Part shown: positions 1 to 64,000 of the stretch, piece by piece
Layout: the number at the start of each line of letters is the position of its first letter
Numbering within the stretch: the stretch's first letter is position 1
NCBI GenBank assembly: GCA_001662655.1
Contig: KV460211.1
Length of the DNA stretch: 64,000 nucleotides
Strand: one strand, 5' to 3'
Source of the DNA: Pseudogymnoascus verrucosus
Taxonomy: Eukaryota
Position numbers and translations under genes: made by a program
The notes under the pieces: generated by a model
The model's input: only the letters and a program-made list of their open reading frames with translations
Told to the model about the DNA's origin: nothing
The model's database searches: none

Positions 1-244
1 CGTGCAAAATGTAGTTTCTGGAACGGAGAAATGTGAATGAGAAGCGATCGTGTGATAATGTGATGTGTAGATGAAAGTAGGAAGAAACGAAATTACAAAC
101 CCAGTAATAATCATATAACAAATTAGCAAGGCTTAATAAACCGAGTCCTTGATCCCATGCTTCGATAATCATACAATTGGATGCTTTAATATACAGAACT
201 ATAATACACTTATCCTCACATCTGATACATACAATTATAACATC

Positions 245-1634
245 TTACTTGACAACCCGTCTGAAAACGCCCACAAACCCGCCTCCCACAACCCTGTCTC
301 CCACTTTAGGACGGCAGACCATGTTCCACCCATCACCCTCGGGTTTAAGAGGCTTAGCTTCTTTCGGTGTGGTTTCAGCAATTGTCTCTGCCGCTGCCTC
401 ACTCCCCTCCGTCCCACTCTCGACAGCCTCTTCAGCACCCTCCACCTTCTCCGCCTCAGCCCTAACAAACGACCTGGCCCTCACAGCTCTAACATCCCAC
501 ACCCGACCCCCCACTCCAGCCGCTTGACCAATCTCCAACGTCGACTCTAGAACCAATGGCAAGACCTCTTTCTTCGCCTGCTTAACACACGCAATAACCT
601 GCGTGATACTCGGACAAAACACCAGCACCGTGCCGTCTTCCTTCAGCGCCTGCGAGATAGTCTCAAGATACAGATGGCAATCTGGTAAGTCTAAGATGGT
701 GTGGTCGAGGAACGGCTCCGGTGAGGTAGCAAGACGCGATGCGATATATTCCGGAATGGAACCGACGTGGAAATCGACAGAGTGCGCGTACATCCCCTTT
801 CGCCAACCAGCAACGACGGTCTTGGCGTGTGCGCTGTGGCGGGCGCTCACGTCGAGGGTGGTTATCACGGCGCGGCGGGTGGGTTTGTAGGCTTCCCATT
901 TGTCGACCGCAGCCTGGTGTTCGGCGTCTACTAAGTCGGAGGAGGTGCCTTCCTCAGAGTCTGGCGCTGGGGCGGGACGCGGGGGGGAGGGAATGGGAGG
1001 TGGGGCTGGGTTGGCGGCGTGGATGGCGCGGGCGAGGTGGAGGGTAAGTGCGCCGTGGCCGGTGCCTGCTTCGAAGATTTCGAGTGGGGGAGAGGGTGAC
1101 GAGGAGGAAGGGTCGGGGACGGTGGGGTTGAGGTCGAGGAGGGAGACTATTAGGTTCGCGTCTGCGGGATAGACCTGTTTACTCGTGTTAGCTGCCATAT
1201 TTGAAGATATGGTTTGAGCAGGACACCTACAGGCGTGACAATCCGTGCCGTCAAATTTGTATACTCTCCCAACGTAGGCTTATATATCCTGTATTCCCCC
1301 TTCCCAGCCGCGACGACCGCGCGCGGAGAGAGCCCGATAATGGATTCATGATCGATGTGGCCGGTGGTGGTGTTCACGCGCCTCCCCGGCCGTAGGGGCT
1401 TGGAGAGGATCTGCTTGGCGGAGGCGTCGGTTTTTTTCTGAACGAGGACAATGTCATTCTCTGGAGGAGTGTCAGTGGAGTGTGGTGGATGAAGAAATGG
1501 AAATTTCATGGGGGATGGGGGGTCGGACCTTGGAAGACATAGTTGCTATAAGAGCGAGCAGCGCATGGTGAGTACGCGCTCCTTGCCACTACCCGATGAA
1601 GAGCACTTCCACATCGTGTGAAAGTAATTGGCAT
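245..1634 (-). CDS. TRM61: tRNA (adenine-58-N1)-methyltransferase catalytic subunit, probably mitochondrial; 3 exons
   Basis: Spliced reading MPITFTRC..YVFQ/ENDIVLV..TLGEYTNLTARIVTP/VYPADANLIVSLLDL..IFEAGTGHGALTLHLARAI..ILDLP..VFCPSITQV, with GCD14/Trm61 motifs. Arg/Ser-rich N-terminus. Intron 1528-1461 is GT..CAG. Confidence 0.88.
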
Positions 1635-2089
1635 CTTGAAGCCGTCGAATGGGTACAATTGGCAAGTCTTGGAGGTCAATATAAAAAACGGTCCCTGAAA
1701 GCGGAACGGCGCGGAAAAGAGCCGAGAAAATTGGCAAGCCACCAAGGTTACTCAAATCGAGATTTGTGAGCACAAAATAGAAATCTAGGCTCGTATAAAT
1801 TATGACGGATTAATTAATTATATAATAACAGTTCTAATTACGGAGGACTCGAAAAATGCATAGCCTTGGGAACCTCTTTCGTATATAACGGGTAGTTCCC
1901 ATGACCAGCGGCTCCACCAGCTTGATCGTTACTGATATAGTCACCACTGCCCATGGCTGTCAGCGGCCTCTACGGATTGAATCCTGTCAGATAACTGTTA
2001 CCGTTGCCACTGAGCTGTTGTTAACGCTTGGTATACTGTCACCGGTCAAGTCCTGTTACCGAGGTGAGGCGGGATTCGATGCGCTGGTT

Positions 2090-2200
2090 GATACCGAAAC
2101 CCATATCATCTGCCAAAATCCCACCGCAGTAGGTGCTTCTTGCGAGATGGGTTAGTCTTGCTGCTGCGTATAGCTGGTGCGAATATGCCGTGGTGGCCAA
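2090..2200 (-). pseudogene. Relic of an SNF2/Rad5-like helicase (motif I region only)
   Basis: Translation LATTAYSHQ...GGILADDMGFG resembles the SNF2 L..HQ..GGILAD(D/E)MGLGKT motif, but GKT is lost and no further helicase motifs follow. Confidence 0.5.
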
Positions 2201-2782
2201 ACCCGGCGGCGTTGCGTTTGAGCGTTGACTGCGCCGTGAAGCTTGAATCTGCCATGGACCGCTGAGCAGGAACCTCATCGACGCGCTCGAATCCTGGTAA
2301 ACCGCCACCGCCCATCCCATGACTGATTGCTCCGAGGCGATCAGCCTGCTGCGTTGCCATCGACGATCTGCGGACCGGAACCCCTATCATAATCGTATCG
2401 TTTGATATATATATAAAAACTTGTGTAGTTATTCGCGGCGCCGTTTCCTTGAAAAGCCCTCAAAATTCATAGCTGTATATTGCCGCCGAATGGTCTCAGA
2501 ATTGGTCATGACCACATTATATTGATTTAATTAGATTTTGGGACAAAGCGAGGAAACGGAACATCTTATGGTTCAATCAGGGCTTCCGTCCACGCGTAGT
2601 GAGATACAGAGGAGTAGATTGCCTGCCTAGGATTCAAATTTCGCTGAGTGGTTCTAACATAGCATATGGTTGCGCTACAATAAACTTGACATATCAGTTG
2701 GTTGGAAGAAAAACATCGTATTCATAATCATAGCTAGTTAAACACACAAAAACCCATCAGGTAGCAAAAACGTACGGGTATA

Positions 2783-3820
2783 TTACAACTTTGCAGCCCC
2801 CTTCGGGCTACCCTCTGCAGTCTCTACAGCAGCAGGTGCCGCGGCGGTACTCTCCTCCGCAACAGCTTCAGCGGCAGCCTGCGGCTTTGCAGTGGTCTCT
2901 GGCGCCTCCACCCTGGCCAAAATCCAATCCCCAACATCCTTCGCAAACACCGGTCTGGTCTCCGGCAAATCCGCATGCAGCTGATGCTGCCACCCCTCAT
3001 AAGTCTTGTACTCCTTGTCCGGCACATCGCTCGTCGACGTCTCAAACCACTTCTTACTAGCCGGGTAGCTGGTCCCGCCATCAATTGTCCCGTGAGCAAG
3101 CCACAAGCTCTTAACACCAGGATTCAACGTCCTCTTCCCCGCCGACAAATCTGCCGCCCGGTCCAGTAGTCCCGCAAGCCCCTCCAGCGTCCCCGTAGAC
3201 CACAAAAGCGGATCCTCTGTGAGACTCTTCATCACCTCCGGATCGCGCGTCAGCTCCTCAGCTGGGAGCTTGTTCTTCAGCTGGAACTTCGGCAGCAGCT
3301 TCCCCGCAAGCCGCCCTGCCATGATCTTGAGCGACGACGGCTGGCTACCAGGCGCCATCTCGACGTGGGGGCTTTCAAGGAGCCATCCGCGGATGCGCGG
3401 CGCGAGGTCCTTATACGCCGACTCAGAGGCAAAGGTCAGCGCCTCGGCACCACCCATGGAGTGGCCCATCACAAACAGAGGGATCGAGGCAGCCTCAGCA
3501 TCCGCAAGTTCGGATTTAACGACATGCGCGATGTCAGCGATGACGAGGGTTGTAGGGCCGGTGAGACCGCGGTCAGAGGTGTGTTGGACGGTGCGGCCCC
3601 AGCCGCGCTGGTCCCAGGCTGTGACGGCGATGCCGCGGGCGGCGAGGGTGGGGAAGAGCTCGAAGTAGCGGTTGATGTGGTCGTCGTAGCCGTGGATGAA
3701 GACGAGTTTTGCGAGAGGGGCGGTGGTGGCTGGAGTCCACTTCTTCATGTAGACGGGGTGGCCGTCTTGGAGCTTGAAGGTGAGCTCTTCGATTTTGACG
3801 TTGGCGTTGGCGTCGGCCAT
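2783..3820 (-). CDS. Alpha/beta hydrolase, monoglyceride lipase/lysophospholipase (Hydrolase_4, Yju3-like), with C-terminal PTS1 (-AKL)
   Basis: Motifs FIHGYDDH, DQRGWGRT, nucleophile GHSMGG, AHGTID and GWQHQLH. Best ATG is at 3820 (MADANANVK). Single exon. Confidence 0.9.
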   Translation of the reverse strand: MADANANVKIEELTFKLQDGHPVYMKKWTPATTAPLAKLVFIHGYDDHINRYFELFPTLAARGIAVTAWDQRGWGRTVQHTSDRGLTGPTTLVIADIAHVVKSELADAEAASIPLFVMGHSMGGAEALTFASESAYKDLAPRIRGWLLESPHVEMAPGSQPSSLKIMAGRLAGKLLPKFQLKNKLPAEELTRDPEVMKSLTEDPLLWSTGTLEGLAGLLDRAADLSAGKRTLNPGVKSLWLAHGTIDGGTSYPASKKWFETSTSDVPDKEYKTYEGWQHQLHADLPETRPVFAKDVGDWILARVEAPETTAKPQAAAEAVAEESTAAAPAAVETAEGSPKGAAKL

Positions 3821-4263
3821 GGTGGAGATCGTGGGCTTGGAGGGTTTTGCTTGGGAGGTATGGATTCGATTGGATATCTGGTCAGTGAAGTTATTGAGTG
3901 AGTTGCTTGAGAAGGTCCAGGTCCGAGGTCGAGAGGTGTAGATGCATTGGGACAAGGGTAGGTACGGGCTGACGACATTGTCTTGGCAACCTCGATTTAC
4001 ATGTGATGTGGTACAGAATCAACACCAAATGATAACTTGTTATATAATTGTAGGATTGGTAATTCTATATTGATGATTTACTAGTTTATTGAGCTATAGG
4101 CCACATAATTGTGAACAGCTGAGGATATTTCTTCTTTATATAATACAATATACAAACTATATACATCTACGTTCTCAGGTCCATCCACCAAGGTCCTCCG
4201 TAGCCCTTTTCCCTTACTCCCACAATATGCCAATTGGGTATCTCCAGTACTGTATACAAACCT

Positions 4264-5412
4264 CTAATTGTCTTCTAACTTTGACAAAAACTGCTGTAGC
4301 TTCCAAAGCCACTGCCTCACCGAAACCGTCTCTTGCTTATCCTTGACCACCACAAACTCGTGGCACATGATGTTCGGGAACTGGGCTCTCAAGCTATCGA
4401 CGCCCTCTTGGCCAAGCAGCATAACAAGGTTATGCAGCGGAAGTTTCTTCTCCCAGTGCGGTGGGTATGAAATCGTCGCGAATTGACCAGGACCCTTCTC
4501 ATCTGTGATCGGCGAGGAAGTCAAAGGTGCCTGAGGTAAGTTCGTAGCAGCTTCGCCCTCCACCCGCGGCTCTGGGGTATCCGTCCCCTCCTTGTAGGGC
4601 CCCAGCCATAGCAAAGCGCCCATCTGCTTCTTCTTCACCACGGCGTCCCACGTTTTCGCATGCGAAAGTTGTCCCTGATTCCACTTCATCAGCGCCACAA
4701 GCTCCCCCTCAACCTTTTTCCTCATCATCTTGCACACAAACTCATCCATATCAGCTCGCCACCTCAACTTCGCCCCAGGACCCACAGCTGGATTCGAAAA
4801 CCGCGCCCACGACCCCGTCAACCCACTACGCTTCGAATTAACCGCCTCAAGCAGCTCCTGGTTAGCGAGCACATAGTTCCGTCGTCCCGGCCGGGAACGC
4901 TTATTTGTCTCCGTCTCGTCCCTCTCTTCTCGAGGCACGCGCGTGGTGAGGTCACGAGGGAGATACCACAGCTCGTCTGTATCCGGACGGGGTACTAGCT
5001 CGAAGGGCTGTAGGAACGAGCGTGGGAGCCAGGTGCGCGTTAGTGCGCACAAGCGGACCGGCTTGGAGAGGGCGACGGCGTAGGGGTTGCGCATGAGCCG
5101 TTTCTGGAAGGGAGTTGGATTTAGGGGTGCTGGGAGCTTGGGTTTGAGGCGAGCAGCGGTCCAGGAGGTGGCGATTGGAGCCATGAGTGGGGAGAGAGGA
5201 AATTTAGCGAGTTGGCGAGGAGTGAGAAATGAGAGAGATTGTTCGGGGCCTTGCTCTTGAGGTGGGCTTGAGTTTTGCTGCGACGTAAGACGTCTCGCGC
5301 TTGTAGTAAAATGCCGAACAGAGCTGTTGCTCACGGGCTTGGCCCCTAGGACGGAATTCTTGCTATGACGTTGGCCCAATCCTCGAGCTGTATTGGCATC
5401 TCGAAGAGGCAA
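4264..5412 (-). CDS. Probable mitochondrial protein, Rrg8-like; start uncertain (first in-frame ATG 5184, presequence-like segment lies upstream of it)
   Basis: Long ORF with NPYAVALSKPVRLC..T..LP..FL..LVP, NYVL and LHNL motifs, recalled as similar to yeast Rrg8 (not verified by search). Upstream RHFTTSARRL looks like an MPP cleavage site. Confidence 0.65.
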   Translation of the reverse strand: MPLRDANTARGLGQRHSKNSVLGAKPVSNSSVRHFTTSARRLTSQQNSSPPQEQGPEQSLSFLTPRQLAKFPLSPLMAPIATSWTAARLKPKLPAPLNPTPFQKRLMRNPYAVALSKPVRLCALTRTWLPRSFLQPFELVPRPDTDELWYLPRDLTTRVPREERDETETNKRSRPGRRNYVLANQELLEAVNSKRSGLTGSWARFSNPAVGPGAKLRWRADMDEFVCKMMRKKVEGELVALMKWNQGQLSHAKTWDAVVKKKQMGALLWLGPYKEGTDTPEPRVEGEAATNLPQAPLTSSPITDEKGPGQFATISYPPHWEKKLPLHNLVMLLGQEGVDSLRAQFPNIMCHEFVVVKDKQETVSVRQWLWKLQQFLSKLEDN

Positions 5413-5424
5413 CGTCGCGCATCG

Positions 5425-6346
5425 TCAACTGGCAAATGATCCCTCTTTACCTGCTATCGCCTCCACAATGCGATCTACAGCCCCCAATGCCCACAAATTT
5501 CCCTCATCCCCTCCGAGCCACTTCTCACCCTCGCCCACTTCCTCGCCGCCCTCATTGATGCCCTTCCGCAGACCATATATGTGTGACACAACCTGAGGAC
5601 CCACACCCGTCTGCGCGCGTAGACATGCGATGGCCACCAGTGAGGTTAGCACTCTTCCCACGGCGGGTTTATGCACGCCTGGGAAATCACTCAGGAGCGA
5701 GCCGTAGTGGTTGCTGAGGATGTGTACGGGTAGGTCGGGGTGTGCGGCCTTGAGCTTGGCTTCCAGCTTTCTGGAGTGAGGGTCGTATATTGAGTTCCAC
5801 AGCCCCTTCGCTCTTGTCTCCACTTGTTCAAGGGATTCTGGTGTGAGAGTCCTGCGTCACCTATTGTCAGCCGTTTATCCTGAGTCGGGTGGATCGAGGG
5901 ATTTACCGTGTCGGTGTCGTGGAGAGCTGCTCCGCGGTTTCTGTAGGGAGCGTAGCCCGGAGGTGTACGAGCTGGTTGAGGGCGCGGGGTATGCCATTGA
6001 AGCTGATCGTCTTAAGCCCAACTTCGCGCATGAAAGCTGCGTTTTGGAGGGAGGAGGTAGGGTTGTAAGAGGCGAGGCTGTGGAGGAGGGTTAGAGAGGC
6101 GGGAGAGTTGACGGTCATGGTCGCGGCTGTCTGTGAGATGTTAGCAGCGATGCACACAGGCGAGGCAGGAAGGCGCACGGTAAGGGCAAGCCATGGGAGA
6201 ACGCCGAGAGAGTTAGAAGTAGCTTCGCGCTGTATGTCGGAGTAGATGGCAGTGATATTATCTGGGGCGGGGAGGGGCCCAGAGCGGGCGAAAGGCGCGT
6301 TGATTGCCGCCTTGAGGGCGGGGGAAAACCTAGACATGACGGCCAT
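5425..6346 (-). CDS. AhpD-like/carboxymuconolactone-decarboxylase-fold protein (Pxp2-like); 3 exons
   Basis: Spliced MSRFSPALKAAINAPFAR..WLALT/TAATMTVNSP..MREVGLKTISFNGIPR..TPTR/..GLWNSIY..HPDLPVHI..HYG.LLSD..GRVLTSLVAIACLRAQTGVGPQVVSHIYGL. Introns have GCTAAC/GCTGAC branch sites. Confidence 0.8.
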
Positions 6347-6594
6347 GAAGGGAAAGAGCGACCAGAAGGTGCCAAAACGGAAAGCACGACGTCGAGGAAG
6401 GAGCGAGGGAACGTAGTGTGACTCGTTCCTTCCTCAATAATGTATGGTAAAGTCGCTGTAGGAGGGATGCCTCAGTATTGGCCGTGCACACACCAATGCC
6501 GCCGCCCGCGTCAACCATATCTCCGAGCTCCAGCTTAACTTTCTCAACCGCCGCAACACCACTGAGCTGTTACAGCTCCACAATCTTCACCATA

Positions 6595-7438
6595 ATGCTG
6601 CCATTACGAGTAGCTCGCGCCACAGCGCGCACTGCCATGCGTGCAGCTGCGAGGCCATATTCCTCCCGCTCGTCACTCTCCCAACAAGCACCACAAGCGT
6701 GGACACCCGTCCCATTTATCACCGAGACGATAGTGAGTAGCCAATGCGCCGACCCAAGAACCTAGCTAACCACCCCAGGGCGGCGGATGGAGGACATGTA
6801 TGTAACCTGGCCATAGTAGGAAGAGCACGCCCCGACTAACCCCCACAGCCGATATCTTCTCCAAACTCCTCCAGGAGCGCATCATCTGCCTCAATGGCGA
6901 GGTGAACGACACCCTCTCCGCATCCATCGTCGCGCAACTCCTCTTCCTCGAATCTGACGCGCCCGCGAAGCCGATCACGCTTTACATCAACTCGCCCGGT
7001 GGCTCCGTCACGGCCGGCCTCGCGATCTACGATACCATGACTTACATCCACTCACCGGTGCACACGGTGTGCGTGGGGCAGGCGGCGTCGATGGGTTCGT
7101 TGCTGCTGTGTGGTGGAGAGAAGGGACACAGATACTGTCTGCCGCATAGTAGTGTCATGATCCACCAGCCGAGCGGAGGGTACTTCGGACAGGCGAGCGA
7201 CATTGCGATTCACGCAACGGAGATATTGAGGGTGCGGAAGAGCCTGAATGAGATATATAGGCGGCACTTGACGAGGCGGAAGGAGGGCACCGTGAGTGGG
7301 GAGTGGACTCTGGAGGAGATCGAATTGATGATGGAGAGAGATAAGTTCTTGAGTGCTGGGGAGGCACTGGAGATGGGGATTGTGGATGAGATTCTGGATC
7401 GGAGAGGAAAGCCGGAGGAGGAGACGAAGAGTTCTTGA
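6595..7438 (+). CDS. CLPP: Mitochondrial ATP-dependent Clp protease proteolytic subunit; 19-nt micro-exon at 6779-6797
   Basis: Presequence MLPLRVAR.., [51 protein letters not shown] (catalytic Ser), MIHQP and MERD. Divergent from the AhpD-like gene across about 250 bp. Confidence 0.96.
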
Positions 7439-8000
7439 ACGAGTGGCCATGGATGGCTACGAGACTGGGGGAGTTACTGTAAACTTACAGAGGAGTCAGG
7501 AACCACGAACTGTATAAATAGGGCATGTTGCTGGGCAGAATTTTAGAACTGGCGTCTGGAAAGTGGATATTTGAGGACAATATATGACTAGCATTAAACA
7601 CCGTCGAGAATTGCTCATGGGGTATATTTCAATTAATGACTACTACAGTACTTCTCTCCGTACCCGCTTCTCTGCTCTCTCCGGCGATTAAAAGACATGG
7701 AATAAGTCCAAACAACGCAACTGCTAAGAAATAACGAAAAACTTCGCGATAACAAAACGCCTGCGATCATGCCCTGGTGTAGTCATAACTCTGATACATC
7801 AATCATACCCCGCCCCTTCTGCTTCCCAGCCCCTCCAGAGTCGTCTTCTTTCTTTCTCCTCCCTCAGTCTTGCCTAGAAACACATCAGAGATTCAAGTGT
7901 GCTCTTCCTTCCTTCTCCGTCGTAACCAAAATATCGCTCTGTAGCCTCATTCACACCCTTCTCTCCCCTTTGTCGTAGTTCGTGTCGAAGAATCCCCCAT

Positions 8001-8417
8001 CTAAGCCATAACAGCGCTCTTCTCGAGATCTCTCTTAACAACCTTCTTCCTCATCACCGCATCCTGTCCCTTCATCCTACGATCCAAAGCCCTCTCCAGC
8101 TTCGCCCCCAGCGCCAGCTTCGACAAGTTCTCCGACTTCTCCTTGCTAGGCACGAATCGCTGGGACGCGAGCTTCTTGTTCTCGAGCTTAGCGAGGCCGG
8201 CGGTAATATCCGCGAGCTCAGCCTGCACGGTGTCGGAGCTGAAGGAGTGCATGGATGGGGCGGGGATTGTGAAGGTGCTGTAGCGCATGGAGGCGCGGTT
8301 TGAGGAGAGCTGCGGGGGGCGTGAGTCAGCTTGATGCGACAGGCGGGGGGGCGGTGAGGGTTGACGTACGAGACTTGGAGCCATGATTGGGCGGGAGGAG
8401 TCGAGAGAGCGGCCCAT
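8001..8417 (-). CDS. Small hypothetical protein (138 aa)
   Basis: ORF with a low-complexity N-terminus and an ordered C-terminal segment LASQRFVPS.EKSENLSKLALGAKLERAL.RRM.GQDAVMR. Codon style matches neighbouring genes. Confidence 0.6.
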   Translation of the reverse strand: MGRSLDSSRPIMAPSLVRQPSPPPRLSHQADSRPPQLSSNRASMRYSTFTIPAPSMHSFSSDTVQAELADITAGLAKLENKKLASQRFVPSKEKSENLSKLALGAKLERALDRRMKGQDAVMRKKVVKRDLEKSAVMA

Positions 8418-10018
8418 CGTGGTGGTTTGGATGGGCGTTTGGTTTTATTTGGGGGGGGGTGTGTTGGGGGGGAGGTTGTGGTTTTTGTTGTGGTAGAGGG
8501 AGAGTATCGGTTATCGGACTGCTGCGGTCGGTGGTGTTCGCTCGATTGCGCCCGGGAGAGACGGGGGTATCTGCAGTTTCTAGAGGTGTTGAGTAGTGGT
8601 GGATGTGTATATTTGTGTATTCTGCAACGATCCGATGAATGTATCGTGGGACTTTACTATTTGGAAGAAGGCGAGGAGTAGAGTATATAGGTCTTCGATA
8701 GCCGTGAAACGAGGTCAAACGTCGTCCCGTCCCCCGTTTGTGCGGGTGTTGGCCCGGAGTGGTTAGATTGGGTTCAGTTTGTAGAGTGGTGGATGGGTGA
8801 TGGTGGGTAGAAGGAGGGCGGTGGGAGGGTGGATGGGGTGGATGGGGTGGATGGAGGGTGTGGTAAGGGTGGTCGAGGGTGGTTAGAGGGTGCGATGTAG
8901 TGTGTTTGGTGAGATGGGGACACGAGGGAAACAGGGATGAAAATGCCGTTTTACTGGTAGGGTAGGGGTTGTTAGGGGCTGGTAGGGGTTAGGGGTGCCT
9001 GTCCACAGTGCAGCCTGCAGGTGCCTAGGCGTTGTCATCCACTGCCATTCACCGTCATCCACTACATCCCGCTGCATCCACCATACAAAGTAGTGTAGAA
9101 CAGTGCACAACTGTTACAAACGATAACAAAACGAAACTAAACTGAACCACCACATATAACAATGGCGTTCTATGCGTTTAAGAGTGTGGTTGTACACTGC
9201 GAAGAACTCGATTCATTGTGAACTGTGACCAGACGAGACGAAACACTCTGCCGTCAGACACAGATGAGGATATAGTATTGTCGATCAGGACTGCCAGGCT
9301 GCGTGCGCCCACAAATACCATGACAGCGGGTCGCCACGCCGAGAACACGCGGCACCGGAAACACGCCCGGAAGGGAAAAAAAGGGGCCCAACAGTGCTAT
9401 AGCATGCGGATGGGTCTCTGATTCCCACAGCTGAGATCCTGAAACGCGCCGTGGCTATAGCATTGGATGCTATTTACGGAAGGATTGGACACACGGCATG
9501 TTGCTGCATCCGCCTCCCGCTGGCTCAGACCCACTACCAACTCAACCTGCCGCGGTCAGATCTCAAGCAAAGACTCCCAAGGAAGAAGGCAATATAAGGG
9601 TCTTCTACCGCAATATTGGCTTAGGGACTACGGTTTAAGGCCAAGGGCCCATGGCTTGGGGCGGTCAGATATCGGCTTTTCAAAACGCCACCTATCGTCT
9701 TTATGTGCATGGGTGCAGCGTCAGGCTGCAAGCTGGTGGGTCTAACGGTGATATCACTGATCGAACCGAATAGCCGGACGAACGCCTCTACATTGCAAGG
9801 TATTGAGTCACTAGACACTTGAGACTTTGCTACAATGGGGTATCTTGCCAGTCTGGTTGCAGGGAGCATTTGAATGGTAGCCCCGACATGGTCGTCATAA
9901 GTAAAGTGAGAAAGCCTTTGAATGGTAGCCTCATCGGTCACGAGTGAAGGAGGGGGTGCTTCATCTGTTGTCAGGTGTCAAAAAAGTGCGTTTGGACATA
10001 GCACATCACAAGCTAACC

Positions 10019-11715
10019 TCACACAATCTTCTCCCTCTGTAACCACTCCATCTCCACCAACCCATCACTCACCGCCCCCCCCAAAACCTCAACCACCATC
10101 TCAGTCTCCCCCGCCACCATCTCCCTCAGCGCCTGACTCTCCCCCGCAACAGCCGCCGCCAGAGCCCCCTTAAGCCTCCCCTCCCTCCCAACCCCCTCCT
10201 CCCCATCCACCAGCGCCTGTCTCGCGGCTCCTCTATAAAACACGCCCGCATTCTTCATCAGAACCCCCGCATCCACATTCCCCGGGTATCCCGTCCCATC
10301 TTTCACCCGGAACCGAAGCATCTCCGCGTCCCCCCGCGCGAGATGTATGCGCGCGAGGTTCATGGCCCCTGGGACCTTGGAGGCAGCTCCTAAGGCGGTT
10401 CCCGCTTGGGTCAGGGCACCCCACCGCGCTATGATCTGCTGTTGTTGCTGTCCGTCTTCGACGGGTTGTGTGCGTAGTGCAGCTGCAAAGGCGAGCATCG
10501 CGTCTGCTTTGTCAGTTAACCCCTTCGGGTCAGAAGCTAGGTCGAGGTCGCGGAAGGCCTCAGTGATAGCGCGCTCGTACGTCGCGGTATCAATGTTGCT
10601 GGCGCGGAAGCTAGCCTCTGCTAGTGCAGACAGGAGGTTTGCGCGCGTGAGACCTACTTCCGGAGCGCGGGCGGGTGAGGGGGCGAGGTAGGTGGGCAGT
10701 TTCACGAGGAGGGTTGAGGTGTACTCCTCCAGTGCTGCGAGACCGCGGGAGTCGAGCTTGGTGGCGAGAACGGTGAGGGTCTCGAGGAGGGCGAGGATGG
10801 TGTCGAGGAGCGTGTCGGGGGTGGTTGGTTCGACGATGCTGGCCCATTGCTCTTCGGATTGTTGGGGACTACCGGTTGCTGCGGCGGGGGTGAGGGGTGC
10901 GCCGCCGTCGGAGTCGATGGGGGAGCCGGGGATGTCGGCGGGGGCGTCGGCATTCATGGAGTCGCGCAGGGCTTCGGATTCCGAGAAGCGGAATTCTTGG
11001 AGGGTGAGACAGCGTTGGAAGAGCTCGACTGCTTCTTCGAGGAGGGGGACGAGGGAGCCCGGGTCGCTGCCTACGTCGTCGAGCGCTTCGGCGAGGGAGG
11101 TGAGGACTTGGGCTGTGTTGCTGGGTTTTGTTAATGACTGAGTTGAAAAGGGGGATGGATGGACTCACAATATGACATCGGGGTCGTCTTGCTTCAATGA
11201 CAGAGCTCGCCTGCTAGATTCAAGTGCCACATGTAATAGGTCCAGTAGATTGCCTGGGAGCTGTCCTCGTAGCTTTGGGTGCTGTGTGATTTCATATTGT
11301 ACGCGTGCTCTGTAGTGAAGTTAGAATTGGAATAAGACAGTATTTCGACATATCTTTACTTATTATAAGCCAAATCAAAGGAATCCGGGAACTTCGTGAG
11401 GCCCGTCTCGTATGTGTCGATAGCTCTGACGAAGAAGCGCGTCGACTTTGCTGCGTCCCCACCACGCCACTTCTCGCCGGCCTCTTCGTGGTCAACTCCA
11501 GCTGGTTATACAATTAGCTACCATTCCTGGGATGTCTATCAAAGTATCATACCAGCTAAGAACTCATCTGCGGTTTCTGGGACCTGTCACGTGTTAGGGT
11601 CGACGTCACACACGATTCGCGATCATCACTAAGATCTTGGGCGCACCTGTGGAGCATGCTTGGACAATTTCTTCTTCCTGCTATCATCCTTGAGGAATTG
11701 TTTTGGTTTAGGCAT
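10019..11715 (-). CDS. TPR-like helical repeat protein; about 5 exons
   Basis: Spliced MPKPKQFLK../PETADEFLA/AGVDHEEAGEKWRGGDAAKSTRFF..FDLAYNK/ARVQYE..DVIF/NTAQVLTSLAE..EAVELFQRCL.LQE into the 312-aa ORF. Introns are canonical. Confidence 0.82.
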
Positions 11716-12203
11716 TTTGTTTATGATGGTTGAGAGTTATGTGTTTGATAGTGGGGGAGCTCGTCGAAGATATAAAAAGCAGTTGGATTATATCATTGGC
11801 GCGCTAATTGGCGGCGTTGTCGATAAGGAAACTACGACAATACTGTTCCATCTCTACGCGTTTGTTGACACTACAATCCTCTCCAGTGACCATCCAAATT
11901 GTGATATACCACACATTCAAGGTAAGAGAGCAATTTCTTAGTTTATATTTTCATGACCAAAGGGCCAGGATTGTGGGAAAATTCGCGAAAATAAGGATTC
12001 CCCAGGGGGGTATTCACGCTCCATCTAACAGGGCGTTGGTAGCGTCGCCATGTCGTTTATCCAGCTAGAAAATATCATCATCATTTCTTTATAACATTTC
12101 GATGTCATCTCTGTGAACGGCTGGTCACCCTTAATGCGGATCGAACTGTGCCTAAAGCTGTTTAAGAAGATGGACACGCTGTCACACAAGCAGCAACAAC
12201 ACC

Positions 12204-13250
12204 ATGCTCCGAAAGAGCATTGCTAAACTGGCGTCTGTGCCCAATGAATTAGTTGGAGCAGCTGGACGTCGTTATCAGTTTAAGGAGCTGCTTCAAGAGC
12301 GCCCATTGCTTGGTCGTGTTTGGTTGGCAACGTCTGAGAATACCCTCTGTGTATACTACCCAACTCGAAAACTAACACTATCAGATCCGGACAAGACCAG
12401 TATATCTTAAAAGATATCCCCGAAGACATTATCTCTAACTTCAATGAGAAGATTCGGCCCCAACTTCGTGACAGCCCTTACATAAGGCTTCCGTTGGACA
12501 CCATACCGGACCAGCGTGTACTTATATATAAATATCTCACCGATGACTTCTTAAGCCTGGTTAGGAAGAAGATCTCGATGCGAGCGAGGGAGAAAATCCT
12601 CCGGGATAGTCTGCAAGGCATTGCTGAATTGCATGATCACGAAATTGTCCATCTTGGTAATTTCTGCTCCTTTCCAATAGCGACAAAAACCAAGCGCTAG
12701 CGCTAAATGATATTTAGATATTAAGCCGGACAATATCATGGTCACCTGCAGCCATACCGGCCAAGAAACGACAGTTGAGCAGGTTCAAGTTACGGACCTT
12801 GAAAACGCCGCCCACCTTCCGAAAGTTAGATGTATGAAAGGGATGCTGGCCGGCAACGAAAATTGGCGAAGCCCCGAGGCTCACTTCAAGGGCGAGCTTA
12901 ATAAACCGACTGATATGTTTTCATTTGGGATCATGGTGAGTTCCCCCCCTATATTACAGAATCTACTTTCTAACATGCGCCTACAGTGTATCTATGCTCT
13001 GCTCGGCCGAGTTATCCTCGGCGCTGATGACGATTTACAAAAACACGTTGCACAGGGCGCCTTGCCTTTTCCCATCCGCCTGCAACGTCAAGTTTCGTAT
13101 TTTGGTAACCAGGAAGGAGTTGAGGGGCTCTTGAAGCATATTGGTGACGATGGCGTAAATTGTCAGGTCCTGCGGATGCCCTGGGAGTATCGCCATGAGG
13201 ATAATATCCCGTACAAGCCATTCTCGGAGTGGGCAGATGTTACCGATGCT
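12204..13250 (+). pseudogene. Lineage-specific Ser/Thr protein kinase, 3'-truncated (subdomain XI missing)
   Basis: Spliced IVHL/DIKPDNIMV, VTDLENAA, GNENWRSPEAH and TDMFSFG motifs. Homology-like sequence ends abruptly at FSEWADVTDA. Confidence 0.75.
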
Positions 13251-13620
13251 TCCCGGCGGCGGCATCAATCCCGGCGAGCAACATGAGATGGCCGTCTTGC
13301 GAGAAATGCAGGAGGAGACGGGCGGGCTTGTCAAGATACGCAGCAATCTCGGATGTGTTGCCACGACTGAAGAATACCGCAATGACCTGCACCAGATGTC
13401 ATTCGGCTATGTTGCCGACGTTGTGGACGACTCTGGCAGTCCCAGTCTCACAGAGGACGAGGTCAACGATGGACTTGGTCACTTGTGGCTGTCGGTTGAC
13501 GAGGCGAAGACCAGGATGACTGAGGCAGAACCGAGATCGGAATTAGGTCTCTATATCAAGGAACGGGATATTTACCTTCTCGATGAAGCGATAAAACGTA
13601 CGGAGGAGGGGAGAGCTTGA
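13246..13620 (+). pseudogene. NUDIX hydrolase, 5'-truncated, fused out of frame to the kinase
   Basis: Nudix box LPGGGINPGEQHEMAVLREMQEETG followed by an intact C-terminal half. The N-terminal strands are absent. Confidence 0.75.
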
Positions 13621-13937
13621 AATGAAGTGGTTCACTGGTCTTCAGCTTCTTGGGTCAACTGATAGAGAGACGCTTATACGCCGTTAAAATAACTCTCTAT
13701 TTGTGATACTACCTTGCATTTATAAAACGTAACTGGAATATACCTGTTACTAAAATGTCTATCAGTCCTCTACATGGTTCCAAGCTGAAGGTGCCTGAGC
13801 ACAGCCACAACTGGAGAGGACCACCACGACCGGTGCCTAGAAAAGATCCGTGATATATCGTAAAGTGACCCCGGAATTCAACAAGACAGGCCTTGACGTG
13901 TCGCAAAGCTATTCATTTCTAGGTGACCCGTCACAGG

Positions 13938-14654
13938 ATGCCAGCTCAGCCAATTACGCCCGCATATCCCATCGACAAGTCCTCTGCAGTCAATATTGAC
14001 TTCAATGGCGACGAATATCTCTTGCGTTGGGATGGTGATTGGAGGGAGACGCCAGATTTAACATCTTTCCCACATGTAGATAATGCAACAGTCACTCTCA
14101 TACCGCAGAGCGAACGTGTTAAAGAGTTATGGGCAACATCTCAGGTGCTCGCATACGGTGCGGATTCTCATATAAGGATCTTAGATTCTTGTGGGGATAA
14201 ATTCTCAGTCTGTAAGGTCGCCATCAATGATCGCCAAAGGCAGCTGCTTCAAGGAGAGTTCTCCATTCTACGGCATTTATCGTCTAAAGACCTTCCTGTT
14301 GTTCGTATACACCAAGAGCCATTGGCTGACGAGGAAGGTATTTTTGGCTTTAGAATGGAGAGGCTATCCAATATTGATATAGGCGTTGCGGCCGAGTATA
14401 TACCGGAGGTTGCAAAGGCATTCGAAGAAGTGCATCTTACTGGCGTTGTGCATTATGACATCTCTCCAAGCAATATAATGCTGAACCAAAATGGTAAGGT
14501 TACCATCATCGACTTCGGCCGAGCTGGATATATTGGGCAGGAGGTGCCTTCTATCAAAGCTGTGGGGAAGCCAAAGGAGAAGGAAATTTACTCGGTTGAG
14601 TCTGATAATATCTCTTTAGAAAGAGTCAATGGTATGTATCCACCTCAAAGATAA
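13938..14654 (+). CDS. Small protein kinase-like protein
   Basis: Motifs VCKVA, EFSIL, GVVHYDISPSNIML and IIDFGRAG. A possible terminal intron starts at about 14632 (GTATGT). Confidence 0.75.
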   Translation: MPAQPITPAYPIDKSSAVNIDFNGDEYLLRWDGDWRETPDLTSFPHVDNATVTLIPQSERVKELWATSQVLAYGADSHIRILDSCGDKFSVCKVAINDRQRQLLQGEFSILRHLSSKDLPVVRIHQEPLADEEGIFGFRMERLSNIDIGVAAEYIPEVAKAFEEVHLTGVVHYDISPSNIMLNQNGKVTIIDFGRAGYIGQEVPSIKAVGKPKEKEIYSVESDNISLERVNGMYPPQR

Positions 14655-14844
14655 CAGTTCCAAAGGCTCACTTAATAGGTATATTTCTTCGAAAGGGGCG
14701 CTTCAATTAATAGTATGTGCTTATACTCATCACGGATATTAAGGGATTTGAATGCATCCTCTTACCGTCCTTCTGTATGATATAAACGGGCATCCGTAAT
14801 CGCATCCCCGCCCCCAGCCCGAAGCCAGAATATGCAACCACCCA

Positions 14845-15661
14845 CTACAACGACGGCAAATGGTCTGTAATATTATAATGCTCCGCGAACGGATCCCAGC
14901 TCGGATCCGCATGCCTCTCATACTCCATATCTAGCGTCAACCCCTCTGCAATATCAACCCCATACACCTCTGCAATCCACCCAAGCACAGCATCAATACC
15001 AGCACTCACACCCGCCGAGCTCCACACCTTACCATCAACAACCCAGCGCGCATGCGCGATCCATTTTACCTTGGGCCCATACACTGGTGCATCGGCCCAG
15101 GCGTGCTTATTCGTAGTTGCATTGCGGCCATCGAGGACACCAGATCTGGCGGCGATGAAGGCACCAGTGCAGACGGTGATTAGGTATCGGACCTTGGGGA
15201 ACTGCTCGCGGATGAAGGCGAGATGCTCGTCGAAGAAGGGGTCTGGGGAGCGAGTTCCGATCCCCCCTGGGATGAGGAGGACGTCAAGGGGCGGGGCAGT
15301 GTCGAAGGTGTGGGTGGGGAGGATGGACTCTGAGAAGGTGGAGTTGAAGGGGTTCATGGCCGCGCTGCGGGGGGAGGTGGAGACGGGGTCGAGGGTTGGG
15401 GCGATGAGGGAGAGTTTTAGTTGGCGTTGTGCGGAGAAGAGGTTCAGGGCGTCAAGGGGTCCGAAGACATCGAGCGCCTCGAATGCGGGGAAGAGGAGGA
15501 CGCCGAAACTGGAGGGGACTGCAGGGGAGTATTAGTAAGTGTTTATTTGATGTATGGAGAGACGTACGGGGGTGATGTTTAGAGTTTTCGGCGCATGATG
15601 CGAGAAAGGGGTTGAGAGCGACGCCTGCGGCGAACGCAAAAGTGAGGAAGGGAATATGCAT
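14845..15661 (-). CDS. DJ-1/PfpI (class I GATase-like, isonitrile-hydratase-like) protein with predicted signal peptide; 2 exons
   Basis: Hydrophobic N-terminus MHIPFLTFAFAAGVAL, a GTACGT..CTAAT..CAG intron, then LLFPAFEALDVFGP, LLIPGGIG, TVCTGA (catalytic Cys), LDGRNATTNK and SSAGVSAGID. Confidence 0.9.
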
Positions 15662-16638
15662 TTTGAGACTATTTTTGCCTAATATTTATCCTTGATTCTA
15701 GGATTTCTCCGCATTCTTATACTCTCAAGCTTCCTCATCTCGCAATTATCCATAGATATTAGGTCTGTTGAGCATATAAATATAAATCTGCGCAAAGTAA
15801 TATAATTAAACCAACCGTTCTCAAAGCTTTCAAGCACGTTATACCGACTTAATATAAACCCGTCATCTTTAAGTCTGCAGGCCAGAGAGCCGTCATCCTT
15901 ATTATGCGCAAACGTGCTCACCCATTCCCGCCAAGCTGTTCATCCTCACCTATCAGACGAATCCTGACCTTGCACTATATTTTCACGCGCCTTTCGCGCC
16001 AGCCTAAACTTTTGTTTCCATAGACTTGTAGTATCAAAGTGCCGCGTACCTCACGATGATATCGGGCAAAGATTGCACCGGAGTATAATCGTTGCATGAT
16101 AAACTCTCCCATCGCTGAAGTGGGAGATCTCATAGGATGAGGGTGTCATGGGGAAGCGCCGGCATGAGATTTAATACGACTTTAATTTAGACGGAATAAC
16201 TTCTAGTAAAGCTTGCCCTAAGGCCCATGAAAGCCGAGGCCGACTGAAACTTTTGCTTCCAGTAGCAATGCTGCCATCACAAAATTGAACGGGAATCCAT
16301 ATTTCACCTTACTGATTTCAACTTCACAAACCAAACCATAGAACTTGGGGTATCATTATCGGATATTTTATTCTCACAAGTAACAGAGCTACACGATCTT
16401 GTAAGAGCACATAAACGTCTTCCTATTCTCATATCTCATGTATGTGGATGCTTCTAACAGCAGCGACCACGCGCTGTAAATATGCACATTACACATCCCA
16501 ATTCATACATGTACATATCCCATCCCACCATCTGAAGACGGGTATCCTACCATCGTCCCAAAATCCCACCTAAATCAAAATCAAACGCTCCAACACCATA
16601 AATGCGCCGCCCATCCCTACATCCCTATCTACCACTCC

Positions 16639-19093
16639 TCAAGTAAACTCAGGCGGCCCTCCCTGGCTACCCGCTCTACTCCTTTCTGCTCTCCTCCTCC
16701 TTCGCCTCTCTGCCGGGTCCTCACTCATCCCCGTCCCCGTCGGACTCATCCCGCTATACGCGGGCCCACTGTCTGGACTCCCTATACTCTCCGGCCCACT
16801 AGGCCTTCCGCTCCCACCCGACGGTCCGGAGTAATACGCGCTATCCTTTGCCCTACCTTTCGCAAACGCCGGCCTTGGTGGGCTCAGAGGCTCTAGATCT
16901 GCCTCTGCGCGCCTCTCAGCTCGTCGCTCCGCCGCTTGCCGGCTAGCACTCTCATCTCGTCGGTATCTGCCGGAAGGCCCAGCTGAGACCTCCGAGTCCG
17001 AGAGCGAGTGTCTGCGGCGTCTGCGAGCGTCGCGCTCTGCGGCCTCCTCGCGAGTTAGGCGTTGCAACGTCACATCCTCGGGACGGACGCGCACCTTGAC
17101 CGTGGCAGAGGGGCGAGAGCCGTCCCTTTCGTCGTCACGGTATCCGCCGCCTTGGCTACGGCTACGGTGACGACGGCGGTCGACTTCGCTGGCTGCTAGT
17201 ACGGCGCCAGCGGTTGCGGCTGCGGCTTCGGCGTCGCGACGAGAGCGCGAGCTTTGGCGGCGAGGAAGGTAGGGGTCTTCGAAGCGGTCGTGGCCGTCTC
17301 GAGGTGGGCCGGTAGGCATGGGCACGGGATCGACGATGTCGTGTCTGCTGCCTTGTGCGCCGATTGGTACTGGTGGTGCGCCTGGACCAAGGTTTGATGG
17401 GGGGATGGGGTCGCCGGCTCTGCGGGGGTGGAGGCTTGTGAAGTCGGAGCTCAGGTCACTCTCTTCATCGTAATCATGTCTCCTGGGTGGGCGGTGTCCA
17501 TCTCCTGTGTATCGCGGTGGGCGGTTTCCATATCGACGCTCTGCTTCTAATCGCTTCTCATCCTCAAGCTCTTGGCGGCGGATGTCGTCGAGGCGCTCTT
17601 GCTCACGATCGTCCTTGCGATCCTTGAATTTCTTGCCCAACCAACCGAGTCCGAGGCCTGCGAGTATACCATTTCGAGCTCCATGCCCACCACTTTCATT
17701 GACGCGAGATGGGGATGCAATGGACGTGTAAGTGTCGAAACTATCGCGTCTTGGGTTTCTCCGTGGGGATTTAACTGGCGGCGGTGTCCTGGGGCGTTTA
17801 GCAGCACCAATAGCTGCTGCGCCTAGTGCACCTAATGCGGCGCCACCAGCGGCGGGGAGAAGCTTGCTGTGTCCTGGGCGGTCATCTGCTCGTCGGACTT
17901 CAATGGTAGATTCAGTGTAATCGCTCCCAATGGGTTCATGTCGTCTGGAGGGTCTGCGACTTGGGGTATCACCAGCCACAGCGGAATATTCGTCATCGTG
18001 CGCATGCCTCTTGTCATACTTCTTCTTGGCAAAAATGCCCGCGCCCGCTACAGCTGCACCGAGCATCAGCTTCTTGAAGAGACCTCCGCCTTCTTTGTGG
18101 TCTGGCTTTTCATCTTCAGTGAAGTAGCTGGCCGAGTCACGTCGAGAGTCGCGTCGAGAGCCGCGGCGAGATGGAACCACTTCATCGTCGTCATCGTGTC
18201 TGTGTGAGAACTTCTTTCCGAGCCAGACAGCGCCGGCGCCTGCTGCGAGAGGTGCCAAGTACTTCCCCCAACCACCGCTCTTCTTTTCTTCAATAACCGT
18301 TCCGCCCTCTAGGTGTCCTCCATGTCCCCCGTGGTGATGGGTGTCTCCGTACGCCCTGTGTTGGGCGATGAAGTAGAATATCAGGAGGAACGTCATCCAC
18401 AGCGTGTAGAGGATGAACGTCCACTTTGGACTACCATAAAGAACCAGGCCAAGCGGGACCTGAATAATCCCCAGAATCGCAGTAGCTCGCCCCATCCACT
18501 GATGTATCATCAACTTGATAGGAGGGCGTCTGTACATCTTCTTCTTGAACTTCTTGCGAATCCAATTGCCAACCAAGGTTTGCCAGATAATCAAGACGTA
18601 GATAGCGACGCCAAGTCCATGATGCGGGTTCGTGAGGCTGCGCGAGGGGCCCACGGCCATGAAGCCGAGAATAAAGACGACTGTCGAGAGGAATAGTGCG
18701 AGAATGTTGAGGTATATATGTACCCTCACTCCTCGTCCCGGTATCTTGCCGTAAAACCTGGACATCAAGATCGAAGTCGGGATCAGGAGGAGGAATACGA
18801 TCACCGCAATGATCCCATGTGCCCTAATCAGGTAATGATATTGTGGTTGCGATGCAAAACGGTTTCCCATGCCTAAACAAAACCTCGTCAGCACTGCGCA
18901 GAGCAGGTCAACATCACAGGAAGGGAATGCTCTTACCGTTATATCGCATCGTCTCAAAGTTCAGTCCCACCAAATTGGGGAGCAGGAACGTGTTCCTCTG
19001 GCTGTCCCATGTTCCATCGCCGACGTAGAGTGTATTTGAGGAGTATGTGCTGCTCCCCGGCGGCGAGAGTCCATCGACCGGAGCTGGCGCCAT
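16639..19093 (-). CDS. Cytochrome b561-like membrane domain protein with long Arg/Asp-rich disordered tail; 2 exons
   Basis: Exon 1 MAPAPVDGLSPPGSSTYSSN..FLLPNLVGLNFETMRYN/GMGNRF. TM helices carry conserved His residues (AHG, VHIY, NPHHG, IHQW). Confidence 0.85.
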
Positions 19094-21088
19094 CGCAGCG
19101 CTGGTGCCGCCAACTGGCGGACGGTAGGATGAGAGTTACCTCAATGCGCCTTGAAGTTTTGGTACAATCTTCGAAATCCGAGTCCGAAATCTGGGTCCCA
19201 GATATGCGACGACGATATCTAGTTTCGCTTTTTCAGAGGAAATGACGGCTGGCCAGCCTCGTTTGGTAGCGGCGGTGAGAGTATCGTTTGCGTGGGTTTG
19301 TTTATATGGCGAAGTGAATAGACGAGATGTCTCAACTGGTTGAAAGGGTATAAAAAACCACGTCGCTGAAGCCAAGTGTGAGATATGAATAGGGATATAC
19401 TGTCTCAATGACGACGTACGAAACAGAACACTGTGGATGCCATTATTGATGCACAAATGTCGGATAAGGGCCCGGGCTTGGTGAGCTGGTTGCGCGGGGT
19501 TACCAGCTGAACAGGGGTCTGAGGTGAGTTGGATGGCGGGACAACGGGATCGGAGGACGGGTACAGCCTCACTGAGTGATATGATTGGCCAGCGAGAATA
19601 GCATCACCACGTATGTGCTTGATGATTTCTATAACTTCAACTTCAATTACAATAATATAAGTATAGCATTATGACATAGCATCATCACGATAGACTTTAG
19701 ACATAAAATTATAAAAACTCCCTTGAAACCCGGCAAGGTCCGAGACGCAATACTGCTTGAGACCTACAACCAAGGCTGCTCGCATGGTGGCCGGCAACCC
19801 GCATCAATAGCTAAATGTGATGAACCTTACAGAGTCTAAAAGGAATGCAGGGTGGTAAACTAAGATGTCAGGGGGAGAGTATTTAAACCCAGTCTTCTTC
19901 TTAGGCTTCATCATCATGGACAGTAACACCTCGAGGTAGCTCTACCCCGTTCTAGCTCCGAGCTCCCTGCTTTTCGTCTGGCATCGCAAAAAGAAGTCAC
20001 CTCTGAGCCAAGAAATGGATGTCAGTACACTTGTAAAGAGCGATAGTGAGGTGAGCGGTGACAGGAAGCTAGTTCACGAGATACTTATCTGTAGCAAACA
20101 CTACCCGCGGCGGCGAGAATCGAATAGCGACGAGAATACCGCTGCGCCAACAAGACAAACCGTAAGACCCCAAGCTGGCTTTTACGACGATGTCTGCTCT
20201 GTATTTCGTCATCCTCTTCTATTCTCCCGTCAAGAGTAGCAAGCGCTTCCTGTATAGATCCATCGATGCTAGCATTCTCGTCGTCGGAGATCATCGTGCG
20301 GGCATGTTATTATGTATGAATGGTGAAAATAGTTACGGGATAGTATGTGGTAAAATAAATTGGAGAATAAGTCCAGCTAGGTCATCGTTGACGGAGTGAA
20401 ACTAGACATGACGCCAAATTAACCTTCATAATGTGTAGCCCATCGGAGAGTCAAGAGCCAGGGAAAATAGTCACGATAAAGAAGATAGCCAGGAGAAACC
20501 TCGATGCAGAGGAACGTGTACTGAAGGCGTATAAGTCCCCACAAGAGCGCGCGCATGCAAGCGTTCACTTTCTCATAAAATACCCTTGCACGACATTGGC
20601 TGCCACCATGGAGTATTATGCTTCCACTATGAAGTATTATGCGACAACAGAATCATGCGGTAACAGTAAACTGCAACGGTGAGAAGCTTCTCACCAACAA
20701 CAAACGTGGCTCCCACTTGCAGCTGCGCCTGCTTTCCGGTCTTAATTACGCCGACAGAAAACCGGTCTGTCATCCCCTTCGTATTCTATTGTTCTTGGTA
20801 TTTTCTCGAGGTCTAGCAATCACCGACTGGTATTTATAGTCTCGTTCGGCCCTCAATCCCTTAATTCTCACATCCCGCACAAGGCTGACAAAACTCCACA
20901 CTTCCGACCCAGAACCTCAGCCTCGCCCCTCGCGTCTCGCGCCCATAAACACACCACCAGAGACGTCGCTCATCACCAGAACTCCCAAGCTGACTTCACC
21001 CCACTCTTACACTATTCACAAAACAGACAATCGCGATCGAACCCCCCCGACCAACAATATCCGCCAGGCCACTCGGCCGCGCCACAAA

Positions 21089-21792
21089 ATGCCAACCGTA
21101 ACCGCAACCGCCGACCCCTCCGTCCCCACCTCAACACAAGACCCCCAACCCTCCTCACCCCAGGCCGCACCCCCAATCGAACCCGGCCCCCGCGCCCGCG
21201 CCCTCCTAACCCTCCACGACGCAGCCCTCACCTCTACCCTCTCCGCCCTCCCCGCCCCCACCTTCCTCGCCTGCTTCCCCCTCCTGTCGACGCTAGCGCC
21301 CGACGCCCTCCGCGCCGTGCACGCCCAGATGGTTGATCGGCTGCGCGAGGCGGCTAGGGCGGATTTCGGGGTTATACTTGAGGAGAGGGGGGTGTTGGGG
21401 AGGTTGAATGAGTTGGAGGTTTTGATTGGGGAGGCGAGGGGGAGGAGGGAACGGGGTGAGGGGGGGGATGTTGCGTAAGTTTTTGTGATATCTGGAGAGA
21501 GAGAGGGAGATGGGGATTGATGGGGAGTTTGGGCTAATGTTGGTGTTGTGTGTGTAGACCGCATTTATTGCCGCCGGCGGACTTATTGGCGGCGCATCTT
21601 GGACCGAGTTTGGTGGCTGCGCAGGGACGGTTGAATGCGAAGGAGCAGACGTTGGAGAGTGTGAATGCGGAGTTGTATGAGGTGGTTAAGGGGCAGTGGG
21701 ATGAGATTGAGGGGTTGGTTGCTGGAGTGGAGGGGATTGTGAGGGATTTGGAGAGTGCGGGAGGGGAGATGAGTGGGGTGGAGAGGGGGTAG
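21089..21792 (+). CDS. NNF1: Kinetochore MIND/Mis12 complex subunit Nnf1; 2 exons
   Basis: PGPRA..L..AL..TL..FLACFP..DF..ILEER.V..RLNELE.LI.EA/PHLLPP..LLAAHL followed by a coiled coil. Intron is GTAAGT..GCTAAT..TAG. Confidence 0.85.
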
Positions 21793-22297
21793 TGGGTTGG
21801 GGATGGTTGGGAAGGAGGATGATGGTGGCGTTGTTTATATGGTTGTCTGGGAGCTTGGGAGGGGATGGGGGTATATCAAAATGGCGTTCGGGCGGGCACT
21901 ACTATGCCATTATGCGACACAGAATCACCTATGCGAAAATAGTTATGGCACAGGATTCAAATTCAAATTCATGTTCAATTTCGAATTCCCGAACTCCTTC
22001 TAAATTTATGCATGACCTGGCACAGGAATGTGCCCCGTAGTACTCGTTATGTGAGTTATCCAAATTTGTACCCATCATATCCCATCCCAGCCCATTCCGG
22101 TATCTATATGTCCCGCCAACATAACAAAACAAAAAGTGAAAACTAAAAAGTAAAAATAAAAGAGGGGGTATGCAAAAGGATATGCAAAATGTTATCGCTC
22201 GACAGCCTCAACAGCAAACTGAACGCCAGTAACCCAAACATCTACACCAGACCAATCCAAAACACGCTCGCTCAAATATACAAATCGTTACCAGTTC

Positions 22298-23875
22298 TCA
22301 ATTCCCATACCCGGGCAATCCAGCTTCCCCAGGCAACCCCTCTTCCACACCCTCCTCCTTCGGCACCCACCTCGCACACTTCCCCGTCTCCCAATCAACC
22401 ACCCACCTCTCTCCCTGCATAATCACAAATGGCCCCTTTCGCGGACTCCCATTCAACAACGTCGCCATACACCGCTTCGCGTAGATGAGGTCATACAGCG
22501 GACTCCAGTTGTGGATGGGGCGCCACTTGCCGTCACGCGTGATGGCCGGGTTGCGTGCGCCGCGCGCGGCGAGGGTGGGGGGGTAGATGTTGTAGGGATC
22601 CGGTTGCGGGCGGTGTGAGGGGCGGACTATCGGGGTCGGGGTATCTGTAGATGTTCTCGAAGAAGGAGAGGAATCTAAGACTGAGGGCGGAGGTGCAAGG
22701 TGATCCGGCTCAGGTTCCGGTTCAGGCTCGGAGACAGGCTCCGGAATAGGTTCCGGGGCCTCGGGGACGTCGACGTGGCGGGGGGGAGGCGCTACTGCTG
22801 CTTCTGCGGCAGCGACAGCGGCTTGCGCGGCTGCTGTGCGGCGGGCAGCGGCGCTGCCTGGGGCGACGTAGCGGTCGCGTAATCCGCGGCGGCGAGGACG
22901 GGGGAGGGATGCGTCTTCAGGGAGGGAGCGTTCGTCGAGGGCAGGGGCTAGGTCGATGGCTGCTGCGAGGGCTTCAAGCCAGGCGATGTGGGTGGGTGCG
23001 TCGTCGGAGGCGAGGAGGAGCTGGTCTGCTTCGACGCGGATGCGGATAACGTAGCGGCGCTTGAGGTAGTCGGATGCGATGCCGGCCTCGGCGTGCTGGA
23101 GGGAGTAAGATCGCGGTGGGGCGAGGGGCTTGGAGCGCTTGAGGGAGAGGCGTGGAGCGGGGGCTATGGTGAGAGAGGTGCCTCGGAGGGTGACTTGGAC
23201 GCGATGCCAGGTGCGCACTGGGGCTCGACGGAGGGGGTTGGAGAACTCGGAGGGTTCGCCGAGGTGGGGGCCTTCGAGCTCAGATTTGCGCATGAAGTGG
23301 GCAGTGAGGGTTAGATCGCAGGTGTAGGGTGGGAGGGTCTCGTGGCCTTCTTCGATGCGGGGAGTGATATTTATGGCGCTGCGATTTAGGATGCTGGAGG
23401 AGTAGGGCGGTGGTGAGAGGGAGGAGGACTGCTCGACCAGGTCGTCAGCGGTGAGCCGGGGAGTTTGGGGCTCGTCGCTGCTAGTGCTGGAGGTCGTTGT
23501 GGTGCTGGCGATGGTGTTGGTTGGTGAGGGAGCATCGCGGATCGGAGGAGGGGGGCGAGTCGGAGGAGGCGGGTGTATAGTTCTATCCGGGAAGTGGTTT
23601 TCCAGGTAGAATTGGTCAATTGAGACTCTGCGATGTTGCGACACCGTCTGCGAGAGCGCTGGGAGGTCCTCGAGATCTCCAGCGCCCTCGTCGATGGACG
23701 AGGAGGCCGTGCTCGACCACGGCTGTGGCGTATATTCTGCCCCATCCCGGTCTGTATATTCCTCCAATTCGTCGTCTTGCGGCGTGAGAGCAATGTATTT
23801 CTGCTTCCTCGTTCTTGCCTCCTCGTCCCTTTCATCATGGCTCACAGGCGCGGTGACTATGATATCGAGGTCCAT
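22298..23875 (-). CDS. PH-domain protein (fungal YHR131C-like family)
   Basis: EEGHETLPPYTC..RKSE..RTWHRV.V.LRGT.L..YSLQHAEAGIASDYLKRRYVIRIRVEADQLLL..WLEAL.AAIDLAPALDER. Confidence 0.85.
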   Translation of the reverse strand: MDLDIIVTAPVSHDERDEEARTRKQKYIALTPQDDELEEYTDRDGAEYTPQPWSSTASSSIDEGAGDLEDLPALSQTVSQHRRVSIDQFYLENHFPDRTIHPPPPTRPPPPIRDAPSPTNTIASTTTTSSTSSDEPQTPRLTADDLVEQSSSLSPPPYSSSILNRSAINITPRIEEGHETLPPYTCDLTLTAHFMRKSELEGPHLGEPSEFSNPLRRAPVRTWHRVQVTLRGTSLTIAPAPRLSLKRSKPLAPPRSYSLQHAEAGIASDYLKRRYVIRIRVEADQLLLASDDAPTHIAWLEALAAAIDLAPALDERSLPEDASLPRPRRRGLRDRYVAPGSAAARRTAAAQAAVAAAEAAVAPPPRHVDVPEAPEPIPEPVSEPEPEPEPDHLAPPPSVLDSSPSSRTSTDTPTPIVRPSHRPQPDPYNIYPPTLAARGARNPAITRDGKWRPIHNWSPLYDLIYAKRCMATLLNGSPRKGPFVIMQGERWVVDWETGKCARWVPKEEGVEEGLPGEAGLPGYGN

Positions 23876-26800
23876 CTGTGCTGCGCTTCTTCAGACCAGT
23901 CGAGCGTATCACAATTGTGAAGCGACCTCGCTCACTCTATCATTCTGGACGCCTCTCGTAGTCTCCCGGCCTTTGTCTATGGGAGGTAAATCAATTCACA
24001 CGAAACCTTCTCGTTTGTCGTCACCACTCAACGAAGATCTGCCCTCCTCTCGATCTTGTGCCTTGCTAGTCCCTTGCCTTCAAACTTTCGTTCCGTTAGC
24101 TTCGTTCGGCGCACAAATCAGCGCAACGGTGCAGTGTGTCTCGGTAACTTGTCTAGCGGTCAATGGCAAGTCCGTCCGGCGGTTGCTCTAAATCGTCGTT
24201 GTCGGTCGTATGTGCGTATGTTTTTGAGGAAACAACAGGGGGGCATTCACGCAATGAAGAAGGGACGACTGCGGAATTTCCGGACACAGAAAGTTTCATT
24301 GATTCGTTGGCGTAGCGGAAGACAACGCCTCACATGAACCACAGTAATACTGGAGATCGCGGAGTGATCAGGAAGTAGGAGGAGGGCTATGGGTCTTGGC
24401 CCCACTGACGATCACGAACGTCACAACAACAGGGCACCGGGGAGGTGGCGTCAGCCCGTGTGGAGTTTGATGAGTTCAGTGGTATAACTCAACTTAATAC
24501 ACTCTACACTCAGAAACACTTGCTGCCATTTCTCGGCGCAATGCACCAGCACCGTACCGTATTCGAGTATAGTACTTTGCTGACAGCAATTGCAGGCTGG
24601 AATGTATGTACAACGCCGTTCGTACCGTACGTATTCACGGTTTTGTTCCCCAGTTTATGCCCCAGTTATAGTGCTGTGAAGCTATAACATAGTTTCTCTC
24701 GTAGCGGCTTGTAAGTGGCTTGTATGGCTTGTAAGTCCGAGTAGTGCCTGATAGTGCCCAGTAGTGCCTGGCTGGTCTCGTAGGGCATGATAGGGCGGGG
24801 GCTGGATAATCGGAATAGTACCTGTCCAGTACATGACCCTGTTTTTGCGCAGTTTCGCACAGTATTGCATATTTCTTTGCACTGCCCTATACGGACTTTC
24901 CTATCACCGATGTCATTTCGGAAGAAGTGGAAGTCAGTGGAGGGACGGAGAGTTGTTGCCAGTCAGCAAGGAAGAGTGGAAGTGGATGTTGGACAGCGCA
25001 TTCTCCGCGAGGCTGGCCCATACAATAACCATCGTGGGGTCTGGGGTTTGTGGTTTCTGGTGCTGAGTAAGCGAGATCTCGGCCTTTCATGTCCCTTACC
25101 CGTACTTTACTACAACATACTCCGTACGTACCTAACCACCCCCCCCACTGGTTTCTTCCTATGGCGCAGCAACCAAACCACGGAAATATCGATACAAAAT
25201 AAATAAATATCCCGTCCCTCCAGCCTCAGACGTCGCATATGAGATTTCTGGGCACCAATTGTTGACTTATGAAGTAACTCTCCTATGAAACAGTTAACTC
25301 ATCAATCAATCAATCAATCACCTCCTCGACCGCCTGACCTCCATCTACCACATCTACGACCGCATGGGACGGACTTACATCATCGCGGCCATCACCGCCG
25401 CAATGCCTATCCCGTCCCCCAGTGACGAGTAATCACTGTACTGCTGCACTCCATCCCCATGCACAGTCAGTGCCGTACACCGGCCATCCCTGCGCACCTC
25501 ATTCCCTCCTTCCTCATTCCACCACCACCAAAACAAAGCACAGATGAACTTCACACCCACCATCATGCGTCCCATCCAACTCTTCACCCTCTCTCCCCCA
25601 GAACCAGCCAAGCCAAAGCCCAGCCCTGCGCCTCCGCCATCCACGTCCCCCATCCCCTCCTAGTTTCTCCAGCACAGTCCCCCGCAGTTTCCCCATCGCG
25701 GATCGGATCCCCCAGAACCCCTCTCCTTGGCGCCATTCCTTCCGTTCGCGCAATCCTCGGACATATGGTCTAGCACAGTCTAGTGTAGCCTCATCCCGTA
25801 CTCAACAGAAAGTCTTTCGTGGTCGCGCGCACACAAAAAACAAAAAACCCCCCCCCCTTTCACCCCTCAGTCAGCTCCGAACACGGCGGCTATTCGGATC
25901 ACCGGCGCGACTATTTCGCCCCCATACATAGATCCTGTGCAGACTAATCTTCATCCCCCTTTTCTCGCATGCTGACTTATGCATGCATGTCGGCATTATC
26001 ACTTCCGGTCGCTCCCCAATTTCTGTATAATAGCTCCTCTCATCCGCGTTCCCGCGAGCCTTCACCTCATATATGTGCACGTGACTTTGATTTCGGCACC
26101 ACCAGCTGCTGCTGTGCTTGGAAATGTACGGGCTCAGAACTGATGCAACAGATATGAGAGTATCATGTCATATCATATCGAATGTGCTAGTCATCACAAG
26201 CACTGTGTGCAAATCTAGTCAAAGTTAGTCCACGTCACGTGACCACACGAATGATATGTCCAGTTTCCTGAACAAACCAAGGGATGCTCGCTGAAACAAT
26301 CACAGGGTATCCACAGTAGCAATGAGATCATCCAACGCACAGTGCATCCCGTAAAGCTTATATAGATTGATTGATACACTCTCATCCCTCCTCTCGCCTC
26401 CCCTCCCCCAGCAACACCTCCCCCCATCTACACCCCATTCCCTCCTACATCACTACATCAAGACATCACCAGCGTCTTCATTTTCCCCAGCCGTCCCATT
26501 CACACAACCAGAAACCAACCCCATCACACCCCCACCCATGCAACCTTCCCGCACCCGCCCAAAACATAAAAAACGTGCTATGCATATTAAACCACGCGCG
26601 ACCAACCGCGCACGATGACCAAGAGAGAAAAGACAACGAAGAGTCACTGCGAGATAGCAGAGCGAGAAGGAGAGTCGTCGCCCTTCGATGATATCGTAGG
26701 GAGCCGAACTCCATGGTAAGCAAGCTATGCAGCAACGGCTGTCAAACAGAAAACAATAAAATTATGGGAAGGTCCCTCGAAGAGAGGGGCCAAAGGCAAT

Positions 26801-27144
26801 CCCATCGTCACCGGCTTAACAAGCGTACAAAAAACCAGGAGGATCCCCCAAAGCAGGAACAGAAACGATGCTCTAAAACGCCCCCTTTTCTTGCTGTGTG
26901 TCGTGGATGCATCGCTAAAGTAAAAAAATGGAACTTTTTCGCTTTGCGCCGGGCGGAGACTTGAGAATAGGGATGGATGCATAGGAGACGGTTGAGATCT
27001 GCTAGTGGTATGGTGACTGACGGTGATGATACGGAGATAAGAGTACAAGTCGATCTTGGAAAACCTAGACGACGGTGGGGAGAGGGGACGTCGTGGGCGC
27101 CGGTCGGATGTTAGGTGGCGCGTCAGACGCTAAATAGTAGCCTC

Positions 27145-28827
27145 TCAAGCGGTGGTGGTAGGGGTGCTCTGTCCGCGTCCACGGGGGGCACCACCACGTG
27201 CGGCGCCACCGAAGTTGCCACGTCCTCTCTGTCCACCTGGGCCGCGCTCAAAGCCACCACGGCCGCGGTTGTTCATGCCTCCGCGGGTGTTATAGGCGGC
27301 GCCTCCGTAAGCAGAGGACTTTGGGCGGCGGGGCTCGACCAGGATGGCCTCGCCGCCGATGTGGTGGGGGTTGGCAGCGAATGCAGCCTGGTAGCCGGCT
27401 GGGGAGGCGAACTCAACAAACGCACAGTTCTTCTGGCGGTTGATGTCAAAGTAGACGAGCTCACCGTGGGCGGCGAGAGCGGCACGGAGAGCATCGGCCT
27501 GGACGGCCTCGGTCACGTTGCGGACGTAGCCCATCGTGCCCTCCTTCTCGAGAGGGGCGGAGATGGACTGTGGGCGCTGGCGCTTGGTGTCAGCGCCGGC
27601 AGTCTGCCAGCCCTGAGACTGAGGAGCCTCGTTCTCCTTGTTGGCGGTTGGGGAGGCGGGGGCTGCGGCCTGGGCGGGGACTGCGACGGCAACGGCAGCT
27701 TGAGCAGCGGCAGGTGCGGGTGCGCGCTGCTGGGCGGGGGCTGGAGAGGCAGTCTTGGGGGCTGGGACAGCTGGGACAGCTGGGACGGCGGGGCGGGCGG
27801 CGGCAGCAGCAGCCGCGGCACGGTTAGCCCAGCTCATTGGCTTGGCTGGGGCGGCTGGGACTGGGGCAGCCTTAGGAGCAGCAGGCTTGGTGACAGCTGG
27901 GGTTGGGACAGGGTCCTTGGGGGTCTCAGCAACGTTGGCAGCCTCCTCCTCAAGCTCCTTCTCGGCGACCTCAGGAGAGACGGCAGCTGGGGCAGCGGCG
28001 GTCTCCTCGACGGCCTCAACAGCAGCAGCCGGGGCAGCGCCGTTGGTCTGGGTCTCCTTGAGGACAGCAGGCTCGGCATCAAGGTCGAGCTTCTTGTCAA
28101 CAACATCGGCGATAACCTCGGACTTGGTCTCCTCGACGCTGGCCTGGGCCTTGGGCATCTCGACATCAGCGATGTCCTCAGTAGCTGGGGCAGCAGCCTC
28201 CTCGCTGACAGCAGCCTCAACAACCTCCTCCTCGGCCTCCTCGTTGATGTAGCGGAAGATGTCGTTAAGAACGAAGTATCCGGTTGGCTGTTGGGCAAGG
28301 ACGAAAGTCTGGACGAACTTCTTCAGCTCAGCAGACTTGTTGGAGGTCTCGCCAATGACCTGGATGACGATGGTCTCGTCAGAGCCCTGGGAGTCGACGT
28401 TCGAGACGCGGACCTTGCAGTCCTGGAACTCAAGAGACTTGATACGCTCTTGGATGGCCTAGATGAATCAGCAAACGATTTGTAATATGTCCGATGGGTA
28501 ACTTACTGGGCGGCCGACAGAGACTGGGGCAACCTCAGCCTCGAGGCCAGAGACGAACTGGGAGCGCTTGCCGTAGAAGAGCTGGGCTTGTTAGCAAATG
28601 TATGGTATAAGGTTGTTGGATGAACATACGTGAAGCTTCTCTGGCGACTTGCTGAGAGTAGTGTAGTACTGCTCAACGAAGTACCATCCTATCTCGTCCT
28701 TGGACAGCTCAGCGCTGCCATTGGCGTTTCCGCTCGCTGTCTCAGCAGCACTGGCAGTGTTGGTATACTGCTCAGTGGCGCTCTTGTAAGGCTCCTGCTG
28801 GTTCGAAACTCCATTGGTTGTGGCCAT
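27145..28827 (-). CDS. NTF2 + RRM + RGG protein (G3BP/Nxt3/Bre5-like); 3 exons
   Basis: NTF2: IGWYFVEQYYTTLSKSPEKLH/LFY..IQVIGE..KFVQTFVLAQQPTGYFVLNDIFRY. RRM: YVRNV..NCAFVEF. RGG-rich tail. Confidence 0.93.
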
Positions 28828-30093
28828 TGTGTTGACTGAAAAGGGTGAGGTTGACTGGACTGTCGACCTCACGGATTACTGAGTATGAATTCGAGAGAAG
28901 TCGTAGGACGTAAATCGGGCGACGCGAGGTATATATACGCCGTGTAGATGGGTGAAAATATGTATTTGAGCGTTTAGTCGTGTGCTCTCTTTTTCGACTC
29001 GTTCAAAATTCGTCAAACTTTGTTTCGCTTGAAGAAACGAAAACCACAGGAAGCCTAGAATCCGACAGGAGAGAGTGTAGAAAGACAAGACACAAGGTAG
29101 CTTTGAGGCTTTATTAGAGATGATAATGTATTTTGGAAAAGGAAGACGCGAGAGAAGTCGATTGAGACGTTTGTAGTGGGGGGGGGAAACTTTGATCGTT
29201 GATATTGGAGGTGGCCAAAAGACTGGAATCGAGTGGAGGAAATTGTCACCAATGGCGCTAGTGGGTTGTGCCCGAAATGTTAACGAGGCAAGCGCGAGCC
29301 GCGGCGAACCAGCTAGAACCATTCGGATTGGTCCCTCCAATATATGGGTCAAAGACGAAACATTTAGCTACCAATCAGTCTTTTTGGTTCCTGATAATGT
29401 TTTACCCAATGTATGGTTATGTTGGTGGCGCGTCATAGAGTCTGTGTTTTTATATTGAACGTTTGCAGAATATGCGTACAAAGAATGGTTCTTTCTTTGT
29501 TCTTACTATCTACCTGCATTATCCGGCTATCCGCGGGCTGGCTGCACGAAAACAAACCCTCTCAGGACGGTCTACCATGAAGTATCCTGAAGTAACAAAC
29601 AAACGGATTTATTTCCTTTGCCTGGGCTATTTATTAAGGTACGCTAATTACTAGAGCCCAGGTTAATCCCATGGTTTAATGGTTTAGACCTAGGAGCCAA
29701 CCGTACAAAGACTTCTCACGTGATCCCCCTGACCCAGTGTACACGTACATATGAGAGATCTATTCTTCCTACTATATTCCCATATATTATCCAAACTGTA
29801 GACTATATACAGTGGCAACTAGATTTTTGATATCGTGTACATAAACAGTAGATGCAAACAGCCAGGGGACCTTTCCCGCGACACCCTTCCCGAGACCCAC
29901 GGATTTCGTTACGTATCACCCCATGCAGGCTCACCGAACCCCGAAGAGCGCCCCATTGAGTCCCAGGACCGAACCCCTTCCCCCTCGTAAATGGTATATC
30001 CCCCCCTTAAAAATCCCAGAACCGCTATAACGCCGACACGCCATCGCTAAGAGTGCACAACTAAACCGCTTTTCTTCTCACCCAGCTGGCCGG

Positions 30094-31616
30094 CTACTGC
30101 TGAGTCGCCAGTTCTACGGTGCTTTCCGTCTCGCTGATATCCTTATCGCCCGCCATGCTCGGTATGCGCGTGCCCCTCCCCATATCTAGGTTCGTCATTC
30201 CGAAGGTATTATTGCGTCTCTCGTGGCCGCCGTGGCGCAGGGTGCCGTCGCTGTAGCGCTTGACACCCATCCAGCCGAGCAGCTCCTTGCAAGCGTTCAG
30301 ACTGGTAATCATGTAGATGAGGCAGTTCCAGAAGCCCTGAAGAGGGAGCACGAAGGCGGCAGCGTAGGTAAGGGGAATGGAGATCTGGCCCGGATGTGCG
30401 ACACCATAGAGACGGTTAGCGCTCGATGGAATCCAGGTGATTAGCATGGCACTGAAGAAGAGCACGGCGACCTTAGTGTAGCCCCAGGCGGCGCGGTTGG
30501 CTTCGATTGTTTGGTAGCGCTTGAGGGCGGGGTCCTCGCCCCTTTCTTTCTCTTCCTTCGTCTTCTTTGGGCGCTTAGATACAGATGGGAAGGGTGGCAT
30601 GCTGCCTATTTTGTAGACCGCAGGAACGGCGGAGACGGCAACTGTATACTGCGGCTGGCCATTTTGGCCGGAGTGGCGTCGGTCAGCTGCAGATAGCTGG
30701 CGGCCTAGGGCGTTGACGTCGATGGTTGGGTGGTCCGCAGTGTTTTCGTAGGAGATGGCGACATCTGTCTGTTCGTGAATGGCGCCATGATTGAAGGGGT
30801 TCGTTGGAATCATGTCAGGACCAATTTCACTCGAGGCGAATTGGCGAAGCTGCTTACGCTTGTTGTAGATTTCGCGGCCAGCGCGAATGTAGATTCCAAA
30901 CGTGACAAGGATAACGAGCCTGGTTGTGATGTTAGCGTCCAGTCCCAAAATGGCGGCTCTAGGGAGACAAGAGCCATGATCCTATAAATAGATGGCACTC
31001 ACCAGATAGGTCCGTAAAAGGTAGCAACGCGAAGATAATCATACTCCGGCGTGATCCAGCACCACAGGAGAGCATTTCCGTATATCCTTCCCTTTCCAGG
31101 AGACTGAGCCCAGATGTAGGCAAACGCTGGAATAAACGGGAGGCCGTAGCAAAGTAAAAAGTACCACTTCTCCATCTTCTTTAACCTCGCAACTCCAAAC
31201 TTGTGGTAGAAGGTAAGATATACGTTGAAGGCCATTGCCAGTGTCCATAAGACATCCGCAGCCATAAACCTGTCACCGTATTAGTGTTTAAATATTCAAG
31301 GCATAGTTCCAGACTATAGGCCGGGTTAACTGCAATGATGCAGAACGTACATCTGGATTAAAAATCCCTGGGCCTGGCAGAGGAAGCCGGTCTCATTGTC
31401 TAGAACCGCCGCAGCGGTGACTGTTGCAATATTGGTGAACAAGTTGCCCACGGATGCGAAGAAGATGAGGCGGTTGATTGGCCTACGGAACGACTTCGAG
31501 ATTAGGAACGTTATGATAACGAAGAGACATCCTGCCACTGAGAGCCCCGATGTGACCCTCTCTATAACGACAAGATAGTGGAGATGTGCCTTATCGAGAT
31601 CGCTTGCTACTGCCAT
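30094..31616 (-). CDS. cAMP-receptor-like (CRL) G-protein-coupled receptor; 3 exons
   Basis: IERVTSGLS..FRRPINRLIFFAS..CQAQGFLIQ/FMAADVLWTLAMAFNVYLTF..YGNALLWCWI..RVATFYGPIW/..AAWGYTKVAVLFF..TWIPSSANR..VLPLQGFWN, a 7-TM pattern. Confidence 0.92.
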
Positions 31617-32829
31617 AACCACGGTTGCGACCAATCCAGTCGATAGGCTGCGTTCGTCGTTACCAATGTGCGAAAGGTCGTTCGACAAACGGGCCCAAAT
31701 CTATGAGTGATAAATTCAGGAAAGGTTCGAATCGGGTGCGGAAAAATGTAATTTCGGTCAAATCCCGAAGTACAGCTGGAGAGGGGCACCCAGGCTAGTT
31801 ATATAAAGCGATGAACCCAAGATCAAAGCTTTGGTGTTTGTGTGGCGTTGGTGGTGGATTCTTAGAATGGGGTCCGAGGGTTGTGAGCGAGACAGCGCAA
31901 GGGAGCCCGCACGACGCCGCGAATATCAATGCCGATCGCAATTGAAGTACCGAGAGGTAAAATGTTGGAGATTTCGCTATTCGGACTATTCAAAGACGAG
32001 CTGTTTGTCTTTGACTTTCTTCAGTCGCCAGGGAAATGTTTGTTGGAGATCTGTATCGACAAAACTTGGGATTTGATAGCGGGTGGGTGATGGGGCGCTG
32101 TGCCGTTAAGTGTGACGGGTAGTCTCCGTTGAACCATTGAACGGGGGCCCAGAGCGACGGAGCTGACTCCAATCGATTTGAACACAGTGAAGTATTCCGT
32201 CGTGGCGTCGCAAATGGATGGCACGGATGTGGAGTTATACAAGACGCTGTGGTAGTTGAGAGGAAACAAGACTTGTGAGGAGAATTAAGACGCATCGACG
32301 ACGAGAGGGTCACGCCCTCATTTCCTCCCTAGAATCTGGGGACGAAAGGGATGGGCTGGGTTTGAAGACCATACTTGAGTCCTGTAAGTCTATGACAGGT
32401 ACATATCTACAGTAATGTAGAGCACTGTTCCCTGCAATACGTGGAGTACTAAATCTATTACGATAGTTGAGCCGGGTGTGTCAGCTCAATACTCCGCTTT
32501 CACCCCGGATTTGCGTCTAGTCGTCCCTGTTTGGGGCATTTCGGGCGGTTAAATGGGGATAAATTGTGTGATTAATTCCGAATATATCTCTCCACCATGA
32601 CAACCAGGATGGATCATAGTCGGCAATTATAAATTCTCCTTAGCTCGACCAAAAAAATAGGGTGCTTCTTTGATCTTTCGGCGCTTGAACAGTAGTCGGC
32701 CTAGTCACAGTCCCTAAGGCTTTTCCCTGCAATCACAGACCCCTCGAGCGATGGACCCTGTTGATACACCTTGGGCGATATATCAAGTATAATATTCCAC
32801 CGCGAGACCGATGGTCTCAGCCGCCTGTT

Positions 32830-33990
32830 ATGGCTTACCTCGATTTTGACAGCCTCGGGAAAGAGAAGAACGAATGTATTGGCTGGAACATGCTATATTT
32901 GTGCCATGGAAGATGTTCAAATTGTTGACATAGAACAAGCCAGATATAAGAGACACAAGCGTCGCACGGTAGTGCACACAGACTGGGCTGCAACAAATCC
33001 ACGGTGCTAGTAGGAGCACCCAAGACTTCTTCATTTAGCCTCTATCAGATTTCGTTGGCTGATCCAAAATCTTTCGAGACTCTGGTGGTCTGAAACCCGA
33101 CTAAGGTAGCACTACTTCACAGGTCTGTGCGATCAGCCTCTTGTCTCTCATTTTGCAAACACATCGTACGCCCACTGTCACATTCTCCATGTCCCTTGAT
33201 GACTACAGCATGTAGTGCTACTCCGATAGACCGAGGACGCCGAAATCGAGTGGCTTCGACGGGTTATCTCAAGTCATACAAAAGCTTACCACGCGTTGCG
33301 TGTGTGGCGGATGAGGATAGCTGAGTGCCGCACGACACACAGTGCGAACTTTGTACTTCACCTACGAGAATGGAGACTGGCCAACTCGACACTGGACTGA
33401 CATATTTGGTGGCGAGGCAAGTTGCTGATGAGAGAGACCCCTAGCCAAACCGAGGACAAAGTCCGTCAACTACCATGGTAGCTTCACGACGATCGCATGG
33501 GCGAGAGGACACCACTACCGCTTCCCGTCGTTTGTGCACATGGCAGAGACACCGGCGCCATGTCGCCCGAAGGTCGTCTCCACAGGATGGCCCTCAAGAT
33601 AGGGCAGCAGGCCATGTGAAAAGACGAGGGCGATAATGGACAGGCCTGCAACCTGAATTGTAACCTACCCCTCAGCCGTTGACCAGCAAGGAATTATATT
33701 ACTTTGCAGGTATATTGCAGGCGTATTACGCGAAAGCCATGTGTTTGATCCCTGTGATCTGGCGGGAGGGGTATCGGTCTCACGCGTCGAGGGTGCACAA
33801 CACCCTCCCTCGACTCAGCTCATTGGACTCCCTTAGACATGCGCTGGATTTTCGTGGCCCGCAAGTCCGTGGATGCTTGTACGGCCTGAAGGACTTCATA
33901 GAGAACGATTGGGTGAGCCGCAGCCGTACCACGCTGGGATGAGGAAGGTCCGCCTCTACTACAGGCCGTTCCTTCCTTTTATCCCCTTCT
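32830..33990 (+). pseudogene. Possible highly eroded APH-family phosphotransferase relic
   Basis: Scattered fragments MAYLDFDSLGKEKNECIGW, TEDKVRQ..(AT)M..ERTPLPLPVVCAHG and RGCLYGLKDF occur in the order expected for this family. No open frame. Confidence 0.3.
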
Positions 33991-34334
33991 CTCCCTTCTG
34001 TCCTCCAAACGTGGGGTCTCTCTTGTGAGACCTTGTACAGTGTACTTTTTGCTTTCGCGAAATACGATGACAAAAGCCCCCTCCCACCACTTCTTTTTTC
34101 ACACGCTATATGACAGTTGCCGCACCTCCACTCCAGTAGATCCCTCTAGAGCTCCAGGGAGTACGTAAAGCAATGCGAGTGGTGGAAATCCTCCGAAAAT
34201 TAAATTGGCAACATGTACATAGTACATGTTGCACCCACAATTCCCTTCACCCAATGTCAAATCGCTCCCGCCTCCGCAAATTCTAACAAATTTACTCTTT
34301 TCGGTTAGTTGATATGCTAGCATGGATCGACGCT

Positions 34335-34373
34335 GACCTCAAGTGAGACCCCTCAAGTGAGACCCCTCAAGTA
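34335..34373. repeat. 14-bp tandem repeat (GACCCCTCAAGTGA) x~3
   Basis: Sequence reads gacctcaagtga-gacccctcaagtga-gacccctcaagta. Confidence 0.8.
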
Positions 34374-35634
34374 CGACTTCCGAGCAAATCCAGCCGGTTG
34401 GCTCTAGAACCGTCGTCTCCGGTACGCCGTGTCCCCGTCCTCTGCCGAAATGAGATGAATGTCTCCTTCGGGTGCCCACTTTACCCTGTTGGATGGTGGA
34501 CTTCGGTGAATGCTCCGTTGCCACATGTGGATGGCATGCCGATGCTCCGTGGCTCGGAGATCCTAAGATAGAACATCGAGTGGTGTCGTCGGCGCACATG
34601 TCGCGACGACGAAGGTCTCGGGCATTAAATTAAATCCGCTGTTTCGTAGATTGCTTCTCACGGCCCTTACCAGACCAGCGGTTCCACTTCACACGGCCAG
34701 GCCTGACTTGACGCATATATTGGTGCTGCGCACGTTCGCTGATATATACACCCATGCCCCATTCCACGGCTTCACCGCACAACCCCACAACAGGTCCCAA
34801 AGCCTGCCCTATATCGGATCTAGTCACTGATAACACAATGGAGTGTTGCTTCCAGGGCGTGGATAAAGCCGCGGCTAATATTGTGCTGTCTGGCAATGTC
34901 AAGGTCGCTCTTATATTGCGATCGATCGCTGGGAGAACCTTGCAGACACGTTTTTCTGCTCAAGCCTAGGGGATAGTGTGACAGGGATGATTTATTTGGT
35001 CGCTCGTTTGCGTTGCTATTTGAAGTTCAGCCAGACGATAGTACGAAGTTTCGTCAAAACTTGTGGCGTCCAGATGAGGCTGCGAGCGCGTCCGACATTT
35101 TTGGGGGTGTAATTGCGCCCCTTTTTGTTTTTGTTGGACTTTCTGTTGGATGGAGCCGCGTGTCGCAATGTAGCATTTAATTTATACCAGGTCAAACCTT
35201 GCATTACTCATGCAGACAAAAGCCGTGGTTCACCCGAGAGCGAATATATTTTATCCGTTGGAACAAGGCCAGATCCCCCTCTGACATCCTTCCAGGTACG
35301 AGGTCGGCATGGAAGCCATTTCGGTCGCCGCCATTCCGCCCTAAGGCTAAGCCCCGAGCTTATGAAACAGACCCTCCAGGCACCGTAATCATACATGGTA
35401 TCAAACGCGTTATATTGTCACGTCCCTTTTATTCGAATTCGGGCATTCTCGCACAGCAACCATGGCTTGCCATCACATGAAAGCGCGGCTTAAGATATTT
35501 CACGCACTGTACTGTATGAATTTACTTCAAAAACACTTTCTTAGCACAGAGTATAGAATTGTTACGTGTTCGTGCCCGAAGCTGCCCTTCAATCTGCTAA
35601 TGCGTAGGCTTTAGCAGATGGTACCTCGTTACCA

Positions 35635-37025
35635 CTAGGACGCAACGCCGTCTGCATCCCAGTCAATTAAAATCCGTCTCTCCTGCTCCTCGGTTTTCCT
35701 CTGCAAAAACGCATCTATCCCTTTTCTATCCCCCTCGTTAAGAAGCGCGAGCCTGCCCTCAAAAGAATCCCGAGCCCCAAAGAATCTATCGTCGATTTTT
35801 GACCAGTATATAGCATCGACAGCCGAGCTTTTCCTAGCTGCGTAATGTAGCCAGAAATCTCCATTGTCCCAGTTCTGCCGCATTTTGTGCGAGAGACAGT
35901 CCTCCTTAGTAATCCTCCCCTCTTCTAAGAACACTTGCTCGCGTTTTTCTAGACAGTGGAGGAATAGCTGAAGCCGCTTTTCATAATTTTCCGCCCAGCT
36001 GTCAAGCCCCTTAGACCAACGCTCCGGCATTTGGATGAGAAGCCACCAAGGAGGCGTCTGCGAAAACTTCGATGGCGCGGAGTATGCGAACTCCCAGTCG
36101 ATAACTGCGACGACCTTGAATTCGGCATCGACGAGAACATTGTGCGGGCCAAGGCCGTCACAGAATAGCTTAAATGTCTTGTCGTTGCCATTTGTAAGCC
36201 GGTGCTCAGTTGCAAGCTTGCGGAAGAGATGCCTCGCTATGTATCTGCGGCGGCAATCCTCTGCTGACTCAATGGCATCGTTATGTTGAGTTGATAGGTG
36301 AGTAATGTGCGTGTCTGAAAGTGCTTGAAGATATGAAGCAGACGAATTGAATGTCTGCGACTTGAGTTGAGATGGAGGGAAGTTCCCAAGCTGAACGAGT
36401 TCGTTTGTGTTTAACGTCATAGCACGCTCTGCGACCGAATATTCGAACTCCTGGATCTCTACTAAAGAGCCAATTTCCGGGAATGAGCACTTGGAGAGTT
36501 CGAGTAGAATATCTGCCATTTGCTCATAGACACAGGATAACTTTTCGTCTGTGATATTAGGGTCAATTGCCATCGTATCGCCAGTTGAGCCATGCTCCTT
36601 AAATAGCCCAGTTAGATCATAAGCATGCTTAACATACTCCATGATTATAAATGGCCCAAGATTGTATGGGCATTCATCAGCCATTCCGTGGTGGAGGATA
36701 AGGGGCACAGGAATCGAAGTGTTCTCCTGGACATGTCGCATAGTCGCAACCTCCCTCTTAACTTTTTCTTCAGGAAACATAACCACGCCAGGGCAAGGGA
36801 TCCGGATCATAGCTGCACCTCCATCTAAAAACTCAACTTTAATGCACACGTTGAAGCTGCCTCTTAAGGGGTTGCACAGCTGGTAGCAACTCCCCCTCTA
36901 TGCTTCTGGACAAATCCGCCCATAGCTTGAAGAACATCGTTTCTGTATAGTTTATGCTTCCATGCATCAAATACATTATCGCTCTTTTCCCATGCAGCAT
37001 CATCATAAGACATAGGCGTACACAT
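35635..37025 (-). pseudogene. APH-family phosphotransferase, frameshifted at about 36881 with degenerate catalytic loop
   Basis: MCTPMSYDDAAWEKSD..KHRGGVAT, then a 1-nt loss, resuming LCNPLRGSFNVC..IRIPCPG..PEEKVKREVATM. Catalytic loop reads CDGLGPHN instead of CDDLRPxN. VIDWEF is retained. Confidence 0.78.
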
Positions 37026-37467
37026 TTCGCATTAAGAGATGAGATCTCCAGGCCTGCAAAAAATCTCAAGGTAAGAAAGGAGAACATCCACTATAGTGAG
37101 ATTGTAGGGGAAAATATGCGTGAAGGTTTTGTTTCTATGATAGGCTGTATATTCGCCGCAGTATGGTCTTTTCAACGTCTTAATACATTTAGTTTTTAGA
37201 CTTCTTGGACATTTCGTAAGCTCAGAGGGATAATTACTAGAAAGCCCCTTGACAATATTTTGGGCCTCATAATTTAGGCTGCAATCAACATCCCTGTCCA
37301 CGTATCCAATCCATACATCATATCGTCGCGTCCAGACAAAGCATGGAAACCGCCCAAACAGTTCCACCCATTGATCTGTCGCAATACAATTCACACAACT
37401 CCAACACCACCTTTCCCACCACCTTTCTACCTCCCCAATCCTTCTTCACGACCACACCAACCTCACA

Positions 37468-38373
37468 ATGGCCGATTACAACTCCCTCAAGGTCCCCGAC
37501 CTTAAAAAGATCCTCACCGAGCGCGCTCTCCCCCTCTCAGGAAACAAAGCCGATCTCATCGCGCGCCTCCAGGAGGATGACAAGAAGAAAGCCCCCGTCA
37601 GCGCAGGTATGCCATCATCCCACATTATGCGCCCTTTGCGCCTGTCCCCCTTCTCTTCAATCGCACACTCGCTGACCTACTCAGCCCCAGCAGCTGCCGA
37701 TGACGAAATCGACTGGGACGAAGATGACAGCAAGGTCGCCCCTGGCGCGGCCACTACCACTGCAGCAGCAACCACCATCGCGGCTGGTGGACAAGGCGCA
37801 ATTGAGACACCTCTTGCAGTCCCGAACCAGAAGCAAGATATCGACCCAGCCACGACTTCGGATCTGAAGGTCACCGGCGGCGCAGATGCGCCTGCCGCCG
37901 CTGATGGCGCTGTAGCTGCGAGCGGAGAAGTTGAGGCGGTTGTTGTGGAGGAGCCGAAGCAGGATTTCAGCATTGGGCTACAGAAGACTGATGCAGAGAA
38001 GGAGGCAGAGCGCAGGGCGGCGCGCGCCAAGAAGTTTGGTATTGTGCCCGATGATGACGAGGTGAAGCGAGCAGAGCGGGCGAAGAAGTTTGGTGGCGGC
38101 GCGGAGGATGTGGATGTGAGTGGCTTGGATGGGGCACTGCCGGAGAGGAAGAAGAGGGGTAGGGAGGAGAGGGAGGGAAAGACTGGGAGGGAAGCAAAGA
38201 GGCAGACACCTGATAGGAGGGCAGAGCCACTGAAGAAGGAGGCGAGGCCGTCCGTGCCGAAGCAGGAGCCAAGGAAGGCGTATAAGAGTGTCATGGATGA
38301 CCCGGTAGAGAAGGCGAAGGCGGAGGCAAGGAGGCAGAAGTTCGCTTCCGCTCCTGCGCCAGCATCAACGTGA
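37468..38373 (+). CDS. SAP-domain RNP protein (Tho1/Mlo1/SARNP-like); one in-frame intron at about 37607-37685
   Basis: SAP domain YNSLKVPDLKKILTERALPLSGNKADLIARLQEDD, Tho1-type repeats RAARAKKFG/RAERAKKFG, and LDGALP. Confidence 0.9.
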   Translation: MADYNSLKVPDLKKILTERALPLSGNKADLIARLQEDDKKKAPVSAGMPSSHIMRPLRLSPFSSIAHSLTYSAPAAADDEIDWDEDDSKVAPGAATTTAAATTIAAGGQGAIETPLAVPNQKQDIDPATTSDLKVTGGADAPAAADGAVAASGEVEAVVVEEPKQDFSIGLQKTDAEKEAERRAARAKKFGIVPDDDEVKRAERAKKFGGGAEDVDVSGLDGALPERKKRGREEREGKTGREAKRQTPDRRAEPLKKEARPSVPKQEPRKAYKSVMDDPVEKAKAEARRQKFASAPAPAST

Positions 38374-39141
38374 GCGATGGGTGCAGTCGGGGACACTCTT
38401 GGGCGGTTTATATGCAGCCAGGCGCCGGGGGATACTTGTACACCAGCCGCATTTTCAATCACAGTGATGATTAAAATGACGTTATTAAGGGAGACCAGGG
38501 TTTAGGAGCCCGAATAGGTAGGTTTCTCAACGAGCGCGGCGTGCGGAAAATATATGGATATTTGTTTGCGGCCATACAGCATTTAGCTTCAAACTCGCGC
38601 GGGTCCGTGAATTGTGATTATGGTGGGCGTCTCATAGCATCAGCCGGATGTCTTCCAAGATCCAGAGTGCGAAACCAGTGCGTGTCTATCGAATGTCACA
38701 TCGACATTAAATATGCGCTCTCCGAACCAGAGTTCCAAGTCTAAGACACGGAGGCTTCTGATTTAAACGGAACAAAGATATCGTTTGGATGTTTGAGGAT
38801 ATATAGATAGACGACTATCTTTGTAAGTTTAGATTGGAAAGTTCTATATCTCTCTCAAGCTCCCCCATCGTCCCTTTTCCACTTCTTTCCACTTCCCATA
38901 ACCTTCTCTACTCTTTGACTCCACCTCGTCTCACACACCCTCTCATCGCCTATTCCCATTCTACTCCACCATCTTCAACATCAGCAATCCCTCTCTTCGC
39001 GAGCCTTCCACGCCCTCCTATCCAAAGCATCAATGTTGCTTTATCCTCACCCATATATCCCCCTTCCCTCTCCGCCATCCACGCACCTTCTCGCCCATCC
39101 CACCTTCTCTTTCTCCATCACCATTCGAGCGTCCATCCATC

Positions 39142-40644
39142 ATGCCTCGCTCACGCCGCAACAACCATCGCCGGTCCATAACCTCAATCCGTAGTACCAC
39201 ACAGTCACAGCCACATCGACCGCTCCCGAACGAACACGCTCCACTACCACAACAGCCGCTTCCGGATGCCCATGTACAGTCGCAACAGCCCCTCCCAAAT
39301 GCGCAGCAAGGTTTTGGAGCTATGGGAGGCCATTCCGTGAGCCTGCGAGGAGGGTTTAGGGGAGGGAGAGGCCGCGATGATGGGAACGGATGGGGCAGTG
39401 GGGGAGGGCATCAAAACAACAATTCCAATATGGGGAGTCTCGGATGGACAACTACGGAGACAGGGTCTGGGAATGGGGGAGAGGGGCAGAACAACAATAC
39501 TGGGGGCTCAGTGTGGACGAAAGCGGATACTGGAGGCGGAGGATTTTCTGGGATGCAGGGAGCTGGAGGTGCGCCTGTAGAAGGGGTAGATGTGCATATG
39601 GGGAGTTCAACAGCAGATGGTTCGGGTGTGGGGACTAGGTGGGGGGGTGATCCGCCGGGAAATGGTGGTGGCAATGATAATGGAGGCGGCAATAATAATG
39701 GCGGCAATTACAACCACAGACACAACAGCGACTATCGTGGCGGGCGGGGGGATGGAGGGAGAGGAGATTGGTGGGGAGATAGAGGCACCAGGGGTGGCAG
39801 AGGAGGCATAATAGGTAGAGGAGGCAGGGGAGATAGGGGTGGCAGAGGAGGCATAAGAGGTAGAGGAGGCAGGGGAGATTGGGGCGTCAGAGGAGACAGA
39901 GGAGGCAGAGATTGGGGCGGCGGAGGAATCAGAGGAGATAGGGGTGGCAGAGGCGGCAGGGCAGGCAGAGGGGCATGGGGTGGTCAAAGAGACACCCACG
40001 ACGCGCCAAACACACACAGCTCATCGGGCTGGGGCGAAACGGGCCATAGCTTTACAAATCAAACCGGGTGGGGACAAGGTACAGAGACACATACCGCAGC
40101 AAACACAGATGCATCATCGGCCTGGGGAGGGACAGGCACCAACGCCGTGGGAATAAATAATAACACTGGAAGCCGTGGCGACGGTGGGGATGCCAACAGC
40201 GGTTGGGGCGTCAACAGTGGCTGGGGCGTCAACAATAGCGTTCCTCAGACGGTATGGACCAGCACCGAGATTGAAAGAAACAAACGGCCCTCAGACCAGA
40301 GTGGAGGCAACGCAGCGAAGAAATTGAAGTCCTACGTCCTCCACGAGCTGGGACAAGTACGCCGGCGTGTCGAGGAATGGGAAGCGGGGTGGGATGAGGA
40401 GAGGGAGGGGGAAGGAGTGGTAGAGAGGGCTGTTGAGGGGGGAGGGCTGGTGGAGAAGATGGTGTGGCAGAGTGAGTCGACGTTTTTGGTCGTTTGGCCT
40501 GCGTGGATGTGGGGAGCGGCGGCAGCGGCGGGACTGGGTGAGTTTGGGGGGCGGTCTAGGATTGATGATAGGAGGTTTAGTTGGGCGAAGCAGATGCAAG
40601 GACAGAGAATGGTGGGGGCGGAAGGGGTGATGGAGCCAGAGTAA
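39142..40644 (+). CDS. Orphan Gly-rich disordered protein with RGG boxes and many GW/WG motifs
   Basis: 500-codon ORF with ATG after a pyrimidine-rich leader, an RGG/RG repeat core, and 14 Trp residues adjacent to Gly. Confidence 0.7.
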   Translation: MPRSRRNNHRRSITSIRSTTQSQPHRPLPNEHAPLPQQPLPDAHVQSQQPLPNAQQGFGAMGGHSVSLRGGFRGGRGRDDGNGWGSGGGHQNNNSNMGSLGWTTTETGSGNGGEGQNNNTGGSVWTKADTGGGGFSGMQGAGGAPVEGVDVHMGSSTADGSGVGTRWGGDPPGNGGGNDNGGGNNNGGNYNHRHNSDYRGGRGDGGRGDWWGDRGTRGGRGGIIGRGGRGDRGGRGGIRGRGGRGDWGVRGDRGGRDWGGGGIRGDRGGRGGRAGRGAWGGQRDTHDAPNTHSSSGWGETGHSFTNQTGWGQGTETHTAANTDASSAWGGTGTNAVGINNNTGSRGDGGDANSGWGVNSGWGVNNSVPQTVWTSTEIERNKRPSDQSGGNAAKKLKSYVLHELGQVRRRVEEWEAGWDEEREGEGVVERAVEGGGLVEKMVWQSESTFLVVWPAWMWGAAAAAGLGEFGGRSRIDDRRFSWAKQMQGQRMVGAEGVMEPE

Positions 40645-43600
40645 GAGGTTCGTGATTTGGGTTAGTTTTTCCGAGGGTATTAGGTTAAATTTGGTGGGAT
40701 GGGGGTGGTTTAAAGCAAAAGGGGGTAGTTGTGGGATTATTAGATGGCATCTTGGAGTTTTAAGGAGTTTACATCACCTTCATTGAATTAAACATTTTGA
40801 AAACTGAATTGGTATATTTTAAATTTTAATCGCCATATTTTTATTTATTTATTTATGTGTAAATTTATTCTCTGGCTGAGCCCAGAAAAACAACCAGTGT
40901 ATCATACTGCCCTACAATATATTAAAGCGATACTGTTTCACTTATAATATAATACGCTGAACCCACAACTGAATCGTCTAGACTGGAAAGGGGGCAACAA
41001 CATTGATAGGGGAAGGAAGAAACGACGGACCACCCTTACGACGAACCAACACCACAAACTTCAGGGACCCCCTAAAATCTGACTGATCACTTATCAACAT
41101 CAATATTCCAGTTGTTGACCCGCGCTGACTATTGGAATAGCAAACACCGAGAAGGGGAACCAGGAGAAAACATGGCGATGTGACGTATCAAAACACAAAG
41201 AATATTCAACAAAGCTCTGCTTGGCGCGCCTAGATCTTATCATCCCATTAAAGCGAGTTACGGGTCAGTCTTACAAGCGTGACTTTCCAAGGCTGAATCA
41301 GCATTCCTTCAATAAATCGACGCGTTTATTCCTCACCAACGGCGTTGGATTCCTTCGATATGCCACACCAATAAAGCTTTCCGCAATCGGGGCATATCTC
41401 CCATCCTTCAGAGACATTGTGGTAAGCTACCCACATGGGCCGGGCCATTCCTCCCACTCTGACCCGCACCCGTCAACGAAGTCCACACCCTCTTTGAAGA
41501 ATTATACCAGGAAGAGGACACCACTTCGCCATCACGTTACTTTCAATAGCTGCGGGCGTCGAGGCGCCAGTCACAATGGCCTTGTCCAATCAGAGGTCTA
41601 GGAACCCTGTTCACTGAGCACACATTCCAGAAGAGGGTCTTCAGCATGAATCAAGCGCCCACCCTCCAACTTTTGCATCTCGTCGATTTGGGAGACATTC
41701 AAATTCAGCATGTTCGCAAAAGAATTATTAGGCTTCAATTTTTGAGAGTTTTGCGAATGCCACGTCAATTATCGGCGTTCCCTTGAAAGCAGACGTTTCG
41801 TGTGTGGCGAGTGCTTTCTGCATTGACTGCGCCTCACTTGGGATGGAGCGTTGGTCCTAGCTGCGTCACCGCATGCATAGCTCAGCTATGCTGGGAGACA
41901 GAAAATTCTAGTCATGCCGATCGCCCTGCGAGACAGTTTTACAAGGGAGGGATCCCCAGGACGTTGAATTGAGCAATATGGAATGTTGTTATTGTGTCGG
42001 GATTGGTAGAGTCAGGCGTGACTCTCCTATCAGTCGCACTGGAGACGGATAGATACACGTACATTCAGCTCATTACTAGCATGTACTAGGCAAGAGGATC
42101 ATTCAGGGTTTCTTGCTGGCCGTTGCAATCAATGTCGTCGCCATACAGCGACGTATGGTGCTGTACAATAGCTGATAGGAGTTCTCCCTCCGACAATATG
42201 TCAGGGGGTACTGCCTATGACTCTAGGATATGCTATCGCAGCGTCGCAACAGGCTCGTGGGCTCTTCATGGGACGAGATCACGAGATGGCAGCATCCTAC
42301 AGTGGAGACTGGGTTACATGGCGTGATTAGAGCTCTCTTTTCAACGCCTGCGGGTAAGGAGAGACATCTCCATGACTAGACAGAGACAATTGAGGGTCCT
42401 GTTTCACGCGGGATAGTGCTTTAGTGCTTTAGCTTACGGGGGCCAGACGGGAAAGTTGGGGGAGCCGCTGGACTATTAATCGGTTGGGTGTGAATAATCG
42501 GGATTTTTTTTCACTCCCTCCAATGACATTACAGAAGTGCCTAGCCTCAAAATATCGCCAATCCCATATGGCCGTTCTGAAAATGGATGGAGGCGGTTCG
42601 AGAGTCGCCCATCCAGTCAAACGAGACCGTGAGATAGTTGGCTGTTGAAGGCATATGGGATCCGCGCACCGCGAGGGGGCTGATCCGAGCCGTCGCGGAA
42701 GAACCTGTTGGTGGAGAGACGGCCGCCAAAACGCAAGGGCAGGGCTGGTGAACGCGTCTAGGCATCACGGGAGTTCCGTAAAAAGGCTGACTGAAAGCTG
42801 ATGATCCAACAGGTCAGGTGTAAGGCACATGATGAAGGCACCCAATGACAGATAGAAATGCAGGTCAAGTTCCAAGGCTTGAGCAAGCTGCATACATAGC
42901 ACTGTTTCCTACAGACCGCTCCTGCGACCTTACAGAAATAGAGCACTATATGGTACTTAACATGGGCCTGTATAGGCCCATTGCGACCAACAAGCGCCAT
43001 CGTCTGTGGGATGATCGCCACCGCCGACAAGAGACGTGCAGATGTCCCGCTTTTCCCTCCCACTTAGCCGGCGAATGGAGAGTGTGTGACTTGCGACTAT
43101 TACTGGAATTCAACCAATTCTGCCTCATCACAAAGTACCCATTGGACAAAAAGCATGTATGAAAATCCACCTGGATGTCCATCATAGGCCACGGATACCG
43201 CGAGCATATATGTGTTTCCCATCCATGCATGTCCGCGTAGGCACATTGGCGTGCTTGTGGCGGTGATGGGCGCAGCAGCCTCCGCGTTCGCGATTCCACC
43301 CTCCACAGTTCCTACCTTAGTCTCCTCCAAAATGGCAAGATGCGGCCTTCGATTTGCCTGGTTGTCCTACTCCAGCCCTGGTATAGGAGCTCTGCTTCGC
43401 CGATTCTACTGCGTCTCGGCGTCTCCTATTGCTTCGCTCATGCAGGGCCCATGGTCGTGCCCGACGAGTCGTATCGCGATGTTCGTTAGGTTGACCGCCA
43501 CGAGCAATACTCGTCCTATACAAGACTGCTCTTTCGCCTCTTTCAGATACACCTCTCCATCTATCCCAAGCTACTCCCAGCCCACGCCCCCCATCAATTC

Positions 43601-44233
43601 GACTTTTTAAGACATCCCGGGTCTTACTTTCCTATCGACAAGCGCCCTTACAGGGTCCACACCATCGACCCCGCTACCGAGACCGCTCTCCACTTGGGAT
43701 CTGTCAAACAGACGGCCCCATCAGTGTGTTGACCTCCACAACAGAGCGGTAACTTGGACCATAGAGGTCGAGGCTGCTTGCCTGTAAAGACCATTGGATA
43801 TATACAGCAACTACCGCCACTGCCGTCTATTTTCGCCCCCATATATACTTGTTCCCGGAGCATTGGGCGTCGTTTGCCGTTTATCATCGCATCTTTTATC
43901 CCACTTCCTGCCTTCGTTTGCCTGGGCGCTCGCAACGGGAGCAACATTCTACTATTGTTTGATACATAGTGGAACTCGTCTTTTGATCCTGCGTTTTATT
44001 TTTGACTGCTTTTATTGCAAGATTTAATTAATCGTCCTCGCGGGCGTAGCTATTTCTCCGTACGGGTAAGACTCATCGCCCGATCTTTCCACTGTCCCTC
44101 CCTTGGCTCACCTCACATTGCCCCTAGATACCGACGACTATAAAGCATCAGTTCTTACGAATGACTATGCTAAATATCATATCAAGTGCATCTTTATAAT
44201 CCAACGTTCTCCTAGAAATTTCGCATACAGGGC

Positions 44234-44254
44234 ATGAGGGGCGTTGATTTATAA
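44234..44254 (+). promoter_or_regulatory. 6-codon uORF whose stop overlaps the main ATG (TAATG)
   Basis: ATG AGG GGC GTT GAT TTA TAA, with the last A being the A of ATG 44254. Lies just after a candidate 5'UTR intron (GTAAGA 44066..CAG 44230). Confidence 0.5.
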
Positions 44255-47200
44255 TGGCCTCGTATAGATCTGGGTTTGATCCGCCCACGAGGCCTGAATA
44301 CAGATATCAAAATACAAGGACTGGACATTACGTGGCCAACTCAACTGGCATCCAAGGAGCGAAGCGTGTGGAAAGGCCCTTTGAAGAGCCGGTAAAGATG
44401 AGGGTGCCTGTGCAGATGGAACCAAGGCTGGAAGCGCCAAAGAATTATGGGCGCCCATCGAATCTGCCAAAACCTCGCCCAGGTGCGAATCCATCGGAAT
44501 ATATGCCCACTGGAAGATCGAACTTTGGCTTTCGTCGACCTTCTGCGGCACGATCTACCGATGACGAGTCTGAGCCGCAACAGCCGCGAAACCTGAGAAA
44601 GAAACCATCCATTATTACCCAACCGATCAAGAATACCCACCCCAATAACCTGGCGGATCCTTCTCCACCATGGCCACTGCAACATTCGAAACAACACAAC
44701 CAAGCCTCCATGCGAGCCCCCGAGGAACTCGGATACTATCCTGAACCGACAATACCAGTCCTCGATAACTCACCCCAGATAATACCTGAGCTTGATAGAT
44801 ATCGCTTTGGAACAACTGCGCCTGCAAACCTGTATCAGAGGGACGTGTCGGATATACCGTACAAGCTGTCGACACAGGACTTGCCGCCAAACCCTACCCC
44901 GTTGAGCTCAGGGCTCAGCGGCCATAGCCAGTATAGTGTCTTCAGCGGATTTAGTGCAAGCCCATCAACCCGATTCTCCGAATCACCTGCGCCTGGGCCT
45001 TACAGTAGGGACACTACTCCTACCTCGATGTCTTCGCAGTCTCCTGGACTTATGGTTCCCCTCAGAGGAACACCTCGTTTGCGGCAAGGAAGCCCCATGG
45101 ACAACCGTCCCCCAGTAACTAGAAGGCGCATGGGCAGCGCCTCGGAGGAAAACGACGCCGTAGCACCTGATGGAAATGGGCTCCCCGCACTTCGAGAATC
45201 ACTTACCTCCTCTTCATCCAACTCCACTGTCATGGATCGCGGGAAAGATAAGAAAAACGATAGCGGCAAGAAAAAGAAGAAGCGTTTGTCACCTCTACCT
45301 CCTAGCCCGCCTCCGAGAAGGTCATCGCAGAAATTCAAAGAAGCTTCCTCGGCAGATAACTCGCCATCGAAGGCATCAAAGTCCCCTGCGCGCCCAGTTA
45401 TGAATGCTGCGCCAGCCACAAATCTCCCAAATAGGAATGTCACTTCACCGCGGACTAACATCACATCGCCAAACCTTGGACAAGCTGCCGGACCACCTCG
45501 TCGACCCAGTCGCGATGGCACACCAGACCTTCGAGACATCAAAGATACTGTCAATGTTGTACAATCGAATCTATCGGGCGTTCCTGCTGCAGCAGACCGT
45601 CGTTTAAGTGGACAAGGATTTGGCGGTGGCCTCACCGCTCCATCTCAAGCAGGAGCTGCTACCCGTCCCGGCACGAAATCTCGCCTGCCGAGAAGCGGTG
45701 CTCCAAGCCCAGTGAATCAAGTACACCGCGAGCCTACACCTTCACCAGCTGGCCTTGGTATCATTCCTGACCTTCGTCCTGAACCGACTCAAACGCGCTC
45801 TGGTCTTCGCACACCCAGCCCGTCAGCACAAGTACCTAAACATCGCTTTGGATTATTTGGGAGGCGCACAAAAACCGCCCCCGGAGATATTCCGACTACA
45901 GATAAGCAGGAGAAGACAACAAGAAAGGGCCCAGCTGCTGGCACAGGACACGAGGGATATCGCTTTGGATCTCGTGGACACAACACTACTGGCAACCGGG
46001 AAAGGAGGCCAAGTAATGCGGGTTCCATTGGCTCTCAAGATAGCTATTCGAGTCTAACAGCGATGCATGATCCCTTCTTGTCGCAGAGAATGAGCCCAGT
46101 CGTCATTTCTGGAGGTGGTGAGGTCAAGGAAAACTTCAACAACAGCTTGGATCTCAGCCGCACCGAAAGCAACCAGAGCCTGCCGTTGACACGCCCGAGC
46201 CTAGAATCCAAGGGAAGCGCTATGTCGTCGAGGTCCAACCTCAATAGTGAAGCTCAGAGGGCGACATTATGGCCATCGGCGATGCCGCGGAACGCCACTG
46301 CGAACAATAGCTCAGTGTCTCTCGCTTCAAAAGCCACTTTAGTATCTGACACTAGCGACAATGATAGCTTCTACCCAAAGAAGTCCCTTGCTGTGAGAAG
46401 GTCACTACTACGACTCAATAAGAGCGAGCTTCAGAGCCTGAATCTCCCAGCTCCAATCAAGATACCCGCTGCTGGCGAATCAGGACTGAGCAGTCTAGAT
46501 ACTGCGTATGTTTCCGATGGATCACGAGCAGACCGAGGAAGGAAAAGGAATGGACCCAATAAGCTTACGAAGCGCACCACCTCGCCAGCGAAAAAGTGGA
46601 ATTTCTTCCAACGAGCGAAGAACGCGAAGACGGAGCAGAAACCAGTGCCTGTGGTTGTTTCCCCGGAGGAGAAAGATGTCCCATTTTACGCTATTATGGA
46701 TTCATCTGAGCCGGACGAGGACAGGGTCTTGAGCGCCGAGGACATCGAAAATATTTTGCGAGAAGCTGAGGCTGCAGAGTTGCTGAAGTCTGGGAAATCG
46801 AGCGATATGCCGCCGCCGCCAAAAACCCCTGTTTCAAAACCATCGCCAGCACCAACTCAGCAAGATGTACCGGCAACGGCTCCAAATGGCCCAGGAATAC
46901 CGAAAATGTGGAAAATGGAAGAGCGGCCTGAGCCAGCGGCTGCCCGACCAAGTAGACTCGCTCAAGTTGGCCGCATTCCTAGAGTGGTCCAAGCCAGGCC
47001 TGACACTACATCACCAAAGTCATTTTCTCGTCCTTTTGCGAGGATTAGCATGATCAAGGAGCCCGGGATGCTCCCTATTGTCGACCCGAACTCTGTTGCA
47101 AATGGCCCAAGCCCAGAGAGGTCTCCAAACCGGCAACCGCTTCCAGATAATTCTGCACCAACTTCCCAGCTGCCTTTCCTTGTGATCTCGCCAAGGAAAG

Positions 47201-48735
47201 GTTCTGAGACCGGCACCAGTTTCAGCTCTGGTACTGGAAGCAGCTATGCCGGAACTACGGCCATTATTCCAAAAGCCGACGATGCTCTGGAAGAGGACGA
47301 GGTCTGGTTTGAGTATGATGATCTGATCGGCCAGACCGATGCTGACAAGGTCCCTCTATCGGCTACTTCCTCGCACGGTGTGCCATTTCAATACGAAGAA
47401 TTTGAGACTAGACGAACCAGACGGTATCAAGCTAAGGACTCGCCTGCCATTGATGCCGTGGCTGTAATGCCACCAACTGATGAGAAGTCGAGGGTGCCAA
47501 AATTGGCCGATCCCCGCCCTCCAAGCCTGAGGACAACCGTTAGGAACGCCCTTGGGGCTCCTAGCCCTACCACGCCAATGTCCTTTACGGACGTTATATT
47601 AGCGTATGGTGATAGAACTTCCAGCAGCGCTAAGGCTAGGCGTATCTCATCTTACCACAGCCAAAACGAGCTACGACCCGCATCGGGACATTCGAAGTCC
47701 GCCTCAACGAGCGATGTATCTCGTCGATCTAACGAGTTGGATGAACCGAAGTTGGAGCCAGTCCAGGAGTCGCCAGCTGCTCAAGTCAACCTCCGCATTG
47801 GCTCAATGACTGTTAGCAAGTGGTTGACTTTCGGACATGTTCTTTTCAGTCCTGCGCGAGAGTTGCTTCTCAACCCAGATCACACAAAGCATCACTCTAT
47901 TCTCGTGATTGATGGACTTGGCAACGACGATTGGTCTTTCTATGCTGCGGAGACATACCCAGAGACTACCTTTTACAATCTGTCGCCCACACCTGGCCGC
48001 AACAGTGGCAAGCGCATGTCGGTATCGGCCGTTGCTCTTCCTGCGCCCCCGGAAAACCACCGTCAAGTGCAGCATATGAATCTGATATCGAAGTTTCCGT
48101 TCACCCCGAGCACGTTCACTGTCGTTGTCCTGCGTTTCCCACCTGCAGGCCCGGAATCCCTGATGAAGCATCTGATCGCAGAGTCTAAGCGCGTTCTCAA
48201 GCCCTCTGGGTACCTCGAGATGTCAATTCTGGACCTCGACATGATGAACATGGGTCCCAAGACAAGGCGCGCAGTTCGCAAGCTCAAGATCGGCATCAGC
48301 GCGCGGAACCCAGAAGTTAACTTGGTTTCCATGGCTGATACGGTGCTGCGACTGACTGGCAAGCGAGGCTTCACTGATTTGAAGAGCTGCAATGTGGGCG
48401 TCCCTGTTGCGAGCGTTGTGCCCAATACCTCCAGCGATGGCACGCCAGCAAGCAGTGACGGCGGGTCGAAGAAGGATGTCAGCCTAGCTGACCTGATGAA
48501 GGATTCTAGTGCCCAAGGTGACGAGGGCATCACGAAGATGGTGGCGAAGGTCGGGAGATGGTGGTTCAGTCGGTGCTATGAGAGCGATACCCTGGCACCT
48601 AGCACCAATGGACAGAGCATATTTGCCGATGGCAAGGTCATTGAGGAAGCGGAGAGGTGGGAGACTAATTTCAAGCTACTGGTTGCTTATGCGCAGAAGC
48701 CCGAGGTGCCAAGGCGCCGGACGGCGAGTGTTTGA
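44254..48735 (+). CDS. Large Ser/Pro-rich protein with C-terminal class I SAM-methyltransferase-like domain
   Basis: 1493-aa intronless ORF. C-terminal VNLR.GSMTVSKWLTFGHVLFSP..ILVIDGLGNDDWSFYAAETYP..ESKRVLKPSGYLEMSILDLD..VAKVGRWW. Confidence 0.85.
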   Translation: MASYRSGFDPPTRPEYRYQNTRTGHYVANSTGIQGAKRVERPFEEPVKMRVPVQMEPRLEAPKNYGRPSNLPKPRPGANPSEYMPTGRSNFGFRRPSAARSTDDESEPQQPRNLRKKPSIITQPIKNTHPNNLADPSPPWPLQHSKQHNQASMRAPEELGYYPEPTIPVLDNSPQIIPELDRYRFGTTAPANLYQRDVSDIPYKLSTQDLPPNPTPLSSGLSGHSQYSVFSGFSASPSTRFSESPAPGPYSRDTTPTSMSSQSPGLMVPLRGTPRLRQGSPMDNRPPVTRRRMGSASEENDAVAPDGNGLPALRESLTSSSSNSTVMDRGKDKKNDSGKKKKKRLSPLPPSPPPRRSSQKFKEASSADNSPSKASKSPARPVMNAAPATNLPNRNVTSPRTNITSPNLGQAAGPPRRPSRDGTPDLRDIKDTVNVVQSNLSGVPAAADRRLSGQGFGGGLTAPSQAGAATRPGTKSRLPRSGAPSPVNQVHREPTPSPAGLGIIPDLRPEPTQTRSGLRTPSPSAQVPKHRFGLFGRRTKTAPGDIPTTDKQEKTTRKGPAAGTGHEGYRFGSRGHNTTGNRERRPSNAGSIGSQDSYSSLTAMHDPFLSQRMSPVVISGGGEVKENFNNSLDLSRTESNQSLPLTRPSLESKGSAMSSRSNLNSEAQRATLWPSAMPRNATANNSSVSLASKATLVSDTSDNDSFYPKKSLAVRRSLLRLNKSELQSLNLPAPIKIPAAGESGLSSLDTAYVSDGSRADRGRKRNGPNKLTKRTTSPAKKWNFFQRAKNAKTEQKPVPVVVSPEEKDVPFYAIMDSSEPDEDRVLSAEDIENILREAEAAELLKSGKSSDMPPPPKTPVSKPSPAPTQQDVPATAPNGPGIPKMWKMEERPEPAAARPSRLAQVGRIPRVVQARPDTTSPKSFSRPFARISMIKEPGMLPIVDPNSVANGPSPERSPNRQPLPDNSAPTSQLPFLVISPRKGSETGTSFSSGTGSSYAGTTAIIPKADDALEEDEVWFEYDDLIGQTDADKVPLSATSSHGVPFQYEEFETRRTRRYQAKDSPAIDAVAVMPPTDEKSRVPKLADPRPPSLRTTVRNALGAPSPTTPMSFTDVILAYGDRTSSSAKARRISSYHSQNELRPASGHSKSASTSDVSRRSNELDEPKLEPVQESPAAQVNLRIGSMTVSKWLTFGHVLFSPARELLLNPDHTKHHSILVIDGLGNDDWSFYAAETYPETTFYNLSPTPGRNSGKRMSVSAVALPAPPENHRQVQHMNLISKFPFTPSTFTVVVLRFPPAGPESLMKHLIAESKRVLKPSGYLEMSILDLDMMNMGPKTRRAVRKLKIGISARNPEVNLVSMADTVLRLTGKRGFTDLKSCNVGVPVASVVPNTSSDGTPASSDGGSKKDVSLADLMKDSSAQGDEGITKMVAKVGRWWFSRCYESDTLAPSTNGQSIFADGKVIEEAERWETNFKLLVAYAQKPEVPRRRTASV

Positions 48736-49881
48736 GGTTGCATTTGGTGTTTTGTACTGCTCTGTGTTAGCGTTTCAGCGTGCATGTTTATACAGCTGTT
48801 GTTTGTTTGAGCTGTTGTTTTTCATTTCATTTTGGTTTGAGCGACGCATATTTGGGCGACTTAATGCGATCATTCCTCCATCGAAGACGATAAAGGCGCG
48901 AGCCTCATCTTATCTCATCTCATACATGGAGCAACAGACTCCTTTCGCTTCGCGGTCACGGGTTGGCTTATTATCAGCAGGCTGGTTATTGGGTATGGAG
49001 GATTTATTTTGGGATTGGATGAGGTTTTATCAGTTGGATATGGTGTCATGGCTGATGAGGATACGGGATGAAGGACGAGAGATGACTGTGATGCTTAATG
49101 TGCTTAGAGATACCCTTGATGCGAGCTAATATACGGGAGATGAATGGAAATAATCAGAGATATAACTTGCTATGTCCCTCATTGAAGTGATAACTACATG
49201 TCCTAAACCCCTCCCCGACCTCAGTCAGAAATGCGAAAGAAGAGATTTTTATCAGTGTATCTGAGTTTATCGCGGCTTGGAAAGCACGGCTGTGTGCGAT
49301 ACCCTGGAGCAGTGATTGAGTGACTGGAAATAGGGGCATGGGATTGGCGAGAACAATACAGCGACGACAACAGCAGCACAACGACAATAGCACTAACGAG
49401 AATAGCAGCCGACAATGTTGCGGGGGTGGGGCTGTTCTCTCTTCTTTTCCTTACTCGGTTCAATTGTCGTAGATGTTATTTGATCAGATGTTTTGTCTTC
49501 GAAGTGGTGGTAGAAGCACTTCGAACGCAAATTCAAAGTAAACAATGCTTCTGCAGGTTGCTTCCACTTCAAATTCTGTTATTGGTATGAGGGCATACAA
49601 ATATGTGTTTACTGCATGTCTCGTTGATACCAGCCGGTTTTTTAAACGCTGTTAGGATTTCATAATTGAGCGAGTGAAGGTGCGTCCCGAGATTTTGGTG
49701 CTGTGTGCGGTTCTAAGATTGTTTCGAGAGGTTCAAGTCTATGTCACACGGAAGTAGAATAGGACTGAAACAGTATATAATGATAAACTTAGAACAGCTA
49801 TGCAAAGATCAATAACATAACTCTTCCATCCCACTATGATTAAATCCCCATCCCCATCCGCAGCCGCTCTTCACACCACTC

Positions 49882-51909
49882 TCAACCAAGCGCCTTCTTC
49901 TCAAGCTGCATCCCCGTAGCCTTCTCTCCATGCGAGAGTTCCTGCGTCGGTGTGTGCGAGCCTTCAAGGTCCGCAGCTTTGGCCAGCTCAGTAACACCGA
50001 ACAAGTCGTCCATCCTCTCCAGACTCAAACCCTTGGTCTCCGGCACGAAGAACCATACGAATATCATCATGGCGAAGGAGAATGATCCGAAGATGAAGTA
50101 AGTACCGTAGCCCTTTTTTCCGACGTTCTTCAACATAAGCGGCACGGACTTGGCGACAACGAAGTTGAAAATCCACTGCGTCGCAGCAGCCAGCGCGACG
50201 TTGAGACCACGCAGACGAGCAGTGGGGATCTCAGACACGTAGATCCAGCAGACTGGGCCCCAACCCCACTGGAAGAACCCGGCGAAGAGGAAGATGCAGA
50301 CGAGAGCGACGTAGCCGAATGGTGGAATGTTAATCTTGCCATCGGCGCTGTTCTCCGGCGGGTAAACGCGGACGTAGATGCCGATGATGAACATGGCCAA
50401 GCCCTGCGCAATACTGGTCCAGAGCAAACTCTTCCTTCGGCCGAGGGAATCCGCTGCGAAGAGCAGGAAGGCGGCGCACGTAACCATCTTGACAATACCG
50501 TAAATTCCGGTGGCGAAGAGACCGTTGTTCACACCAGTGATACCCAAGCCACTGAAGATCAGGGGGGCGTAGTAGTTGATTGCGTTTGTTCCGGTCATTT
50601 GCTGGCAGACCATGAGGCCGATGGACAGAAGCGCGCGGTTGCGGTTTCCAGGGATCGTCCACATCTCGCGCTGCAAGTCCATGAAGCTTGCACCTCCGAT
50701 TAGGCGGCGCTCATTCTCCAGCTGGTCAGCCATTTCGGTAAGCTCCATCTGGATGTACTCATGCTCGACTGGGAGGTTGCGGGTTAAGGAGAGAACGCGC
50801 TTAGCCTCATCCCAGTTATCCTGGCGTGCGAGCCAGCGGGGGGATTCGTTACAGAAGAGCATGCCGACCATGAGAGCCCTAGATTGGTATAAGTACGTTT
50901 CATCACTGATGGAATCATGGATACTTACACGGCGGGCAGCATCTGGAGAGCCAAAGGGACAACGTAGGTTTGCTTCCCCTTCAAGTGCAATGATGCGCCG
51001 TAGTTGACCCAGAATGAAAGCATGACACCAGTGGCGATGAATAGTTGGTACAGGCCGGTTAAACCACCGCGGATGGCTCTAGGAGCCTGTTCGGAAATGT
51101 AGACTGGCACCAACATGGAAGCGGCCTGCATGTTTATTAGAATGACAACCTTTAGTAGAGAAAGAGACCGTAGAAGTACATACACCGACTCCAATTCCAC
51201 TGACAAAACGGCCGACGTACATCAGGGCAAGCTTACCAGAGCCAGCAGACCTGTTATCATTAGTATGTTGGAGAGGAGGCGGGGATGTGTGGTAGCGTAC
51301 TGGAAGATGACACCGATTGTGGTCCACACAGCAGCGCCCATAAGAGAAGGTTTTCGGCCATCTGAGAAACGAGTTAGTCAGTATTCAATACAGCTCAGCG
51401 CAGCTCTACGAACATTTATCGGCAAACCCTGCAGAAGTCAGCTTCGATCTCATTTGATATTATTGGAAACTTACAGTAGGCAGCAAGACTTCCTACCAAG
51501 CATCCTGCTTGAAGCGTCGACACGATGCTAGATGTTTTTAGCAAGTTTCTCATGTTGATATTCTAAACCCTAATTCCACATACTTTGAGCCAAGGTCGGC
51601 CGAGTTATCAGCGGTGAGGTTATAATCCCTGGTTGAAGTTAGGTACGTCTTTCTCGTAATTCATTTGGAGAAGCATACTTCTTGAAAGCAGGAAGCCCCA
51701 AGATTCCTCCAATTGCGCCAATATCCCATCCGAAAATCATAGCACCAAAGCAAGCTATAGCGGAGATTGTTAGACCAGTCGCTGCTCACGGTGAGCGGTG
51801 GGATAGGTGCCTTACCAGAGCATGCCAGTGCGAAGACCCTCCATCCGTAGATTTCGGGAGGATCGGTCCTCATCGCGTCATTTTTGACGACTTTCTGAAG
51901 AAGACCCAT
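49882..51909 (-). CDS. MFS sugar porter, quinate-permease clade, GAT-1/GatA (D-galacturonate transporter)-like; about 9 exons incl. 15-nt micro-exon 51414-51428
   Basis: [88 protein letters not shown] and VPETKG. Confidence 0.92.
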
Positions 51910-51997
51910 CTTGGCGATATACTACGAATAATGCGTACTCGTATCGTTTGTACCAGAGGTGTCAGAAATCGAAGCTCTCACGAATGCACGATTTGAA

Positions 51998-52443
51998 ATT
52001 GGGGGGAGCTCCCCTTCAAGTACAGCATCGACGGACAGGGAGGACACCCTCGACAAGGGTGTTGCGTGCATGGTCTACAAGATACGGCATACCGTATCAA
52101 TATGGAGACATATTTGCCATGATCGCCGTCGTCGGATTCGTCGCGCGCAACCACGTTTTTTCCTGGCCTGCAGCAATTATCCGCCAAGAGCCTCCACCAT
52201 GGATAAAGCCGGGAGCTCACCCGGTTCGATGCGATTTGCCAATCATTGCGGAACCCAACGTACCGCGTGGAGACATTGCGCACATTAGCACGTATTTGGG
52301 GATTGATATTGTGAGGTTACGTTGATATCGGCATTTGCATGGATGTACTACTTACAGTACACCCGGAGACGCCACTAACTTTTGGACTCCACGACATTCA
52401 AGTGTGACAACGTCTTTTACCCCAGACCCCGCACCCCCGCCAA
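51998..52443. promoter_or_regulatory. Candidate GARE (CCNCCAA[T]) and CreA (SYGGRG) sites upstream of the transporter
   Basis: CCCCCCAAT on the minus strand 51998-52006, TCCGCCAA 52180-52187, CCGCCAA 52437-52443. CreA-type CTCCAC 52387, CCCCAG 52420, CCCCGC 52427 and 52435. Confidence 0.5.
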
Positions 52444-53146
52444 GTTACCCGTAAGCCCTTGGGTGGTTCAAGTTTGGACTTCGCATCAGAGTGATGGCTA
52501 AATACTTAGTAGCAAGACTGGTACGGGCTAGACCGGCAGTAGCAACCAATGATGCGGCTCCAAATAACTCCCGGGCGATAAATAAAAGCGCGCGATGGCA
52601 GGACGACACCAATTTGCCAAGCTGGGGAAGCGGAGAATGGGGTATTGAGGTGGGCCCCGTTGGTCCCGCTAGAGGTAACTGACAGCATCGGCAAAGCTGG
52701 TTTCGCCCTTAGCCCGCGAATTGATGGTCGGCCATTGATCCCCGAGTGCCAATGCGACAGATATGGACAACTCGCTGCTCGTCCGTCTTATTCGCGAGGA
52801 TCTACCAAGGGTCACAGTCAGTCTGCTAGTTGACAGTCAGTCTGCGAAGTTACAGAGCTAGGGTGATCACATGTATTCCACGATAAACTAGGCTTTCCAG
52901 AAGTGGACCAGTCACGCTTCCATTTCCCCAACATCGACATAGCCTTTCCAGCTTCCAGCTAGATAGGCGCGGATCTCTCTGGCCTCTCCTGTGAGCGGTG
53001 GAATTTGAGTTTCTCCGTATCTCACCCCCTCCCCTTGGCAAACGCGGAGAAAGCTAACGGTAAAAGAGGTCACCCGGAAGGCTTAAAGCTGTAATTAACC
53101 TCTCGCTACCTGTTTTGCCAAGGCCTGCGTTGCCTGCCACAACTGG

Positions 53147-55252
53147 TTAGGATTGTCCGTTGATCAATGCTCGAATCCAATCTGGAACCGCAGGCTTGGA
53201 ATCCCAGCCGTCGAGATAGCTCTCTGGCGCAACTCCGGGGTTAGAAGGCTTTGCATAAACGCCTGTGGCATACCACTGGGTCGAGCCGGCCTTGATCGTG
53301 TGCTGCAGAGTGGGAATGATAGTCTTCTTCTCCACAATATTGGAGTTTGGATCCGCATTAACAATCATGGCCGTGCGATTGCTCGGCCGCTCGAGGTCGG
53401 CAATCTCGAGGTCGGCGATACCCACGGCACCTTTAGATACTGCAAATGCTCCTTCGGCGCCCGGGTTGCTTCCGCCCTCTGCGTCTAGGTCGTAGTTGCC
53501 AACTATGCGGGGTGATGTCCCTTCAGCGATCTCCGACTTGTAGGGGCGCAGGGCTCGACCATCGGCCTTGGCAATATTGTAGATTGCGAAAGATCCGTCC
53601 GCAGTCATGACGTCGCGGCCAGCCTCGATCCTGTGAACTCGGATGTGCCAGTTAGGGTGTTTTTCCGTAGACGGAATGAGCCATGTCTTGATGGTTACGT
53701 CCTTGAATGGCTTCCACACGGATACCAAGACGGGCAAATCATCATGAACCTCTATCCCAGACTCCTCACAATTTCTCCGCGTCTTCCAGACCTCCCCTTC
53801 GTCGTCTGACAACCCCAATGTCGAGTCCAACGCAAACTGTTCGAGTGTGTATCCTCCTGGAGGGACGGAATATCCATAAGCGCTGGAGTATGCGAATTTT
53901 CCGTACTTCGCATGAGTGGACTTCATTGGATAGCCACAAGCTTGGCCTGACGACAACAGCATCCTGTGGCCCCCATGGTACGTGATGATATGTTTGGGAT
54001 GCTTCAGACTCTTGATGACGGGTAGTTGTTTGGATGGGTAGGGTTCCTCAGCTGATGCCCAGAATGGATGTGACTCTGGAACAGCTAAGCAGATGAAGGC
54101 CAAGCACGCCCAATATGGTGATCCCTGCTGGTCAGCATCAAGTCTAGGTTATGTTGAAAGTTACTTACAGGACTGTTATAATTCTCGAGCATGTACATAT
54201 TGGGATATGAGTATCCAAGATTAAGTGTCCCTGACGGACCAAAAATATCCGGCTGCGTCTGCCACCAGCGCAGGTTCCTCAGCACAATACCCTTCACGAC
54301 TCCCCAGGTCAAAGGTGCAGGTAGGTCAATCTCGGCGTAGGCGATGGCGCCCCAGAATGAAATCATGCCGAATCGATATCCGATCGAACGACCGAACGGG
54401 AGAGCTCGGCCTTCTTCGTCGAAGTAAAGGACAAAATCGAGCGCGAACATCTCTCCGCGGCGCTTGAACTCTGCGCTCGTCTCTGGATCCTGTTCTCCGG
54501 CTAGCTTGGCGTAGAGAAGCTGGAGGAATTGGATAGCAAAGGAGCCGGAATAGTAATCCATCTGGTGAATGTGCTCAGGCCCGTCGTTTGACCAGCCGTC
54601 ACCGCGGTAGAAGGAATCAAGGTGCTTGATGTCCTGGACTAGCATTTCCGGGGAGTGCTTTGCTCCATTACGGAGTAATCCCAGGTTCGCAAAGACGCGG
54701 AACCACAGCCAGTTTGTATTTGGCATGACTCTGTAGTTGTTAGTAAAGAAACATGCCTTTTTTTCATGAGCCTTACTTATCATTAATCCCTCCAAGATAC
54801 CTCTCCACATTCCCCTTCTCTTTCTCATCCAGCGCATCCCAAAATGCCGGCACCACAGCCAAAGTCCAGCCGATACAGCACATCTCCACCATACGCTGAT
54901 CGCTATCCTCCGACTGCCCCCAGTACTCTTCGCTCTCTGGATTTGTGCCCGCCTTCAGACCTTCAATCCAGCGCGGCGTGTTCTCATAAGTGCCACCACC
55001 AGCAAGCATAGAAGCCAGTCCCCAAAGTGGGCGGGCATAGCCTTCAATCTCCGACGCAGTATTGTCGAAGCGCACGGCTGTAGCACCGGGGACCTTGATA
55101 CGAGAGCATTGTGGAGAGAAATGCTGTTGGAGAGGGTCGAGGATAGTTTTTAGTAAATCCTGGACAGACTCTCTGTCTGAAAGCTTCACTTCACAGAAGG
55201 GATGCACGTCATTGTACCCCAAGACCTTGGCTCGGAAGTCTGAAGATGTCAT
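53147..55252 (-). CDS. DUF2264 family protein (possible GH154-type glycosidase), no signal peptide; 3 exons
   Basis: [87 protein letters not shown] and [10 protein letters not shown]. Confidence 0.9.
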
Positions 55253-55759
55253 TTTGAGAGGTGTATGGGAGGAATTGCGATTGATACTAATGGGGGTTAG
55301 ATATATCTCCACATGAAACTACTCTATATAAACGTCCACCTTTGAAATCTCCGGACTCTGAGGCAGACCGGAGATAGTCCGGCGAAGCATTTAGCCAATA
55401 TACAACGTGGGGTTCATCGCAACCCCTCATGCTGCGATGCGACTAGGGACAACAAGTGCCGAATATCCACGAAGCTGCACGACGAAATCACTTGACCCAA
55501 TTAAAGTAATTAATGTAAGCAGTAAACGATTAGGCATATCATTCATCCTTAGGACTCCACGTCGGAGTCCAAAAAGGTAAAAATCTCCACCTATAAAATG
55601 TAAATCACGTGCAACCACTTAAACCCCTCGCGTCGCGTCGCGTCTCCCAACGCGCCTACCCAGACCTCATCCCAAGTATCGCGACCACAAGCATTTCACC
55701 ACAATACTCAGCACCACTCCACCTCACTTTACCCCATATCCCTCTCTATACCGCGCACA

Positions 55760-57381
55760 ATGATCCGCCAGGATGCAAAGCGCATCGCCTCCAACCGGCG
55801 CGCCGAACTCGACCACCGCAAAAAACAGTTCGCTACGGCTAAATTTCAGGAACACACTTACCCCCACCGTCTGAACTTCTACATCCTTCCCCCGACTGCA
55901 GATATCACGCTCGAGCAATTCGAACAATGGGCTATTGACCGATTACGCGGTTTGTCCCCTCCCATCCCCCCTGTCCCAAATTCGCGGCATGGAGAGAAGA
56001 GGGTGCTAACTCCCCCAAGTCCTCGCAGAGTTAGAAGCATGTTCCTTCCGCAACAAAACCCCCGCCGAGACAGCCGCGCACATGAAGCCACTGATGGATA
56101 AATACCTCCCCCTCTCGTCCTCCTCCAGCTCCTCTCCCAACCTCGCCTTAGAGAGGAAAAAAGACCACTACAGCCACTTCATCCTGCGCCTCGCATTTGC
56201 GTCGACCGAGGACCTACGGCGGCGGTTCGCGCGGGTGGAGACGGCGCTGTTCAGGCTGAGATTCCAGAGTGATGATGCCAGGGAGCGCGGTGCGTTTGTG
56301 GCGGGGCTAAATCTGGAGTGGGAGGCTGTTGGGGATGCGGAGAAAAAGGAGATATTGCCTGAGCTTGTGGCGGCGGGGCAGGGGAGGAAGGCGAGCGAGA
56401 TGGTGGATGAGGGGTGGTTTAAGGTAGATTGGATGAAGGTCCCTGAGCTTGTGGAGAGCAGGAGGGTGTTGCTGAAGGGGGGGTATGCGTATGTGCCAGG
56501 ACGGGAACAGATGAGTATGGTTCTTGCGGAGTTTACGGCGAGGCTTGATAAGGCGCTTGAGGTGAGTCCCCAGCTATCCAACCCAAGGAGATAAAACTAA
56601 CATCCCCCAGCAAACTTCCCGCGCCCTCCCCCGCCTCGATGAAGACGACCGCCTCTCTCCCATCCTCGCCCACCTCTCCTCCACCTTCCTCACCCCCGCC
56701 TCCACCGCCCCCTCCTCCATGGTAGCAGGCACCATAACCGCAGCCTCGATCCCCTCTCTCCTCCCCAACTTCCCGCTCTGCATGTCGACCCTCGGCACCA
56801 CGCTCGCCACCACACACCACCTCAAGCACTACGCGCGTCTACAGTACACGCTCTTCCTCAAGGGGCTGGGTCTGTCGCTGGCGGACTCGCTGCAGTATTG
56901 GCGTAGTGGGTTTAGTGCTGTGACGGACGATACGTTTAATAAGGAGTATCGGTATAATATCCGGCATGCGTACGGAGATGTGGGTGGTGATGGGAATAGA
57001 CGCGGAGGAGGCTACAGTCCGTTCTCCTGCCAGAAGATCCTCACCGAGCACCCCCCCGGACCGGGTGAAGCGCACGGATGCCCCTACCGGCATTACAGTC
57101 TCGAGAATCTCACTGCGACGCTGCAGCGCACGGGTGTGACGGATGGGAGCGTGCTGAAGGGGGTGAAGGATGATAGGGAGAAGATGAAGTATCATATGGC
57201 ATGTAATCGCGTGTTTGAGCATGTGCATGCGAGGGAATTAAAGAGGGCGAAGGAGGAGGGGACGAATATTGGGGGGGGGGAGACGATTGTGCATCCGAAT
57301 GAGTATTTTAGGAGGAGTTTCTTGTTGAAGGTTGGGGCGGTTAAGAAGGAGGGAGGGGCGGAGATGGAGGTTGATGGTTAA
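55760..57381 (+). CDS. PRI2: DNA primase large subunit; 3 exons
   Basis: YPHRLNFY..ITLEQFEQWAIDRL/..ERKKDHYSHFILRLAF..LFR.RF../DEDDRL..FPLCM..HHLKH..RLQY.LFLKG..YNIRH.YG..SCQKI..HGCPY..ACNRVF..HPN.YF, including the Fe-S cysteines. Confidence 0.96.
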
Positions 57382-57624
57382 AGTGGCTGGTTTGGGTAGG
57401 GGATGGAACAGAGGCGTTTTGGTGTGGGGGTTGGTTAGGCGCGAGGTATGCAGTGTAATATGGAATGAATGTATGAGAGTTTGTATGAGCGTCATTGTAT
57501 TGTGCTATGTATCGTGATATATATACCTAAGAACGAAAGACTAGACGGATAATGACAGTCTGAGGGCTAGCAGCGACAGCTTGAAAACCCAACTTCAGGG
57601 TCAACGCGATGCTCTGCGTCTCCG

Positions 57625-57775
57625 GCGGGAGGTCTACGGAACGACTCCATACAATATCCTCTTGGGTCGTGGGTGGTTGTACCGGGTGAAGGCAGTCGGT
57701 GACTATGCTGGTAATGATTATTTCATATTCAGTTCAGATAGGAAGCCAAGGAAGGTCCCAAAATCCGGAGATGCA
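57625..57775 (+). mobile_element. Fragment of Ty3/Gypsy-type aspartic protease C-terminal half
   Basis: PYNILLGRGWLYRVKAVGDY resembles the retropepsin Y.ILLG..WL motif. No DSG/DTG, RT or integrase in frame. Confidence 0.5.
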
Positions 57776-57822
57776 CAACCTCAGGTATCGTTAATAGCCA
57801 ATTTCGATCGGGATCAAGATTG

Positions 57823-57946
57823 CGAGAAACGACCAGGCGGCAAGAACGACAGGTTGCAAGAACGAGAGGTGGCAGGAACGACAGGTGACAAGAACGACAA
57901 GTGGCAAGAACGACTGGCGACAAGAACATCAGGCAACGAGAATGAC
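57823..57946. repeat. Minisatellite family A: 16-bp unit CAAGAACGACAGGTGG x~8
   Basis: Units start at 57841, 57857, 57873, 57889, 57905, 57921 and 57937, an exact 16-bp period. Confidence 0.9.
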
Positions 57947-58244
57947 ACCTGTCCAAGACCCTGGTATAGACGAAGGCGGTCGTTGGTATCGGTCATGAGA
58001 TTGTCGAATACATCTAGGTCAGAAATGGCAGAGGATAGGGCACTCCCACTCGATGGGGTTGGGGAATTAGGGGACTCTGTTATGGGGCCTCGAGCCTCAA
58101 GGTCTCTCAGAGCCATGTCTGAAATCCAGCCTCATTAACAGATTTCTCACGTTCAAGAGCGGCACTGGCCTGATGACTTGCAGCCGATCATAACCGAGTG
58201 GGTTTGAGGAGGGAGGCGGGCGGGCGGGGCAGGATGGAATGAAA

Positions 58245-58495
58245 GAGGAAGGGACGACTGGCTTGCCGAAGGAAGGAACAACTGCAAAACTAAAATAAAA
58301 GCAAACAACAGCATTTTTCCAAACGAGGACTAGATTTGCCAAATGTGTTGCCCAAAAAGAAAGGAGGAACGAACGACTAACTACTGACGGAAGGAACGAC
58401 TGACTTGCCCTAGAAAAGGGGAAGGAGTGAATTACTAATAGAAAGGCGAAGAAAAGAACGACTGCACATGCCGGAGGAACGAACGATCGGCTTTG
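58245..58495. repeat. Minisatellite family B (GGAAGGAACGACTG..CTTGCC, ~24-28 bp, degenerate), array 1
   Basis: Recurrent ggaagg(a/g)acgactg, gaacgaacga and cttgcc motifs. Confidence 0.75.
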
Positions 58496-58936
58496 ATGCG
58501 GCGGGAATATGGTAAACTGTTGACTTGATAAAGGAAGGAGCGAAGGGTCGGTGAAAACAGAATGGATGGTGTGGCATGATGCAAAACGTATTAAATGTGC
58601 ATACATTGTGCCAAAGTCATTAGAATGTGGCGAACTGGCATACCTATTTTGTGTGCAAGAGATAGCCCTGTCGCAAATCAAGAAAAGGTAAGCCTATTCG
58701 CCATGTCGTAGAATATTTGCTGATGAAGCAGTTCAGTCAACCCAGACAGCCGCCTGCACAGTTCGGACAGCCCGGACAACCCCCTCACCCCCTTTGGAGA
58801 GGTCCAAGCAGAAGCTCTTGTCAAAGAGTACCAGGCTGGCAGTGCGATCCTAACGGCCCATGCGGAGAAGTTATAACAGTTTGAGAAGAAGTTGGATGCG
58901 GTAAAGGAGGCGATTGATGACATTCCCGTTTGGGAG

Positions 58937-59006
58937 AGGCGGTGAGAACGAGTGGTGGTGAGAATGACAAGCGGCAAGAACGACATGCGGCGACAAGAAG
59001 GATAAG
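58937..59006. repeat. Minisatellite family A, array 2
   Basis: tgagaacgag/tgagaatgac/caagaacgac/caagaaggat at 58943, 58959, 58975 and 58994. Confidence 0.75.
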
Positions 59007-59674
59007 TGCGTGGTCTGCGTCCGGGACACCACATGAGTTATGGGGCTGTGGGTGGTGGGATGGGACACGCAAAACCAACTTTTGGCGCGTGCAATATCGA
59101 ATATTTTGCGGAGGTTGTTTGGCCCCTTCAGGGGATTGTCGAGATTATTGGTACCCCCAATGGCAATGAAGCGCCTCAACAGCAACTCCAAGTCTCCGCC
59201 CCACGATACAAAAGCCTATCCTTCTTCTGGCTCGGGCATTCCTTGACTTCAATTGTCCCTGGTTTCTCGGGGTCATAGGGTCGATTATACAGCAGAAGTT
59301 GAGATAGAGTCCCTTTTTTATATCCCCGTATACTCTGCGGCCCACATGTTCATATTCTGCGGTTATAACACGACTAGAATCTGTATGACAAAAATAAACC
59401 AGGCGGAGAATGACAGAGGGAGGTGAGAGCTTCTACAACCATCTCAAGGACCGATTACTGACAGATATCAACAAGTTCACGGGTGCCATTGACACGGTAG
59501 ACGGGGGGGTGACACGATATAAAAGGAGGTCCAGGTCGTTGTTCAAACCTATTTCCATCAATCTCGCAAGCGCCGCCGTTCTTCACGGTCAGAGCGCACC
59601 TCGATTACCTCGGCGCGAAGGTTTGGAGAGCGGGAACTGCATTGCCATAGCGAGGAAGTGCGGGAAGAAATGGC

Positions 59675-59761
59675 ATGTGGTGAGACTGATAGGTGGTGGT
59701 GAGAATGATAGGTGGTGGCAAGAACGAACAGGTGACAAGAAATACAAGCTGCAAGAATACC
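59675..59761. repeat. Minisatellite family A, array 3
   Basis: tgagactgat/tgagaatgat/caagaacgaac/caagaaatac/caagaatac at 59681-59752. Confidence 0.7.
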
Positions 59762-59929
59762 ATCTTAACGGCACATGCTTGACCTGCTACATCACTTAAG
59801 GCACGTACGTCCATTGTGTAGATGTCATCTCATCTTTCCTTTTTGTCACGCTCCCTCAACAACTTTGTTCTTCGCGATCAAGTTCCCCTTCTGATATAGA
59901 GCGAGCTAATGATGATTCATGGAGTTTAG

Positions 59930-60105
59930 GCTAGAAGGAACGGCTGGTTTGTCAGGGAAAGAAGGGAGAGTTGACTAGGCTTACCGGAGGAAGAACGAAC
60001 GAACGATTTGTTTTTGCCAAAGGAAGGAACGACTGGCAACTAAAGGAAAGAACGACCCGACTTGCCAAATATTGCCTAAAAGGAAGGAGGAAGGAAGGAA
60101 AGATC
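59930..60105. repeat. Minisatellite family B, array 2
   Basis: gaaggaacggctgg, gaacgaacgaacga, aaggaaggaacgactgg and aagaacgacccgacttgcc. Confidence 0.75.
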
Positions 60106-60457
60106 GATATGGCTTATGAAATTCGAGACTGGCATCGCCCACCGTCACATTAATCCGTACTCATAAACTCCCCACATCTCTCAGTCGCCCAGACCAGATT
60201 CCCAACGGTGCACCCACTCTACTCCACAATCACACATACTGCCCCAGCCGAGACACGACTTATCGCGCGTATAAACCAACCATTAAACACCAGACTCCGT
60301 CATCGAAGACTTTTTGCTCAGGTCGATGCTACATTCCACGAGCTTATGGAACTGCCACCAACTGACGATCGGGGGGTTGGTGTGATGGATATCTGAAGGG
60401 GGGGAACGCGTTGTTATGCTCGAGGTGAGTGTAGGGGGTGTTGCTGTTGCTGGGGTT

Positions 60458-60481
60458 TTGTTGTTGTTGTTGTTGTTGTTG
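60458..60481. repeat. (TTG)8 microsatellite
   Basis: Read directly from the sequence. Confidence 0.9.
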
Positions 60482-60734
60482 GGCTTCTTCGTGTTGTTGG
60501 GCTTTTTTCTCGCTGGCGCTCGCTTTCTTGTCGTTGCCCCTTTCCCACCGTCGCCCCTTCCGTGACCTCCTCCCCCAACTCCCTCACAAAATCAACCGGC
60601 CACCGCCTACTGTGACTCCGGCGATTGAATATGTCCCTTGCCAGCCATAAAACCATATTTTGGCTTATTATGGATTGTCGCCCATATGATAATTTTCGTC
60701 GCGAGATTATCAGAGATCCGACGCCTAGGTTGCC

Positions 60735-60945
60735 ATGAGAAGAAGGAACGACTGACTTGTTAGGGGAAAGAGGAAAGGACGACTGGTTCCCCAAAGGAAG
60801 AAAGGAGCGGCCAACTTGTCAAAGGAAGGAACGGCCGGTAAACTAAATTGAAAGAACAACCAAAACGACGACTAAAAGAAAAGACGAACGAACGAATGAC
60901 TGCTGAAGGAAAGGACGACTGAGTTGACTTAGCTTGGTAAGGGAA
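60735..60945. repeat. Minisatellite family B, array 3, abutting the 5S terminator
   Basis: gaaggaacgactgacttg, ggaaaggacgactgg, aaggaaggaacggccgg and ggaaaggacgactgag. Confidence 0.75.
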
Positions 60946-60951
60946 GCAAAA

Positions 60952-61018
60952 ACATACAACAGTGGGTATTCGCTGGTGGTCACCCACCTAACTACTAATC
61001 CACTAATCTCAAGCTTAA
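60952..61018 (-). rRNA. 5S rRNA gene, 3' half only (~nt 53-119), interrupted at box A; Pol III T-run terminator at 60948-60952
   Basis: Minus strand reads TTAAGC-TTGAGA-TTAGTGGA-TTAGTAGTT-AGGTGGGTGACCACCAGCGAATACCCACTGTTGTATGT-TTTT, matching the ascomycete 5S 3' half. The 5' half (ACATACGACCATAG..CCCGTCCGCTCAGCC) is absent. Confidence 0.9.
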
Positions 61019-61223
61019 AGTGGATTGATGCTTAGGACGGTGCTATTTAGACTAGCGGGTAAGCGTCGCTACCCTTAAGTTTTTAATGCCTTACGATAAT
61101 CTAGTTGTCCCCCTTAGCTACCTAATAGCGGCTACGTTAACACGTATAAAGTAGGTCTTGTATTAAGACGTGATAAACGTAATGTACTATAACTTTAGAT
61201 AGCTATAGATAATCTAGTACCTA

Positions 61224-61260
61224 GGTAAGCGAGGGTAAGTGAGGGTAAGTAAGGGTAAGC
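61224..61260. repeat. 10-bp tandem repeat (GAGGGTAAGT) x~4 upstream of the captain
   Basis: ggtaagc-gagggtaagt-gagggtaagt-aagggtaagc, followed by TATAAAA at 61271. Confidence 0.8.
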
Positions 61261-61392
61261 TTAAAAATAGTATAAAAGGTACACTCCTACTATGTCTAGA
61301 TTTTACAGCCTAATATCTATAACATTCTTCATTTACTTTTAAGAACTTACCTACTACTATAGGATAGAAAACCCTCTCTAAAGAAGGATGAA

Positions 61393-62725
61393 ATGCCCTA
61401 GTATAGTTATAAGGCTACTTTAAGTAGATAACATCTAAATAATAGAGTATATTAAGTTAAATTAAACAACGTTCTCTCTCTAGTGCTACTAAAGTTAAGT
61501 ATGTAGACATAGGGGAGGTATTCTAATAGTACATAAGACTTAATACTATAAATAGTGCTACTAATAGACATATTAGGTTTCTTGTTATAAAGGGTATATA
61601 GATAGATGTTACAGCTGAAACATGCAACCTATATGCTGCAAGATAGATTAATAAGGTGAAATAGCTTATAGCTAATTAGCAGCAGGAAATAGACGCAGAG
61701 ATTGTAGGTAGCTTAGTTAATAATGGCACCTTTAGGAAAAGGTACCTTTCTTAGAAGGTACCTGGCAAGAGAGAGGTGCCTATTAGGAAAGGCACCTATG
61801 TAGAGTAAGGTGCCTCCTTAGGAAAGCACCTATGGGAATTGGTACCTGCAATAAGTGTAGCACCTCTTATAGGACACACACGTAATTTAGATTAGTAGGA
61901 ATAGTGAGAATAGTTAGAGAGTCTGCTATTCTAACTATTCCCTTTAGCACAACGCTACTATATAAGTAGATAGTTATTCCTTAGATAGGAGCTTCGTGCT
62001 CAACTTAATATAGTATTTGTTATATACTATAACGTGTTTTACAAAAGCCTTTTGTGTCTAATCCCCTGCCTCCTCTGTTAAGTAAACTAACGAAACCTCT
62101 ATGAGTCTTATAGTTTAAGACCTAGCGTTACAATAGACTTATTACTATCTATATAAGTACTATAGAGTCTAGCTATCTTTTGCTTTAGTTTTCTTTACTA
62201 ATACTAGTACTAGAGGTAGTACCTATATAGAGTTAAGTTCTTATAGGGTAATAAATTAAGTAATTACTTATAAGGTATGTTAAGTTTATATAAAGCGCTA
62301 CCTTACTAACTAATTAGGATTGCTATATTTACTTACTATAAGATGCTAATAGCAGTTTTACTTTTAAACTTAAAGTGATTTAGTAATATTTAAAAGGAAG
62401 ACATAGTAATAAGAATGACAAGTATGTAATTTTATAGAAGACTATAAGTAATGCTTACTATATATAGCCTCTATATTGTTATAGATTTAAAAGATAATTT
62501 GTAATATAATAGAGTGATGTGTTTTTTTACTATAGTAATAGCTAATAATGCTTTTAAATGCTATAAGACTCTAGAAGACCTTATAAAGGCTTGCTTACTA
62601 AGAGGGAGAGATTTATAGACTTTAGAATAGAAAGACAAAGCCCTTAACTATCCTGTCCTTTAGATGGAATCTTTAAATAGCACATATAAAAGTAGGGCAC
62701 TAACATTTATAACTTAATTTAACGA
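61393..62725 (+). pseudogene. RIP-inactivated DUF3435 tyrosine recombinase (Starship captain), LTR-interrupted and 3'-truncated
   Basis: Raw spliced translation after the LTR: YLYKYYRV*LSFALVFFTNTSTRGSTYIELSSY..ITYK/DCYIYLL*..LKVI**YLKGR../..NRVMCFFTIVIANNAF..LE*KDKALNYPVL*M..SRALTF. Undoing only C>T/G>A gives YPHERYRVQLS..FADTGARGGAYVESSSY..YKD..QRYLKGRR..AMAIADDAF..LEWKD..PVLRM..RALTF. Introns at 61529-61576, 62275-62317 and 62422-62467. All stops are TAA/TAG. Confidence 0.82.
61607..62132. mobile_element. Solo LTR (526 bp) with 5-bp target-site duplication ATAGA
   Basis: TGTTACAG...GCGTTACA termini, ATAGA at 61602-61606 and 62133-62137, internal TATATAAG at about 61960. Confidence 0.9.
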
Positions 62726-62768
62726 TGTAACGGTAAGCAAGCTGCTAAAAAGGGCAGCTTCCGTTACT
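62726..62768. repeat. Imperfect inverted repeat/hairpin with LTR-like termini (TGTAACGG...CCGTTAC) at the captain truncation point
   Basis: GTAACGG-(TAAGC)-AAGCTGC-taaaaagg-GCAGCTT-CCGTTAC. Confidence 0.7.
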
Positions 62769-63385
62769 GTTTTACATAGCTCGTTTGCTAACTTTTTAAT
62801 ACTCCTACATGGTGGAATATCGCTATTACTGTGTTTTAGGTATAACGAGGAGGGTGGGTTGGGGAAGTTGTGGGCATGGAGGGGTAGTTGTTTGCGCTCC
62901 AGGAGTCCAGGGGCCTAGTGCCAAGCTTTTTTTATACTTTTTTTCGGGGCGGGACGGGGGAATCGTAGGATCTTTTCAAGACCCTGCACTACGGCGAATG
63001 CTGGGGATTCCATTCTGTGAAGCTTTTATTGGCGTCGAACCTATCGTTCAAAATTTTGTGCTGCCATCCCTGTTAATCTATTCTTGCCGCCCACAATGCT
63101 AGTAATATCACCGGAATCTCTATGAAATGAATTCTAAGAGGGATAAAGACACGGACAGGATCACACAGGAGAATTGTCAGAGCGCAGTTTGAGGATTATA
63201 CAGTCATAATGGTAGCCCACTGGCTACTATGAGCGGCAGTCTGTTTGAGTGCCGAGTAAACGCTTCATTAAATCTGATCGTCGACTACGAGGACGATGGC
63301 TATTCTCCAAGAAGCTACAAAAGAACCCTTGAGAAGGGCGACTGCAGCATTGTCCAGCTCTTGCTATAGAATCTTGCTCAGCAGA

Positions 63386-64000
63386 TTAAGACTCATATGG
63401 ATTGCCACAACAAGGGTAAAATTCACAAGCTTCCGCTGTGATATTTTTCCCGAAATAATAAGCCCAGCTGGTGAAGGCTTCAGTCGGACTGCAGATAGGG
63501 ATACTAAAGAATCCAGCCGTTGCGAAACCATTAGAGAATGGCACAGATCCAGGGTCTCCAGTAGTCGGCATCTTGTAGCCATTTTGCTGGAAATTCCGCA
63601 ACCAACCATCATATGACGAGGAGACCATGTTTTCTTTAGTTACGGATCCGTACGTGCCATCTCCGTTGACAGATGAGATTCCAGGCAGCGCTCGGAATAC
63701 TTGACCCTCACATGAGTTTGGCACTATTGTTACCCCCTGCTTCTCGCAAGTATGCAGATCAAGTAACCACAACGTAGTATCGCCATACGGTACTCTTGAA
63801 ATATTTGCGTCATCATCTGATAGAATCCGCGAACTTTCAAGAATAGATGTGGTTCCGCGTCCACCACCAAGAGGATGCGGAAAATCTATGCTTAGCCGAA
63901 ATCCATCTTCTGGAACATCGAGTTCGTCGAGGTAGACGAGCACAGGCCAGACATCCGGATCTAGCTTCCATGCTATTGGGATCAGTTTGGCATAAAATGC
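63386..64000 (-). CDS. Partial CDS (C-terminus): Cys-containing domain of the type found at the C-terminus of large GH18 chitinases and secreted proteins; possible Starship cargo
   Basis: Frame is open to the window edge: YAKLIPIAW..PV..FRALPG..YGSVT..MVSSSYDGW..NGY..GFFSIPICS..AF.SW..YPCC*. Normal GC, no RIP signature. Confidence 0.7.
   Translation of the reverse strand, partial: AFYAKLIPIAWKLDPDVWPVLVYLDELDVPEDGFRLSIDFPHPLGGGRGTTSILESSRILSDDDANISRVPYGDTTLWLLDLHTCEKQGVTIVPNSCEGQVFRALPGISSVNGDGTYGSVTKENMVSSSYDGWLRNFQQNGYKMPTTGDPGSVPFSNGFATAGFFSIPICSPTEAFTSWAYYFGKNITAEACEFYPCCGNPYES

What the first reader, a model, noticed from the sequence alone, without database searches (positions are those of the whole stretch)
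4264..5460. Two genes in frame across one TGA, 12 nt apart: dicistron, readthrough or spliced fusion
Seen: the AhpD-like ORF ends ..GSFAS-TGA (5427-5425) and continues CGA TGC GCG ACG TTG directly into the 382-codon Rrg8-like frame, leaving no room for a promoter. The downstream mitochondrial presequence (RHFTTSARRL) lies 5' of its first in-frame ATG (5184). Several routes fit: UGA-C leaky readthrough; near-cognate starts (ACG 5415, TTG 5412); a 63-nt in-frame candidate intron GTAAAG(5450)..TTGAC..CAG(5388) that removes the stop; or re-initiation at the out-of-frame ATG 2 nt after the stop. Inference: an unusual coupled-expression locus.
Basis: partly seen in the sequence, partly recalled or inferred. 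Interest (0 to 1): 0.7.

Follow-up and report, generated by a model that had tools for sequence, protein, structure and literature searches.

The report
Fungal gene read through leaky stop
In a group of cold-loving soil fungi, a mitochondrial gene seems to lack its own start signal and sits in frame behind a duplicated gene, so it is probably made when ribosomes read through the stop codon between them, helped by an RNA hairpin as in some viruses; this is inferred from sequence, not yet measured.

Summary
The upstream gene is an AhpD/CMD-fold duplicate that lost its peroxisomal signal; its paralog keeps it. Its TGA (5427-5425) is in frame with an Rrg8-like ORF whose most conserved motif lies upstream of the first ATG, so translation must start earlier. 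New here: a predicted 14-bp hairpin begins 8 nt after UGA-C (5416-5367). All 14 pairs hold in a relative that is 91% identical in coding DNA; 38 nt across the stop are invariant, and indels behind it keep the frame. The probable old start codon (GTG 5334) is ATG in some congeners and Val or Thr in others. No poly(A)-like signal follows the upstream stop. Best reading (about 0.5): structure-stimulated readthrough makes a tandem mitochondrial precursor, cut at the retained internal presequence. Main rival (0.25): a separate short transcript with a near-cognate start. The 63-nt intron is unlikely: its donor is not conserved and an RNA contig runs unspliced to 5449. Limits: junction DNA from only two sequences, no two-sided covariation, a weaker hairpin in the relative, no RNA contig bridging the genes, and no readthrough measured.

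The parts
6179..6337 (-). Upstream gene exon 1 (start ATG 6337; a second in-frame ATG at 6346 is absent in L002). The N-terminus is basic with no acidic residue in the first 25 aa, a candidate mitochondrial targeting sequence
6131..6178 (-). Intron 1, 48 nt, in frame and stop-free
   Evidence: spliced joint 6130^6179 in RNA run X9
5907..6130 (-). Upstream gene exon 2
5852..5906 (-). Intron 2, 55 nt
   Evidence: spliced joint in X9; branch CTGAC 5870
5425..5851 (-). Upstream gene exon 3, ending GSFAS-TGA. The 269-aa protein has an AhpD/CMD fold and no C-terminal PTS1
   Evidence: the spliced product equals record P0362; fold of the 97%-identical P0055 is 4g9q-like, Z 12.4; 29 synonymous and 6 non-synonymous codon changes against L002
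5424..5427 (-). UGA-C stop, candidate readthrough site
   Evidence: invariant in L002; TGA-C at 0 of 68 other homologous stops
5410..5424 (-). Probable remains of the upstream gene's peroxisomal tail (paralog T-Y-D-K-A-K-L-stop lines up with S-stop-R-C-A-T-L); supplies the 8-nt spacer (5424-5417) and the hairpin's 5' arm
   Evidence: ungapped alignment with the paralog on G000:C14; inference
5367..5416 (-). Predicted RNA hairpin starting 8 nt after the stop; 14 base pairs shared by the window and L002
5335..5424 (-). 30-codon in-frame linker: open, frame-keeping indels, no amino-acid constraint
   Evidence: 1 synonymous and 9 non-synonymous changes against L002; 12-nt indel
5377..5379 (-). TTG (CTG in L002) with G at -3 and +4; best near-cognate start for the rival model
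5332..5334 (-). GTG at the probable ancestral start of the downstream gene (ATG in some congeners; Val or Thr in others), with C at -3
5287..5316 (-). RHFTTSARRL: presequence-like stretch fitting the R-x|F-x-x-S MPP/Oct1 pattern (pattern recalled, not computed)
   Evidence: RHFTTS in 16 of 16 records that include it; codons 31-50 show 3 synonymous and 1 non-synonymous change
5185..5202 (-). FPLSPL: family-conserved motif upstream of the first ATG
   Evidence: P 104 of 109, S 103 of 110, P 110 of 110 among 149 family representatives; 5 synonymous and 0 non-synonymous changes in codons 69-80
4264..5424 (-). Rrg8-like open frame, 386 codons; first ATG at 5184
5363..5422 (-). Out-of-frame ATG 5422: 19-aa ORF (9 aa in L002)
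5346..5399 (-). Out-of-frame ATG 5399: 17-aa ORF; this ATG is absent in L002
3900..4263 (-). AT-rich 3' region with poly(A)/efficiency-like hexamers; the only such region after either stop
   Evidence: 8 motif matches here against 0 in 5424-4264; RNA contig to 4045
6595..7438 (+). Divergent clpP gene, about 250 nt from the upstream gene's start; probably shares its promoter
   Evidence: PF00574 E 2.5e-71; same order in L002; start position read

Best explanation
After a duplication early in Pseudogymnoascus, one copy of a peroxisomal/mitochondrial AhpD/CMD-fold gene came to lie directly in front of the Rrg8-like gene. It lost its peroxisomal tail and its own 3' end, so one mRNA probably spans both genes (inferred). 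Most ribosomes stop at UGA 5427 and make the 269-aa protein. A few read through, helped by the C after the stop and the hairpin 8 nt downstream, and make a 656-aa tandem precursor (inferred). The upstream N-terminus takes it into mitochondria, where the processing peptidase cuts at the old, now internal presequence RH|FTTSARRL and frees the Rrg8-like protein (inferred, by analogy with Arg5,6). The old ATG at 5334 was no longer reachable and was lost several times. Shown here: the duplication, the PTS1 loss, the conserved stop and frame, coding constraint upstream of ATG 5184, a foldable hairpin in two sequences, and variable use of ATG at 5334. Not shown: a spanning transcript, readthrough, import or cleavage.
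For: (1) Translation must begin upstream of ATG 5184. The family's most conserved motif lies before it, 108 of 132 representatives with a residue at that column extend 20 aa or more upstream, and 33 of 132 have no Met there. (2) No in-frame ATG exists between the stop and 5184 here, nor in 7 of 11 in-frame fused database models over the stretch they show. (3) UGA-C, an 8-nt spacer and a stem match the layout described in PMC3159437 (passages: 8-9 nt in VEEV, 8 nt in MuLV). The hairpin has the best z (-4.2) of 202 windows along both genes, and 0-3 of 300 shuffles fold as well. (4) All 14 pairs form in both sequences; 13 are unchanged and one goes U-G to C-G. Substitutions avoid the lower stem, 1 of 25 against 7 of 25, Fisher p 0.049. 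The 3' arm reads Q-R-[HQ] in 8 of 8 fused models that span it. A contig about 84% alike stays alignable through 5402, the end of the 5' arm, and then diverges. (5) Indels between the stop and the core are 12, 9 and 3 nt in L002 and net +18 in that distant contig, whereas its introns and promoter carry 1-nt indels. (6) At 5334, 16 records show 8 Val, 2 Thr, 3 internal Met and 3 Met as first residue. On the tree Val and Thr occur in three separate clades. (7) There are no poly(A)-like hexamers in the 1161 nt after the upstream stop, against 8 after the paralog's stop and 8 after the downstream stop. (8) TGA-C occurs at 0 of 68 other homologous stops. (9) Twelve ATGs precede 5334 on the spliced mRNA, which argues against leaky scanning.
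Against: Junction DNA was read in only two sequences, so there is no two-sided covariation and the shuffle control is uninformative. The stem-versus-loop test was drawn after seeing the fold. In L002 the hairpin is weaker (-16 to -20 kcal/mol, z -1.4 to -2.5, 7-28 of 300 shuffles) and is not among its 8 best of 204 windows. Folds of longer stretches were not significant (z -0.1 to -1.6). Two of 69 homologous post-stop windows fold more stably than the window's. The context is UGA-CG, whereas UGA-CU is what sufficed in Ustilago (PMC4207609 passages). A 30-codon linker is open in 32% of shuffles. No RNA contig bridges the genes: X9 has a hole at 5450-5639 for this copy and passes the stop by only 22 nt. 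L002 and P0334/P0335 have an in-frame ATG inside the linker, and 3 records have one at 5334, so some lineages need no readthrough if a short transcript exists. The stop's identity in other strains is unknown.
Confidence: 0.5

Rival explanations
1. The downstream gene has its own short transcript, starting inside the end of the upstream gene or the linker, and begins at a near-cognate codon (TTG/CTG 5379 or GTG 5334) or, in some lineages, at an ATG. The frame match with the upstream stop is then historical, and the inverted repeat is a promoter element, a terminator-like structure or chance.
For: TTG 5379 (CTG in L002) has G at -3 and +4, and Leu is kept in 6 of 6 fused models that show it. The indels seen lie downstream of it. 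Coding-like substitution starts at GTG 5334. Residues at 5334 are only M, V or T, which ATG, GTG and ACG can encode. X9 contigs over the downstream ORF are at depth about 7 against 3-5 upstream, though the tool warns that contig depth cannot rank genes.
Against: A start upstream of 5422 would meet ATG 5422 (A at -3) and the hairpin first. GTG 5334 has C at -3. The 80 nt before either codon are not pyrimidine-rich (0.44-0.50 against 0.75 before ATG 6337). It does not explain invariance right after the stop, the in-frame UGA-C or the spacing. Repeated loss of ATG at 5334 would be costly if that codon were reachable (inference).
Confidence: 0.25
2. One dicistronic mRNA, with the second ORF translated separately by termination-re-initiation or internal entry at a near-cognate codon, the hairpin serving to hold or recruit the ribosome.
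For: No 3'-end signal after the upstream stop. Dicistronic and polycistronic transcripts are reported in fungi (PMC4471562, PMC4503453; search listing and abstract starts only).
Against: The nearest ATG (5422) is out of frame and yields 19 or 9 aa. Twelve upstream ATGs exclude simple leaky scanning. Re-initiation after a 269-codon ORF at a non-AUG codon is inefficient (own knowledge). The model does not need the two frames to match.
Confidence: 0.1
3. An alternatively spliced intron (5450-5388 or another) removes the stop and makes the fusion mRNA.
For: Twelve database models fuse the genes by a predicted intron, and 2 of them (P0001, P0324) use the junction that corresponds to 5450-5388. The AG at 5388 lies in a stretch invariant in L002.
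Against: The 12 models use six different junctions. The donor is GTGAAA in L002 and cannot be GT at that place in P0359. The only branch-like TTGAC is about 36 nt from the AG, against 13-18 nt in the gene's two real introns. RNA run X9 shows both real introns spliced but no joint here, with 4775-5449 continuous, at low depth.
Confidence: 0.06
4. The downstream protein simply starts at ATG 5184 (306 aa) from its own transcript, and the upstream 80 codons are untranslated.
For: Several database models start there, and the stretch after it is basic.
Against: The motif just upstream is the family's most conserved and shows 5 synonymous and 0 non-synonymous changes; RHFTTS is kept in 16 of 16 records.
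Confidence: 0.05
5. A-to-I editing turns UGA into UGG in the mRNA.
For: Premature-stop correction exists in filamentous ascomycetes (PMC11156358 passages).
Against: That editing needs U at -1, acts on UAG/UAA in hairpin loops, is confined to the sexual stage, and was not found in the Leotiomycete Botrytis. Here the A has G at -1 and lies outside the hairpin. No change at 5425 is among the 40 of 483 differences shown.
Confidence: 0.02

Closest known systems
Structure-stimulated UGA-C readthrough of alphaviruses and furoviruses, and the MuLV gag-pol pseudoknot (PMC3159437, passages read)
   Same: UGA followed by C, a 7-12 nt spacer (8 here), a 10-14 bp stem with bulges, and a long in-frame ORF behind the stop
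   Different: A nuclear fungal gene pair of unrelated origin. The stem is local (50 nt) rather than extended over about 100-150 nt. The context is UGA-CGA. Readthrough has not been measured.
Fungal UGA-CU(A) readthrough giving cryptic peroxisomal isoforms (PMC4207609, passages read)
   Same: A leaky UGA-C in a fungal nuclear gene that changes what reaches an organelle
   Different: There the extension is a short PTS1 and needs no structure. Here the PTS1 was lost and the extension is a whole 386-aa protein.
Mitochondrial tandem precursors cut internally by MPP: Arg5,6 (PMC8734313, passages read); Atp25 (PMC5063612, abstract start only)
   Same: An N-terminal targeting signal, plus an internal presequence-like stretch with an R-2 site at the joint of two proteins
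   Different: Those are single open frames giving 1:1 products. Here a stop would set the second product at a small fraction of the first.
Fungal dicistronic/polycistronic transcripts (PMC4471562, PMC4503453; listing and abstract starts only)
   Same: Two genes on one strand probably sharing a transcript
   Different: Here the frames are locked together and the second ORF often has no AUG of its own.
Yeast Pxp2 (MTS + CMD domain + PTS1; PMC10906886 passages) and Rrg8 (needed for mitochondrial translation; PMC2768984 passages)
   Same: The upstream family has a CMD/AhpD fold, a basic N-terminus and a PTS1 in 131-141 of 162 homologs. The downstream family has weak RRG8 Pfam hits.
   Different: Orthology to either yeast gene was not shown. 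This copy lacks the PTS1, and the pair is adjacent only in Pseudogymnoascus among the loci seen (1 of 80).

Membership tests
Structure-stimulated stop-codon readthrough (alphavirus type) | UGA followed by C | tested here: met
   window and L002; 0 of 68 other homologous stops
Structure-stimulated stop-codon readthrough (alphavirus type) | Stem starting about 7-12 nt 3' of the stop | tested here: met
   predicted stem from +12, 8-nt spacer, pair probabilities mostly 0.98-1.0 in the window (one pair 0.62) and 0.69-0.78 in L002
Structure-stimulated stop-codon readthrough (alphavirus type) | Stem conserved with compensatory changes | tested here: inconclusive
   13 of 14 pairs invariant, 1 one-sided change, 0 two-sided; two sequences only
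Structure-stimulated stop-codon readthrough (alphavirus type) | In-frame coding sequence under selection behind the stop, with no AUG of its own | tested here: met
   an in-frame ATG exists in some congeners
Structure-stimulated stop-codon readthrough (alphavirus type) | Measured readthrough that depends on the stem | not testable with these tools
   needs a reporter, Ribo-seq or proteomics
Fungal UGA-CU(A) cryptic-PTS1 readthrough | UGA-CU context and a short extension ending in PTS1 | tested here: not met
   context UGA-CG; extension 386 aa ending KLEDN
Mitochondrial tandem precursor (Arg5,6 type) | N-terminal targeting sequence | tested here: inconclusive
   3 basic and 0 acidic residues in the first 25; no predictor run
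Mitochondrial tandem precursor (Arg5,6 type) | Internal presequence-like stretch with an R-2 site at the joint | tested here: inconclusive
   RHFTTS conserved in 16 of 16 records; fit to the MPP/Oct1 pattern judged by eye from recall
Mitochondrial tandem precursor (Arg5,6 type) | One uninterrupted ORF | tested here: not met
   TGA at 5427-5425 in the window and L002
AhpD/carboxymuconolactone decarboxylase fold (upstream gene) | Fold | tested here: met
   top 5 of 48,161 chains are CMD, AhpD or peroxidase-related; best 4g9q Z 12.4, rmsd 3.6, 187 aligned; Foldseek E 0.58 only; no relevant Pfam hit
Pxp2-like dual-targeted proteins (upstream gene) | C-terminal PTS1 | tested here: not met
   this copy ends FAS in 17 of 27 Pseudogymnoascus records with an intact end; the other 10 (paralog) end AKL or SKL
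Pxp2-like dual-targeted proteins (upstream gene) | Orthology to yeast Pxp2 | not tested
   the yeast sequence was not in hand; the resemblance is architectural
RRG8 (PF17068) (downstream gene) | Pfam score at or above the gathering cut-off | tested here: inconclusive
   window ORF has no hit; 6 of 40 proteins scanned hit below cut-off, best 22.3 of 27 bits; precomputed PF17068 on 4 of 12 close homologs; Atlas cluster at 0.94 with RRG8 on 17% of members
A-to-I premature-stop correction | Edited A with U at -1 in a hairpin loop | tested here: not met
   UGA has G at -1 and lies 5' of the stem
Leaky-scanning dicistron | Few AUGs before the second ORF (feature recalled) | tested here: not met
   12 ATGs in the 985 nt before 5334

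The most novel reading that the evidence does not exclude
A probably essential nuclear gene is expressed only through hairpin-stimulated UGA readthrough from an unrelated upstream gene, as a tandem precursor that the mitochondrial peptidase splits. The recoding signal was built anew after a gene duplication, from the upstream gene's decayed peroxisomal tail (stop, spacer, 5' arm) and the downstream gene's old leader (3' arm).
Probability: 0.38. Interest if true: 0.88.

Novelty: new variant of a known kind. Interest (0 to 1): 0.72.

Why it matters
If true, it is a virus-style readthrough polyprotein in a fungal nucleus. It would show a way for one mRNA to make two organelle proteins at very unequal levels, and a recent, datable birth of a recoding signal from leftover sequence. 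It would also mean that some fungal gene pairs filed as dicistrons or as fused gene models are readthrough loci; gene predictors invented six different introns here. The site is 70 nt long and can be tested with one reporter. If the rival holds, it is still a case of non-AUG initiation of a mitochondrial protein, of moderate interest.

Tried and rejected
Assembly indel: rejected. A second candidate intron, 5334-5278 (57 nt, with branch CTTAC): rejected, because it would remove the conserved RHFTTSARRL, its GT is ATG in some congeners, and X9 is unspliced there. Introns that would bring ATG 5422 into frame: no consensus donor between 5419 and 5365. Fused forms outside the genus: the upstream-family profile hit 0 of 150 Rrg8-like representatives; long upstream homologs are model fusions with other neighbours, such as ALG3 and a methyltransferase. 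More junction DNA: the metagenome scan gave 1 Pseudogymnoascus locus of 80; pattern scans of viral and prokaryote contigs gave 5 matches, none homologous by BLASTN. Alignment A2 mixed the two proteins and was not used. Runs X17 and X18 covered only 5 and 4 of 30 bins and not the junction. The X9 hole at 5450-5639 is not evidence of separate transcripts, since a similar hole lies inside the downstream ORF at 4685-4774. Rfam: no match in 4000-6800 at E<=1. PDB sequence search with the upstream profile: nothing meaningful. Fold search of the downstream model: no clear match, best Z 4.7. Literature: 0 papers name five locus tags of these genes; none of the 15 listed of 3,052 papers paired Pseudogymnoascus with readthrough or dicistronic terms; searches listed no such fungal fusion. 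Supplements were not consulted and most subscription journals are not held, so absence from print is not established. Earlier scan findings: nothing returned. Whether clpP and the Rrg8-like gene were neighbours before the duplication could not be tested.
Full report
1. Observation. On the minus strand a three-exon gene (6337-6179, 6130-5907, 5851-5425) ends GSFAS-TGA, and the same frame continues for 386 codons to 4264 with its first ATG at 5184. Both introns appear as joints in RNA run X9, and the spliced 269-aa product equals database record P0362. The nearest named homologs of both proteins come from Pseudogymnoascus.

2. The upstream gene. A model of the 97%-identical P0055 (mean pLDDT 77.8) matches CMD/AhpD-type folds in the top five places among 48,161 chains, best Z 12.4. 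Of 162 homologs, 131 end in a strict PTS1 and 141 in a relaxed one; this copy does not. The genome holds a second copy on contig C14 that ends YDKAKL. That copy lies beside a CoA-transferase (PF01144), a neighbour found in 39 of 80 homologous loci; the clpP/Rrg8-like neighbourhood was found in 1 of 80, L002. Both copies form one Pseudogymnoascus clade (support 100) and the tail-less copies a subclade (89) in a quick tree. So the window's copy is the derived duplicate, and it is under purifying selection (29 synonymous, 6 non-synonymous changes in exon 3). The paralog's T-Y-D-K-A-K-L-stop lines up without gaps against S-stop-R-C-A-T-L-P, with the Ala codon identical and the Lys codon one base off. 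I infer that the 15 nt after the stop are the decayed tail. Yeast Pxp2 has this architecture and is dual-targeted (PMC10906886 passages), so a mitochondria-only duplicate is plausible; orthology was not tested.

3. The downstream gene. It belongs to a family of 862 representatives at E<=0.001 with weak links to Pfam RRG8. Yeast Rrg8 is needed for mitochondrial translation (PMC2768984 passages). ATG 5184 is not the start. Among 149 representatives the residues just upstream are the most conserved (P 104 of 109, S 103 of 110, P 110 of 110), 108 of 132 extend at least 20 aa further, and codons 69-80 differ from L002 only synonymously, 5 to 0. Against L002, codons 31-50 look coding (3 to 1), while codons 1-30 do not (1 to 9, with no third-position bias). 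The switch falls at GTG 5334. In 16 records this position is Val in 8, Thr in 2, internal Met in 3 and first-residue Met in 3; the last three may be GTG or TTG written as M by the gene caller. The tree puts Val and Thr in three separate clades among Met-bearing ones, though the backbone is unresolved. I read 5334 as the ancestral start of a short presequence that has lost its ATG repeatedly.

4. The junction. L002 is about 91% identical in coding DNA (39 of 420 and 84 of 915 nt differ) yet is identical over 5443-5406. Its frame is open for 392 codons after the same TGA-C, and its indels are 12, 9 and 3 nt. A contig about 84% alike in run X5 aligns from 6690 to 5402, then has 265 letters in place of 247, while showing 1-nt indels in introns and promoter. 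Folding revealed a hairpin from 5416 to 5367, 8 nt after the stop. It has z -2.8 to -3.3 in fixed windows and is the best of 202 sliding windows in this sequence; in L002 it has z -1.4 to -2.5 and is not among the best 8 of 204. Fourteen pairs form in both sequences, 13 unchanged and one U-G to C-G. Seven of 8 substitutions fall outside the lower stem. The 3' arm's codons read Q-R-[HQ] in 8 of 8 fused models that span it. Among 69 homologous stops, only L002 has TGA-C, and 2 fold more stably than the window's -26.7 kcal/mol (median -11.2; GC content not controlled). This layout is the one described for structure-stimulated readthrough (PMC3159437 passages).

5. Transcript evidence. No poly(A)-like hexamer of six tested occurs between the two stops, against 8 after the paralog's stop and 8 after the downstream stop. 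X9 is spliced RNA from a close relative at depth 3-7. It covers 4775-5449 without gap or joint, so RNA crosses the stop with the proposed intron retained, but only by 22 nt. Holes at 5450-5639 and 4685-4774 leave a spanning transcript unproven, and the strand is not given. Only 40 of 483 differences were displayed, so letters at the junction in X5 and X9 were not read directly.

6. Mechanism. Leaky scanning is excluded by 12 upstream ATGs, and ATG 5422 yields only a short out-of-frame peptide. Splicing has an unconserved donor and six inconsistent predicted junctions in 12 models. Editing does not fit its sequence rule or its known range. Readthrough explains together the matched frames, the unconstrained but frame-keeping linker, the invariant spacer and stem, the loss of the old ATG, and the retention of RHFTTSARRL as an internal cleavage site. 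MPP cuts such internal sites in Arg5,6 and needs a real N-terminal presequence to do so (PMC8734313 passages). The serious rival is a separate short transcript with a near-cognate start at TTG/CTG 5379 or GTG 5334, which sequence alone cannot exclude. I put readthrough at 0.5, that rival at 0.25, re-initiation at 0.1, and the rest below 0.07 each.

7. Comparison and verdict. It works like viral UGA-C plus stem readthrough combined with a mitochondrial tandem precursor. It fails membership in the fungal UGA-CU cryptic-PTS1 class and in the uninterrupted tandem class. I found no description in the searches run, which do not cover most subscription journals or supplements. The feature is real and conserved, and its best explanation is unusual but unmeasured: a new variant of a known kind, interest 0.72.

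Noticed in passing
window 5220-4267 (-), model m040c9697f221: The Rrg8-like model (pLDDT 87.7) is most like a YlxR homologue (1g2r, Z 4.7); its C-terminal half matches B. subtilis YlxQ, Nhp2 and a human RNase P chain at Z 3-4. The Atlas also lists a YlxR cluster at 0.90. This is a weak hint that the family is a YlxR plus L7Ae-like RNA-binding fusion (L7Ae label recalled); the scores are below the level of trust.
   Followed up: partly
G000:C14 about 534,500-538,200 (L082): The PTS1-bearing paralog sits between a CoA-transferase and an MFS-like gene (MFS name from likeness to P0036, no Pfam hit on the fragment). The CoA-transferase is near the gene in 39 of 80 fungal loci and the MFS-like gene in 13 of 80, which suggests a conserved small catabolic cluster. 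The paralog lacks intron 2.
   Followed up: partly
homologs P0015, P0017 and many named records: The common name 'Dol-P-Man:Man(5)GlcNAc(2)-PP-Dol alpha-1,3-mannosyltransferase' on this AhpD-like family appears to come from gene models fused with a neighbouring ALG3.
   Followed up: partly
window 6178-6131 (-): Intron 1 is 48 nt, in frame, stop-free and has a weak donor (GTGCGC; GTGTGC in L002), so retention would add 16 aa.
   Followed up: no
window 3820-2783 (-): The next gene downstream is an alpha/beta hydrolase (PF12146) ending in AKL, a PTS1-like tail; one database model (P0347) fuses all three genes.
   Followed up: no
window 6595-6346: clpP (+) and the upstream gene (-) start only about 250 nt apart, a compact divergent promoter conserved in L002.
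   Followed up: no
window 245-1751 (-): A GCD14/Trm61-like tRNA methyltransferase gene (PF08704 below cut-off, E 8.3e-05).
   Followed up: no

Follow-up and report, generated by a model that had tools for sequence, protein, structure and literature searches.

In this work, we have used sequence comparison to characterise an island, 60999-62830, in a window of 64,000 nucleotides (the whole stretch of DNA that was analysed). Very probably this island is what is left of the 5΄ terminus of a Starship-class element, with a captain gene degraded by RIP, standing at a split 5S rRNA gene. We propose that site-specific recombination brought an ancestor of this copy into a dispersed 5S gene, at about nucleotide 65-72, and so split the gene; that several copies of the family were present in the genome and their repetition triggered RIP; and that the copy could by now neither move nor make protein. 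In the biology of the window the island counts as a dead fragment; its features are collected in Table 1.

Table 1. Features of the island and of the adjoining 5S piece, with the evidence used to delimit each of them
Feature	Position	Strand	Evidence
Truncated 5S rRNA gene: last 48 nt (60951-60998) and T-run terminator (60946-60950)	60946..60998	minus	Rfam, L001/L002 alignment, depth
Element 5΄ terminal non-coding region, RIP-mutated	60999..61358	plus	blastn to L001, three-way alignment, Tandem Repeats Finder
Captain relic, codons 1 to ~83	61359..61606	plus	tblastn, DNA alignment to L001
Nested 529-bp LTR-like repeat	61607..62135	none	depth and break-offs in related runs, L001 comparison
Captain relic, ~codons 151-322	62141..62756	plus	phmmer, tblastn, blastn to L001, weak PF11917
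AT-rich tail without assignable homology, shift to normal composition	62757..62830	none	comparison with L001, composition

Captains are DUF3435 recombinases found at the 5΄ end of Starships (PMC11162782). The initial annotation had placed an inward-facing gene relic within ~370 bp of a half 5S gene, and the relic was found there: its start, on the plus strand, lies at a distance of 361 bp from 60998, and it points away from the 5S piece. It is the element's first gene, at the 5΄ end, and lies on the strand opposite to the 5S gene, a layout that is the same in L001 and L002, two un-mutated relatives from public contigs. The non-coding region that precedes it bears a 10-nt tandem repeat at 61224-61260 and a conserved TATA box at 61272-61279, and the start codon of the relic has changed from ATG to ATA. 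When the plus strand was read with stops as X and compared with 1.84e9 proteins, phmmer found DUF3435 proteins with a best E of 2.1e-16; PF11917 is present in 8 of the 10 matches at E<=1e-3 (above the gathering score in 7), and in all nine of the longer relatives. In tblastn, Pseudogymnoascus homologues align with the relic in collinear order, beginning at codon 1 and ending near codon 322, residues 1-55 of the homologue P0017 aligning with 61359-61523 at 53% identity (E 3e-8) and the second captain segment giving E 2e-18. Since the phmmer match is joined by two tblastn matches on separate segments, chance is excluded.

Every motif listed in the initial annotation aligns with real homologues. 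The relic reads 'YLYKYYRV*LSF' where a homologue has 'YLHERYRVQLSF', 'TSTRGSTYIELSSYR' for 'CGARAGAIVESSSYR', 'TYKVC' for 'TYKDC', 'LKGRHSNKNDK' for 'TKGKRDDEND', 'IANNAF' for 'IADNAF', 'DL*TLE*KD' for 'DSWTLKWKD' and 'PVL*M...RALTF' for 'PVLRM...RALTF'. The DUF3435 match foreseen for the protein was obtained through the homologues; directly, the relic scores 11.7-12 bits against PF11917 (E ~0.1, cutoff 25.8), in one of 78 tiles and over profile positions 97-156, and the six whole-frame translations read with X gave no Pfam match. We attribute this sub-threshold score to RIP. When the relic frame was compared with proteins through a word index, 940 candidates came back, none at E<=10, and a PDB sequence search with the family profile had no match at E<=10, while the AlphaFold2 model of P0017, built from a 9-sequence alignment, has a mean pLDDT of 33.4 and is unusable. 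The captain is invisible to ORF callers and sub-threshold for Pfam, yet recoverable. Its gene structure had been annotated with three introns, and two of them stand: the frame changes at ~62299-62317 and ~62420-62465 fall where the intact relative L001 has introns. The third, 61607-62137, is an LTR-like insertion accompanied by the loss of 357 bp. A small tandem duplication at 62266-62348, read from overlapping tblastn segments, was rejected, because, given the ungapped L001 match and the position of the L001 intron, it is better explained as an intron.

How did this copy die? The island is the only RIP-mutated one in the 64 kb (GC 0.33, TpA/ApT 1.85, (CpA+TpG)/(ApC+GpT) 0.53), and two of the 64 one-kb bins carry the RIP signature. 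Compared with L001, 200 of the 288 substitutions are C>T or G>A and 32 run in the reverse direction; among the 200, 123 lie in a CpA/TpG and 65 in a CpG context. The relic contains 24 in-frame stops, 15 of them opposite Q, R or W, and the proposal of a RIP-killed DUF3435 captain is supported. The nested repeat, which may be the solo LTR of a retrotransposon, has TG...CA ends with ATAGA on both sides, as read from the sequence; its depth is ~64 to 700x single copy in the related sequencing runs X2, X3 and X4, where contigs end sharply at 61606/61607 and at 62132, and it has no second copy in the window. It stands in place of 357 bp of the captain gene, L001 725-1081 being without counterpart in the window, and because this DNA is missing at the repeat site the event was not a simple insertion. 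Homology to the captain then stops in the middle of an exon, reaching 62707 at the DNA level and 62756 at the protein level, at ~codon 322 of at least 535. The 3΄ part (40% or more) is gone, the relic ending before a block invariant in its relatives, 'KIHAI.AGVANKIK', which we take to be the HxxR motif of the recombinase. The GC content over 62708-62830 is 0.36. As a separate and weak hint of a further deletion, the right-flank contig of run X3 links 62587 with 61306, although its shorter arm has only 32 letters. The captain gene is dead in three ways, by stops, by LTR-like replacement and by 3΄ loss: no recombinase with intact catalytic residues can be read from the copy, given the stops, the 357-bp gap and the loss beyond ~codon 322, and the description of the copy as immobilised is supported.

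The half 5S gene described in the initial annotation was recovered as the 48 nt of 60951-60998, which differ from the corresponding L001 and L002 pieces by a single C>T and are present at ~50-70x single-copy depth in four related sequencing runs. In three of these runs (X2, X3 and X4) 9-10 contigs per run break at 60947/60948, and these breaks, together with the high depth, fit the end of a dispersed multi-copy gene; we regard the disrupted copy as one among roughly 50-70. The Rfam model RF00001 matches 60951-61041 on the minus strand with 20.6 bits (E 0.5), below the gathering score of 38, the 3΄ end being the well-aligned portion. The 3΄ part alone is 5S, as expected of a disrupted gene, and the matches of L001, L002 and the window are all three below the Rfam gathering score. 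The core of the junction between 5S gene and element lies around TCCACCG/AACTACTAA. As a side observation, 5S-like identity may extend to ~61005.

The left junction alone is visible, and no right end or direct repeat was seen in the window. A 5S 5΄ half had been predicted downstream; Rfam and motif searches of the 64-kb window did not find it. RF00001 has no match at the gathering score anywhere in the window, and a whole-window Rfam search at E<=10 returned no further 5S fragment, the known piece itself dropping out at that search size; motif searches of the window for the middle part of the gene gave no matches, plus one at chance level, and the window has no second copy of the 5S piece. Two candidates were discarded: a 5S 5΄-half look-alike at ~62935-62995 (minus strand), for which a search of 221 nt gave no 5S hit at E<=10 and which is at single-copy depth in the related runs, and a direct repeat, 'CCGTCC', for want of conservation in L001. 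An empty site, which the initial annotation had suggested looking for, was not seen in the four related runs: all of them carry the locus and none has an intact 5S gene there.

The un-mutated relatives give the element its context. In both L001 and L002, which belong to one record series and are not fully independent witnesses of the host target, the 5S 3΄ piece lies upstream of an intact captain gene, at matching distance and orientation. By blastn, 60947-61606 matches L001 20-724 at 71.7%, and 62141-62707 matches L001 1082-1648 without gaps over 567 nt at 75.5%. The junction is visible in two of the four fetched loci with a captain start; the contigs of L003 and L004 end in tandem repeats before reaching it. 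In each related genome the element is present in ~2-6 copies that have diverged, some of which take in the 5S junction, and further copies of 60991-61260 with ~85% identity are present in runs X3 and X4. Since the 5S/element junction recurs in the un-mutated relatives, being shared by the window, L001 and L002, site-specific insertion of this lineage into 5S rDNA, as the initial annotation had put forward, is supported. L001 and L002 supply the intact left end of the lineage and its precise 5S junction, together with a conserved GGTGAGC repeat array (units of 9-10 nt) that stretches between the end of the element and the captain TATA box and is a candidate for recombinase binding sites.

Could the 5S-like piece be a captured fragment carried by the element, instead of the remnant of a disrupted host gene? 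L001 and L002 are alike over ~19-26 nt past the 5S 3΄ end, as far as the contigs reach, and the 5S part recurs together with the first 200 bp of the element in related runs, as capture would have it. Against it, the piece stops exactly at the natural 5S 3΄ end with its T-run, at the place where 9-10 other contigs in each of runs X2, X3 and X4 break; it is invariant while the adjoining L001/L002 element DNA has strongly diverged, and the window flank past it differs and is unique. We hold capture to be very improbable, and a disrupted host gene remains our reading. Hardly more probable is a cargo-free element of small size, either Crypton-like or a solitary DUF3435 one, with 5S genes as its target. 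The visible element is only ~1.8 kb long, neither cargo nor direct or terminal inverted repeats were seen in it, and Cryptons are given as the nearest relatives of Starship recombinases in PMC11162782; but the captain homologues fit PF11917 nearly end to end, with 118-141 bits, and the Starship literature defines captains as DUF3435 recombinases and describes a captain beside a junction in 5S as the Starship pattern. L001, moreover, has further genes downstream of its captain, including a 611-aa alkyl-sulfatase ORF.

The Starship-class assignment leaves the question of what became of the remaining element. Rightward of the relic lies single-copy, un-RIPed DNA, and the window ends 1.2 kb past the relic; this flank begins with the gene of a protein that is at least 1283 aa long and has GDSL-lipase and FG-GAP domains and weak TcdB-middle/N-like ones. 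In the extended reading of the initial annotation a whole, merely immobilised Starship is present, the DNA right of 62830 with the GDSL/FG-GAP gene being its cargo and the other 5S piece lying beyond 64000. The captain indeed stands at the left end and faces inward, and since the window lacks the 5S 5΄ part, the element does not close inside it; the right-flank gene gave a single cluster in a word-index search restricted to proteins of 358-2000 residues, which is weak evidence. However, the captain ends mid-exon and L001 homology does not resume in 62708-64000, nor does that segment resemble the 6 kb that follow the L001 captain. Runs from three other organisms, in which the left flank is present too, contain the right flank as a single copy at 99% identity, and hence no polymorphism points to its mobility. 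In run X4 the right-flank contig departs from the window to the left of 62712, where it carries 815 nt of its own; so exact a limit suggests a rearrangement breakpoint. We therefore consider a whole Starship rather unlikely. Slightly less likely still is that the single-copy DNA is cargo of a large Starship that became frozen in place as RIP and a rearrangement together killed its captain; if true, giant transposons would have moved accessory genes, a toxin-complex-like one included, among Pseudogymnoascus lineages. Our preferred reading is the terminal fragment, and the remainder of the element, with its cargo and the second piece of the 5S gene, was probably lost by deletion or rearranged; that it still lies beyond 64000 has a modest chance. 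The "hidden Starship with cargo" of the initial annotation remains an inference.

Our literature search found no paper on Starships in Pseudogymnoascus, to which the host appears to belong, and the present data place a 5S-targeting Starship lineage in a genus for which that search returned no described ones. Starships that target 5S genes are themselves already published, and the relic is a real insertion of this known kind. They include Voyager from Macrophomina phaseolina, elements of the families Enterprise, Arwing and Voyager, and Osiris from Aspergillus fumigatus, and 5S rDNA accounts for 23% of curated Starship insertion sites, with five or more target sites in it (PMC11162782). Experimental evidence for the autonomy of Starships has also been reported. 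As in those 5S-targeting elements, the locus studied here has an inward DUF3435 tyrosine-recombinase gene at its 5΄ end, an insertion inside a dispersed 5S gene that fragments it, a fixed orientation relative to the 5S gene and several family copies per genome. Voyager inserts 20 bp from the 5΄ start of the 5S gene (PMC9156397), whereas the break is here ~48-56 nt from the 5S 3΄ end. Unlike the published elements, the copy in the window is a RIP-degraded fragment, without 357 bp internally and without its 3΄ part, and with no cargo or right end visible. The Cryptons, small tyrosine-recombinase DNA transposons of fungi, have a recombinase of a related class, and the visible element is also small; in contrast to them, the homologues fit the DUF3435 profile nearly over its full length and the 5S layout follows the Starship pattern. 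In its decay the copy resembles the RIP-inactivated transposon relics of Pezizomycotina, with an AT-rich island, TpA excess and CpA depletion, a dominance of C>T/G>A changes that fall mostly at CpA and CpG, and stops at former Q, R and W codons. Set against those relics it shows nothing unusual, RIP being confined here to the repeated 1.85 kb.

At the right end of the window lies what is very probably a captain gene, the DUF3435 recombinase gene of Starships, killed by RIP beside a split 5S rRNA gene. The underlying observation of the initial annotation, a 5S piece followed by a gene relic, is confirmed by phmmer homology, by collinearity in tblastn and by a junction shared with L001 and L002, two un-mutated relatives in public metagenome contigs. 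The relic occupies the sole RIP-type island of the 64-kb window, within its final 3 kb: the one-kb bins 61001–62000 and 62001–63000 have TpA/ApT ratios of 1.9 and 1.8 and composite indices of +1.35 and +1.18, the remaining 62 bins having a composite index of +0.05 or less. The island proper (60980–62830; GC 0.33, TpA/ApT 1.85, (CpA+TpG)/(ApC+GpT) 0.53) has as its left edge the 3΄ end of the 5S gene, on the minus strand, and composition is normal again rightward of ~62830. Separating the 5S piece from the primase gene of the left neighbourhood are 3.5 kb (57816–60915) that carry recurring arrays of 16-nt AACGACAGGTGGCAAG repeats and GAAGGAACGACTG-type units, in three or four places each, and vary among related sequencing runs (16-nt loss at 57851; joints 60724>58830 and 58224>60947).

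Features of the captain relic, its relatives and its flanks (window positions unless a locus is named)
Feature	Position	Strand	Remarks
DUF2264 gene	53147-55318	minus	intron-split; conserved left neighbourhood
DNA primase large-subunit gene	55600-57400	plus	conserved left neighbourhood
GGTGAGC-type tandem array	61224-61260; L001 295-381; L002 255-340		9-10-nt units
P0017 residues 1-55	61359-61523	plus	tblastn E 3e-8
LTR-like repeat, 529 bp	61607-62135		TG...CA ends, ATAGA on both sides; replaces L001 725-1081
P0017 residues ~151-201	62146-62298	plus	tblastn
P0017 residues 194-238	62318-62452	plus	tblastn
P0017 residues 228-322	62466-62756	plus	tblastn 55% identity, E 2e-18
Right-flank ORF, C-terminal part of large gene	63389-64000, runs off window	minus	matches part of a Pseudogymnoascus protein of 1283 aa at 99% identity

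Direct family searches were nearly blind to this relic. Translated whole in all six frames, with X for each stop, the relic matched no Pfam family, and one of 78 overlapping 90-codon tiles (62475–62744, plus strand) matched PF11917, the DUF3435 family, at 11.7 bits (E 0.12), or 12.0 bits when re-cut to 62442–62831; four other tiles gave unrelated weak Pfam matches, and a word-index protein search with the relic found nothing. What settled the relic as real was a filter-free phmmer search of the X-read frame 62142–62831 against 1.84 billion representative proteins, which returned 10 proteins at E ≤ 1e-3 (best 2.1e-16 and 6.4e-16), 8 of them with PF11917, 7 above the gathering score. Searching for longer relatives of one match gave nine proteins from several Pseudogymnoascus strains, Claussenomyces and Venustampulla, all nine annotated with PF11917. 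By local tblastn the relic is collinear with its closest homologue, P0017 (535 aa), and every motif quoted initially aligns with matching residues of homologues. The function of the family as a tyrosine recombinase is taken from the literature; a PDB search with the family profile gave 0 matches, and an AlphaFold2 model of P0017 reached pLDDT 33.

The convincing part of the 5S gene is its final 48 nt (60951–60998), followed by a T-run. The Rfam 5S_rRNA model matched 60951–61041 below threshold only (20.6 bits against a gathering score of 38, E 0.5), and a scan of the whole window gave zero Rfam matches at gathering score. L001 and L002 both start with the same 5S 3΄ piece, also sub-threshold (25.9 and 23.1 bits), and in both the captain starts ~400 nt beyond it on the opposite strand; in a three-way alignment with the window the piece is invariant save for one C>T in the window, and the elements have diverged. 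When the family alignment was used to search a collection of metagenome contigs, these two came up among five loci. The junction is seen in two of four eligible loci because the L003 and L004 contigs, which include the captain start, end in a 39-nt tandem repeat ahead of any junction, and because L005, lacking the start, was left out of the count. In L003 and L004, a second captain-family branch, this repeat (1–150 and 1–310; at least 7 copies in L004) extends up to ~15 nt before the start codon, and both contigs end within it.

Contigs of four related public runs were compared with the window. In X2, X3 and X4, the left-flank contigs all terminate inside the 5S piece, at 60974/60975, and 60947/60948 is the break-off point of 9–10 contigs per run. 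The stretch 60991–61260 (5S part and first 200 bp of the element) recurs on separate X3 and X4 contigs at ~85% identity, and the contigs indicate two to six diverged element copies per genome. The junctions in L001, L002 and the run contigs form the pattern of an element that enters dispersed 5S genes at a fixed site and in a fixed orientation. Some X2 and X3 contigs (60948–61069) carry the 5S piece and the first 40–70 nt of the element and then immediately another 5S 3΄ end, with step-backs of 122 and 92; at other 5S loci, these may represent short footprints of the element or tandem arrangements. The GGTGAGC array counts 8.8 copies in L001, 9.8 in L002 and, in RIP-mutated form, 3.7 in the window. 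It stands between the left end of the element and the conserved TATA box of the captain (61272–61279) and is a candidate set of recombinase binding sites or a candidate promoter element.

The L001 protein is 81% identical to P0017, and its DNA is 71.7% identical to window 60947–61606 and 75.5% to 62141–62707 (567 nt, ungapped). Over 1171 aligned positions the window differs from L001 at 288, with 32 reverse transitions, 56 transversions and 200 C>T or G>A changes, these last mostly at CpA/TpG (123) and CpG (65) sites; without RIP-type changes the two are ~92% identical. The captain start codon is now ATA, and 15 of the 24 in-frame stops in aligned segments lie opposite a Q, R or W of the homologue. 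Three introns had been proposed: the first is instead an LTR-like insertion with a deletion, because the 529-bp repeat replaces 357 nt of L001 that have no counterpart in the window, whereas the other two frame changes do correspond to intron positions of the intact gene. At this position a paralogous copy in X2 carries 355 different letters, in keeping with the 357 nt of L001. In the related runs the repeat reaches ~64 to 700x single-copy depth, varying by run, with sharp break-offs at its ends; in places it runs straight into 5S sequence, at joints 61004/62016 and 61017/61980. Homology ends mid-exon, at 62707 (DNA) or 62756 (protein), before the invariant 'KIHAI.AGVANKIK' block, which we take to be the HxxR motif of the captain family.

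The wider proposal, a hidden Starship whose mobile cargo lies downstream, appears unlikely. Right of 62708 the window bears no resemblance to L001 downstream of the equivalent point, and the frames of 62700–64000 gave zero DUF3435 matches. No 5S 5΄ part was found within the 64-kb window, nor was an empty site or presence-absence polymorphism seen in the four related runs examined. In X2, X3 and X4, runs that have the left flank in common with the window as well, the right flank occurs as a single copy and is ~99% identical; the X4 contig of this flank departs from the window at precisely 62712, a hint of a rearrangement breakpoint. The protein matching the right-flank ORF has GDSL-lipase, FG-GAP repeat and weak TcdB_toxin_midN matches, and a word-index search with this gene, confined to longer proteins, gave a single protein cluster. 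L001 has further genes behind its captain, which argues for a cargo-bearing element class and against a Crypton. They include a 611-aa alkyl-sulfatase ORF (L001 5420–7255, minus strand, 3 kb downstream of the intact captain) with a metallo-beta-lactamase fold and alkyl-sulfatase dimerisation and C-terminal domains, possibly cargo, on a contig that ends short of the element's far end.

A literature search for Starships in Pseudogymnoascus gave only a DNA-repair review, and supplements of Starship papers may list captains from the genus. Captains are described as DUF3435 tyrosine recombinases encoded at the Starship 5΄ end, and 23% of 222 curated insertion sites fall in 5S rDNA, spread over at least five different targets inside it (PMC11162782). 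In Aspergillus fumigatus, Osiris elements are reported to break up copies of the 5S gene, and Starships in a degraded state are also described (bioRxiv 10.1101/2024.06.28.601215). The relic, very probably of a captain, beside its split 5S gene therefore joins an already known kind, with a different break position: 48–56 nt from the 3΄ end of the 5S gene here, whereas the published Voyager insertion (PMC9156397) lies 20 bp from the 5΄ start.
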